From contig NC_134475.1 in the NCBI RefSeq assembly GCF_964194025.1, positions 48,856,001-48,920,000 of the forward strand: a stretch of 64,000 nucleotides of DNA, written 5' to 3'. The translations under genes and the position numbers were made by a program. Position 1 is the first letter of the stretch. Each line of letters begins with the position of its first letter. This DNA comes from Convolutriloba macropyga. Its lineage: Eukaryota. Positions 1 through 64,000 of the stretch are shown piece by piece. A model generated the notes under the pieces. The model was not told the DNA's origin. It worked only from the letters and a program-made list of their open reading frames with translations, and did not search any database.

Positions 1-1008
1 GATTGGGAAACTAATTGATTCGACTACAAAAATATAATAAACGAAAACAAAATATAAGAAGTCCATAAAATTTTAGGAAAGTCTTTGGTCAAAGCCAAAA
101 AAACCGTGAGCTTAACTCTGAAAACAAAACATATTAGTTGGTCCTCATTTTTGTAAACAATATCTGTCCATAATTAAGCCTTGATTTGAAACTCTTGTCA
201 GTAATGAACATTAAAACTATAATTGCAGTAAAATATTGAAAAATAGGCCGCGCCCATCAAAATCTTAAGAAATTTTCATTGTAAGGATCAATTGTGATAT
301 CAAGATCAGCCCTGATGTTTTCGCGCGTCTGAGAAACTAATCAATTGTTTAAAAGATCAGTTTGTGAACGAAATTTTTCTGTATATCAAAAAAAATGATT
401 CATTTTGTATAATCTTCGCGTTTAGTTTTGCAAGAAACTAGAAAAACTTTAATTCCAGAAGACTCTTAAAGCCAGTGGTAGTACAACCAGCTCATATTTG
501 AGCTCATTGAGAACATTTCCGGAGGATATAGTCGTCTACTTCCAGCTATTTTAAAGAGAGGGGGCTAAGAAAGCATATTTGGTCCCATTTTTGACGAAAA
601 AAGTGTGAATATCCAAAATTTAGCTTACATTTTAGCCAAAAAACTCGGCTAGAACAATTCAGCAACCCTCCTCTTTTGTTAAAGATAAATCCGGCATCAC
701 TACTGTTAACAGTTTCGACATATTTTAGCAAAATTGCCAAACATTGGGACAAAAATTACGGAAAGTTTGAACGAAAGCAACGTAATTCGGCTGAATGTTC
801 ACAAAATTTAAAATCTCGATGACTCCCTGTAAAAAGCGAAATTTTAAAAAATTCTATTTTGAATTGCATATTCTACGCCTTGCGGGCTTTCTAATGATAC
901 TGGTCGCAACTTTGTACGATGATTATATCGATCGGCCAAAATTGACTGAACACAAAAACCCATTTGAGTATATAGTTCCTCCCCCACAAGAAGTGGGTCG
1001 GAACAATT
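1..1008 (-). mobile_element. Partial copy of Helentron/HINE-like non-autonomous element (family 2), truncated by window start
   Basis: Collinear with 19440-20409 (shared blocks CGCGCCCAT, ATCAGCCCTGAT, GGTCCCATTTT, TACGATGATTATATCG). Ends in GTTCCTCCCCCAC-AAGAA-GTGGGTCGGAACAA, a subterminal repeat with a nearby inverted repeat. Confidence 0.6.
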
Positions 1009-1740
1009 AATTACTGATCACAGACTCAAAACTGAATCTTGTAGCAATTAAAACTGAAAAACTGATTTCTAAAAACAGCGAAAAATATCGTACCGAACAA
1101 GAACTGCTGTGAAAAGATACAGCAACTTAACCAATTCATGCTATATCAAATAATTGTTCCAACCACACCTATGGAACAGAGTTAAGGGTAATTACCCGGC
1201 AAAGTCCAAAGTTTCCACGTAATTAAAAGCATTCATGAATTTAAAAAATACATGGAATAGTTAACGCATTTGCCAATGAGCAGGTTTGAGCTCCTGCCTG
1301 CTCCTAAAAGTGTCGGATATTATAATTTCTCCCTCAAATTTTTTCGAGGGGTTAATTAACAACAAATCGATAGAAGCAATCTTTTAGCATAATCGCTTTA
1401 CGGAAATCGCTTCACCATGTGCAGCTCAAGGCATAATTATAGTGTTTATGGCCCATGATGCCTGAGTGTGAATACCGAACAGGAAATACGTTTTGTTATA
1501 TTTCAAAAATTTTTGCTGCCCAAATAATGGGGAGGGGGGTTTTGAAAAAATTGCAGCCAAGGAAAGGGGCAAATTTTAGAGGTCCGTTTTTACTAGTTGA
1601 ATGAGCAGGGAGATCAAACACAAGAAATCATCAAGCTCAAGAAAATATTATCAGCTGTCTTAAGGAGGAATAGAAGTTAAAAGAGGGAGGAATAGAGACA
1701 CTAACGAATACAGACTTTCAGCTTGCTAATGAGGGTTTGT

Positions 1741-1798
1741 TTTATAGAAAAACTTTATAGAAAAACTTTATAGAAAAACTTTATAGAAAAATTTTATA
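1741..1798. repeat. 13-bp minisatellite (TTTATAGAAAAAC)x~4.4
   Basis: Read directly from sequence. Confidence 0.9.
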
Positions 1799-2984
1799 CC
1801 GCGCACACTTGAAATTATACCACGTAGTGCAGCAGGTCCAAGACTTTTTAATAATAATTATAAAAAAACGATCGTGATTTTTATATTCGGTAATACAGCA
1901 TTACTACGAGCAAAAAAGCTGATTTAGACGAAAAATAACGTAAGCAGGCCAACGATATAGCTTCTTTTATGTAATTTAAGGAGGCTAAGTAATTTGAGTC
2001 TAAACCGCGCAAAAATGGACCATCACAACATGATGTTATGTCTTCTCATCAGCTTCAGTGAGTTTGTAGACTTAGAGACTAGAAAGGTTCGAAGAGTAAA
2101 GATCAGCAAAATAATGCCCTCCAGGATTTCACGTTCTATCCTATTTTTGAGCAAGAAATTTGAAATTGTCAGACAAAAAAATCCAGACGAAAAATTGGTA
2201 CGATGAAAACTTGGATAAAGTTTACTTAGAGCACAAATATAATTGCTAAATAGTTCGTTTGAGAGCACATAATGAGCTCGACTAATGAGCTCTAAGGAGA
2301 TATAATTTAGCAGACAAAAGCTGGTACAAAAACTTGCAAAAAACCTACAGCACTAAAATAATTGCTATAAAGTTTATTTAGGAGCAACTAATGAGCTCTG
2401 ATACTGAGATCTAGCAAGCTCTAAACTAGCAGACAACAACTGATACTACGCAAACTGGGATCAAAAACACCTACAGCACTTCTATCATAGCAATAGATTT
2501 TGTTTAAAATCAACTAGTGGTCTCGACTATGAAGCTATAATGTGCTCTAAACTAGCAGGCAAAAACTGGTACTACAAAACTCCATGAAAACTACAGCACC
2601 AAACTGATTAATACAAAGTTCGAAAAGTTCGTTTGAAAGCAACTAATGAACTCTGAAGGAAACAAAACTGCCTTAGCGGAGGAAAAACAATTGCAGACGT
2701 ATAGTCGAATTGTCTGCCCCCCCCCCTCCCCCCCAAAAAAAAACAAATTATGAAAGGAAAGTAAATAAAAACTTGGCCAAAAAAATTGATGAATTAAACA
2801 GCCGACTTGTTTTTTTAATTTTCCGAAAATTTTTGTACCAGCCTGTTAGTACCACGATATAACTTTAAAACTTAAACTTCTTTTTTTAATAATTAATTGG
2901 CCTTCACGGAGAGCCCGGAAACAAACAGGCAAAATTCAGGTAAACTTGACGAAACCACTAGTCGCGGATGAACTTTTTATTACA

Positions 2985-3468
2985 AATTATGTAACAAAAC
3001 TAATATCTACTCTAGATGCATCTCATTTAACTTCTTTGAATCTTGATCAATATTCTATTGAGGAGAGACGTTTGTTATCAGATATAATTTTGACATTTTC
3101 AGACAATTATGTAACAAAACTAATATCTACTCTAGATGCATCTGATTTAACTTCTTTGAATCTTGATCAAAATTCTATTGAGGAGAGACGTTTGATATCA
3201 GATATAATTTTGACATTTTCAGACAATTATGTAACAAAACTAATATCTACTCTAGATGCATCTCATTTAACTTCTTTGAATCTTGATCAAAATTCTATTG
3301 AGGAGAGACGTTTGTTATCAGATATAATTTTGACATTTTCAGACACTTATGTAACAAAACTAATATCTACTCTAGATGCATCTCATTTAACTTCTTTGAA
3401 ATCTTGATCAAAATTCTATTGAGGAGAGACGTTTGATATCAGATATAATTTTGACACTTTCAGACAAT
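2985..3468 (+). repeat. 120-bp tandem repeat, 4 near-identical copies
   Basis: AATTATGTAACAAAACTAATATCTACTCTAGATGCATC... recurs every 120 nt. It produces the 40-aa repeat in ORF 2946-3407; a 1-nt insertion in copy 4 breaks the frame. Confidence 0.95.
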
Positions 3469-3566
3469 TGCTTACTGATTTGTCGGTGTCAGATACAAAT
3501 TATTACATGACTGAATATCAAGGTCTGAAACAGATGAGACAGTTATTTGGAGGCACAGCGGCTTAC

Positions 3567-4186
3567 TGTTAGAATATCGACCAAACTATAGTCTTAAACT
3601 TAGTGAGAATTAGAAAGAAAGTTTAACTTACCAGAGTAGAAAGACAAAAGCAAATTGATTTTGATCAGAGAATTTTTATAAATGAATCGTCAAGAAATGG
3701 TGCTTAGAACCAATATTCATTTCAAATTGCTGAATCTAGATAACTAATATTAGAGTGAGATTATTTCATGTAAAATCTTCCAAGCATGTATTGAATGACT
3801 ATGATACCGCCGGAAATGTGAATGAATTCTTAGAAGTGTAAATGCATACCAACTATGGTACCCCCTGCGCGTGATTTCTGGGAAATTTGCAGAAGCAAAC
3901 CATATTGGGTAACTCTTGCGACTCCCATTGTAAATCAAGGTGCTAAGATTAGTTTTGTATCTTGACTTTCTCCCACTGATATTGGGTATGTATACAGCTG
4001 ATTTTTGAGCCGTTTTTTATCACCAAAATCAAATCACCATCTTGATCTAATAATCAGATCTCTCCTGTAAATCTCTAAATTCTACTGTAAAATATCATTC
4101 TTGTTATTCTCTCATTTCGCAAAATTAATTTTTCTACTTAGTTAAATACGCTTTTTATTCCGCTTGCGAAAACACATAACCCAACA
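3567..4186 (+). repeat. 5' LTR of copia element (620 bp)
   Basis: TGTTAGAAT...CCCAACA; aligns with 7940-8558 and 10499-11117. Confidence 0.95.
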
Positions 4187-4200
4187 AGTTATGGGCACAG
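4187..4200 (+). promoter_or_regulatory. Primer-binding site, half-tRNA-iMet type
   Basis: AGTTATGGGCACAG immediately after the 5' LTR; two mismatches from GGTTATGGGCCCAG, the Drosophila copia-type PBS complementary to the anticodon region of initiator tRNA-Met. Confidence 0.8.
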
Positions 4201-4318
4201 CAATTTTTTAAGTCATTAAACTGATTTCTAAAACAAAACTAATTTGTTGTTGACAGTCATAATCCTTTTCTACTTGGTGTCTTTTCTTTTCACAACTATT
4301 TTGCCTGCTCAAACTACG

Positions 4319-7300
4319 ATGGATCAAGAGACAGTGAAGGTGAAGCTACTGACCTACACAGGAAAGGCACAGGAATTCCAATCTGGAGCACAAGATTTGT
4401 GGCAATGATGCAGACGAAGGAACTCTAAAAATCACTACTTGGGACACAGGAGCAACCAAACAAGCCTGCACCACTAGACAATGGGGCGAGCAATGATGAA
4501 AAGAAAAACCACAAGGTGCTGAAAGATGCATATGAGAAGGAAGTTGCAGACATCAAGAAGAAACGGAACAATGTGTGGTGCCATCTGGCACTGACTCTAG
4601 ATGCAACAACCCTTATGCTGATGAGACATGACTGTGTGGGAGATGACGGCATCGGAGATGGGGCAAAGGCTTGGAAGCTTTGCAGGAGAGATTTCAGAGT
4701 GTGGAGACGCTGACAGTGATGACTTTGGAGGCACATCTTGCTCGACTGCAGCTCGAGGATGCCAAGGATTTGGATAGCTTCTTCATCAGAGGACAGGAGT
4801 TGCCCACATGGCTACAAGAAGCAGGGGAAGCAGTCTCAGAGACCCTCTTCAACGCCTTGGTCTTCAATGGTCTGCCAATGAGGTATGAAAGTTTTGTTAT
4901 ACAGGAAAGCTTTAACCCGGCAACGACCTTCACAGAGTTGAGGAAAAGGCTGCAGAACTTCCATGAGAACACAGCACAGAGGCACAAGGGACAAAGAGGT
5001 TCAGTGGCACTGGCAGTGAAGCGTGACTTCAAGAAGGGACCCATGAAAGGAAACTGCTTTGTGTGTGTGGGATCCCTGGACAATTTGCCAAGGACTTCAG
5101 GAGGAAGGAGACAGCACTATGCAGCAAGTCTGGTGAGAAAGGTCACCTAGACAAGGCATGCAAGAGACAAAGAGATGGAGGCAAACATGAGTCAGTGGCA
5201 ATGGGTCCAACATTGGCTTCACCAGACGAGGAATACTGGGCAGCTCTTACCCAGTGGAAGACCGCAGGCATGCTAGTGGACAGTGGTTGTACAGATCACA
5301 TAGTGACGAATATCGATGCGTTCCTGGACTTTGTGCCCGTTCAATCAGTGGTCAGAAATCCCAACGGAGAGGCTTCCAGAGTGATGGGCAGAGGCTGTGT
5401 GAGGATCAGCATAACCTCAAACAAAGGGGAATTCCAATGCGAACACAAAAATGTTTTGCGTGTGCCGGACTCTCAAATCTCTTCTTCAAACCTCTTATCA
5501 GTCTCAATATGCACGGAGTGGGGACATAGCTTCACTTTCGAGAAAGGCAATAGCTGCATGACACTCTAGAAGGAAACTCGGGTAAAACTAACACAAGAAA
5601 ACAATTTGTTTTACTTACCCTGCAGCGTTCTAGAATTCAAGATGAGTTCCAACAGCGTGAAACTTGACAGTGCAAGGAAGTGGCACAGACCATTGGGTCA
5701 TTTGAATCAAACGGATGTAGTCAGGAATGCACCAGAGACAGTGGGGGAACTCGATGATGTATGCAATGTGTGCGCATTGGCCAAGATCACAAATACTCCA
5801 GTACCAAGAATGGCAGAGACCCAAGCAGAAGAGAAGCTGGAGAGGGTGTTCACAGACGTGATGGGACCTTTCAGAGTAGAGTCACTGTCAGGGTTGCGGT
5901 TGTGCATTGTGTTTGGAGACCAGTACACGAAGTTTGTGCTTGTGGACTTGCTTAAGGCAAAGAGTGAAGCACTGGCCAGCCTGAAGAAGTTTGTTCTCAG
6001 TGTGCGGACGCCCAAGAAGCCGAAACAAGTCAAGACGATGGCAACAAAGAGGAGCAAGGCACATCTACTGCAATCAAGGAGGAGTGACATGACGCAGAGA
6101 GCGTGAACACTCCAGAAACGACACAGACGAGATGCCTCAGATGTTGAGGAAGCAGCACTGGATAAAGAATCTACCGCAACAAGAGGGAGTGACAGAGACT
6201 CGGAGTCACTGGAAGACAGTGAAACGGAGGACTTCTCACAGTCAGAGACAGTTGGCTTCTTTGAAGAGGCACTGGATCAAGCGGACAGATGAGAGACAGG
6301 AGCAAGGAATGTTCCGTAATTTTCTGTAGAAGTCAGGACCCATCTTGCTGTGACTAAGTATGACTATGTGGAACCCAAAACAGTCTATGAAGCCAAGCAT
6401 GGTGACGATTGGGACCAGTGGCACCGGCCAATGAAGGACGAGATCAGGGCTCTCCAAGACAACGAGACTCGGAACCTAGTGAGACCACCCACAGACAGGA
6501 ACGTCAAACCGGGAAAATGGGTCTACAAAGAGAAATTGGGACCCAGTGGTCAAGTGGACAACTACAAAGCACGCTATGTGGCGGAAGGCTTCAAACAGGT
6601 GGAAGGACTGGACTAATTTGAGACTTTTGAGCCTACCTGTAAGCCAGAGACATTCAGGATTCTACTTCAACTATCAGCGAAGCGGGGCCATGTGATGCAC
6701 CAGTTTGATGTCAAGGCGAGTTTCTTGCTCTCACCAATAGAGGAAGAAGTGTATCTGGAATAGCCACAGGATTTTGTAAAACAAGGATCACATGGAGAGA
6801 AGTTAATATGCTGACTTAATAAATGAATTTATGGTTTGAAACAGGCTGCTAACAACTGGTTTAAGGAACTGGCAAACTTCCTACTGAGACAGGGGTTCAC
6901 CAGAAGCAGGAATGACCATTGCCTGTTCGCAAGAGCAGAGACAGAGGGTCACACCTTCATATTGGTCTGGGTTGACGACACCATAGTGGCATCATGAAGC
7001 ATGACAGTGATCTCCGATGTCAAAAAAGCACTCAAAGCAACATTTCACATGGAAGACAGAGGGAGAATACACTGGTTTCTGGGTCTAAGAATCAGACAAG
7101 AAGAGGGCAAAGTCACAGTCGACCAAGAACGCTACATAGAAACAATGCTCGAGCGGTTTTCAAATGGAATAATGCAAACCCTCAAGAATTCCAGCTGATT
7201 TGAATTTGAAACTTCAGACAGCACAAAACGGAGACGAAGAAGCGGACCAGAGGATCTACAGAAGCTTGGTTGGATCACTTCTGTATCTGGCCAAACAGAC

Positions 7301-7939
7301 GAGGCCAGATATCATGTTCACAGTCAACATTCTGTCCAGACACATGAATACACCTAACAATCAACACTGGATGTGCAGAAAAAGACTTCTGCGATGTCTT
7401 CAAGGTACAAAAGGTTTAAAACTTACTTACACGAAAGAAGCTAGTTATGATTTATGGGGGGAAAGTGATGCAGACTGGTCTGGTGACGTGAAAGACAGAA
7501 AACCAAAGACGGGCTACTACTTCAAGCTCCACGCAAGTGACGCAGCACTCAGCTGGGGTGTCAAGAAGCAGGCCACAGTTGCTCTTTCTTCATCAGAAGC
7601 AGAATATCAGGGCATGGCAGCAGCAGTTCAAGAAGCATTGTATCTGAAACAACTTCTGGAGGATTTCGGCATCCAACAGAAACATCCAAAAGCAATTGGA
7701 GGGGACAACCAGAGTTGTAATGAATTGTGCCAAAACCCAGTCATGCACAAGAGGAGCAAACACATTGAGACTAAATTTCACTTCATTCGGGAAGATGGGA
7801 CTATCTCAATTCATTACGTTCCTACTGACAAAATGGCAGCCGACATCTTCACGAAATCTTTACCCGTATCGAAGGTTGAAACATTCAGAGCTGCTTTGAT
7901 GGGAACAGACTCTACGCAATCAGCAAGTCTGAGTGGGGG
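4319..7939 (+). pseudogene. Disrupted copia gag-pol polyprotein
   Basis: Two degenerate zinc knuckles (CFVCGIPGQFAKD, CSKSGEKGHLDKAC), protease LVDSGCTDH, pre-integrase WHRPLGHLN...CNVC, integrase N-half (VFTDVMGP), RT (YKARYVAEGFKQVEGLD, LVWVDD), RNase H (DADWSGD, SSSEAEY, KRSKHI, ADIFTK). Split over several frames. Confidence 0.93.
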
Positions 7940-8558
7940 TGTTAGAACATCGATCAAACTAAAGACTTAAACTTAGTGAGAATTAGAACGTTTAACTTAC
8001 CAGATTAGAAAGGCAGAAGCAAATTTATTTTGATAAGAGAATTTATATAAATGAATCGTCCAGAAATGGTGCTTAGAATCAAAATTCGTTTCAATTTGGT
8101 GAATCTAGATAACTAATATTAGAGTGAGATTATTTCATGTAAAATCTTCCCACCATGTATTGATTGATTATGATACCGCCGGAAATGTGAACGAATTCTT
8201 AGAAAAGTGTAAATGCATACCAACTATAGTACCCCCTGCGACTGATTTCCGGGAAATTTGCAAAAGCAAACCATATTGGGTAACGCTTGCGACCCCCACT
8301 GTAAATCATGGTGCTAAGATTAGTTTTATATCTTGACTTTCTCGCACTGATAATGGGTATATATACAGCTGATTTTCGAGCCTTTTTTCATCACCAAAAC
8401 CAAATCATCATCTTGATCTGATAATCAGATCTCTCCTGTAAATATCTAAAATCTTCTGTAAAATATCATTCTTGTTATTCTCTCACTTCGAGAAATTAAT
8501 TTTTCTACTTAGTTAAAAAACGCTTTTTGTTCCGCTTGCGAAAACTCATAACCCAACA
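7940..8558 (+). repeat. 3' LTR of copia element (619 bp)
   Basis: Preceded by the PPT, followed by TSD CTTAC. Confidence 0.95.
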
Positions 8559-10498
8559 CTTACGATTTGTTTTGAAGTCCCCTAGTGCCGTTTTCAACAA
8601 TCTTATAATGCCACAGTTTTTTATGTTTCACAACACCATTTATTTGTTGAAGTTCAACAAATAAATGAAGATGACAAACATAAAAAAACTGTGATAAATT
8701 GTTGAAAACGGTACTACGGGACTCCAAAACACATCGTAAGCCACTGTGACTCCAATTAACTGCCTCATCTATTTCAGACATTGCATAAATTCTATTAAAA
8801 TAAAACAAAGCATATGACGTCGTCAGTTTGTATGTACTCTGAGAGAAGAAGGCGCCAATAAGATCTTCTACAAAAAACACAAGCTTGATTATTATAAACT
8901 GATTTTACAAACGGGACGAAAAAAAATCTAAGCTTGAGCAAATCTTTCTGAGCAACCTTCCCCCTCAACCATCGTTGCGCTTCCTATTCCCAGGGGGGTC
9001 AGAGTTCATACCCCTTATTATTATCAAAAAGTTAAATTTACTAACCGAAACGTTCTTAGACCAAATTAATCATTCTAAAAACTCCCAACAACTAAACAAC
9101 AATCCACTATTCAATACTCAAAAGTTGAATTTAAATTTGAAATTTAATGAGCCGATTTAATTTTCGTCTCACAACGGTGGCTTCTTTGATCCAAATATGG
9201 AAAGCTCAAGAGAAAAACTTTTTCTCCGATACTTCTACAAGACTGACATTAAATATTCATAACTTGAATAGACGATACATAGTGCGGGGAGCTAATTATC
9301 TCGATACACTCAATACACTTCACTACTCAATTCATTTCACTACTCACAACAGTCCATAAAAATTCGGTTGTTTTTTTCTGCTCTGAATGATAAGTTAATG
9401 CGTTCAACTACAAAGAATCAATTTTATGGCATGCCGATAAAAAGCAGTCTGACCTGCAAGACAATTTCAGAAGCAAGTGCGTGAACTGCAAAAAAATCTA
9501 AAATCTAAAAAAATTCCGATTTTGGGCAACTTTCTTGTGAATTACCGTAGACAGCTTTTTAATTATTGACAGCAGCTCTAGAGAAAAGAATCGCAAAACG
9601 AAAATGCCATGAAAAGCGGAAGAAGTTGTTACTATTAGCAACTGCCTACTTCGTGCATCAAGCATGGGGGAAAGGCTTCAGAAGCAGCACAAAAAATTGA
9701 TGAGGAGAACACCTGAAAACTGACAACTTGGTTGAGAAATGGAATGAACTGCTTTGTTATTTTTAAATTTTTGATCTGTTGAGGTGATGAACATAGCTAT
9801 GATGAAGAAGATAATTGCAATCTTAATTTTCCCCAGAAAAAATACAATAGAAGGTTAAAATACAGTGAATGGAAGTACAGGTATAATGATAGAGAAAAAT
9901 TGAAAACGTGAAGAATTGAGATCGAAAATAAAGTGGTAATAAAAGTAAAAGAAAGATCAAGATTTTAATTTTCAACGCAAAATAAATTACACAATCCAGT
10001 AACATTCGGCTCATGAGAACCATTCAATTGGTTTCGAGTGATATCTGATGACAAGAACATTGAACAAAATGAAAAAAAACCTAAGTGAACTATTTTTTCT
10101 TAGTCCTCCCAAAATTGATTAGAAAAGAAACCTTACGAGTCGGTGCCCTTAATTTTATTTAAAACTACGCTTTTTTTTAAGTTTGGATATAGAAGACAAA
10201 AAAATGTAGAAGTACCTATTAGTATAATCGTTCCTTTTTCGCGATATCCCAAGCTGTAATGCCCCTTTTATATGTATTAAGATATATTTTGTTATGTTAA
10301 ATTACAGGGACCAAAACATTCTCTTTATCTGGTAGGGCCGCTGGCTCCTGAAGAATGCATTCGTTTACCTCTAAAAAGAAATCTGGCCCTTACCATAGAC
10401 TTTGACTCATTCTCCATCTGGGAACTCCTCTTGTGTACATCCTGCTGAAGTGTCTGGTACTCCAAAGCCCTCACCTCTAGTGCGTGTTTGAGTGGGGG

Positions 10499-11117
10499 TG
10501 TTAGAACATCGATCAAACTAAAGACTTAAACTTAGTGAGAATTAGAACTTTTAACTTACCAGATTAGAAAGGCAGAAGCAAATTTATTTTGATAAGAGAA
10601 TTTATATAAATGAATCGTCCAGAAATGGTGCTTAGAATCAAAATTCGTTTCAATTTGGTGAATCTAGATAACTAATATTAGAGTGAGATTATTTCATGTA
10701 AAATCTTCCCACCATGTATTGATTGATTGTGATACCGCCGGAAATGTGAACGAATTCTTAGAAAAGTGTAAATGCATACCAACTATAGTACCCCCTGCGA
10801 CTGATTTCTGGGAAATTTGCAAAAGCAAACCATATTGGGTAACGCTTGCGACCCCCACTGTAAATCATGGTGCTAAGATTAGTTTTGTATCTTGACTTTC
10901 TCGCACTGATAATGGGTATATATACAGCTGATTTTTGAGCCTTTTTTCATCCCCAAAACCAAATCATCATCTTGATCTGATAATCAGATCTCTCCTGTAA
11001 ATATCTAAATTCTTCTGTAAAATATCATTCTTGTTATTCTCTCACTTCGAGAAATTAATTTTTCTACTTAGTTAAAAAACGCTTTTTATTCCGCTTGCGA
11101 AAACTCATAACCCAACA
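10499..11117 (+). repeat. Third LTR copy created by the duplication
   Basis: Preceded by PPT GAGTGGGGG, followed by CTTAC; near-identical to 7940-8558. Confidence 0.95.
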
Positions 11118-12960
11118 CTTACGATTTGTTTTGAAGTCCCCTAGTGCCGTTTTCAACAATCTTATAATGCCACAGTTTTTTATGTTTCACAACACCATTT
11201 ATTTGTTGAAGTTCAACAAATAAATGAAGATGACAAACCTAAAAAAACTGTGATAAATTGTTGAAAACGGTACTACGGGACTCCAAAACACATCGTAAGC
11301 CACTGTGACTCCAATTAACTGCCTCATCTATTTCAGACATTGCATAAATTCTATTAAAATAAAACAAAGCATATGACGTCGTCAGTTTGTATGTACTCTG
11401 AGAGAAGAAGGCGCCAATAAGATCTTCTATAAAAAACACAAGCTTGATTATTTTAAACTGATTTTACAAACAGGACGAAAAAAAATCTAAGCTTGAGCAA
11501 ATCTTTCTGAGCAACCTTCCCCCTCAACCATCGTTGCGCTTCCTATTCCCAGGGGGGTCAGAGTTCATACCCCTTATTATTATCAAAAAGTTAAATTTAC
11601 TAACCGAAACGTTCTTAGACCAAATTAATCATTCTAAAAACTCCCAACAACTAAACAACAATCCACTATTCAATACTCAAAAGTTGAACTTAAATTTGAA
11701 ATTTAATGAGCCGATTTAATTTTCGTCTCACAACGGTGGCTTCTTTGATCCAAATATGGAAGGCTCAAGAGAAAAACTTTTTCTCCGATACTTCTACAAG
11801 ACTGACATTAAATATTCATAACTTGAATAGACGATACATAGTGCGGGGAGCTAATTATCTCAATACACTCAATACACTTCACTACTCAATTCATTTCACT
11901 ACTCACAACAGTCCATAAAAATTCGGTTGTTTTTTTCTGCTCTGAATGATAAGTTAATGCGTTCAACTACAAAGAATCAATTTTATGGCGTGCCGATAAA
12001 AAGGAGTCTGACCTGCAAGACAATTTCAGAAGGAAGTGCGTGAACTGCAAAAAAATCTAAAATCTAAAAAAATTCCGATTTTGGGCAACTTTCTTGTGAA
12101 TTACCGTAGACAGCTTTTTAATTATTGACAGCAGCTCTAGAGAAAAGAATCGCAAAACGAAAATGCCATGAAAAGCGGAGGAAGTTGTTACTATTAGCAA
12201 CTGCCTACTTCGTGCATCAAGCATGGGGGAAAGGCTTCAGAAGCAGCACGAAAAATTGATGAGGAGAACACCTGAAAACTGAAAACTTGGTTGAGAAATG
12301 GAATGAACTGCTTTGTTATTTTTAAATTTTTGATCTGTTGAGGTGATGAACATAGCTATGATGAAGAAGATAATTGCAATCTTAATTTTCCCCAGAAAAA
12401 ATACAATAGAAGGTTAAAATACAGTGAATGGAAGTACAGGTATAATGATAGAGAAAAATTGAAAACGTGAAGAATTGAGATCGAAAATAAAGTGGTAATA
12501 AAAGTGAAAGAAAGATCAAGATTTTAATTTTCAACGCAAAATAAATTACACAATCCAGTAACATTCGGCTCATGAGAACCATTCAATTGGTTTCGAGTGA
12601 TATCTGATGACAAGAACATTGAACAAAATGAAAAAAAAACCTACGTGAACTATTTTTTCTTAGTCCTCCCAAAATTGATTAGAAAAACCTTACGAGCCGG
12701 TGCCCTTAATTTTATTTAATACTACGCTTTTTTTGAAGTTTGGATATAGAAGACAAAAAAATGTACAAGTACCTGTTAGTATAATCGTTCCTTTTTCGCG
12801 ATATCCCAAGCTGTAAGGCCCCTTTTATATGTATTAAGATATATTTTGTTATGTTAAATTACAGAGGTTAAAATGGACCAAAACATTCTCTTTATCTGGT
12901 AGGGCCGCTGGCTCCTGAAGAATGCATTCGTTTACCTCGAAAAGGAAATCTGGCCCTTAC

Positions 12961-15900
12961 CATAGACTGTGACTCATTCTCCATCTGGGCACTCCTCTTG
13001 TGTACATCCTGCTGAAGTGTCTGGTACTCCAAAGCCCTCACCTCTAGTGCGTGTTTGACCTGTTTGACCTCTGTGGCGAGGAGGGCAATGGCCGATTGGT
13101 ACTTTGAACTGTCCTGAGACCATTCCTCCACTGACTGGGATACACTGTTCAACCTAGTAGTATGAATAACATTTTCAAAAAGAGTGCGATTTCGGGAAGG
13201 GATAAGTCCGAAACCGTCCATAATGAAAATGTAATTTGGATAGTTTATGTTAGAATTGAAAGTTTTTGACCTGAACTGTTAATTGATCACTCTACGGACT
13301 AAAAATGGTCAAATAAATTTATACTTTAACTCAGACAAACCCGGCAGATTGCCGGAAAATAGCCGCCGTTGATTCCCATAACCGCGATTGGGTTTGAAAG
13401 AGAAAAATAATGGAAACAAAAATGTAGAAAAACAATTTTAAAGTGCGAATTATTTTGATGTCATTCCGTTGCTGAACAGACTCATATCTCAGAGTGAGAC
13501 AATACAAAGGCTAGTATCAATACCAATAAGCATTAGAGATGTTAACTAAGAACAAAGTTAGAGTACCGGGCATCTAAAATCGGGCTTTATGGGTTTATCC
13601 CGTTTCTATTTCTGATTTCGTTTTTTGATACTGACTCTGTTTAATTTGAGTTAGAGTGCCGAGCAACTGCTGTTTAAAAGCACTTTAAGCAGAATGAGAG
13701 AAGAGTGAAATTAGCCTAGAGAAGTCAAACAGATTTCACGCAAAATGTTAAACAAGCTAAGAACTAAGGTAACGCGAAAAACTTTAATTCGACGAAGTAA
13801 AAAAACATAGCAGGACAAGACCTGACGTACAATTCAAAGAATTTTCATTGACTAAAAAAACTAGACCTAAAACGGACTATGAATGGATTGGAAAAACCAT
13901 TTAGAAAAAAATCCGATCCAAAAAATCGAAAAAACAGTAAAAATCAAAGTGAAATTGCCGCATGTGAACAAAAAACCACTAGCGAGAAAGCGAATTTTTG
14001 TTCAAACACTGTTTTCTCACTCTACTTTAAATTTAGAGTGAAAATTTTTTACGCCGGAAAACCACTCGCTTTTTCGCTCCACTTCCTGTTTCGGCGTGAC
14101 CAAAATCACTACTCCAATTTGACTTCAAAAATCATGAACATGTGTGAACGGATCTTAAAACATACCCGGCAGATTGCCGGAAAATAGCCGCCATTGATTC
14201 CAATAAGCATGATTGGGATTGAAATCACAGAAGATATTGAAAAAAAAAAGATTTTTGTACAAAAACATTTTTTTAAGTCCAATTTATTTTGATGGCATTT
14301 CGTAGTTGAACATACTTCTGTTTCTTAGAGAGAGGCTACAGGGGCTACTATCAATAACAATAAGCATTAGAGAGAGGTAACTAATATTTATAGGAACGAC
14401 GTTCAAATAGCGGGCATCTAAAATTGGGCTTTATGGGTTTATCCCGTTTCTACTTCTGACTTCAATTTTTTATACTGACTCTGTTCATTTTGAATTGCTT
14501 TGCTGAGCAACTGATGTTCAAAATCACTTTTAGCAGAATGAGATAAGAGAGAAACTAGCCTAGAGAAGTCAAAAAGATTTCACGCAAAATGTTGTAAAGG
14601 CGGCAAAATGAGGTAAAGCGAAACTTTTTTTTATTCGACGAAGTAAAAAAAAAATAGGAGCGCTATAATAGCCGGCTGAGAAGATGAGGTCGGCTATTAA
14701 AAAGAAGACAGCGCCCCAATACAATTCAAATTCTTTGAATTGTAAACATAGCAGGACAAGTCCTGACGTACAATTCTAAGAATTTTCATTGGATATACAA
14801 AAACTGGACCTGGAACGGGCTATGAATGGATTGGGAAAACCATTTAGATAAAAATCCGATCCAAAAAATAGAAAAAACAGTAAAAATCAAAGTGAAATTG
14901 CCGCATGTGAACAAAAAACCACTAGCGAGAAAGCGAATTTTTGTTCAAACACCGTTTTCTCACTCTACTTTAAATTTAGAGTGAAAATTTTTTACGCCGG
15001 AAAACCACTCGCTTTTTCGCTCCACTTCCTGTTTCGGCGTGACCAAAATCACTACTCCAATTTGACTTCAAAAATCATGAACATGTGTGAACGGATCTTA
15101 AAACATACCCGGCAGATTGCCGGAAAATAGCCGCCATTGATTCCAATAAGCATGATTGGGATTGAAATCACAGAAGATATTGAAAAAAAAAAGATTTTTG
15201 TACAAAAACATTTTTTTAAGTCCAATTTATTTTGATGGCATTTCGTAGTTGAACATACTTCTGTTTCTTAGAGAGAGGCTACAGGGGCTACTATCAAAAA
15301 CAATAAGCATTAGAGAGAGGTAACTAATATTTATAGGAACGACGTTCAAATAGCGGGCATCTAAAATTGGGCTTTATGGGTTTATCCCGTTTCTACTTCT
15401 GACTTCAATTTTTTATACTGACTCTGTTCATTTTGAATTGCTTTGCTGAGCAACTGATGTTCAAAATCACTTTTAGCAGAATGAGATAAGAGAGAAACTA
15501 GCCTAGAGAAGTCAAAAAGATTTCACGCAAAATGTTGTAAAGGCGGCAAAATGAGGTAAAGCGAAACTTTTTTTATTCGACGAAGTAAAAAAAAAATAGG
15601 AGCGCTATAATAGCCGGCTGAGAAGATGAGGGCGGCTATTAAAAAGAAGACAGCGCCCCAATACAATTCAAATTCTTTGAATTGTAAACATAGCAGGACA
15701 AGTCCTGACGTACAATTCTAAGAATTTTCATTGGATATACAAAAACTAGACCTGGAACGGGCTATGAATGGATTGGGAAAACCATTTAGATAAAAATCCG
15801 ATCCAAAAAATAGAAAAAACAGTAAAAATCAAAGTGAAATTGCCGCATGTGAACAAAAAACCACTAGCGAGAAAGCGAATTTTTGTTCAAACACCGTTTT

Positions 15901-18900
15901 CTCACTCTACTTTAAATTTAGAGTGAAAATTTTTTACGCCGGAAAACCACTCGCTTTTTCGCTCCACTTCCTGTTTCGGCGTGACCAAAATCACTACTCC
16001 AATTTGACTTCAAAAATCATGAACATGTGTGAACGGATCTTAAAACATACCCGGCAGATTGCCGGAAAATAGCCGCCATTGATTCCCATAAGCATGATTG
16101 GGATTGAAATCACAGAAGATATTGAAAAAAAAAAGATTTTTGTACAAAAACATTTTTTTAAGTCCAATTTATTTTGATGGCATTTCGTAGTTGAACATAC
16201 TTCTGTTTCTTAGAGAGAGGCTACAGGGGCTACTATCAATAACAATAAGCATTAGAGAGAGGTAACTAATATTTATAGGAACGACGTTCAAATAGCGGGC
16301 ATCTAAAATTGGGCTTTATGGGTTTATCCCGTTTCTACTTCTGACTTCAATTTTTTATACTGACTCTGTTCATTTTGAATTGCTTTGCTGAGCAACTGAT
16401 GTTCAAAATCACTTTTAGCAGAATGAGAGAAGAGAGAAACTAGCCTAGAGAAGTCAAAAAGATTTCACGCAAAATGTTGTAAAGGCGGCAAAATGAGGTA
16501 AAGCGAAACTTTTTTTTATTCGACGAAGTAAAAAAAAATAGGAGCGCTATAATAGCCGGCTGAGAAGATGAGGGCGGCTATTAAAAAGAAGACAGCGCCC
16601 CAATACAATTCAAATTCTTTGAATTGTAAACATAGCAGGACAAGTCCTGACGTACAATTCTAAGAATTTTCATTGGATATACAAAAACTAGACCTGGAAC
16701 GGACTATGAGTGAATTGGGAAAATCATTTCTAAAAAATCAGATAAAAAAAATAAAAAAAAGAGAAAAACAATGTCAAAATGCCGCAAGTAAACAGAAAAC
16801 CACTAGCGGGAAAGGGAAATTTGGTTCAATATAAAAAAACTAGGCCTAGAATGAACTCCATTCAAAAAAACCATTGAATGGGAAAACCATTCAGAAAAAA
16901 AATTCGATCCAAAAAATCGAAAAAAAACCAGTAAAAATGCCAACTATGTTCTTCGAGTGCTATCGCAGTTTGACCGGCTGCAACAGTGAGGACATGGAAT
17001 TACGTTTAGGCGTTAGTATGTAGGTAACCTTGTGAAGTATGTGTCATTTCTCTGCAACACGTCTCTCTGTGCTGTCATCAAGTTCTGTTCAAGTCTCTTC
17101 ATCTGGCTGCTCAAGTTGTTCACACTTGACTGGCCCTGTTCCAGCTATAAAAAATACTACGTACTTGATGTTTCCCAGTAACTTTTTTGACGACGGTATT
17201 ATTCATTTATTATCTTACGAATTTTTAAATCGTATATTTCTTTTCGTAATGTTACCAATGAGCATCGTATGATCATAAAGGCTCATGCTTCGCTCAAAGG
17301 TTGTGCAATTCTGACCCGCTTCCAACTTTAATCTGAATAAGTCATAACAGGACGTCACCATTCAAATATAATTGATAGATGAAAGTTTCATCTAGTTGAA
17401 TAGTCAATTTTCTGAAAGAGAACCTGTAAAATCGAGGTGGGTGTAATTTCCCTGCTTAAATTACATCGTGAAAGATCATATCAATCACGAACTCTTTGCC
17501 AACTTACAAACTTTTCACAGCCAGTTAAAGTCTACGCAAAGTCTCTCAATATCTGATGAATTAAATCCGTCCTTCTATAATCTTACTGTTAACGCTCATA
17601 ACTAATACCAAAGTAATTCGCACTTTAGTTTAATTTCAGCACTGTTGAAGTCCTGAACTTGTCTGTCAATCGCAAATATCAGCTTATAGTGTTATCATGT
17701 TTTGATATACTTAATTCTTAAAAAATCTTGTAATGAAGCGTTCAAAACTATAAAAGATTGTTCGGCCAAACTGAGGCACGAAGATCTGGACATAAGCACT
17801 TTTCGTCTGGGATCACCTAGGCATTTTACATCACTGTCTAAATAAACCTTTTGGTATGGGATCTCAATTTGCTGAGATTAACTTACCGTTTGTTCGACCT
17901 GTTGCAACCTGGCAGCCATCTGTGCCACACTCTGTCTGTTGTTCCTCTCAGTCTGTTCAGCAGTAGTCCTCTCTGCAACTTCTGCCCTGTAACCCTCCTC
18001 CAATCTCCTCACTGCCACTCTCATCTCATTCTGGAGTCTAACTACCTCCTCCAGTACTGTTCGGTTGCTCTGCTCAGCCGCCACTGGAATTATAAGGGTT
18101 TATATAGGGAATAAGGGTTTATATAGCCCGATGAGGGGTAGCACTGGGCATTTTAATCAATTTATATCAAAAATAATGGTGTAGAATTAATGTGTCAATT
18201 ATTTAGGGTCATAGTTCAAAGGTGGCTCGGCGGGGTATGATAGTTCTGAAATCTTTTGTTTGCTTATACGACAAGGAGGCTCGGTAATGTACGTACGCGC
18301 ATAATGTTCCGATCCCGCTAGTCCAAATTCCTGACTTAACTGGCTACCAAATGATTAAGAAATCGAAAACTTTAAAAAAACATACATATCGTTCATTAAA
18401 CCACTAATGGAATACAATAATTTCACGCTAGAGGGCCGATGAAATTTGTTGTTAAAAGGATTACTAGAAAAGAAAATTTAACAAAAATCAAATAACAAAC
18501 ATTAATTTCGACCAAAACTCGATGTCTATAATAAAAAATCAAAATAATATCAAACTGTATCAAACCTATACTTCATTAGAAACGATATGGGACCTGTTCT
18601 CAATGTGACTGGGCAACAGGTTGATTAAAAAGCAAAAACATGCGAAGTTCAAAAAAGTCTCTTTTAAAAAAACAATTAATTTCAAAGTAATTAATATCAT
18701 TAAATAATTACTGAAATCACTAAAATGTTCCTTTATACAAATACCGACAAAATTTAAAAGCTCAATTGAACTTTGCACGAAAATGGCAGTGAAGCCGTTA
18801 CATTCATAAACTTGTCACTAAGAGCATTAAAAATGTTTATTGCGAAATATTTATCAGCCGATGGGAACTACCATAAAAGTTATATTAAATTTAAAACAAA

Positions 18901-21900
18901 AATCCTTCAAATCGTACGAATTTATAAAAAAAAATCTAAAACAGTTTAAGAAATCTCGTAGTAACAGTAGAAACAAAGCCAAAAAACCACTGGCTGAAAC
19001 TAAAACCATTATATAGATTAATATAAAGCTCACTGGAAACGGGCTGTGATCTGTCCTTACAGAGACTAAGCTACAAATTGACCAAAAAAAATTTAAAAAG
19101 CCAGAAAAACCAAATGTCTTTGAAAACAAATAACGAACAAAAATAAAAACAAAATAAAACAAAACGAACTTATAAAATGTGCAAATATGCTCAAATTTCA
19201 TTAAAAAAATTGAAAACTTGTATCAAAACAAAAAAAAACCTTTAGTTAAACAAAAAACCATTGCAGATTTTCATTCATCAATCATAGCAAATGATTTTCC
19301 AGATGTTTTTACAGAGACTACGCCAGAAGTTGAGAGAAATAAGATAAAATAGTGGCAAAGTTCAAAATTTCACCGACATTAGATAACAACTGAAAGCGTT
19401 CTGTAGGTTAACCTAAACCTCCTAGAAAAGCCAATAAGGCCTTTGATTGGACAGAATAAGTCATTGTTCTAAAAAAGTATAGTAAATGAAAACAAACCAA
19501 AAGAAATCCATGAAACTTCAACGAAAAAAATGGTCCAAGCCATGAAAGCCAAGAGTTTAACTCTGAAACCAAAGTATATAGTGGTTTTGCTATGATTTGC
19601 TAAGATGTCAAAAAAGCTTTATTGCGGAGATATTAAAAAAATGACGCGCCCCATTATTATTTTTAAAAAATTTTTACCGTAGGGAACCATGGTGAGATCA
19701 ACATCAGCCCTGATATTGCTGCGCGGCTGAAAACAATTTTAATCTTTCAATTGGTTGCAAATTAGACCAATTTTGAAACAAACAATTTCAGTTTATCACA
19801 AACAAATAATGCATTTTTTATAATCGTCGAGTTCAAATTTGAGAAAAACTGGCAAAATCAAAAAATTATAATTACAGCAGACTCCTAATGCCAACACGTG
19901 TACAAGTGACTCTTTTTTAAAGTAAACAAAGAATTTGACCGCAGTTTTAAAGTGTCTACTTCCAGCGATTTTAAACAAAGTGGGCTAAAAAGCATTTTTG
20001 GTCCCATTTTGACGAAGTCTGAAAAAAATTGGCATAAACTCTAGATGAGAACCTCAGATCAGACGATTCAGCAAACCTCCGATATCTTTAAAAATAAAAT
20101 AAATAACACTAAAATTTAAAATTTTCAAATTTTTTAGCAAAATTGACGAACTTTTGGTCAAAAATACGGAAAGTGTGAATAAAAACAAGGGAATATTGTT
20201 TAATATTCACAAAATTTTAAACCTCGATAACTCTCTTCGAAAAAAAAAAGAAAATCAAAAAATCTTATTATTTCCATATTCTACACTGGAGGGCATTTCT
20301 AACGATACTACTCACAACCTCTACGATGATTATATCGGTCGGCGAAAAATTGACTGGACAAAAAATGCCATTTATAGTTCCTCTCCCCACTAAATTGTGT
20401 CGGAACAAATAGTGTGCATTTTTTCTTTTATCATAATTTATTCTTTTAGTCATTTTTGAGCAGAACTCCTGTATAAAAATTACTGTCGACAACTGTAAGT
20501 TTCTATACTAGTCTTCTTTTTTAAGTCAAAATTCTTCATATCTTCAAGACCTCAAAGGCATATGTTTACCTTTTCAATTTCAATCGCGTTTGACATGGTA
20601 CACAAAACACAATAATAGTGCTTCAAGAAATTCAAAAAGTGCAAAATGCTATGCAAACTATATTTATTCGCATATTACGGCCATGTGTAATTTAACATTC
20701 TCTATCTAAAACAATTTATAACACAATTATCAACTAAGATAGTATCATATTTTTTATTAAAAAAACAACAATAAAGGTGATTGAAAAGCTAATTTCCGCA
20801 CGTTCACAAATTACGAATAACGGCATCAACAAAGTTTCAAATTTGCGAAGGCATGTTTCAAATATTTTTCTGTGTATAATTTTAATTTTTGTAGACCCAA
20901 AATTTTTAACCAGATTTCTGTTATCAGCTTTTGCTCCAGCAAATAAAACTTCAAGAAACATTAAATTATTGTTTTTGGTTTATCGGTATAAAAAAAATCC
21001 AGACAACTAAATTCAAGCAATTTGATTTAACATCAAAAGTAAAATGTACGTTTTGTACACTTTTAGAGCAAAAATTGTTCATCATTTTTTGACTTACGCG
21101 TTATTGTTTGTACTTATCAATTACAATGTAACTTTCATAACAACATATTGAAAATTGTTAAAATCTTCACAGTTTTCAGTGCGACTCTTATTGGTTTCCT
21201 GTAGCTCTTAAGACGCTAAACAGTAAACTAAGCAGCTTGATAATATGCGCTAACACGCAATCTTTCGACCCCGCTCATCCACATTTTTGATATAAGTTTC
21301 CATCAAATGAGGAATAGATAAAAACAACGTTCAAAATTTCACATATTGTTCAAAAGTTCAAAAAAACTTCAAACTCAAACCACCGTATGGAATTTAAAAA
21401 AATCGTTAAATGCTGATAAGGCCTGCCATCATTGAGTGTAAGGTACTAGACAAACAACCAAATTAAACACCTAGAACAAACACTATTTTCAACCATAACT
21501 AAATGGAAAATTGTTTTAACGAAAAAACTTGTCCGTCACTACAAAAATAGGGGCCTATCTTTAATGAGACTACGTAAAAAGTTGACAAAAAACCAAAGAT
21601 CAAAACAAGTTTAAATTTTTAAAAACATTTAATTTCTTAGTCATGAAAGCCATCAGCTACCATCTGAAATTATCCGATACATTCATACCTGTCTACAAAA
21701 ACATTGTCATGATCTTGGAAATGTTGTGCAGCTACCAAAAAAAAACGACAAATACAGGTAGAATTTAAAAATTCGATAAACTTTTTGCGAGAAAACGGTG
21801 TCGAAGCCATTATCCATTCACTTCTCATTATCTTGGAAATGTTATACGACTACAAAAATAATAACAACTACAGATAAAGATTTTAAAAAAAAAAATCGAG

Positions 21901-23010
21901 AAAACGGAGTCGATTCCATTCACTAAATGCACTAGGTATATTCAAGTTCCTCCTTATGTCATTGCAATTAAAGTGATGTGAGACCTGTCATTAATGTGAT
22001 AGGGAACAAAAAGAAACCTCAAAAAAGGGCTACAGGGCAAACCACAAAAATGGGCGAACCCACAATAAAGATTAAAATTTAATGTACAAGAAGGGGGATG
22101 CAACCTTTTTATTGAGGAGGCTGTGCTAAAAATTGACATAAATATAAAAAAATTTTTCTTTAGTTAATTTTTTTTCAGTTGTGAATTAACTTCATTTTTT
22201 TTACCAAAATATTCGCCTGCTTGGTTCCAATTAAGAGTTTTATTCTTCAGCTCTGCTATACAACTAGAGAATGCAACAAATATATGTTCCATATTCACTG
22301 AGTTATGTGCTACTGAGAGGTTTGCTGCTAAGTACTAAATGATAATCGACGTTTTTCTAACCAATACATACCCATTTCATCTGAAAACGAAAACATTTAT
22401 TTTCTGTTTCACTCTGAAAGTTATGAAAGAAATGCGCTGAAATGCAAAGTGTGTTGAATGGTACTGAAATGCACTGAACTGGTTTAAGAAATGCGCTAAA
22501 CATAAACATGAGAATTCTTTTTCACTTAATATTAGACGTAACAAATCTTCGAAATGTATGATTTTAATCCGAAGAAATGATACTATAATTAAAAACTATA
22601 CTAGAAATTAAAAATACTAGATAACTCCTGTTTCTTCATTTTTCGAAGCCTAAGAAATTGTTGGTTTTGTCGAAAACCGCGAGCAAATCTAGGAGCAGAA
22701 GGAATAGAGAACAAGAAAAAAATAGAGGACCCAATAACTTACTCAGCCTCATCTCTAATGCCCTGACCCTGCTACTTTCATCTGTCTTTCCACCTGCTCC
22801 CCCACCAACACTCCCACCCACTGTACTCTGTCTGAATGGGATTAGAGAGTTGTTCACACCCCCACCAGAGGCAGTCATAGCTGGCATGCTCATGGCTGTG
22901 GCAGTGGTCAAGTTGTTTAGGGGTCCCTTGGGTGAAAAAATCTCTGGGTCTCCTCTGCTGGTTAGGATTTGAGGGAGGGTGTCATACTTTGGGTAACTAA
23001 TACTGGCCAT
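12961..23010 (-). CDS. Multi-exon uncharacterised coiled-coil protein gene (5' part, 4 exons)
   Basis: Exons 23010-22743 (ATG; donor A|GTAAGT), 18083-17887 (TTCCAG|, ACG|GTAAGT), 17144-17029 (TTATAG|, AG|GTTACC), 13153-12961 (TACTAG|, ATG|GTAAGG). Phases 1/0/2 join into one open frame: ...RVRALEMRLMAAEQSNRTVLEEVVRLQNEM...EQTLEQGQSSVNNLSSQMKRLEQNL...FTRLNSVSQ...ENESQSM, a heptad-rich sequence. Confidence 0.85.
13335..16830 (-). mobile_element. Tandem array (~943-bp period) of Helentron/HINE-like element family 1
   Basis: CCCGGCAGATTGCCGG recurs at 13340, 14165, 15108 and 16050. Each unit has subterminal AATAGCCGCC / GGCGGCTATT, a 5' inverted repeat and a 3' stem-loop. The last three units are nearly identical; the first is diverged. 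Confidence 0.8.
18288..20409 (-). mobile_element. Helentron/HINE-like element family 2 (~2.1 kb, non-coding)
   Basis: Subterminal inverted repeats TGTTCCGA (18305) and TCGGAACA (20400); small palindrome ATGTACGTACGCGCAT just outside the left repeat; homologous to 1-1008. Confidence 0.55.
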
Positions 23011-24290
23011 GCTCAGGTTGTCAGCTCGGAATTTGATCTGGTTTCGTCATGAGAATAGTAAGATAAGGTAATGGTAAAATATCTGTATGAAGGTTGTTGA
23101 TCCGGAAGCGTTCGGATAAAAGGCGGACAGTGAAAAAAGATGCCAGGGATATTTTTTGATTATGAAGGAAAGTAAATTACAAAAATTAGTATTTACAACG
23201 CCATAACGATTTCTGATCTCACTTTTTGCTCAATTCGATGTATTACAAGGTAAAAACCAAAAGGAATTTATATTACAAATTAAAACAAACTTGCTCTTTG
23301 CGTCCAGGTAACAAACGGTAATTCGATATAGTCCAGTGCATTCTGATGCATCAAACGATATGTTCTGCAGAAGTCATCAAACTGCACTGCTAATGTTGAT
23401 TTTATTTACTAAATAGAACTAAAAAAATTAGTAGAACTGGTTATGATATTTTGCAGTATTTTTCCCAGGTCATTGTCCTAGCTTCACTGTACCCCGTCAC
23501 TCTTAAAAGAGACAATATTGTGGGTGTCGATACAAACGCAATCGGTCGAGAAATATGGATCTTGTTTGTCAACAAAACACCAATAAACTAGTGAAGCGTG
23601 TTTGATTTTGAACACGATAACAGTAAACAATGCTACGCTCTACGATAGCATACACCAGTATACTACACTACAAAAAACAGCTTACCAATAGAAAAAAAAC
23701 TATGTGCAGAATACAAAACGCATTTGATAGCAAAACTCTGTGCGTGCATAAGAATAACATACGCTTAAATTTTAAAAACGAAAAATGCAAAATTCAGGTG
23801 TTATATTATTGGAGAGCCGGCTCATTGTTTGAATCATTGTGCATTACAGCTACAAAATATCATATACCACATACAAACTACATTTGAATGTAGTACCACT
23901 AGGTGTTTTGAGTAGCCGAAACGTTTAATTCTCCATCAAATATAAGCATATAGAAGGTTGCTTTCATCAGGTGGCTAAAACTGCTCTTTTTTGAAGCAAA
24001 AAACCGGCCGCACACGTGAATACGCACTTGCTAATAAAAATCATTTGTTTTTTTATTATTTGTAATTGAATGTTACTTAAATACTTTAAAAAAAGATAAT
24101 TTTGACGGTTTGTTAGAAACAAATCTTAATTAACCAAGTTATTTGAATGAAAAATTTCCGATAAGCTTTTATTATATGTGTACAAAAATTAGTCAAGCGT
24201 TGTCAAAAATTTCGCCCAAGTTTCAAATTTCATGAATCTTAGTTTTACTTAAAATATTTATTACGTCAACGTTGCTTCTAACTTTTATCA

Positions 24291-27200
24291 ATGGAAGCAC
24301 CGTTTGTTCCCGACTCACACGAATTCTCTTCGTTCACAAATGCCACGAGAGTCACTCCGAGAGAGAAGATAGCGAAGAGTTACATGTTCATACTAGACAC
24401 GCCTGAACAAAGTTCAAAATCATCTGTCATTTCTCATGAAGAGCATGATCAAAACGAAGCACAAAACAGGTCAGTCTAAACTCACTAACAAAAGTAAACG
24501 CACGTATCGCAGTTTTACATGGTAAACTGTGTTTTTAAAAAATGTTTTTGCCATCATTTTGATTGCCAACTTTAATTATTAGCCGAATCATCAAAAAATA
24601 GATGGAACTTTAATTGCTTTAAATTTTGTGTAGATGTTGTGATGAAGTACAGAGAAAATCAAGATAGAGTTTTTGCCAGGTGTGCAATTGCTGGCGGGAG
24701 TAATTTGAGTTCCATGTAAATTTATTCAAAATGATCACAACTCCTAAAATCACAATACAAAAACTTTTTTCAAATGAGGTAGGCATTATAAAGCTGAAGA
24801 ATCTTCACTTTGGACTTTAATTACTGCTAAAGAAAGAGGAAATTTTTATCGGAATGTTCTCTATAAATACTCCTGATATCTTTCCACAACTTAAATTTCT
24901 CTGCATTAAAAGTCTATTCGCATAAACTGTAAACAGATCCGAAATCCACTTGCAATCAAAAAAGCCCCAGGGTTACAGGAAACAATCTAAGTAACGTTTC
25001 AGCATTTTTGTTAAGGTCAAAATACACTTAAGACCAAAATAAACGTTCAAGTTTTAAAATTATATGAAAAATTGCATTTTTGAAGAGCATTTCACAAATA
25101 TTCCGATAGCGGTTTTGTGAAAAACAAAATTGTATATGAATCTACTGACAATCGGAAGAAAATTAACTAAACAAAGTTTTAGAAAAATGACAATAGTTCA
25201 TTCAGAGAAAATGCATAGGAACTTTGCCTTTTCTCATAGTTTGCCCTAAGTTGAATCCAAAATGAAATCTGCTCAACTTGATCATAAAGCTCTTGAAATC
25301 AAATTCAAAAACTGGCTTAAGATGAGGGAGGCATCATCATGTTCAATAGTTTTCATATGAGACCCATTTTATTTCAAATTATGGAAAACTGGCAGAATTG
25401 TATTGCGCTTTCTTCTGCTTTTATGTTAATATTCTGCTTTCTCCTGCTTTTATTTATGTTAATTAAATTTCATTGATTCTCAGTCTATTAATATCAACTT
25501 CAAAAAAATTGGATGTCAGAATAGTAATGAAAAAGCTCTTCAAAAAACAGGCAGCTTACTATGATATTTAGCGGTTTGAACGGTTTGCTTTTATTAATGA
25601 GTATACAAAGATTATTTAAATGTGCAAGAAAACGTTCTGCAAAATAAAAATATGTTCAAAAACATCAGCTGCCAGCCAATAAAATTTTTGTCTACAACTA
25701 TACCAGAGAACACTCAATATTGAAAACGATTCCAGCGTTTGATTAACTGGAAAAATAGCTAGCTTCATTAGTAATGGTATTCCAAATTCATAGAAAATAA
25801 AGGGTGGCCGACTCGTATTAGAAGAAAAAATGCTGTTGCTTTGATAATGTACTCAAAATTAAAAATCAAAGAAATTTAAGTATTGGAGATTATAGAGAAA
25901 AAATGAATTCTTAAAATAGTTCAAGGCGTGATAATCAATACGAGTTCGATCTTCTAATTCAAAAAACCATTGTTATTTGTACCGTTTTACTTGCATTTGC
26001 TTCAATATATTCCACCATTATCTGAAATCAAAATTTCGAGAGGCTTTGAATTTAGAAAAAAAACGGGAAAATCAATTCAACTTACTTGAAAAGGAATTCA
26101 GTTTTAATTTATGAAACAGTTCATCAGACATTGGAAGATAGCGGAAAGTTAAGTCCGTCGATTGTTTCCTGTTACGACAACTATAGATAATGAATAAAGT
26201 TTTTGTAGTCACTTAAGTTTTTTCACACCATTTAGGTTTTCGAAATTTCCAAGTTTAACTATGTTTTAGTATACTTGAGTTACTGTTCGAAAGCTTACAT
26301 TACTGCTCTTTGAAGACAAATTAGCAATACGTTAACCAGCGATATTTTAGATTTATGAAAACGAGATAATACTGAGCTGTCGCTTAACCAGATACTCCGA
26401 TGTTGTATACTGAACGGCAAAAGTAATTTAGCAACCACCGTTTGCACGCAATAGAAAATTCAATTTTTTAGGCAGTAAACCCAATGACAAAAGTAAGTGC
26501 ACAGAATGCAATTTTAAATTGTTAATTGCCTGTTTTTGCAGACAATTTTAGTCAACTCAACATAATTTTGGTCTTTCCTTTTGATATTTATGTCAATCGT
26601 CGCGGAATCATCAGAAGTTTAGCAGATCTATTTTTGGGTAAACTGACAAGTTTACTTAAAAAAACTTCAAAAAGGCGTCAGCCAATTTTCCATAAACAGC
26701 TGTATTTGAGTCCCACCTGTGAACTTGTTGAATTCACAATGCCTAAAACTAAGGAGGCATTAGCAATTTGAAAACATTCCACGTGGGACTCGAAATACAG
26801 CTGCTTATTGAAAATTGGCTAACTTTCATCTTGATTTTTTCTGTAAGCAAGCTTGTTAGGTTACCCAAAAAAAAATATCAAACGTCTGATGATTATGCGT
26901 TGGCTGCCATAAAAATCAAAAGGAACGATCAAGATTATGTTGACAAAAATTAACAACAAAAAAAGACAATTTACCATATAAAACTGCATTTTGTGCGTTT
27001 AATTTGTCAGTGAGTATAATACTCCAAATTAAAATTAAATTTTCTGAACATTTTATACACCATTGATCTCCCACCTTAGTCCGATCGACTAACAATGAAA
27101 GTCACATAAAACGCAACATTCACTTACCAGAAATTCCAATGTAAAATTGATTAACCCCATCCAACTTTCACAGTAAAATTAAATTTCCGGGCACATAGAA

Positions 27201-30200
27201 AAAGCGGGTCACACACGCTTGTAAGAGAGCGGAAAAAATGGTTTATATTATAAATCCATGAATTTTTGGCGTACAGGTTTTTGCAAAAATGTTAGAAGAA
27301 TCAACTTCAACCTTATAAACAGACAACTTTTTCCAGAAAAGTGACAGAGGCTCGGGAATTGGTTGAAGCATGGAGCAATTTACAGTTAGAAGTTGACTTA
27401 TCCGACAGAGCAGAGAGACGAAATGAGCTTGTGGCCAAATATTACGATCAGTATTTAGGACATCTAGAAAGGCTGAGGTCAGGGAAAGGTGAGGCTCTTC
27501 AAAAATTTCACTTTTCATTAATTTTCACTGAAAAAAAAACATTTAGTTTGTTTAATCATTACTGTTAAGTCACTGGAGATGATAAATCTGCTTTTCCTAG
27601 TTTTCAATACAGATCTTATAAATTCATACAAAATTTCGCTGTGAGCTTGGTTTAGTTAATCTGTCATAACTTTTTTAGAAATTAAAGAGCATTCGCTGTG
27701 AGCTTGGTTTAGTTAATCTGTCATAATTTTTTTAGAAATTAAAGAGCATAAGCACTTGGAGCAGAAAAGTTTTTTAAAATCATTAAAGAAAAATTTATTC
27801 TCGATGAAAGACGGGTCAATAATCAGCGCTGGGAGTGGAACGTTATCGGGAAAAACACATCAAAGTCTCCATCTAAATTAATTTCAGTCCCAATTCTGCC
27901 CATTGAGTGTGAACAATGTCTTGAAGACCTCAAATCACCGCATCCTAGTCCACATATACAAGAGTACAAGCAGATGATGAGCTCCAGATTTGGCCAATCA
28001 CAAATGGGCTCAACAAATGCTGACGCTACAGATGTTAATGTGGCTGCATTTGATGAACTGACAAGCCACTTGGCAGCAACAATTGAGGAGCATGAACAAA
28101 AGTTGCAGAAGTTAGAGAAGCGACTGAAAGAGCTTTCAGCAGGGTAAGTTTAAAAAAGTTTGAAGAACACCTTTTAATTGCCCTCGACCTTTTAATTGCC
28201 CTTAATCATATGGCCATTTTCTTTTGATCGAATTTTCTTCTGACGGTTTTGACTTTTCGTCCTCAGAAATGGGATAAACCAAGCAGCTTTCTCAAAGAAC
28301 TGATAGTCTTTAAGTGTACAATTAGAAATATCGTCTAAGCCTCCTAGATATATTAAAATTGTTAAAGACAGTAAACTGTTCCAAATACCAAATGTTCGCC
28401 AGTAATTTGAGAGCAATTCGCCCGACATTAGTTGTTTTTATCGTGATTTAATGTTAGCCTTCCAGTTTCATTGAACTATCACGTCAATTTAATTTTGAGT
28501 TACAAAAAATCAACTTTGCTCAGTTCTTAAAGACGTAAGTCTCTGAGCAGTTAACGCAATGAATCATGCTGTTTCGTTTTAACTCTAAATCTTCTAATTT
28601 TTCTTTCTTATTCACTTTTTAAGACGAGGTCTGTCACAATAATTAAATATTCATCCTTTAATTGCTCTCAAACGAAGTTTCTAGCAATTATATTAGTCCT
28701 GTGGCCTTTTTATGCAATTTTTCGGTTGACCGATTGTTCTTCAGACCATTCGTCCTGGAAAAAGAGATGAACAGGTAGCGCTCAGAGGGCATTAAGTGGC
28801 CAAGCAGCTCTCTTAGAGACTTAATAGTCTCTAAGTATCCGATTAAACAAACTTGTTTTGAGGCGACCATTTCAGGGTGTGAGGGCGCACTTCTAAGTCT
28901 TAAGTTTGACCCCCTCAGTCACCCTCCACCCCACAGCACCTGAAACACCCGTCCACCCCTCCTTCAATCGGGCGATTTGGCCCACATCTCGTCTAGCTCT
29001 CGCACAAACCTATCCCCACCCCCACCCAATCCGCTCACATTCTCCCTCACCCAATGCTAGCATCCCTAAGCCCAAGCTTGCTACTAGCCAAGCTCATCAT
29101 TTAAGAGCAACTTGTCCGACGCTTAATTGCTCTCAAGCGAAGTTTGTAGCAATTATATTAGTCCTGTGGGTCTTTTTTATGCAATTTTTCGCTTGACCGA
29201 CTTTTCGTCTCACGCTTTTGACTTTTCGTCCTCAAAAACGGGATAAACTGGTAGTGACCAGTCGGCATTAAGTGCTCTTAGAGCGTTTCAGCTCAAACTG
29301 TTTTGGAGACTTCTTCTTATGGTGTGAAGGGGGACACACCCACTATTGTCCCCACCCCCCCCCCCACCGCAATGTTGCCCCCCCTTCCCATCCCACTGTT
29401 GCACCGCTCCCACCATCAGCCCCGCGGTGCAGCCCCCCCCCCCCTGGATAGCTACCGACGAACAACCGCTCGCTAAAACACGCAAATTTATACTTATTTT
29501 CAGAAATTTTTTCAAGCTTTTGGAAAATTTTTGTCATTTTTTGAGTTTTTTCAGCCCTAATTGTCAGGGAATTTCCTCTACGGTTTGATAGTAGGTTACT
29601 GCACAGTTTCTAAAGGTAGTGGAATGGTTTCAACATTTTAGCATTTTTTTTGACAAAACGTGCAATTTTTCAAGTTTTTTTGACATTTATTTTTTATTAT
29701 TCACGTCTTTCCAGAAGCAGGTGGCAGAAAACTTCCTTAGAGGTTTGATAATAAGTTACTGACAAAATTTTATTTGCACGGAATTGCTTTCAATTATTTA
29801 ATGACAAATGTTAGCAATTTTTTTGATAAAATTTTCTTTTTTCAAGTTTTTAGGGAACCTCCTCTAGGGTTTGACAATAGGTTACTGTATAGTTTCTAAA
29901 TGTAAAGGAATGACTTTCAGAAGAAACGAATTCTAGCATCTTTTTAACAAAACTTGCAATTTTTTTTTCAATTTTTCTTAATTTTTATTGGCGTTTTTCA
30001 GGTTCTTTATCCTAAAAGAAAATCTCCGTTAGGGTTTAATAATAGCTTACGGGCAAGTGCTTTTTGCCCATGGATTACTTCTCAATTTTTTATTATCAAA
30101 TATTTTTGCAGTTTTTGGATAAAATTTGCAACTTTTTTTAGTTTTTTGATATTTTTGTCACTCTCTAGATTTCTTTATCCTCAAGAGCCATTTAACCTCC

Positions 30201-33200
30201 CCTGAAATGTGATAGAAGGTTACTGCAAAGTTTCTAGATGAAATGGAATGTTCTTCAAGATCGAAAAAAAATCATCAAGAACTTAGCAATTTTTTGAAAA
30301 TATTTGCAATTTTAGATATTTTGAATCTTTTTGAATTTTTTCCGGCACGAGTCCTATGGACCTGCTCAAGGTTGGATAATCAGCTGTTGCATAGTTTCTA
30401 GAGTTAATGAAGTGCTTATCAATATTTTAATGACTCCCGCTGTATCAATTTTTTGATAAAACTTATTTTTTTTTAATTTTCGGAAAATTATTATCATGAT
30501 GCAAGTTTATGAATCTTTACGAGCCAGTGAAACTATTAGAAGCTTGAAATATTGATACTCGATAGTCTCTCGAGACAATAAATTGATTTTGAAGATTTTG
30601 ATATCTTTAATTCGAGCAAGATTTTGTTTAACGGTCATTACTGGCCAACTAAACTTTTTAAGTCTTGCAGATGGGCTACATGACAGATCTTTACCGACAA
30701 AAAATGGTTTAGAACATTTTCACTGCGAAATCTGGAAATTTTTTAAATTTCGCAATGCTTTGCAAATTTTTAAATTATCAGTTTTTTATTTGATATATTT
30801 ACTAATAAGGCTGGAAAACTAAAAGTTGCATAGTCGAATCAAGCTGAAGCTAGCTTCAATAAACCATGGCTAGCTACTGACGAAGCCAACCGATCGCCGG
30901 TTGTTTGAGTGCAATTCGCCCGACGTTAGTCGGTTATGTTAGTCGGTTATGTTAGTCGGTTACGATAGTCGGTCATGATCCTTTTGCTTGATGGTTTTTT
31001 TTGTCTAACCTACTTGCAATGCTGCAGAGATAAATTGGTTAAGGACGAGGATATTTAATCGCGATGGATAGATAGATGCTCTTCATTAAGACGTCTCACA
31101 TTTTGTGCCCTCATTTTTTCGCTCTCTATTAGTCAGATCTTTCTTAGTCAACTAAAGTAGTCCATTCTATATTAGTTGGTTAAAATTTCCCTTTTAAACA
31201 TTCAATGATTATAAAAAACCCCGTCATCCTCTAAGTCGTCTATTATTGCGCTCTTATTTTTTTCTTAGATTTTGCGTACTACAATCTTTTCGTCTGATCA
31301 TTTTTTGTCTTAACATTTAACTTTTTGTGCGCAAAATCGGAATAAACCGGTAGGGTCAGGAGGGCATTAATTCTCTAAGAGACCTACTACTCACTAGCCT
31401 CAAGTATTCGATTTACCAAATCTGTTCCCTTCGCGATCTTTATAAGGAGGACACGGTAATAAAAACAAATCAGCAAGGTGAATTTCAATTATCTCTAACA
31501 ACTCACGAAAGGTAATCTCATTTGTTTAATTCTCAAGCAAAGTTTATACTAATTATTAATAGCCGCCGTCAGCCTCTCAAACGGCTATTATTCAGGCCCT
31601 CTCCTTTTTTTAAATCACTTTACCTTTTGATCACGTTTTTCGTTTTGCATAAGTCGCAATTTTGAGGTTTGATTTCTGATTTACTTCACTCACTGTTTCA
31701 ACTGAATGGATTTTAAATTCTCTCAAGCATTGAGTTGCGTAATTAAGTGAATACGGTCAAAAAAGCAAAAGCAAAAGAAACGGGATAATCCGATAAAACC
31801 CGGTCATCAAGTCTTTTTCAATTAGGATATCGAAATTCAATAGAGCGATTGCTAGCTGATATTAGTATTAAGCTTAATACCCTTCAGTTTAGAAGCTGAA
31901 GTAAGTATAGGTTTAGAATCTAACTGAAACTGCACACTGAATTAGAAGAATTTTTGAAACTTGGGAAAATTTTGTCAATTTCAAACTCAAACTCGTCTTT
32001 TTTTTTTCTTTTAATACCGATGTGCGTCTGGTGCGTCCACGGCAATCTTAATTTTCCTGCAATCTGCCGGTTATGTTTTTAGTTGAGTGGTCTTTCTACG
32101 ACTCGGAGAGGAGTAGTGGTATTACTCATATCTTTTAGCTGAAGCAAGTTTCTTCATGACTTGAAGTTTGACTTTTTCGAATATTTACCTCTACTTTTGA
32201 AAGTTGAATTATGTTTTCGAACATTGGACATTCACAATAGCTTAGTTTGTAATGCATAGTAATTAGGAACAATTGCTCAATAATTGTCCCAAAGTCTTCA
32301 GTAACAAGGGAATTCTTGGATCGCCCAGCACGCTTTGCACCCCACCCCCAGTTACCGAGATCGATTCATTACACAGTAAATAATTAAGAAAAATGATGGC
32401 ACGTGCGTCGGGAGGTAAAAGTAGTATGCACCCATTAAGAAGGGGGAGCGGCGCATTCTGAGAAAAATTTGAATTTTTAATTTAATTCGAAAAACTATTC
32501 CTTTTGTGAAAATGCATATCAGGTATTATTCCAAATAACGTTTCATTTCAGGCGGAACAACTCAGTACAACATACTGATGAGTTGGAGCAGGTAACAGAT
32601 CTTAATCTTTTATCTCGATAGTTACCCAAACCTGCACTTGAACTGGTATGCTACTCACATAAATTTGTATTACGTGAATAAACAGAACATGGGAACAATT
32701 TTGGATCGTTTTTGTTGGTATTGAAAACTGTTCTGATTTCTGAGGTGTCATTTTCATTTTTTTAATCAACTCTCGTTGCGATTACAACAGTTGCATAACT
32801 TACCGATTGAACCTTTTAGATTATCCTTTTCCGCCACCGTTGCTATATGAAGAGTGGTGGAAAAAAGATAGGCTCGGGGATAGTTGATTTAGAACACCAC
32901 ACGGTTGTTACAGCTGTTCCGAGGTTATTGATATCTTCTCGATGAAATAACAACCGTGGAAATATTCATTCGTTTCTGCTAATCAGCTTAACCATTTAAA
33001 TTTCTCCCAGGAAACAATTTCGCTACATTTTCTGCAGGATCCCATAAACGATGTTGAAACATGTAACAATAACAATTCGTGGCCTGGCACTCAATCCACG
33101 GTCCACGTTCCTTCAAAAGATCTCAACATGAAGGAAACTGTACAGAAAACTAATGAGCAAGGGGGTTATCAACTATCACTTGACACCTCGTCAAGGTAAG

Positions 33201-36200
33201 CTTTCATTTGTGTCAATTGACGTGATCAATTTCTTTCGCCTTATGTTCTTTCGCTCGCTTTACTGATTTGATTTTTCGTCAAAAGAATGGGATAAATAGG
33301 TGAAGGCATTAAGTGGAGCAGCTCTTTTGGAGCTTTGATAAGGAGCAGCCGAGGAACTCTTGGGGAGTCAAAATTTCATGGTATAAAGAGCGATTTTTAA
33401 AGGTTCATACCCCGCTTTTATTCTTACCAATTGAAGCTAGCCGCTTACACTCAAGCTAACTACAGACAGAACCTACACTCGCTGAGCTGATATTTTCAAT
33501 TTCTCGCGAATGAAATATGAAGCAATTATTGTAAACGTATCTTCTTGACGCAAAACTTTCGATGGACAGTTTTGATTTTTTTATAGAACAATCTACCGCT
33601 CGCTTGAGCAGTATAAGTTAACTTTCCGGTATCAAAAACATAAAAAAAACTGGTTAAGCCTGAGAGCATTAAATGCCTGAGCACCTTTCTTAGAGCTTTA
33701 GTAGTCTCTAATCAACGCTATTATAGGAGATCTGTATTCGCCGTGATCTGCGCTAATACATGCTGCGTGCTCTCAATTCAGCAATAAACCAATTAAGTTG
33801 GAAAATGATTAGAAATTCCATTATACCGTGCCATTTGTGTTGGCAGGTATTTGGTAACAGATGATTGGCTTAAATTTGCGGTAGACGATTCAACATTGTA
33901 CACACAGCAACAGCCAACTGATCCAAAACTATCTGGTCACGAAGGTAAATAATACTGCCAATTTTCTATTGATCAATGATTTATAGCCTTGCAAGGTAAG
34001 CACTGCTCGAGTTTTTTTTTTAGAACCTTGCAAGATCATCAGTCCTCGACCCACCATCATTAAAGGCTCAACAAAACGCTGAAATCGAAGATAATTCAAA
34101 GATTTGAATTCTCATTAATTGCTCTCAAATGAGGTTTATAGCAATTTTAGTTCTGCTGGTCTTTTTAAGCAAATTTTTCGTATGACCATTTGACTTTTCG
34201 ACATCTGAAACGGGATAAACAGGTGAGGCCTGGAGGACATTAAGTTTCTCTTAGAGCCTTACGGTTTACTAGTCTAAGTACGCGATTCACCGAAACTGTT
34301 TAAGAGACAACTCATGGCGTGAGGGTCGGTTCATAGAGTTGACAAAATTTCGATATAATCAGGACGGCATCAGAAAGGGCCCGCAGAAAGTGTTGTAAGT
34401 TAATGATAAACTTATAAGAATATTGAAGAAACTGTAAGATCAAAGTTTACCATCCGGTCTCGACTCGGATACGAAGCTTGAGCAATGTAGCCCTGTTAAA
34501 TGAGCAGCATTCATACAATAAACACTAATAAATTACACAAGAATTGGCGACCACGCAAGCTTTGCAAAGTTTATTCAATGGTGTGGTTATTCAAGGGCTT
34601 ATAGATCTGCGCAGACCTAATCAGGTGGGGATAAAATTTGTCATAGGTTTTCGGTCTCCCGTCTCATCGCCAGATTGGCAAAATTTTCGCTCGACCGTTT
34701 TTGCGCTTTCTGTTCTGGAAGATTCTTTGATTTCACTTCTGCATTGACTTGTTCAAGCTTGAATTGATTTTTGCGTGATATAAACTGCTATTATACATAA
34801 ATTAAGTTTGTTACCAAAACAAAAGCTATTACAAGGCTCTGATAGCCGAGTAGTTTATGCTTCAGTACAGCACGGCGGATGAAGGGGATTTCAACCCGTC
34901 CCAATTTAGAATTTTTGCACCCATAAAATTTTATCTTGTCTACAGCCTCCTTTGAGTTAAATTGCCCCACCTGGAAGTTTGTCCAATGTTAGTCGATTTA
35001 TGTTTCACCACATTTGTAACCAATCTGAACTCTGGATGTCCAATTTGCTCTCGAGAAAAAGAGCAATCGTGGTATAAATATGCTTCTATTTCTAAAGAAA
35101 TATTGGACCAAAAAAGAACAAGCAACATTGAATTCACCAATCTCCCATAACTATTTTCAATACATAAATAAATTCATCTTTTCTTTCTATTTACAAATTA
35201 GACGAAATATTCAAAGAGAAAATTCAGCTTTACAGGGGCTAGTTACTTCATGCAACTCTATAATTCCATTTTGCTGAAATTTTGCTTTTTTTATTAAGAA
35301 AATATATCGATAACAAATCGCATGATATTTTATACTTGATTAAACTCCGATCATTTGAAATCATGACAGACGTAAATAACTGCGATATTCGCAAAGTTCA
35401 GAAATTGTTACGAAATTCAGCTAGTTTGAACTTATTCCATAATCTATCAATTCAGAAAACAGCTGTCATTCGATGTAGTTAGTGACCCCATAACATATTG
35501 TGACCGTAATATTGGCTCCAGGACAAATATTAAGTAACTCAGGCAATAACTTGTAACCGGGAAGTATATCGTGAACGCAGTCCTCCAAACAATTTCAGAA
35601 CTAAATTCGAGAACACAAAATAATGCAGCTCCGGAATGAGCGTCCATTGGTAAACTAATAACCGACATAATTGGCATGCAATAAATGAGACTTCTTAGAA
35701 TAAATTGAAAGATTGAGGAGACGAATCAGAGTTAAATTTTCAAATGATGACAGAAATTTGCAGCAGAAGACTTTGTAAATGCTGCTCTTTTTGATAACGA
35801 AGACCGAATTTGGAGCTAAATAGAGAGAAAATTGATAATTTTTGCAGCTGATGACTGCAACATCTGTTCTTCTAACGCTAGAATGCCTTCTAACGGTTAA
35901 GCACTTGCAGAATAGTGAGAATGTAGAGGAATATATTGATAATGTCCAAGTAGAGGTTGATAGCCGCAAAGATGTACTCCTCAGGGCTGATCGTGTACCT
36001 GTGATTTCCCCCAATCATCATTTGGGTGTCTATCACCAGGTAGGCAGAGAACACCAGAGCTCCGAGGGATCCATAAACCGCAGTCAGAATGTCATTTGGG
36101 AAAATGATGGCGATTATGCCGAAAACAAGCAAGCAGATCAGTAGAACGAAAAGTAATCCGCTATAAACTGTGAAGTCGATTTTGGTTTGGAAGGCGAATA

Positions 36201-39200
36201 AAGTGAGTGATAGAGCAACCACAGCTGTGACTGTAATAGCCACCAGCACGATCTTCGTATCGTATTGGCTTGATATAACTCCCAGCAAGAAACTCTCGCA
36301 AATTGTGAACAGCCCAAGCAATATAAAATTTATGGGCGTTTTGCGTCGAAGGCTTTCAACGCAAACTAAAGCAATCAGTAACCCAAACGTTAGAATAATC
36401 GCAACAATAAGCATCCATGCTTGGTCCGCGACATAGTCTTTTACAGGTTCGCTGAATACGAACAGAGCTATAAACCCCAGAGTGATTAGTAATTGCACAG
36501 ACAAAATTGCGTATACTTTGCGAATAAATCCGTGACGAACGGAGGTTTCGTCAAAACTCCCAAAAGAGTTGTCGACCAGAGGCGTTTCACTGTCGTACAT
36601 GGCTGCTCTATTCTATATTACTCACTAATGCAGCATTAAATTAGAGAACGTCTATGTTGAGTTTTGACCATTCAGTAAAATCTGAAATAAAAATTTACTA
36701 GGACTAATAAAAAATTCGTCTCGGATGCAAATTAAAACTCGATATGGTAAAGTCGAGAGAAAATGAAGCAAATGCTTATTAAAAACAGTATAAACGACTA
36801 GTAAATAATGCGTTGTTTTATTGAACAGAGAAAGTTAGTTATTCAAGCCTGTTTGGAGAGCGAACTTAATTAAAACGCATTAGAATGACTTTCAAATTTT
36901 TATTAACCGTGCCACGCTTCTATTACAAACGAAAATTCTTTAAAACTAAGATTATGAAGCGCGTCATGTGTCTGTGAAAATATTTCCTGTATGGAGAAAA
37001 ACGTGAATGCCAGTAGGGTGCCGAAGGAGTAGACGCATTTAATAGTACTTGTGGAAGCTTTAGTGATATAAACCTGTGGTTCAAAACTCCCAATAATTGC
37101 TCTGCACAACATTAATTTATGGTCTCCTCGGCAGTTGCGGTTAATCACGTGCTCAGACAGAAATAAAGCCCGAACAGCACTACTCAGCAACTTAATGTTC
37201 TCAGGATTTCACAGTTTTTCTAGACAAAGCGGTAAAAAAAATTGTCACATAGAGGAAAAATCGCATTAAAATAGACCAGCAGGACTAAAATAATTGAGAG
37301 ATTGAGAGCAATTAAAAATCTTGAAAATTCAAAAAATGATCAAAACTATTGAAGAAATCATGATGGAAATAAATAAGAATGAACTTTTTGAAGTTGAAAA
37401 CGAACCTGAAAAGAGAGGCGACGGATAATTTTAGCCACGGGCAAAACGCTAAAATTTGAACAAACGATCACAATTCTTTGATCTCGAGTACGCTTTAGCA
37501 AACGCTTCAAAAATTATCAGTGATTATTAAAAAAAAACATTTTCCTTTGAAGGCAAAAAATATCCTATTTTAGCGCCAAAAAGAAAAAAAATCTTTTAAA
37601 TTATCATTTTGCAGATTTCTTGAACAAGAAAACACCTCTCACTACTTTAAACAAGGTTAAAACAGAGAGAGCTGAGACCGCAGAGCTTAGAACATTTGCA
37701 ACTTTAATAAATTATATGAAATTACTAGTCATCGGATAAATAGCAGAAACATTTTCGCCAACCCGAAAAGGCCCAATAGTACGATGGAACACGTTTATCA
37801 AAAAAGAAATCAGATCACAGTTAGAAAAATATTTCTTCACTGCTTTTCCATGAAAACGTTGTGTATTATATTATAGTTGCTAATATGAAGCCCATCTGTT
37901 AAATATTCCTCTATAATGTTGGATATTCATAATTAACAGGAGTCGAGGATATTGAGGAGGAGGAGGATGTGGATATGCCTGCCCCGATCAGAAGTGTGTT
38001 CCTCTCTAACCTGGTGTGGGACGACGACGGGGATGTTGGAAAGAGAGTGGACTGGCAACTGAGACAGTACCAGAAGATGGCGTACAAACCTAGAAACAGG
38101 TCCTAACAGACACACTTTAAATACCTATTCGGATATGAAATAACATGGCGGTTTACATGACAAAATATTCAAAAGTTTCCATTTTTTTCACAAACGCTGC
38201 TATGAATAGCTAGCAGCCAGTGGACTAAAATGGAATGACTGTACGCATGAGAGTCCGACTCCATTAATTATAATTAAAAGCACATTGACTCTCTATTTAA
38301 CCAGAACTGTGCCCATTTCCGGTACATAACACTCATGTCGATTAGGGAATCAATGTTCTTCAAAGTAAAAGTCAGCTGGAAAAAATGACTCTTTTGTATT
38401 AAAAGACTAACATTCACTAAATGCTTAAACGCTTGAACTGGCAACAGAACGCACGTTGAGAAAACCAGAAAATCACGCAGACATGTTTTCTTACAGATGG
38501 TCTCCTAAAATCACCATACCTCAGCCCTTCAATATGACCATAAGGGAGTACACTAGACCCAAGAGCGAAACATATGCTCAACAGCGGATGGAGAAAATCA
38601 AGGAAGCACAGTTAGTAATTCAGTTGAATACCAGCGCGCTGTTCACCACCTCCAAGCTTTAACATTTTAGAGATGCAGAGCTGAAAGTAAGAATTAGACC
38701 TACAGACGTACCGAAAAGCACAACTCTTCCAAAATTTCAACGCATCATGGAGGAAAAGCAAAAGCGCAGCGTTCAGGTAAAATCTAAAATAAACTCATGA
38801 GTAGACTCACGCATGGCATTAGCTTCGATTATTAATTTCTCTCAAACAAAGTTTGAGAGCAATTAACCCCATAACCATCACCACCACCGCGCTAACCACT
38901 CAATAAGCTCGAAGCCAACCGCTCGCCAGTCGTTTGCGAGCAATTTGCCCTACGCTAGTCGGTTATGTTCAATATAATTTGCAATGACTTTGCTATGCAT
39001 TTATGCTAACGTCTTCAGCAAAGTCATAATTCCAGCTAAAATTCAACTGTAATCTATTACAGCAAAATTTTCATATCATCACAAGAATTTCACAACAAAA
39101 AGCAGACTAACACATATATATGAACCATTTCATTCTCTAAATTTATCTTTGAACAACTCTAACCTATTGTTAACAATACTTCACCTTCACCAAAATAAAT

Positions 39201-42200
39201 GAGAAAAACAACTAAAATTTATAAAAAGCCGGAAGAAAATGCACTGTCGCAAAAGATAGCGCAGTTTCAAAATAAAACGCAATTCGTCAAATACACTTGT
39301 ACAAAATATAACTCATTGATAGAAAAGGGCTTATAAAATTCCAGAACACCTCCATAAAAGGTGATGAAGGTTACTGAAACATGAAAAAATCAAATGATGA
39401 AGAAAACATGAAGAAAATTGGCTCGACAAATTAATGCAATAATGAATAAATCGAGTATTTAGTAGCATCAACATTGCAAAGCTGGCAAACAAAGCAGTGC
39501 CTATCGATTAGACCATTTAAGCCTACAGCGGTTAAATAACAAATAAACATATTGAAGTGATAAATCAATGAGACAAAAAAAAATCAGAACTCAATTCAAG
39601 ATGGATACATACCGAAAAACGACTGTCAAAATCTCTGACGTAAAAAAGAGTTAAGGTGTATTGATAAGTTCAGAACAGAAATTTTTGTTGCTTGTGCAAA
39701 ATCGGTTCAGTAAGATAGATACTAGCACAGACAAAAACGAGAAAATTTTAGACACTGTATTTTTACATGAACATTTCCCATATTTTTAATACACTTATGG
39801 GGGTATTCCTAAGACGAATACATTTTGGCTATAGTTGTGAATCTATCAACTAGCATTTCAGATTGTTTGAAATTTCTTTGTTTGAAAAGTCAGCTTCAGA
39901 ATCGTCAGTTCCGTTATACAAAACGTTACCGCTAAGGAAAAAAGTATGTATACATCTTTGGCCTCTCCGTAGGGAGAGGACATTGAAATTAACAATCTCT
40001 AATTCAAGAGCATGTGAGTCGGCTACCATTAGATGCCTCTTGGGTGCAGGTTTGAGTATATCATATCTAATGTGTAACAAACAAAACTTCCTTTTAAAAC
40101 CTTGCCATTAGAAGTCTTCAGTACAAAGCGAACATATCATTCTAATTTGAAAAGAAAACTTCTGGCACCAGCAAAATTCGGTCCCTAGCTTTTCAAACTA
40201 AAGTGGAACTACAGAGTCATTGCGTTCAAATAAAGAATTTGAAGAGTAAAAATACTGCTCAGCAAAATCTTAGTCAAGCTTTGGCAAAAACTTAACTATC
40301 ATTGCGAACAAGCTAAACAGGCAACAAAAGACGCACAGACACCTCGAATTTAATAAAAACCTCAGACTGACTGTAAATCCGAAGGCAAGGTGATGTTGGT
40401 ATCACATCAAAAAGGACATCAGTCCAGCAAAAAATTCTCATGAGGGGATTCATCTACACCGCTATGTTGGTATATGAAGGCTGGAACCAAGAATGAAGTG
40501 GTTATCAGATCATAGAAGCAGGAGGCCGCTTGCTTCAAACTCGATGCGGCTAAGCATCAGAAGGGCTAAAAAGAGCATGACCAACAGACCTTTACGGGTT
40601 TGCTTGCGTTAACAGTAAACAATTATTTGTTTCTGGCGTACGAAGGTATTCAAAGCTCCTACCACTTCTCAATTGATATTGTAAGTCTAAGAATATTATT
40701 ATTATGTGCTGAGACAGAGACAGATGTCTAGCCATGTTGTGTCAAAAACGTATTTCTTATACTATAAAAGTGGCTGAACCATAGAAACCTCTCGAAACTT
40801 GTCTCATAGAAAACTTGGAACTTTCCCATCAGAGCCCCCCCATTGTGGTATATTTCCCAAGATTGGCGGGCTATAGGTTATCCGACAACTAAGCTGGGGG
40901 CGAGGCCTATTGTTGTTGTGGCTTGATGTAGGGAACGTCTCCCCTTTCACAGTTAGATTGGCCGAAGAGGACGGCAGTTCGAACAATCGCAGCAGATTTT
41001 CCATGTGGATCCTAACGATACTTCTCCCGCACTTTGATACACGAGGTTCAGCAGTCAAATTTTGAATCCAGTCTGCTCTTGTTGAGATCGTTAGGTAACT
41101 TGTTCGCAATTCTTTCTGTATTGAAAAAGAAACTGGCGGGAGACTTCTGATACTTTGCTTATCCAAATCACAGAACTCTAGGAACGCACTTTAGTCACAG
41201 TGGTATGCCTCATTGCAAATTTTTGATAAAAGCAGCGATCGGAGGAACATGGGCACACGGAGTAGATAAGCGAATTTCAAGCTGGTCTGGTAATCAGTAT
41301 TTCCGTAGTTGAATGTCCATTTGGTACCACGTTTCTGAAAAGCTTCCACTATTCGGCAGTCGATGCGGGATAGAAACCAACGCATGCTTACAAAAGTGAT
41401 AATGGGCAATATAAACGATTTATATACAAAACCGGGATTTCCAACCCACACCTTGTGGCACGTTTCCTTGGACTATACAGAACACCGAATTAGCTTTTGA
41501 AAGTCTTTTCTAAGCGTTATTATGAAAAGATAGGTAAGTTTTGACTGCATTTCCGAGATATTTCACAATTAATAAACTAGTAATTGGCTCTCCGTAGAGG
41601 TATAAGCATACTGGACTTCGTTGAAAGTTGACTACGAAGCATTTCTTCGACGCTAAATGCATTCCATTTTTCTCTACCCAAGATTCAAATTTAAGGATAT
41701 CTTTCTGCAACTACGAGAGATTGGTGTACCTTGTGGTACACCGCTCATGACCAATGAATCCCACTCCACTATCAAATCGAACAAACTGACGATTTGATAA
41801 AAAAAATTTTTGATGATTCAATGAAGCTGGCCTCTGATACCAAAAGCGTACAGTTCAGTCAACAGTAACTTGTGCGCAAACTTATCGAACGCTTTTGCAA
41901 GATCACTGAAGAACGTTGATACTGTTTTCAACTTCTCATCCATACATTTGTAGATAGCATAAAAGAGTCGATTTGTGAAGATAGAACGTTTTTTTGTGAA
42001 ACCATGCAGATGAATACTCAACCTGGTGATATCGTGAATATAGGCGCTGTCGTAGATACATTACTCAAGAACTTTGGAAGCAATATTCAATAAGGTGACT
42101 GGCCTGTAATTGCTACCTTCGGTAGGTGATCCTGATTTGAGCAGCGGCGAGATAGCATCAACCTTCCAAAATGAAGGGAAACTTCGCTTCCACTGCACCT

Positions 42201-44472
42201 GATAATTTTTAAGAGCACAGATAAAAGATTAGAGATATGTTGACTTAAGTGGCGGAAGACGCAAGAGGGAATAGAGTCTGGACCTCCTGGCTTTGTTTCA
42301 TCAAGGCTGCGCAGAACCAATTCAATTTCGGCAAGCGTTTGGTAAAAGTTTGTAGAATGTCAACTGAACAGCTATTCATAAAAGATTCAATTTAAGCGGC
42401 GTCAAAATAGTCCATCGAAGGGAACACGAACTGAAGGTATTCATTCATTAAATTTACTTTGTCAAGATTTGTAACAGCGAATTTATCCTTGTGGCACAGT
42501 TTGGACGGCATTGATGATTCTGACTTGAAGTTTCAGAAGACCATGAAGAACTTGTTTGTATCTCGTGTATGACTCAATTTCTCTAGATAAGAAGTCATAC
42601 TCAAGAGCCAGAGTAAGCTTTCGTCCAACTTACTGCATTGAAAACTTGCGAGTCAGAGAGAAGAAAGTTGTGTTGCCTTTTTCTTGTCTCAAGGATCTTC
42701 ATAAGATGCAAACTTGACGAAGATAACCAAGGAGGCAGAGTTTGTCGATGAACAGTTCGTCTGCGAATGAATAGTTTGTCGTCGAACGAAATTGCCGATG
42801 GTATTGTTGATGTAGGCGTACCAATTATTTGTTGCTATATCTACGTTCGTGGAACAAACAGCTTCGAAGGAGTTGTCTCGAAAGAACTGTGCAATGTTGT
42901 GCAGTCTGCTCTGTTGAAAAAGTAAAAACACTAAGGCTGGTTTCGGTGTTGTGAGAGTCACCTCGAAAGAAAAAGCAATTGCACAATGATCAGATATGTT
43001 GTAAAAACTTAAACGCCGTGTGAGAGTTTAGGCTTCCGTGTAAGGTGCACAAGGGTTTACACCCATCATTGAGGGCTAGAGTTGACCACTTTCTGAATTG
43101 TGTTACAGCTGCCACAATTGCAGAGCAAGGTCCAAGATCAGGAGTTGACTTCAGAGTAACAATTTTCGAAGTAATTCCAGTAAACTTTTGTTAGATATTG
43201 TTTGTCAATCTGCTTTATTTCAATGTTAGCGCTTTTAATAATGATATTCAGTAGCTTGCTGGATCTAATCCAAAAATTCTCATCCGCTTTTTTGGTACGA
43301 GTTTTATCAATTGCTATGAGCTCGTTTTGTCGTGTATTTACTGCACATTCGTTTAATTTTATTGGCAAATTGATGTAATTGCCTCCCAACAAAGTTAAAA
43401 GCGTTAGTAAATCATGGAGTTTGAAGAAGTATGATAGCGGCAGAAGCTTGAGTTTTGCCATTCTACTTTTATAATTAATTTCCCAACTACTGAGAATCCA
43501 TGCCGTGGCTTTCTTTTGGATAAGTTCTTTTGGTATTAACATAAGACGACTGGGACAATAACATATACCTTGCAGAACACAAATACAAATAACAACCTCA
43601 GCAGATCCAAAGTTCACCAATTGCATATCGCAGAAATCATTCTCTTACCTAATCATTCTCTTACCATCAATCTCTTTTGTATTAGGTAAGAGAATGATTT
43701 CTGCGATATGCAATTGGTGAACTTTGGATCTGCTGAGGTTCTTATTTGTATTTGTGTTATGCAAGGTATATGTTACTGCCCCAGTCGTCTAATGTTAATA
43801 CCTATATTTCTACACAGATGGCATTCGCACATTACTTGCCTTGTGCATACGTTTCGTTCGTCATATCGTTCGATGAAAAATTTAGGGAAAAAAAAACAAA
43901 TTTTTTAATCAGTTCTTAAGACCCGCTGTTTTGTTTTGCGCGATCTAAATTTTTCTCATTCCCCTGGGGTTTAAAATAAAAGTGGAAAACGGATTACATC
44001 CTAATCCCAGCTAATTAGGGCTGAAATAGGGGTGAAACCTCCTCCCGGGTCGCAAGTGTCAGCAGCTGAACTCACGTGGCGGAAGTTCACTGCAAAAAGT
44101 CAAATGAAAAATGCGCCAAAATTGGTGTTAAACTATATTAGTGGTTAAAGTTGTATAAAATAACGCCTACTAACGTCATTTCAAGTCCCCTTAGTGAATG
44201 TCCCCTTACTCCCTCTCCGATTGAAGCCGGCTGCTACAGATTCGAGCTCCCACTAGTCTTTCTATAATTTTGAATTCTGGCAAAAAGTGGCTGAGATGCT
44301 CCAATACCCTTTCTGTTTATAGATCAGAGAGCAAAGTAAGGAGAACTTACTGAAGAATCAGCGCCCCTTCTCGTTCTACAGCAGATCGACCACCTCGTCC
44401 CTTGAGCCATCAGAGAACAGCACAAGCAGACACAACAGATGTCTGCAACCCATGGACGACATTTACTTGTAA
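24291..44472 (+). CDS. FAM161: FAM161-family (UPF0564) centriolar/ciliary microtubule-binding protein, multi-exon, probably 3'-incomplete
   Basis: Phase-consistent GT-AG exons 24291-24469, 27337-27488, 27888-28143, 32552-32591, (32622-32645), 33038-33195, 33847-33944, (33987-33995), 37940-38099, 38497-38610, 38671-38776, 44323-44468/44472. Encodes WSPKITIPQPFNMTIRE...DAELKVRIRPTDVPKSTTLPKFQRIMEEKQKR...SKENLLKNQRPFSF, matching the FAM161 motif series ITVPxPFxMxIRE / FRAxPVP...LPLY / LLASQKPF. Confidence 0.85.
26480..27012. repeat. Old degenerate foldback (palindromic MITE-like) element
   Basis: Arms pair around ~26745: CAGCTGTATTTGAGTCCCAC / GTGGGACTCGAAATACAGCTG, AGCCAATTTTC / GAAAATTGGCT, TCAACATAAT / ATTATGTTGA. 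Confidence 0.7.
27634..27749. repeat. ~57-bp tandem duplication
   Basis: TTCGCTGTGAGCTTGGTTTAGTTAATCTGTCATAA...AAAGAGC occurs twice. Confidence 0.9.
28658..30976 (+). mobile_element. Head-to-tail Helentron/HINE-like family 3 elements (28658-29122, 29123-30940) with 13-bp terminal tandem repeats
   Basis: 5' end TTAATTGCTCTCAA...; 3' end TTTGAGTGCAATT-CGC-CCGAC-GTTA-GTCGG-TTATGTT; (GTTAGTCGGTTAT)x4 at 30925-30976. Related pieces at 28173-28440, 34115-34330, 37262-37316 and 2230-2660. Confidence 0.65.
35890..36600 (-). CDS. LFG: Protein lifeguard (TMBIM / Bax inhibitor-1 family, LFG subfamily), 236 aa, single coding exon
   Basis: VRHGFIRKVYAILSVQL start of the domain, ~7 hydrophobic segments, FAFQTKIDFT, YLVIDTQMMIGG and SPEEYIFAAINLYLDIINIF (conserved di-aspartate). 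Intact ORF. Confidence 0.96.
   Translation of the reverse strand: MYDSETPLVDNSFGSFDETSVRHGFIRKVYAILSVQLLITLGFIALFVFSEPVKDYVADQAWMLIVAIILTFGLLIALVCVESLRRKTPINFILLGLFTICESFLLGVISSQYDTKIVLVAITVTAVVALSLTLFAFQTKIDFTVYSGLLFVLLICLLVFGIIAIIFPNDILTAVYGSLGALVFSAYLVIDTQMMIGGNHRYTISPEEYIFAAINLYLDIINIFLYILTILQVLNR
38832..38969 (+). mobile_element. Minimal (138-bp) HINE-like family 3 element
   Basis: TTAATTTCTCTCAAACAAAGTTTGAGAGCAATT ... TTTGCGAGCAATTTGCCCTACGCTAGTCGGTTATGTT: both termini in one short unit. Confidence 0.65.
39560..40260 (-). pseudogene. Decayed LINE ORF1 fragment (SGNH esterase-like) and start of ORF2
   Basis: RHLMVADSH...NVLSLRRG resembles SGNH block I/II of CR1/L2 ORF1. Confidence 0.35.
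40930..43010 (-). mobile_element. Decayed non-LTR retrotransposon (CR1/L2-type) ORF2
   Basis: RT motifs PGGPDSIP, DLAKAFDK..H.LLL..L, GVPQG, QKDILKFESW, KYLG; many stops and frameshifts; the YADD region appears deleted. Confidence 0.85.
43011..43531 (-). mobile_element. 3' end of a second CR1/L2-type LINE
   Basis: ELIQKKATAWIL...YKSRMAKLKLLPLSYFFKLHDL is a typical post-RT CR1/L2 tail. Confidence 0.7.
43532..43802. mobile_element. Palindromic (foldback) MITE, ~120-bp arms
   Basis: GGTATTAACAT...TCTCTTACCTAAT pairs with ATTAGGTAAGAGA...ATGTTAATACC. Explains the mirror-image ORFs 43138-43626(-) and 43708-43908(+). Confidence 0.85.
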
Positions 44473-44958
44473 TAAGAACGTGCTGACATATTCTAGCAGC
44501 TTCAATAAACCAATTTACTTTTATCATCAATTTTTCTTTTGTATAAGGTGACAAAACGATACACAATGAGTGTAAATTTCTTAATCAGTCCGCCCTAAAT
44601 TACACTCATTGCAAAGAGTGTAAAAAGAGTGCAGAAAACAGTGTAATCTTTTAAAAATTACACTCTTACATTGTTGTTGTTAATAGCAGCCCTCATCTTC
44701 TCAGCCGGCTATTATAGCGCTCCTATTTTTTTTTAATAGCCGCCCTCATCTTCTCAGCTTGCTATTATTGCGCTCCTATTTTTTTCTACTTCGAACTTTT
44801 TTCGCTTTACCATTTTGCCGCTTTTTCGACACTTTGCGTGAAATCTTTTTGACTTCTGTAGGCTAGTTTCTCTCTTCTCTCATTCTGCTAAAAGTGAATT
44901 TGAACATCAGTTGCTCAGCAAAGCAATTCAAAATGAACAGAGTCAATATAAAAAAATG

Positions 44959-45078
44959 GGGTCCTTCCCATTATAGCCCCCCATGAAATTATAGCCCCCC
45001 ATTATGGTATAATTACCATGTTTGGGGGGCTATAGGTTATCTGACCACTAAGCTGGGGGGCTATAATGGGAAAGACCC
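44959..45078. mobile_element. 120-bp MITE, GG-initiated TIRs, 8-bp TSD (Merlin-like)
   Basis: TIR GGGTC(C/T)TTCCCATTATAGCCCCCC; TSD AAAAA(A/T)TG; absent from other family-1 copies; relative at ~40818-40900. Confidence 0.75.
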
Positions 45079-45355
45079 AAAAATTGAAGTCAGAAATAGA
45101 AACGGGATAAACCCATAAAGCCCAATTTTAGATGCCCGCTATTTGAACGTCGTTCCTATAAGTCTTAGTTACCATCTCTTATGCTTATTGGTGTTGATAG
45201 TAGCCCCTGTAGCCTCTCTCTAAGAAACAGAAGTATGTTCAACTACGAAATGCCATCAAAATAAATACGACTTCAAAAACTTTTTTGTAAAAATATTTTT
45301 TTTCCAATATCTTCTATTCGTTCAATCCCAATCATGCTTATTGGAATCAACGGCG

Positions 45356-45543
45356 GGATCTTTTCCGTTTGTGCCCCCCCCCCCCCCCCCAGCTTAGTGG
45401 GCGCATATTATTTCCACCCCCCCCCCCCCCCCAGACGCACGTGCAATAATTTTACATAACGATTTACTACGTAATGACACGTGCTCTGTAACTGGGGGGC
45501 GCATAACGTACTGGCGGGGGGGGGGCACAAACGGAAAAGATCC
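45356..45543. mobile_element. 188-bp MITE, GG-initiated TIRs, 8-bp TSD (Merlin-like)
   Basis: TIR GGATCTTTTCCGTTTGTGCCCCCC; perfect TSD CAACGGCG (45348-45355, 45544-45551). Confidence 0.8.
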
Positions 45544-46509
45544 CAACGGCGGCTATTTTCCGGTAATCTGCCGGGTATGTTTGTGATTTTTTTACTTCGT
45601 CGAATACAAAAATGTTTCGCTTTACCTCATTTTGCCGCTTTTTCAACATTTTGCGCTAAATCTTTTCGACTTCTCTAGGCTAGTTTCTCTCTTCTCTCAT
45701 TCTGTTAAAAGTGATTTTCAACATCAGTTGCTCAGCAAAGCAATTCAAAATGAACAGAGTCAGTATAAAAAATTGAAGTCAGAAGTAGAAACGGGATAAA
45801 CCCATAAAGCCCAACTTTAGATGCCCGGTTTTTGAACTTCGTTCCTATAAGTCTTAGTTACCATCTCTATTGCTTATTGGTATTGATAGTAGCCTCTGTA
45901 GCCTCTCTCTAAGAAACAGAAGTACGTTATGTTCAACTACGAAATGCCATCAAAATAAATCGGATCTAAAAAATGTTTTTGTACAAAATTTTTTTTTTCA
46001 ATATCTATTCTTGCAATCCCAATCATGCTTATTGGATTCAACGGCGGCTATTTTCCGGCAATCTGCCGGGTATGTTTGTTGTTGCTGGGAATTTTCATGT
46101 TGTCCTGAGTGGATTTTTCCCTGTTGATGGATTAAAATCTTGACTACTGATCTCGGCACAGGTGGCAATCACATGCCAGCTGCTAAGAACACACGTTACA
46201 AAGTCTTTCCCTCGATCAATAGGAGTGGAATACGCGAATCCTGATCCCCTCTAGTTAAGGTTGGATTAAGGGTTAAACCCCGACCCGGTAACGCTAATTT
46301 TTTGACGTAGCATGGACAAAAGATTTCGTCTAGAAGAGAAGTTGATTTGTGGTCATGGAAAATTATTTTTTGAGTACGTTCGTTGATGGATTATCTTGCA
46401 CTTGGTAAAATCAGGATCGTATTGAATGCAGTTTTTTATCGCCTGATATATTTCCTGGGATAAAAGATATAAAGTTGCACATGGTATCACATGGCAATTG
46501 CACATGGCA

Positions 46510-47492
46510 TGTTTTGCAAATGGCATTTTTTGCACATGGTATCAAAAACCATCAGATACTGGAACAATTCTGAACTATCGTAGCTGTGCACCCCTACAAT
46601 ATAAGAAAAGCATAATAACGGAAACAATACACCGCCTATTCCGAGCCACCAGCAATTGGGAAGCGTTCCATGAAGCATTGACAAAAAAAAAGAAGAAATT
46701 TGGGAACGCAATCAATATCCTAGGGATTGGGTAGGGAATATATACGTACAACCGGAGGGGACAATTTTTTGCACATGGTATCAAAAACCATTAGATACTG
46801 GAACAATACTGAGCTATCGTAGCTGTGCGGCCCTTCAAAATAAGAAAGTCATAATACAGGGAAGAATACGCCGCCTGTTCCGAGCCACCAGCAATTGGGA
46901 AGCGTTCCAAGAAGCATTGAAAAAAAATGGAAGAAAATAAAGAAATTTGGGATCGTAATCAATATCTTAGGCAATGGGGAGGAAAAAATGTAAAGAATAC
47001 AATTAACCAGCTACGAAAGAAAGAACAAAGAAAAAGATATAACGCGGTTGTAGCCGTAAAACGACAAAAATAACTTAGAAACTACAATTTGTATTACAGT
47101 ACAGCGGCAACATCTCTAATGAATCAAAATTCATCTAGTTTCGAAAATTTTCACCACTCGGAAACTTATTAGCTGTTTACCTAGCTTCAAGTCTAGCTTT
47201 GATAAGGATCTCAAATCCCACGTGGTTTATGAATTCACTTGTAATGGATGCAAATCCATCTATGTGGGGCAGGCATGCCGACATATTACCACAAGGGTTG
47301 CAGGAATCACCGATGGGCGTACATGCAATCGAGTGCAACGGTGAAAAAACAGCTTTCCAGTGGAAGATATTAGACCAATGCAGCAACCAATCTAAGTTAC
47401 TGACACTAGAGGCGCTCTATATAAGAACAATGAAACCAGCCATCAACACGCGCGACGAACACCGAACACAAGAATTGACACTGAAAGCTTAA
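46510..47492 (+). mobile_element. Penelope-like element fragment (RT thumb + GIY-YIG endonuclease), with internal ~240-bp duplication
   Basis: WYQKPSDTGTILNYRSCAPLQYKKSI...IHRLFRATSNW (present twice) and C-terminal FQWKILDQCSNQSKLLTLEALYIRTMKPAINTRDE. Confidence 0.85.
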
Positions 47493-47869
47493 TTTGGAGA
47501 TAAAAATCCAACTTGAAAGACACGTTAAGAAACAAAAATTTCAACTTTACAATTGAACAAAACCAAAGTAAGTTTAAAGCAATATATGTAGGTTTTTTAA
47601 TAAAAAACATGTCGATATGCATCTGCTACATCAATTCGAAAATGTATTTTCACTCAGATGTAAATGTTTTGTAGATACGTTTGTAGATATGAAATATGGA
47701 TTGTTGAGATATGGATGGATGGTCGTCAATTTGCTCTTGCTGAAATATGGATTGTATTGAATGCAGTTTTTTATCGCCTGATATATTTTCTGGGATGAAA
47801 TATAGAAAGTTGATCATTTTCTGTTTAATAGCTATATAAAATAAAAAGACTATATAAAAATTCTAAATT

Positions 47870-47907
47870 ACTCGAACGTTTTCGCAATAAATTGCATCGT
47901 CAGGAGT
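47870..47907 (-). ncRNA. Minimal type I hammerhead ribozyme
   Basis: Minus strand: ACUC CUGACGA U GCAA-UUUA-UUGC GAAA ACGU UC GAGU. Intact core, helix I ACUC/GAGU, palindromic AACGUU helix III. Confidence 0.8.
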
Positions 47908-48490
47908 TTAAAACTTGTTAATTAAAAATTTACAAATATGCATATATACAGCAGCGTGTCATGATTATCTGTTTGCTTTTCCTAATTTTTCTGAAATTCC
48001 AACAGGTTTCAAACTGAAATTTAATAAAATAGAGCAATATATGTAGGTTTTTTAATAAAAAACATGTCGATATGCATCTGCTACATCAAGTCAAAATTGT
48101 ATTTTAACTCAGATGTAAATGTTTTGTAGATACGATTGTAGATATGAAAAACTTCGTTTTAAATTTCCTTGAATGATTGATTTCGGTGATTTGCATTTTA
48201 ATTTCTGGCTTTCCATTTTAGCATTTTGTATTGTTTATAACCTGACGATTAACTCAGTGTTCAAAAACGTTCGTATGAAAGTTTTAAATTGACAATCTTT
48301 TTTTAAATCATATATAAAGTTGATCATTTTCTGTTCATTATGATTTGAAATATGGTTCAATAAGATTTGTTTGACTGATTTGAAACATTTTTTGTTTGAA
48401 GTATATTTAACCGTATGGTTATAATTTTAATTTACTTATTGCAAAATAATAGCTATAAAGAGTAAAAAGACTATATAAAAATGTTAAATT

Positions 48491-48528
48491 ACTCGAACAT
48501 TTTCGCAATAAATTGCGTCGTCAGGAGT
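48491..48528 (-). ncRNA. Minimal type I hammerhead ribozyme (second copy)
   Basis: Minus strand: ACUC CUGACGA C GCAA-UUUA-UUGC GAAA AUGU UC GAGU; 621 nt from the first copy, inside a direct repeat. Confidence 0.78.
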
Positions 48529-48794
48529 TTAAAACTTGTTAATTAAAAATTTACAAATATGCATATATACAGCAGCGTGTCTTGATTATCTATTTCCTTT
48601 TCCTAATTTTTTCAAAATTCCAACAGGTTTCAACCTGAAAGTTTAATAAAATGTTTATAAAACTCTTAAAACTTTTAACTTGACACTTTTTCTGTATGAG
48701 TTTTGATTTTTAGATTTTCGTTTTGATTAGCAATATAACGTTGCTCACATGGCAATTCGAATTTTTTTTTGGCAGAACAAGCTTTGTGCACATA

Positions 48795-49140
48795 ATATTT
48801 CAGTGTTAGTTCCCTGCTTCTGTATTCAACCCACGTATTCAGTTGTGGCTTGCGTCTACTAATGTGTAGAGCTTCTGTGGTCAAATTTTTTGGTATCTTG
48901 GCACTGATCAATCACCTTAATTAAGGGCTGCTGGAGCCCCACCGCGATCAACAATATGTTGTCCCACCGGTGAATCGGTCTTTTGATGCTCAGAAGCTCT
49001 CGTGGCCAAATGTGGACATGTTTGCCCGACATAGGTGCATCCACAATACTTGAGTTCGTAGAGCACATGAGACTTCAGATTGCTATCAAAACTAGGTTTC
49101 ATGGACGCTGGGCATGTACATAATGTTCCCGTAGTGAAAT
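48795..49140 (-). mobile_element. Penelope-like element GIY-YIG fragment
   Basis: SHVLYELKYCGCTYVGQTCPHLATRASEHQKTDSPVGQH and EALHISRRKPQLNT. Confidence 0.85.
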
Positions 49141-49364
49141 CGGTTGTTAATTCGCACGTCCCGAAAATCGCTGTGACAATTTTTTTAATCTTAGCGCCGT
49201 GACGATTTGCAATTTGAGTGGAAGAACATTTTTTTGAGACCCCAGTTCAGGTGCTTTTCTAGAGAAGTTATCATAGTTTTCAAATGTTTTGAAAAAAAAG
49301 AGCGCAATAATTGCGATATGACAAAACAATTGAATGAAGTAAAGTTTCTAAACTTGATGAATTT

Positions 49365-52300
49365 CTAAGCTTGAGGGAATTGGGTTCCAATTGAGTCTAT
49401 GGTTTTTAACGCCTGAGTCATCTTCTTTATCGTTTGTTTAACAAGACTCGTGAAACTGAGACTGCTATCAATTGTTAGTCCTAAATTTTTACACTCATTA
49501 GAATTTTTGGTTAGTTTGTTATCTAACAATATTGTGTCCTGGGTTTCGTTTCTTTGATCATTTGGTTTGCTAAAACGAACGAACTCTGGTTTCGAAGCAT
49601 TCAAATTTAATTGATGTTTTCTGAAATAATTTGCTAAATAATGTATGTTTAATTCCAGGGACTCTTTTGCTATCTTTTCATCCTTTTTTAGAAGCAAACA
49701 ATAGGCAACCATCAGCATACTGTATCATTGTTACAGAAGTATCAATAGCTGTACAAAGATCGTTTCATATAAATTGAACAAGAGAAGTCATAAACCAGTT
49801 TCCTTGGGGTACACGTCTGAAAACCTTTATCCAGTTGAAGTAAACAGATTCTAACTTTACACGTTGAAGACTGGCAGAAGAAAGCTCTTTATAGGGTTCT
49901 CTGCGTCGCTATCAGAGCCAATTTTTTAGATTTTTATTAAAATATCTTTGGATATGGAACCAAATGTTTTAGAGAGATCCAAAAGTGCAGCATGGACAAT
50001 TTAGTTTGAGTCAATACTTTTCCACACTGATTCTATGAAACATAAAAAGGCACAGGCAATAGAAACACGTTTTTGAAAACCAAATTGAAGCGGATCCTTA
50101 AGTTCAGATTTTTGTACGCGATTCGTTGATTTTTGGTGTAGGATATGCTCAAAAATTTTTGAAAGTGCGCTTGTGGTTGATATTGGACGGTAGTTGGTTG
50201 CATCCATCCGTTCACGTTTTTTGTAGACGGGGATGAATTATGCTTTTTTAGTGCAGTCTGGGAAAATATTTTGTTAATTGCATTCCCTAAGAATGTAAGT
50301 AGGATGTGTACAATTACTGTTTGACCGTCTTTTCCAGCTCAGGCAGGAACCGTAAAAGGAACTATTTGCTTGTTGGGACTCAACTCCCTGACAACATCAT
50401 GAACTATTGTTTCTGTAACAAAAAGAAAACTGAGTGGTCTAGCATCTTTGCTTAACTTATTGTCGTGGGTGTATCGTTTTACATTCTTGTCCCTAAAAAG
50501 TTACCAAGGTTAAAAATAGTTTAGTTTAGAAAGTCCGCTATTTCAAATTTGTTAGTTAGTAATCTTTAAACTAATCAAATTTTGCAACTCAGTTAATGTA
50601 GTGAAATTATTTTCTTTCTCTCCAATTGAATTAAATAAATTCCAGAGTTTCTTCTCAATTTCCAGAAATTCAAAACAATGTCATGAATAATCTGTCAGCA
50701 AGTTCAAGTGTTTGCAATGTCAAATTAATTTTTTTGTAAATGAAGTGCTAAGTTTCGAGTGCAATGCCATCAATTGATATCAATATATTAAACATTACGA
50801 AATCATCCTTGCATTGATAAATGAAATGCCACGGCCAAAATGACAAGGTTTTAACGAAATCATATGCATTGTACTAATTCTTGTCGAAACAGTACACACT
50901 TTTCTCATTGCATTTCATGAATTTGATATCGGTTACAATAAGAGATGCCAAATGATCTGATTTGAATGGCGTATCAAAACTATAATGCTTTTTTTCTTCT
51001 ATACTTTTGGTCAAAATGTAATCAAAAAGTATTTTTGAATTTTGTGCTAGTCTTGTGGTTTCATGAACGTCAACAATTTGTAAATCATATGGTGATATGA
51101 TGCTTTCCAGTTTTTTGTCACTTTCAATTAAACAATTGAGGTTGAAGTGACCCAGTACATGTAAAGTAATGCATTGTCCAAAAGCGTAGTCTAAATTGCA
51201 TGACAATTTGCCTAAAAAATTTTCTTGCTGTTGTTTCCTGGGATTGTACGTTAGCTTGATAATAATTTTCCTGAATTTTTTCGAAAAACTTTTTTTACAT
51301 TCAACCTAAACTGACTCATACACATTTTCGTCAAACATCATTAAATCAGGTTGTTTTGATGCGAGTCTATATTGGAACATATAGGGCTACACCTCCACGT
51401 TCCAAATCTTAGAGCAAACATTTGCAATTAAACAAGTTCCACTAATATCAATAATTTTGTTTTTCCCAAAATCCAGGAGGAGACAATATAATGAGATTGT
51501 TTTTCTAAAAACACTTTGCGCATTCAAGTCGAAAATTTTAATGTTTCTATAAAGTTTTTTGTTATCGCTAAAATAGATTCATAAGAAACTTTTGGTCATG
51601 ATTTTGACTCCACGCCACCACATACCAAAAAAGAATTCCAACAATTTTTGCCTGAGTCAACTTGGGTTGATTCCCGATAACCCTTGACACTACACGCACA
51701 AATAATTATATTTTTTGCACTGCAGTTATGGTAATATACAAAAGTATCAAGCATGCTGCTCAGAAAAAAAAAACTTTCTCCAAAAGGTACGTTATTAGAA
51801 ATGTAATTTTTAGGAAAATGAAATACGTCCCTTTGGCTTGGGCCTGGTGTTTGTCGACTCTGTTTCGGTAGAATTGATATAGCACAGTCGCCGTTTTCAG
51901 TGGGATGGAGGCCATCTGTGTGAACATAGTCAAGATTGTTTTGAAAATTGGCATTCAAGTCAATCAAACTAAGCTTTGTGTGCTATAGGTCCCCCACTTT
52001 TGAAACTAAGCTTCTTAGTTGCTTGTTGAATTTATTGACACTAACATTTCCCTTTTTTCCACAGGCTCCAAGCGGTATTAGAGTGCAGATTGATGAAATC
52101 TCTGGTATGAATTTGTAAGCGAATGTATTTATAAGCTTTTTGTATGCCGTAATTGATTCTTTAATGTCGAATGCAACTTTTTGACAATCATTGATTCCAA
52201 TTAGAATTGTAACTTCTTTCCCTTTTTTGCTCTGGTGTTTGCAGCTCTCTCCAGTTCTCCTGAGATCTTATGACCCCCAAAGCCGCTTGCTAACACATTT

Positions 52301-52690
52301 GGTCCAATTTGCCTCCCGTCTGTTTTGTTGGTGATTTTATCTTTGATTATTAATGCCTCTGTTGTGCCGTTCTTTGGGATAGCTAAGTGTCGTATATAGG
52401 CATGAATTGTGCTGACAATTTGTGTTCGGGTCACTTTTTGATGAGTCTTTGAATTGATCTGCGTATGTTGTCAGTTGTCCGCTGGGTGTTGCAATTCTGG
52501 TCTGAATTGGAACTCAGAGTTGGAACTAGGCGACGAGTTTTCCATTGCTTCTTTTGATGCCTCTTTGACATTAACACAACTATTCTCTAATTTTTTGTCG
52601 AAGATTGACATGATCTTTTTGAAGTTATGAGTTAGGGCTCTAGGTTTTCTTTAGCTACAGGCATTAGTTTTGGAGCTCCACTTCAGTCTG
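49365..52690 (-). mobile_element. Decayed LINE (CR1/L2 group): ORF1 coiled coil + SGNH esterase, ORF2 APE-RT
   Basis: ORF1 YVHTDGLHP; APE (VLGHFNLN, FDYIL, SDH); RT (NYRPISTTSALSKIFE, QFGF, YADGCLLF, LNASK, KNLGLTIDSSLSF). Confidence 0.85.
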
Positions 52691-55089
52691 AAAAGCTCTT
52701 GACCGAATATAGTTGGATTTCAGAAAACTGAACGCAGACACCTTCTGGGTCTAGGATATTTATGATTCGAGTATAGATATGGGGAAAAAGTTGCCCAATT
52801 AAAAAAACAAAATTAAAAAAATGAAATGGAGTTGCAGATTTCACATTTACAATGGGTAAAGTCATTCGAATCCTTTTTTCATGCGAAGTCTTGAAAGATA
52901 GATTAGTCTGAAAAATTATAGAAAAATAAAGAAAGCGCTATCTGGAATTCATAGCAACTATTCGTCAGAAAAGCACTTTATGACACTCGAACGAATTGCA
53001 GTTTCAAAAATTTCCATGAATTTTTTTGTTGTCCTAGGGTTCTGTCGGCAGAAAAAATTCTGTCGAAGTTCGCAATGAACGAGATTTTTTTTCAGTAGGT
53101 TTTGGAGACAAACTAGAAACACTCTGATTTTGAATAAGGGGAAGTTTTGTTCTTTGAATGCTATAAAGTTTTTGTGTTTCGTGAAACAATTAAAAAACAG
53201 ATGAAACTGGATATTTATAACAGCATTGGTATTGTTTAATATGAGAAGGTACTTGAGTATGCTGTTAGTTGCCATATAGTGAATATTTTAGTTGTGTTTG
53301 CTCTTTTTGTGCTGCGACCCTTTTATGTTTTTTCGCAGAAACTAACATCAGATCTGAGGGCCATATTATGCAAGGTAACTCGTAAGAGGCTGCAAAAAAA
53401 TGTGAATTGATGGAAAATTAATCAGATTTCAAATATTAGAACTGAAATAATTCTGATCGTTTGGCGTACTAGAAAAAGAAAACATAGTTGAAATAAATGA
53501 ATTGTGACNNNNNNNNNNNNNNNNNNNNNNNNNNNNNNNNNNNNNNNNNNNNNNNNNNNNNNNNNNNNNNNNNNNNNNNNNNNNNNNNNNNNNNNNNNNN
53601 NNNNNNNNNNNNNNNNNNNNNNNNNNNNNNNNNNNNNNNNNNNNNNNNNNNNNNNNNNNNNNNNNNNNNNNNNNNNNNNNNNNNNNNNNNNNNNNNNNNN
53701 NNNNNNNNNNNNNNNNNNNNNNNNNNNNNNNNNNNNNNNNNNNNNNNNNNNNNNNNNNNNNNNNNNNNNNNNNNNNNNNNNNNNNNNNNNNNNNNNNNNN
53801 NNNNNNNNNNNNNNNNNNNNNNNNNNNNNNNNNNNNNNNNNNNNNNNNNNNNNNNNNNNNNNNNNNNNNNNNNNNNNNNNNNNNNNNNNNNNNNNNGTGA
53901 AAAAACAAAAAGAAGATGAATTAATAAGTATGTTATGCAAAAGATTGAACTTTTAGGTAGAAAGGTTCCAAAGAGTGGTTAGCTCATGTGGTGGGTTTGG
54001 CGTTCACTGAATGAATAAAATTTCTTTTTTGGTCCGTACCGAATATTGTTTATACGACCCTGGTACATTAACCAAAGCAACAATGAAACATCAATTTTGT
54101 TGATTTTGCTTAATGCCGGAGCTTTGTCTATTCGAAAATATAGTTTGTTTTTCTGACACCTATCAGCCTTGTGTCAGCCATAAATGAGGTAAAAAGCTAA
54201 ATTTTAAACTTAATATTCAATCTTGAAGACCAAGGTTTTCAGTACTCATTTTTAAAACGTATGACAATCACACGGCCCCAATTTAATAAAAAATAGTTTG
54301 TAACAAGCACTCAAAAAAATCAACCAATGTTTTCATATATCTTTTGTTACATGAATGTCTTAATAGAGGAAAAGTTTTTAATATTAATATAAAAAATTTT
54401 AGGGTCAATTTTTGTTGTTCAGAATTCTATCGGTTGTAATTCTCTAGCCCAAAAAAACTCTATGTTTTTTGCGCTGCATCATTGGACAGAATTTTTAATG
54501 CCCGATTGATGATCTTGAAGAACTCTTGAGTTCCCACCAACATCAGGTTTACTCAATAAGTGCTAATCTTGTGGTAATTTTTCTCGAATTCATCTTCAGT
54601 AGCAGAATCTTCACCAACAAGATCTCATACAGCGTAGCAATTAATTTTCTGTTTGTTAAAATCTCGAAAAGATCTCCCTCAGTCGTAGTCGTTTTTGTTT
54701 GTGCTTTCCTGTTTTTCAAGTTATTCTTTTGTCTATCAACTACTGTAAATTTTCATCGACATTTGTCGGCCATGTACTGGTTGTAATGTTGTAGCTTTTA
54801 AAACTCTGACCGCAATTGATCGATCTCTTTCTCCAGTTTCTCGGCGGCTTCGTTGTTTTAAATAGCGTTGACTTAAAATCGGCCAACTTATCTTTCAATA
54901 AATTAATTTTTTTCTACTGCTTGATATTTATGCCTAGCGCTGCCTTTGGATAATCTCTTAGCGCCTCACACTCGTCGCCGAGTTTTTCTTTGCTTCTTTC
55001 AATGCTTCTTTGGACTTATCACAGTGGTTCTTTAATTTGTGTCGAAGCTCGACATGCTTTTTATTAAATAAAGAGTTAGTGCTTTCCTG

Positions 55090-56308
55090 CGTTTATCAGG
55101 TTGTTGCAAAGAGGCTTTACAAAAACTTTGACGCCGTTTTCCGAGGGATGGAGGTCATCTGTGTGAAAATAGTCATGATTGTTTTGAAACCCGGCATTCA
55201 AATCAATCCGGGTAGGTTTTTTGTGCGATAGGTCACTCACTTTGAAACTGAGCTGCATAGTTGCTTGTTGAATTTATTGACACTAACATTTCCCTTTTCT
55301 CCACAGGCTCCAAGCGGTATTAGAGTGCAGATTGATGAAATCTCTCGTGTGAATTTGTAAGCGCATGTATTTTTAAGCTTTTCGTATGCCGTAATTGATT
55401 CTTTAATGTCGAATGCAACTTTTTGACAATCGTTGATTCCAATTAGAGTTGCTACCTCTTTCACTTTTTTGCTCTGGTGTTTGCAGCTATCTCAAGCAGT
55501 CCTGAGATATTATGACCCCGAAGCCGGTGGCCTACACATTTGGTTCAATTTGCCTCCTGTCAGTTTTGTTGGTGATTTTATCTTTGATTATTAATGCCTC
55601 TGTAGTGCCGTTCTTTGGGATAGCTAAATGTCGTCTATAGGCATGAATTATTCTGGCAATTTGTGTAGGGTCAGTTTTCATTTTTTTAGCTTTATTGTTT
55701 AATCAACAACCGTTTTCTTCCTTCAATACTCTTTTCAAACAAGTCCTGGACTCAGAAACGGTCTATGATAAATTTTCTGACACACAATTATAATCGGTCG
55801 AGATTATTACAGACCGAAGTGAAACTGCAAAGCCAGTGCATTATGGCTAACACAAGGCTGGCACAAGGCTGATACAAGGCTGATAGCAGCAGGGAAAACA
55901 GAAAAAAAAACATGCGTTTTGCTAGCAATTTGTGTTGGGTCAGTTTTTTTGCACGAGCTTTTGAATTGATCTGCATATGTTGTCGATTGTCCGCTGGATG
56001 TTGTTCTTGCTCCAATTGATGTTGCAGTTCTAATCTGAAATAGAACGCTGAATTGGAACTCGGCGCTGAGTTTTCCATTGCTTCTTTTAATGCCTCTTTG
56101 ACTTTAACAAAACGTTTCTCTAATTTTTTGTAGAAGATCGACATGATCTTTTTAAAGTTATTGGTAAGGGCTCTCGATTTTTTTAGCTGCTTGCACTGGC
56201 TTTGCAGCTTCACTTCGGTCTGTAATAATTTCGACCGATTGTAATTGGGTGTCAGAAAATTCATCATAGACGGTTTCTGAGTCCAGGACTTGTTTGATAA
56301 GAGTATTG
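55090..56308 (-). mobile_element. Second, rearranged copy of the esterase-type LINE ORF1
   Basis: Homologous to 51880-52690 (TDDLHPSENG, GINDCQKVAFDI); ~117-bp inverted copy of its 5' part at 55723-55840. Confidence 0.75.
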
Positions 56309-57008
56309 NNNNNNNNNNNNNNNNNNNNNNNNNNNNNNNNNNNNNNNNNNNNNNNNNNNNNNNNNNNNNNNNNNNNNNNNNNNNNNNNNNNNNNNNNNNN
56401 NNNNNNNNNNNNNNNNNNNNNNNNNNNNNNNNNNNNNNNNNNNNNNNNNNNNNNNNNNNNNNNNNNNNNNNNNNNNNTAAGAGAAAACCATAATGAAGCG
56501 TAATTAATAAGTATGTTTTAAATATTTTTCTTTCTGTTTTCCCTCCGACTATCAGCCTTGCATCAGCCTTGTGTCAACCTTGTGTTAGCCATAAATCAGA
56601 TAAAGTTCAAACTTAATATTCAAACTTGAAGCCCAAAATTTTTAGTACTTTTTTCAAACGTGTGACACTCACACGAACCCCTTTTAATAAGCATAGTGTG
56701 TAACACGCACGTGAAAAGTATCAACCAATGTTTTCCTATACCTTTGTTTCATGAATGTCCTGCAGAGAAAAAGTATTAAATATTCATATAGAAGATTTCA
56801 ATGTCAATTTCTGTCGTTCAAAGTATTTTGGCCTCCTCACGCCCAACAAAGTTCTATGTTTCTCGCGCTACAACTTTGGACAGAATTTACAATGCCCCTT
56901 TGATGATCTTGTAGAACTCTTGAGCATCAGGGTGGCTAAATAGGTGCTAATCTTGAGGTAATTTTTCCTGATATGCTCTTCAGTAGCAGAAGTCTTCTAC
57001 CAAAAAAT

Positions 57009-57420
57009 GTCCGCTATTTCAAATTTGTTAGTTAGTAATCTTTAAACTAATCAAATTTTGCAACTCAGTTAATGTAGTGAAATTATTTTCTTTCTCTCCA
57101 ATTGAATTAAATAAATTCCAGAGTTTCTTCTCAATTTCCAGAAATTCAAAACAATGTCATGAATAATCTGTCAGCAAGTTCAAGTGTTTGCAATGTCAAA
57201 TTAATTTTTTGTAAATGAAGTGCTAAGTTTCGAGTGCAATGCCATCAATTGATATCAATATATTAAACATTACGAAATCATCCTTGCATTGATAAATGAA
57301 ATGCCACGGCCAAAATGACAAGGTTTTAACGAAATCATTTGCATTGTACTAATTCTTGTCGAAACAGTACACACTTTTCTCATTGCATTTCATGAATTTG
57401 ATATCGGTTACAATAAGAGA
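57009..57420 (-). repeat. Near-identical duplicate of LINE segment 50533-50944, abutting the 200-N gap
   Basis: Only one difference seen by eye (CATATGC vs CATTTGC). Confidence 0.85.
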
Positions 57421-57620
57421 NNNNNNNNNNNNNNNNNNNNNNNNNNNNNNNNNNNNNNNNNNNNNNNNNNNNNNNNNNNNNNNNNNNNNNNNNNNNNNNN
57501 NNNNNNNNNNNNNNNNNNNNNNNNNNNNNNNNNNNNNNNNNNNNNNNNNNNNNNNNNNNNNNNNNNNNNNNNNNNNNNNNNNNNNNNNNNNNNNNNNNNN
57601 NNNNNNNNNNNNNNNNNNNN
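57421..57620. other. Scaffolding gap (exactly 200 N); other gaps at 53509-53896 and 56309-56477
   Basis: N runs in sequence. Confidence 0.99.
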
Positions 57621-57885
57621 TGTCCCACGTGACAAACCTCGTTTTTTTGCATTTGTTTGGAATATTTGTATTTGTCAAACCAAGAGGTTAAGTATTTAGA
57701 TGTATACTTTCTATAATTCGTTTTTAGCTAGCGTTAAGATTTGAGAAAAGTTAAGACTGTCGTTTTTCGGAAGCGAAAAATATAGCTGCAATTCAATGAA
57801 TCGTTAATCTTGGCTTTTATCTAATTTTTGTTATTTTACTTATCATTATTTTCAAATGGTCAAATGGATGTTATTTTTTTTTCAG

Positions 57886-58368
57886 GTGGACTACTTCAGA
57901 AAGACGCAAGACCACCAGTCTGATTCAGAATACCAACAGCAACAGCTCAGATCCAATATTGAGTCCAGGTACAGATTGCATTTTCAGAAAAAAATGTGAT
58001 ATCCGGACTTCCATGCGTTCTCCAGTGTAATATACAGCATGCATAAATTTAAATCTACCATACTGCGGCTGTCTTAGTATTTTTTTTCAAATGACGGGCT
58101 CATCTAAACGTTTTCATAACTGATTTCAACTCAAAAACGGCAATTTTACTCATCTTTATTAACGCAAACTTTTGAGTTTAATTTATGCATTTATAATTGA
58201 GGCTTGGAAGAAATCATGACAATAAAACAACGATAAGAGGATTGCTGTGATGGCTTGATTAATTTGGTGCAGGTTGCTGGAAGTGAGGGATTCTCTGGTT
58301 GATCTGAGAAACCGATTCTTGAAGGAGGAGTCAGAGAGACGCAACACAGAACAGGCACTCACTAAAAG
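57886..58368 (+). CDS. Two internal exons of a coiled-coil protein (57886-57968, 58273-58368)
   Basis: TTTTTCAG|GTG...TCCAG|GTACAG and GTGCAG|G...AAAAG|GTAAAA. Spliced: VDYFRKTQDHQSDSEYQQQQLRSNIESRLLEVRDSLVDLRNRFLKEESERRNTEQALTK. Confidence 0.75.
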
Positions 58369-60548
58369 GTAAAAGATTTAAATTATCTGTATTCATTTAC
58401 TTGTATCTGAAATTTAGTAAAATCGCGCTCAAGATCTTTCCCAGATATCTGAGTAAGGATGAGCATCATGAATAAATCAGTTTAATGACTTCAGTTATAG
58501 TAACGTTCTTCAAATTGGCCTCATGTAGTTCTATCTGCAAACGCACACTAAACCTCCTCTGATTAAATTATACATTTTTTGTTCTCCAGGCCGTTTGCAA
58601 CTTTTTATTATCATTAGTGATTTCCTCTAACTGTTTCTTTTTGGTTTGGTGGAACAGTGTAAAAGTTTTAAGTCCACTTTGATTAAATTTTCTGGATGTA
58701 CCCACGCACACACCATTAACACCATCATTGTAGACTCAAAAGAGGGTTATTTCCACATGAGCTTCCGTTGAAAGTGCTCTCTAATTAAAACTTTGCAGTT
58801 CTTGCTTACTTTACTCGTTGATTATCAAAAAGCAGCATTTTTTAAAATTTTTTAACCAACAATTTATCTATATCTATAACATTCAAAAAAGTTTTCATAA
58901 TAGACGAACAGCGTTAGCAGGATTAGTTTTGGGCCAATCTTGGACTGTTACAGTCTAAAACTAATTCGGATTGTAATCAGTCGGTCTTTTTTTAAATTAA
59001 ATTAGTCGATCGTTTTTTGTATTAATTAAAGAACGGAACCTTTCAAATCAATGCACAGAAGTGATGGGTTTAAATGGATTCCTATGCAGCTTCAAACTAA
59101 TGCATCTAGCTTTTTACTTGAAAGCTTATGGTCGTTTTGACATTTTAAAAAATATTTGATTTTTAAATAGGTAATGGCTTATTGAACTTTGCCTCCATTC
59201 TTTATTTTTAATTTGGTCAATTTGAAGCTTAGTGTCAGCAAAGAATTAATGCTTTCTCTTGCTCTTCCTTTTACTAAATTAAGATTTACTCTTTTTTGCA
59301 GTTTGATGCTTTAAGTTATGGTTTTCTGTCTTTGATACTACTAGATTTTACGACTTTTTTATTAAAAATTTACATTTTTGCCCATTTTTCACGTTTTCTA
59401 GTTTTGTCACATTATCACGTTATTGACAAAATTTTTATCCTTGTTCAAAACTTTTTATCTTTGTTCTCTTATAGTGGGAGATGCAATAGTTTTTCAATTA
59501 AAAAAGCTTTTACAAGACAGTTTGGAACTCCAAAATTTTCAATAAATATTTTCGAGAAGATATTTAACCAGTTATTGTAGCCGTGTGAGTCCTTGAACAA
59601 CTCCAGAGAAGAAAAACCGATTTTCTACAGGTTTTTACGATTCGAAGAGAAGTACTACTATTCTACAAGTTTGTCTTCTCTGAATCAATTTCTTACTACA
59701 TCGCTTTCGACTTTGAACAAATAAATCTGTTTTTGAGTACTAACATTAGAAATTAGGGTACTTAGAAATTAAAAATTAGAAATTAGAAATTACGGCTGTA
59801 ATAATCATTTTGTTAGTAAGCCAAGTAGCCTTCAAGTTCAAAATGTCTTTCTGTGAAGCTTTGACTCCCTAACAATTCCTTGACTCCACCCCCAATCGAG
59901 GACCCCCAAATACCCCCCCCCCCTCATACCATTCAACTTTCGACACTTCCTCCTCCTTCATTTTTATGCCGCCAATTACACCAACCCCAATAACTATGCA
60001 ACCTCTCCTGCCTTATCACCAAAGCTTTATTATCAATTTTAGTTAAATTTGTTTTTAAAAACAATTTCTGGAGTATTTTTAAGCAGTAAAGTTTTAAATT
60101 TCTTCTCTTTTTACTCTAAATTGTGTTTGATGGGCAACGCTAGTTCAACTATTTACATTGCACAATTCCAAAGTTTTTTCCAATTAGAAATTATGCGTTA
60201 TATAACGTGTTGCAAAATAAAGCGTGTAAAAAATAGCACGTACGCCTGGGGGGAATTAAAAGTTTTTTTTGCAAATGTTTGCTCGACTGTTTCTGATTTC
60301 TACTCAGTCTCTTGATTGGTTTTGTACATTTTGACGGATTTGACCAACTGTTTTCTCTGTGATTGAAATTTCTTCCTAAGTCAAAATCGTGATTACAAAA
60401 AACTGTAAAAGTACACTGAAAGCTGCTTCTTTTTTTCTTTCAATCTTATTGTTTGTGTATGTCAATTACATAAAAGAAGCTATATCATTGGCCTGTTTAC
60501 GTTATTTTTAGTATAAATCAGCTTTTTTGCTCGTAGTGCTGCTGTATT

Positions 60549-60761
60549 CCCGGATCTATGTGTCATAACAAATCAGTACTGAATCATAGAATTTCCATTA
60601 TGATTTTTACTATGACCAGAGTTCTGATCATGGCACTTTTTAAGACATTTCATAGAAAAATTCATAGTAAAATTCTGAATTTTTTATGAACATAATGATT
60701 TTTTCTCTACTCTTGGAATCTACTGATTCAATAATGAAAATCTATGACACTCGGGTCCGGG
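60549..60761. mobile_element. CACTA/EnSpm-like MITE (CCC termini, 2-bp TSD TT)
   Basis: TIR CCCGGA(TCTAT/CCCGA)GTGTCATA. Interrupts a repeat (60460-60822) whose empty copy is at 1833-1977 in reverse orientation, revealing the TT duplication. Confidence 0.75.
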
Positions 60762-62588
60762 TTACCGAATATAAAAATCACGATCGTTCGTTTATAATAA
60801 TTATTAAAAAATCTTGAACCTGGTCCCCCGGACTTGAGTCGCAGAGCTTTTCAGCGCTGAACCAGCACATTTCAGGAGTAAAAATTTAATTCAGTTCTGA
60901 AACATTGTATATCCCGAATATTTTAAGTTTCTTTATGTGCAGTATTTCTTCAACATGATTAATTTGAGGCCATAGAAATCGAACAGGCTAAACTGATCCT
61001 GTATAGTCTGAAAATTACTCATACCCCAAAATAAGTCTGAGCAGAGCAATGTCATACTTTTGTAGCTTATAACTAGTAATTACTATAGTAGTATACACAC
61101 TATTTATTTTTCAGCCGATTTGTAGGCAATTACAACAAAGCCCATTTAACTCAGTGGTTACGACTTGCTACGCAAATTAAATGTTACAAATACCCACGCG
61201 GAAGTTCAAATCGCGTATAAAACAAACCATGTTGGCGGGAGTTAAGCTGAACATATTATTTATCATGAAGCAAATTTTACTAAAAAATCAGACTGGCCAG
61301 CGTAGTGGTCATAGTGACATGAACAGAGTACTGGTCATCCTAAAAAACAGAATGCATTGCTGATTCAGCGCTGATTTGCTCTGCCACCAACCTCCGGGTT
61401 CCCACTTGATACAATGCAATCAAACCCCATCCAGTTGTTCGAGAATAAATGTTACGCTTCATTTTGTTTCAAATTTTATATACACAAAAAGTGGTCTTTA
61501 TTTGACACCGCAAAACTTAATCTTTTTTAAAAGCTTTTTAAAGCATTTTTTCAAAAAGCTGCTTTTTAAAAGCTGCCAATTTATTAAACAAAGATTCTTT
61601 TTTTAGATGATAAAATTGTCCAAATCCTCAAAAAAGCAAAAAATTGTTCTATTTTTCGAGTTTGTATTTAATATATGCTGTAACTTCTTTCAAGTCAAAT
61701 TCACTTCATTTTGTTCATATTTAAAAATGAATTGAGAAAATGTATATATAGCTTATTCAGAAATACATTTACAAAAATTATCATCCGATTCACGTGAACT
61801 GAAAATTAATGTCTTTTGGAAGAGCGCGATCGACTGCTACAAATTATCAATAAAGTTTTCATTTTTTACAAGGTTTTGTATATACGCTATTTCTGCTTGA
61901 TAAAAGTATAATTTAGCTGTGAGAATAGCTATCAATCTCAGTCGAAATTGCATGAAATTTCAAAACCCACCTTAAATCATTAGTTTGATCTATTCTTTAA
62001 TCTCAATTCAATCACAATAATTTTGCGTCTTTGTCTTTCTATGCCATCCCTTTGTTCAAAAAGAAATAACTTTGTAGTTCAGACAGTTCTGTAGAAAACA
62101 TAGGATGTAGTGAGTTGAATTTTGTCAAACACGAATGAAGGAGTGTTCTGATTTTTTGGAATGTTCTGAAAATATCAGAAAAGGTTTTAAATTGAAACCG
62201 TTTTCGACCAAAAACCAAAACTGTGTCTTGCGCAAATGTCATTTGACATGAAAAGATGATTAAATGATTTTTCACCCAAAATCGCTCCTGATGAAATGCC
62301 AATGGGATGACAAAGGACCCAATGTGTTACAAAAAACCAAGATGTAACCAAGATGTCATAATACATCTTTTACCCATCTAATTTTTGTCGGAATTCGATG
62401 TTGGAATGTGATCTTAGTTTCCGCAGTGATAGTTTAATTCTAAATAGCACGGGTTACTGCGAGGCATGGCCATGGCCCGTGAAACATGGCCAATTGAACC
62501 GGTCTTACGGTTCAAGCTTTGTAAATATACTTTAATACAGCATATTATGCTAAATAAACTCTCTGATAGTTTTGAACAATCGGAGCAA

Positions 62589-63129
62589 CCCGGGTCGAGG
62601 TTTGGCGGTGAATTTTTGTAAGAAAAGCGCTGAAATGCGGAGAAAAATATAATTTTCACTGCGTATTTCGTATATATTTTTGCGGTGAATGCGGTGAATG
62701 CGGTGAATTGCGGTGAATTATTTTTTTTCACCGCGTTTTCACTATTCTAACGAAAAAGAATTGTCCGCACACGGGTTCGAACATCTGACCTCCTGCATGC
62801 CTTCCACTGCTTAGTCCACTGCTCCGAATGTCAATTACATCTTTGAAAGTTCTTTTGAATTTGAATGCGCTGAAATGTGGTGAATTATTTTTTTCAACGC
62901 ATTCGCCTCTTTCACCGCATTTCTTACATTATTTTGCCACAAAAGTCGATGCGGTGAATTATTGTAAGAAATGGTTTGAATTTTGCGATGAATTTTGGTA
63001 AGAAATGCGGTGAAATGCGGTGAAATACTTATTTTCACCGCTTTCACCGCAATCACTGCATTTCTTACAAGAATTCACCGCATTCACCGCATTTCTTGCA
63101 AAAATTTACCCAAAAAACCTCGACCCGGG
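62589..63129. mobile_element. CACTA/EnSpm-like MITE (541 bp, 2-bp TSD AA)
   Basis: Perfect TIR CCCGGGTCGAGGTTT; many subterminal GCGGTGAA / TTCACCGC motifs. Confidence 0.85.
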
Positions 63130-63627
63130 AAATAATGTGTGTGTTTTGGCATATTGGGTTTTCATCATAGGATATTTTGTTCTGATAGTGAGAAGGAGTT
63201 TTATGATATGTAAAAGAAGACTGAATATTACACTAAAGCGACTGCATTTAATTTTTTGTCTTAACATGTAAGCTGATGGTTCATCAAATGCTGGATGACA
63301 GAACAAAATGCGCAATGCCAGAATCCCCAATGACAAAATTCCCAATCTAACAAAATACCTAATATATGCTGTTTTTACCCATTAAATGAATTTACCAGAA
63401 TTACTATTGAGATAATTTAAAGTAAACTAAAGTATACTTTCCAAGTTTTAAAGTTTATGCTTAGCTCGTTTGTCCATGCCTCGCGGGTCTTGTCCGTACC
63501 TGAGTGACCCGTGAGACTTGACATGAAGCTATAGCAGCCAAACATGGGATTAAATTATCAGCTTATCAAAAAACATGATGCTAATACTGATTGCTAATTT
63601 CTAATCGTATGTAACCAAGTGCATTAT

Positions 63628-64000
63628 TAATAGCCGCGTCCTCAATTCCAGGCAGCTATTATAGCGCTCCTATTTTTTTTCCGACTCGAAGAGGAGTATT
63701 GGAGAAGTCCTTCTTTTTAATCAATTTTATTGGAGTAATTTTTGAAGCGGAAAATGTAACGCTTGAAAAAAATTGGGAGGGATTTTGGTGCTGAACAAAA
63801 GTGAAGAGCGGAGCGAAAAGAGAGTGGTTTTTGTTCATACCGCTGTTTTTGAGAGAGCGAGAAATTGATGTGTAAAAATTTTTTCTCTTAGCAAGCGAAA
63901 TTTTTTTTGTTCACGTGCGGCTTTTAAAAGCAGTTGTTTTGCAACTTTTGATGGTTATGAGGTTTGAGTATGACATTATATTAGTTTTAGGCTTGTTTTT
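63628..64000 (+). mobile_element. Diverged HINE-like family 1 relative (5' part)
   Basis: TAATAGCCGC...GCTATTATAGCGCTCCTATTTTT start; internal GGAGCGAAAA...GAGTGGTTTT and TTTTTGTTCAC.TGCGGC match the spacer of the 943-bp unit. Confidence 0.6.

Follow-up and report, generated by a model that had tools for sequence, protein, structure and literature searches.

Two short motifs on the minus strand of the 64,000-nt stretch of DNA analyzed here (C8:48856001-48920000, hereafter the window) resemble minimal hammerhead ribozymes and lie 621 nt apart, raising the question of whether they constitute a working two-ribozyme unit or were brought together by some other route. A sequence-only reading of the window had proposed the former, with the pair forming a dimeric ribozyme that could excise a retrozyme-like RNA of about 620 nt. 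The features of the locus are listed below in order of position. The names family A and family D are labels coined in this analysis for two families of Penelope-like elements (PLEs), and units 1 and 2 denote the segments 47575-48029 and 48030-48650.

46498-47694, plus strand: convergent PLE remnant, with RT thumb, GIY-YIG C-terminus and the start of the 3′ UTR (colinear with L020)
47695-47825, no strand assigned: middle specific to unit 1, in place of the family D hammerhead region (repeat D6, alignment A1)
47826-48029, minus strand: repeat copy D1a, a 204-nt 3′ terminal piece of family A with hammerhead copy 1 (direct repeat)
47870-47907, minus strand: hammerhead copy 1, with full core, bulged U, helix III AACGUU and C17 at 47874
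48030-48309, plus strand: 280-nt 3′ end of family D, an antisense passenger between the hammerheads (genome copies)
48234-48280, plus strand: family D hammerhead that should be dead, 50.6 bits with model R1, with G10.1 changed to U and G12 to A
48310-48446, no strand assigned: 137-nt spacer between convergent PLE 3′ ends in unit 2 (repeat D12, unit-to-unit alignment)
48447-49159, minus strand: 5′-truncated family A fragment, with GIY-YIG remnants, 3′ UTR and repeat copy D1b (genome-copy alignments)
48491-48528, minus strand: hammerhead copy 2, as copy 1 but with bulged C and helix III AAUGUU, and with C17 at 48495

Reading of the minus strand across 47700-48750 places the two motifs at 47907-47870 (copy 1) and 48528-48491 (copy 2). 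These spans consist of the matches to a degenerate motif pattern (47906-47871 and 48527-48492), which are the only two in the 64-kb window against 0 expected in 100 shuffles, together with a fourth base pair of helix I. Both motifs carry an open-ended helix I of 4 bp (ACUC/GAGU), a first core box CUGACGA followed by a single additional pyrimidine (a U in copy 1 and a C in copy 2), and a 4-bp helix II (GCAA/UUGC) that is closed by a G10.1-C11.1 pair and capped by the loop UUUA. A GAAA box follows helix II, and the helix III segment then leads to C17, which occupies the predicted cleavage position in each copy. Inspection of the core nucleotides (C3, U4, G5, A6, N7, G8 and A9; G12, A13 and A14; the A15.1-U16.1 pair; and an H17 that is not G) found all of them in place in both copies. 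The predicted scissile bonds fall 3′ of 47874 and 3′ of 48495, a distance of exactly 621 nt.

The traits that are specific to PLE hammerheads are likewise present in both motifs, namely a nucleotide lying between position 9 and position 10.1, the pair G10.1-C11.1, and a palindromic segment formed by 15.2-16.2 and loop 3. In copy 1 this segment (AACGUU) is a perfect palindrome. Its counterpart in copy 2 (AAUGUU) differs by a CpG-to-TpG change and self-pairs through G-U, such that the C-to-U change remarked upon in the sequence-only reading does retain helix III pairing in a dimer. The two copies differ at only one other position, the bulge, and both differences are located where variation is tolerated. 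The anatomy that had been reported for two 38-nt minus-strand motifs, with full core, 4-bp helices I and II, extra pyrimidine and palindromic helix III, was recovered position for position. Its agreement with the PLE-specific traits and with the PLE 3′ UTR setting described below upholds the assignment to the minimal type I PLE class, and both motifs are, by these features, genuine minimal type I hammerhead motifs of PLEs.

The same architecture is widespread in the genome. A pattern constrained just at the core, at the extra nucleotide, at the closing G...C pair and at the helix III segment yielded 975 exact matches in the 1.18 Gb searched, compared with 1 for a reversed-pattern control. Several sequence families are represented among these matches, with differing helices I and II that nonetheless remain paired, helix II being represented by GAAC/GUUC, GCAA/UUGC and GCUA/UAGC, and helix I by AAC/GUU, AAAC/GUUU, UAC/GUA and ACUC/GAGU. 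In an alignment of 32 genome copies from about five families, none of them from the window, standard pairs occupy 88% of cells, a level reached by 0 of 500 column shuffles (69%) and not approached by controls in which the pairing was slid (23-45%). Seven of the nine helix pairs exhibit changes on both sides, although only about five families contribute independent events. Chimeric versions of helix II, in which GCAA would be combined with GUUC or GAAC with UUGC, occur 0 and 0 times genome-wide. Helices I and II thus appear to be backed by compensatory change, with few independent families contributing, and the covariation among genomic copies on which the earlier proposal had been staked is seen.

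We also built a covariance model (R1) solely from other hammerhead families of the same genome and ran it over the whole window. All 9 pairs are standard in copy 1, which scores 32.2 bits (E about 1e-6); copy 2, likewise with all pairs standard, scores 23.1 bits (E about 6e-4). The Rfam search that had been put forward as a further check did not bear out the motifs, as the Rfam hammerhead families gave no match over the whole window at the gathering score and none over 47400-49000 at E<=10. We take this miss as a limit of the Rfam models, whose longer helices and loops the minimal motifs lack, and not as counter-evidence. Elsewhere in the window, a decayed hammerhead remnant resides at 2597-2638 on the plus strand (16.4 bits, E 0.06), with its first core box deleted.

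To which element do the motifs belong? Each is contained in one copy of a 204-nt direct repeat, D1a at 47826-48029 and D1b at 48447-48650, the latter lying within the family A fragment. The two copies are 91-93% identical and offset by the same 621 nt, in accord with the direct repeat that the sequence-only reading had described. A first look at the genome gave at least 272 candidates for the repeat, of which the best 40 were scored and are 79-86% identical; copy counts given here are lower bounds, because the best candidates alone were scored. On BLAST of the window, 28 other loci show continuous homology that runs from 49159 through the hammerhead to about 48447-48456 and then stops, and when the same loci are aligned against D1a the homology ends at 47821-47857. 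Aligned lengths at these loci range from 170 to 720 nt, and all of them end within about 20 nt of 48447, which puts the hammerhead about 45 nt before the shared 3′ end of family A copies. This combination of a varying 5′ extent and a common 3′ end is the pattern of 5′-truncated retroelement copies, and family A is an old, mostly 5′-truncated PLE family.

The coding remnants upstream of the tail are consistent with this identity. An uninterrupted 868-aa PLE ORF elsewhere in the genome, whose Pfam GIY-YIG match spans residues 774-851, aligns over residues 763-820 with the minus-strand piece 49102-48917 and over residues 835-868 with the minus-strand piece 48911-48675. The earlier description of the motifs as lying 3′ of a GIY-YIG fragment therefore holds for 49102-48675, and the family A hammerhead is located in the 3′ UTR, roughly 265 nt past the GIY-YIG stop. 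Pfam searches of the short ORF pieces in the window returned no GIY-YIG and no RT match, the homology having come from alignment to the uninterrupted relatives, and the family A fragment at the locus is without an RT. Across copies of the 204-nt tail, the mean majority frequency is 0.95 in the motif region versus 0.87 in the flanks, but because the 60 nt upstream are equally conserved, the higher conservation of the motif region is not specific to selection on the ribozyme. The genome-copy alignments made for this analysis were of the 47-nt motif and of the 230-nt non-coding tail. Directly upstream of the family A fragment, which ends against them at 49159, are LINE-like remnants on the minus strand (49365-51206) that give sub-cut-off Pfam matches to RVT_1 (50001-50207, E 0.053) and to an endonuclease-reverse transcriptase domain (50874-51206, E 0.064).

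Uninterrupted relatives with ORFs of 868 and 885 aa contain RVT_1, PHD and GIY-YIG domains, with RVT_1 and GIY-YIG exceeding the Pfam cut-offs, whereas the PLE pieces in the window are fragments only and align to the thumb and GIY-YIG parts of these relatives. The copy with the 885-aa ORF (L076) carries hammerheads at 586-632 and 4315-4361, on either side of the ORF and 3729 nt apart, beside flanking direct repeats of 300 nt (271-570 and 4000-4299) that are 100% identical and have the same spacing of 3729 nt. This arrangement is the canonical PLE layout, in which pseudo-LTR repeats with hammerheads flank the ORF, and the identity of the repeats suggests that some PLE families in the genome moved recently. 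As a separate observation, the RT of these ORFs contains an inserted PHD finger (Pfam PHD E 5e-6 to 1e-4), located between the RVT_1 match and the YVDD motif; the instances are L075:1084-3690 (residues 498-546), L076:1370-4027 (residues 513-561) and L033:3309-3644. In the literature searched, PLE insertions of this type are described from algal Chlamys elements only and not from animal C-terminal-EN PLEs (PMC8557442).

The DNA between the two family A tails has a different source. Adjoining D1a is the 280-nt 3′ end of family D in antisense orientation (48030-48309), a segment with 1166 first-look candidates in the genome, the best of which reach 90-93% identity and match positions 1-280 of the query only. 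Judged by its copies, family D is a different PLE family, younger and more abundant than family A. A third hammerhead, absent from the features that the sequence-only reading had recorded, is embedded in this segment at 48234-48280, between the reported pair and on the opposite strand. In its alignment to R1, this motif has a non-standard pair and has lost G12, the general base of the hammerhead, and it should be dead because of that loss.

On the other side of D1a lies the plus-strand remnant, in which 46498-46734 (RT thumb) aligns to residues 616-673 and 47199-47492 (GIY-YIG C-terminus) to residues 806-867 of the same 868-aa ORF that is matched by the minus-strand pieces. This common target supports the earlier placement of the motif pair between two convergent PLE fragments. 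The start of the plus-strand 3′ UTR (47575-47694) is a duplicate of 48030-48149 (repeat D5, 120 nt, 95% identical). From the spacer that follows family D, a 31-nt piece (48310-48340) recurs beside D1a at 47800-47830 (repeat D12, 90%), and the other roughly 110 nt of 48310-48446 are absent from unit 1. Part of the middle that is specific to unit 1 (47695-47825) resembles 46396-46482 (86%, repeat D6). The interval 48030-48446 as a whole was found at no other genome locus among the best candidates scored, and alignments to genome copies identified no family A sequence between the two tails. Farther out, 44800-46157 is a very high-copy repeat, with a summed contig depth of 1e5-1e6 compared with roughly 3-25 for single contigs on unique DNA. 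Inside it, direct repeats of 150-160 nt recur at intervals of about 690-820 nt, and 45355-45386 and 45513-45544 form a 32-nt inverted repeat that has C/G runs.

Several observations bear on how two family A tails came to lie side by side. The mutual identity of D1a and D1b (91-93%) is set against the 79-86% that either shows to the other scored copies (the best 40 of at least 272), and of the genome's 30 exact family A motifs, those of D1a and D1b are alone in having the loop UUUA, with GUUA in the others. Moreover, the duplicated DNA reaches beyond family A, since both D5 and D12 lie outside the element. When unit 1 (47575-48029, 455 nt) is aligned with unit 2 (48030-48650, 621 nt), the two are homologous at both ends and along the 31-nt flank, with a gap of about 110 nt and a middle that is non-homologous. 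Because the two copies share private changes as well as flanking DNA foreign to the element, we attribute the pair to a local duplication of DNA, and we consider it probable that the hammerheads are passengers in duplicated PLE debris and not a working two-ribozyme unit. According to this model, a 5′-truncated family A copy would have inserted tail-to-tail beside a family D copy, and a segment of roughly 620 bp that covers both 3′ ends would then have been tandemly duplicated as DNA. Indels would have followed, and the middle of one unit would have been replaced, leaving a pair of family A tails, each with its hammerhead intact, at a distance of 621 nt. As the middles of the two units differ, the history is more complex than a single clean tandem duplication.

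A pair of PLE tails could also be produced by integration itself. Partial tandems, as well as complex tandem or inverted arrays, are typical outcomes of PLE insertion (PMC8557442, PMC11167929), and the intact relative noted above has hammerheads in both of its flanking repeats. The two tails might accordingly represent a pseudo-LTR-type partial tandem from one PLE integration, with the interval filled by later insertions. We regard this origin as unlikely, because a pseudo-LTR made by integration would exclude foreign DNA, whereas the duplication here includes 120 nt of family D 3′ UTR at 95% identity and a 31-nt flank at 90%, and the interval between the tails is devoid of family A sequence.

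Hammerhead arrays on a larger scale are also present in this genome. At C1:9144825-9161584 (L077, L078), the covariance model and BLAST reveal a minus-strand array of roughly 17 kb with at least 15 high-scoring minimal hammerheads, spaced first at 1457 nt and then at 537 nt, in units that are up to 99% identical. The whole 537-nt unit is confined to that locus, and only the hammerhead-bearing PLE ends of roughly 200 nt are dispersed. Tandem Repeats Finder, with its period limit of 500, reported nothing for this array.

Could the pair derived by local duplication nevertheless act as the sequence-only reading envisaged? A minus-strand transcript might form a dimer through an extended helix III, be cut after both C17 nucleotides, and release a 621-nt RNA that is perhaps circularized, as in a retrozyme. 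Both cores are intact, and a heterodimer could form a helix III of 6 bp with one G-U pair. In addition, tandem minimal hammerheads are known to require dimers (PMC4209133, PMC7229834), and animal retrozymes have been proposed to derive from PLE pseudo-LTRs (bioRxiv 10.64898/2026.07.22.740005). We nonetheless consider a retrozyme-like unit quite unlikely on the genomic evidence. The 621-nt unit does not occur elsewhere in the genome among the best candidates scored, and there is no sign that it has been mobile, as the other copies of the repeat end about 45 nt past the hammerhead and none enters the interval. The body of the unit is an antisense fragment of another PLE, with its own dead hammerhead and a spacer, and is found as a whole at this locus only; the private changes and the flanking non-element DNA shared by its two hammerhead copies are those of a local DNA duplication. 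In place of a dispersed, multi-copy unit, we find only its two tails, the one of 204 nt and that of family D with 280 nt, recurring separately. The hammerheads are without the loop 1 of retrozyme ribozymes and have a helix I of 4 bp, and the units measure 621 and 455 nt.

Folding calculations point in the same direction. By nearest-neighbor energies, which ignore tertiary contacts, the double hammerhead reaches −11.3 kcal/mol versus −23.8 for the best dimer, and enforcing the double hammerhead in a 721-nt transcript costs about 25 kcal/mol in the same model. Thermodynamic folding of monomer, dimer and 721-nt transcript thus disfavors the active fold, which is weak evidence given that tertiary-stabilized cores lie outside the model. 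Minimal hammerheads of PLEs have also been found to cleave poorly in vitro, and no RNA-seq ends were seen at the cleavage site (PMC4209133, PMC11167929). In four runs, contigs that resemble whole-genome DNA cover 44800-50600 at an even, low depth on the unique parts and a very high depth on the repeats, with no starts, ends or joints at the hammerheads.

The pair had also been called antisense to FAM161. This claim stands in part, inasmuch as one FAM161-like exon is present on the plus strand at 38498-38764, where tblastn aligns 89 aa with the genome's PF10595 protein at 35% identity (E 2e-9). A Pfam search places the only full-length FAM161-family match in the genome on another chromosome, as an intronless 625-aa frame at C7:35390483-35391598. 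Other coding sequences in the window include an uninterrupted 236-aa ORF on the minus strand (35890-36600) with a full Bax1-I (TMBIM-type) domain (E 5e-45), and LTR-retrotransposon remnants on the plus strand (5063-6106) with a Pol beta-barrel domain and a GAG-pre-integrase domain.

Cleavage, dimer action and a circular RNA at this locus are possibilities predicted from the anatomy of the motifs, and nothing at the locus, where the fragment is without an RT and no promoter was found, indicates present function. A more speculative idea, which we judge to be very improbable, is that the duplication created a new two-hammerhead cassette by accident. If the minus strand were transcribed, possibly antisense to a host gene, such a cassette could, through cutting by a double hammerhead, yield a chimeric RNA of 621 nt as a possible substrate for circularization by a tRNA ligase. 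It would then represent a retrozyme caught at birth, not a member of an established family, and RNA ends at the predicted sites, if they existed, would mark the locus as a retrozyme-like unit originating from PLE debris. Least credible of all is the notion that AT-rich DNA has produced both motifs by chance as hits of a loose hammerhead descriptor, which the low information content of minimal motifs and the silence of the Rfam models even at E<=10 might encourage, but which we reject as next to impossible given the 975 genome matches against 1 control, the covariation in helices I and II, the unvarying place of the motif in the 3′ UTR of elements with RT plus GIY-YIG, and the E values of about 1e-6 and 6e-4 obtained with a model from other families.

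The retention of both motifs fits neutral decay. As a rough estimate, decay at about 9% per copy over 22 fixed positions predicts a proportion of roughly 0.1, and the observed figure, about 30 exact family A motifs in at least 272 candidate tails, is near it. Intact catalytic nucleotides, with differences only at tolerated positions, are also expected under selection, but two changes are a weak signal, and we draw no argument for selection from the differences between the copies because two are too few.

Minimal hammerheads were defined in the repeats of metazoan PLEs by Cervera and De la Pena in 2014 (PMC4209133), who described many covarying hammerhead families per genome, mostly as single motifs in truncated PLEs, with occasional pairs on opposite strands and 100-700 bp apart, as well as low activity in vitro and a need for dimers. 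The motifs examined here resemble those ribozymes in their type I topology, in which loop 1 is missing, a short helix I (3-4 bp), the unpaired nucleotide between A9 and G10.1, the conserved G10.1-C11.1 pair, a palindromic helix III of 1-2 bp that implies dimer action, and their location in repeats and in the 3′ region of RT plus GIY-YIG elements. The sole distinction lies in helix II, which is 4 bp here and 7-8 bp in the Schistosoma families.

The manner in which the family A copies end also has precedents. Truncation at the 5′ end, complex tandem or inverted insertions, and hammerheads near 3′ ends have been reported for PLEs by Craig et al. (PMC8557442). In the Poseidon PLE PAc of Anolis carolinensis, as at this locus, the hammerhead is situated in a repeated UTR of a tandemly organized PLE, and copies end a few tens of nucleotides from the ribozyme, which in PAc is linked to internal initiation of reverse transcription, the explanation given for its short "tail" (PMC11167929). 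Unlike the hammerheads described here, that of PAc overlaps the start of the ORF. Its cleavage required the element's protein, was dispensable for insertion in vitro and left no RNA-seq ends at the cleavage site (PMC11167929). In the parent element of family A, the hammerhead may, going by the literature, have helped to process tandem PLE transcripts as a dimer, probably with the assistance of the element's own protein.

Animal non-LTR retrozymes (PMC7229834; bioRxiv 10.64898/2026.07.22.740005) are also composed of AT-rich non-coding direct repeats, each with a type I hammerhead. They share with this locus an evolutionary tie to PLE pseudo-LTRs and the capacity, in principle, for double cleavage to yield a unit-length RNA. 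Retrozymes form multi-copy families with units of about 170-400 nt, often in long arrays, whereas here there are two units at a single locus; and their hammerheads are canonical, with loop-loop contacts, and their circular RNAs have been demonstrated, whereas the present motifs are of the minimal type, in a chimera of two PLE tails that is known from DNA alone. The helix III of these motifs would be unstable until two of them pair, as in the double hammerheads for which PMC4209133 cites Forster et al. (1988), and in salamander retrozymes (PMC7229834). In those systems the partners lie next to each other as units of a single replicating or satellite RNA, whereas here they would be separated by 621 nt in a putative chimeric transcript.

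All features described here fit the published picture of PLE hammerheads, to which they add another family and another host. Because duplication of transposon tails as DNA can yield such pairs, hammerhead spacing alone is no evidence for a retrozyme or a circular RNA, and the locus serves as a caution that intact-looking hammerhead pairs and arrays in this genome can come from plain duplication of this kind. It is one more instance of the minimal PLE hammerhead, a type described in 2014, of which this genome holds about a thousand.
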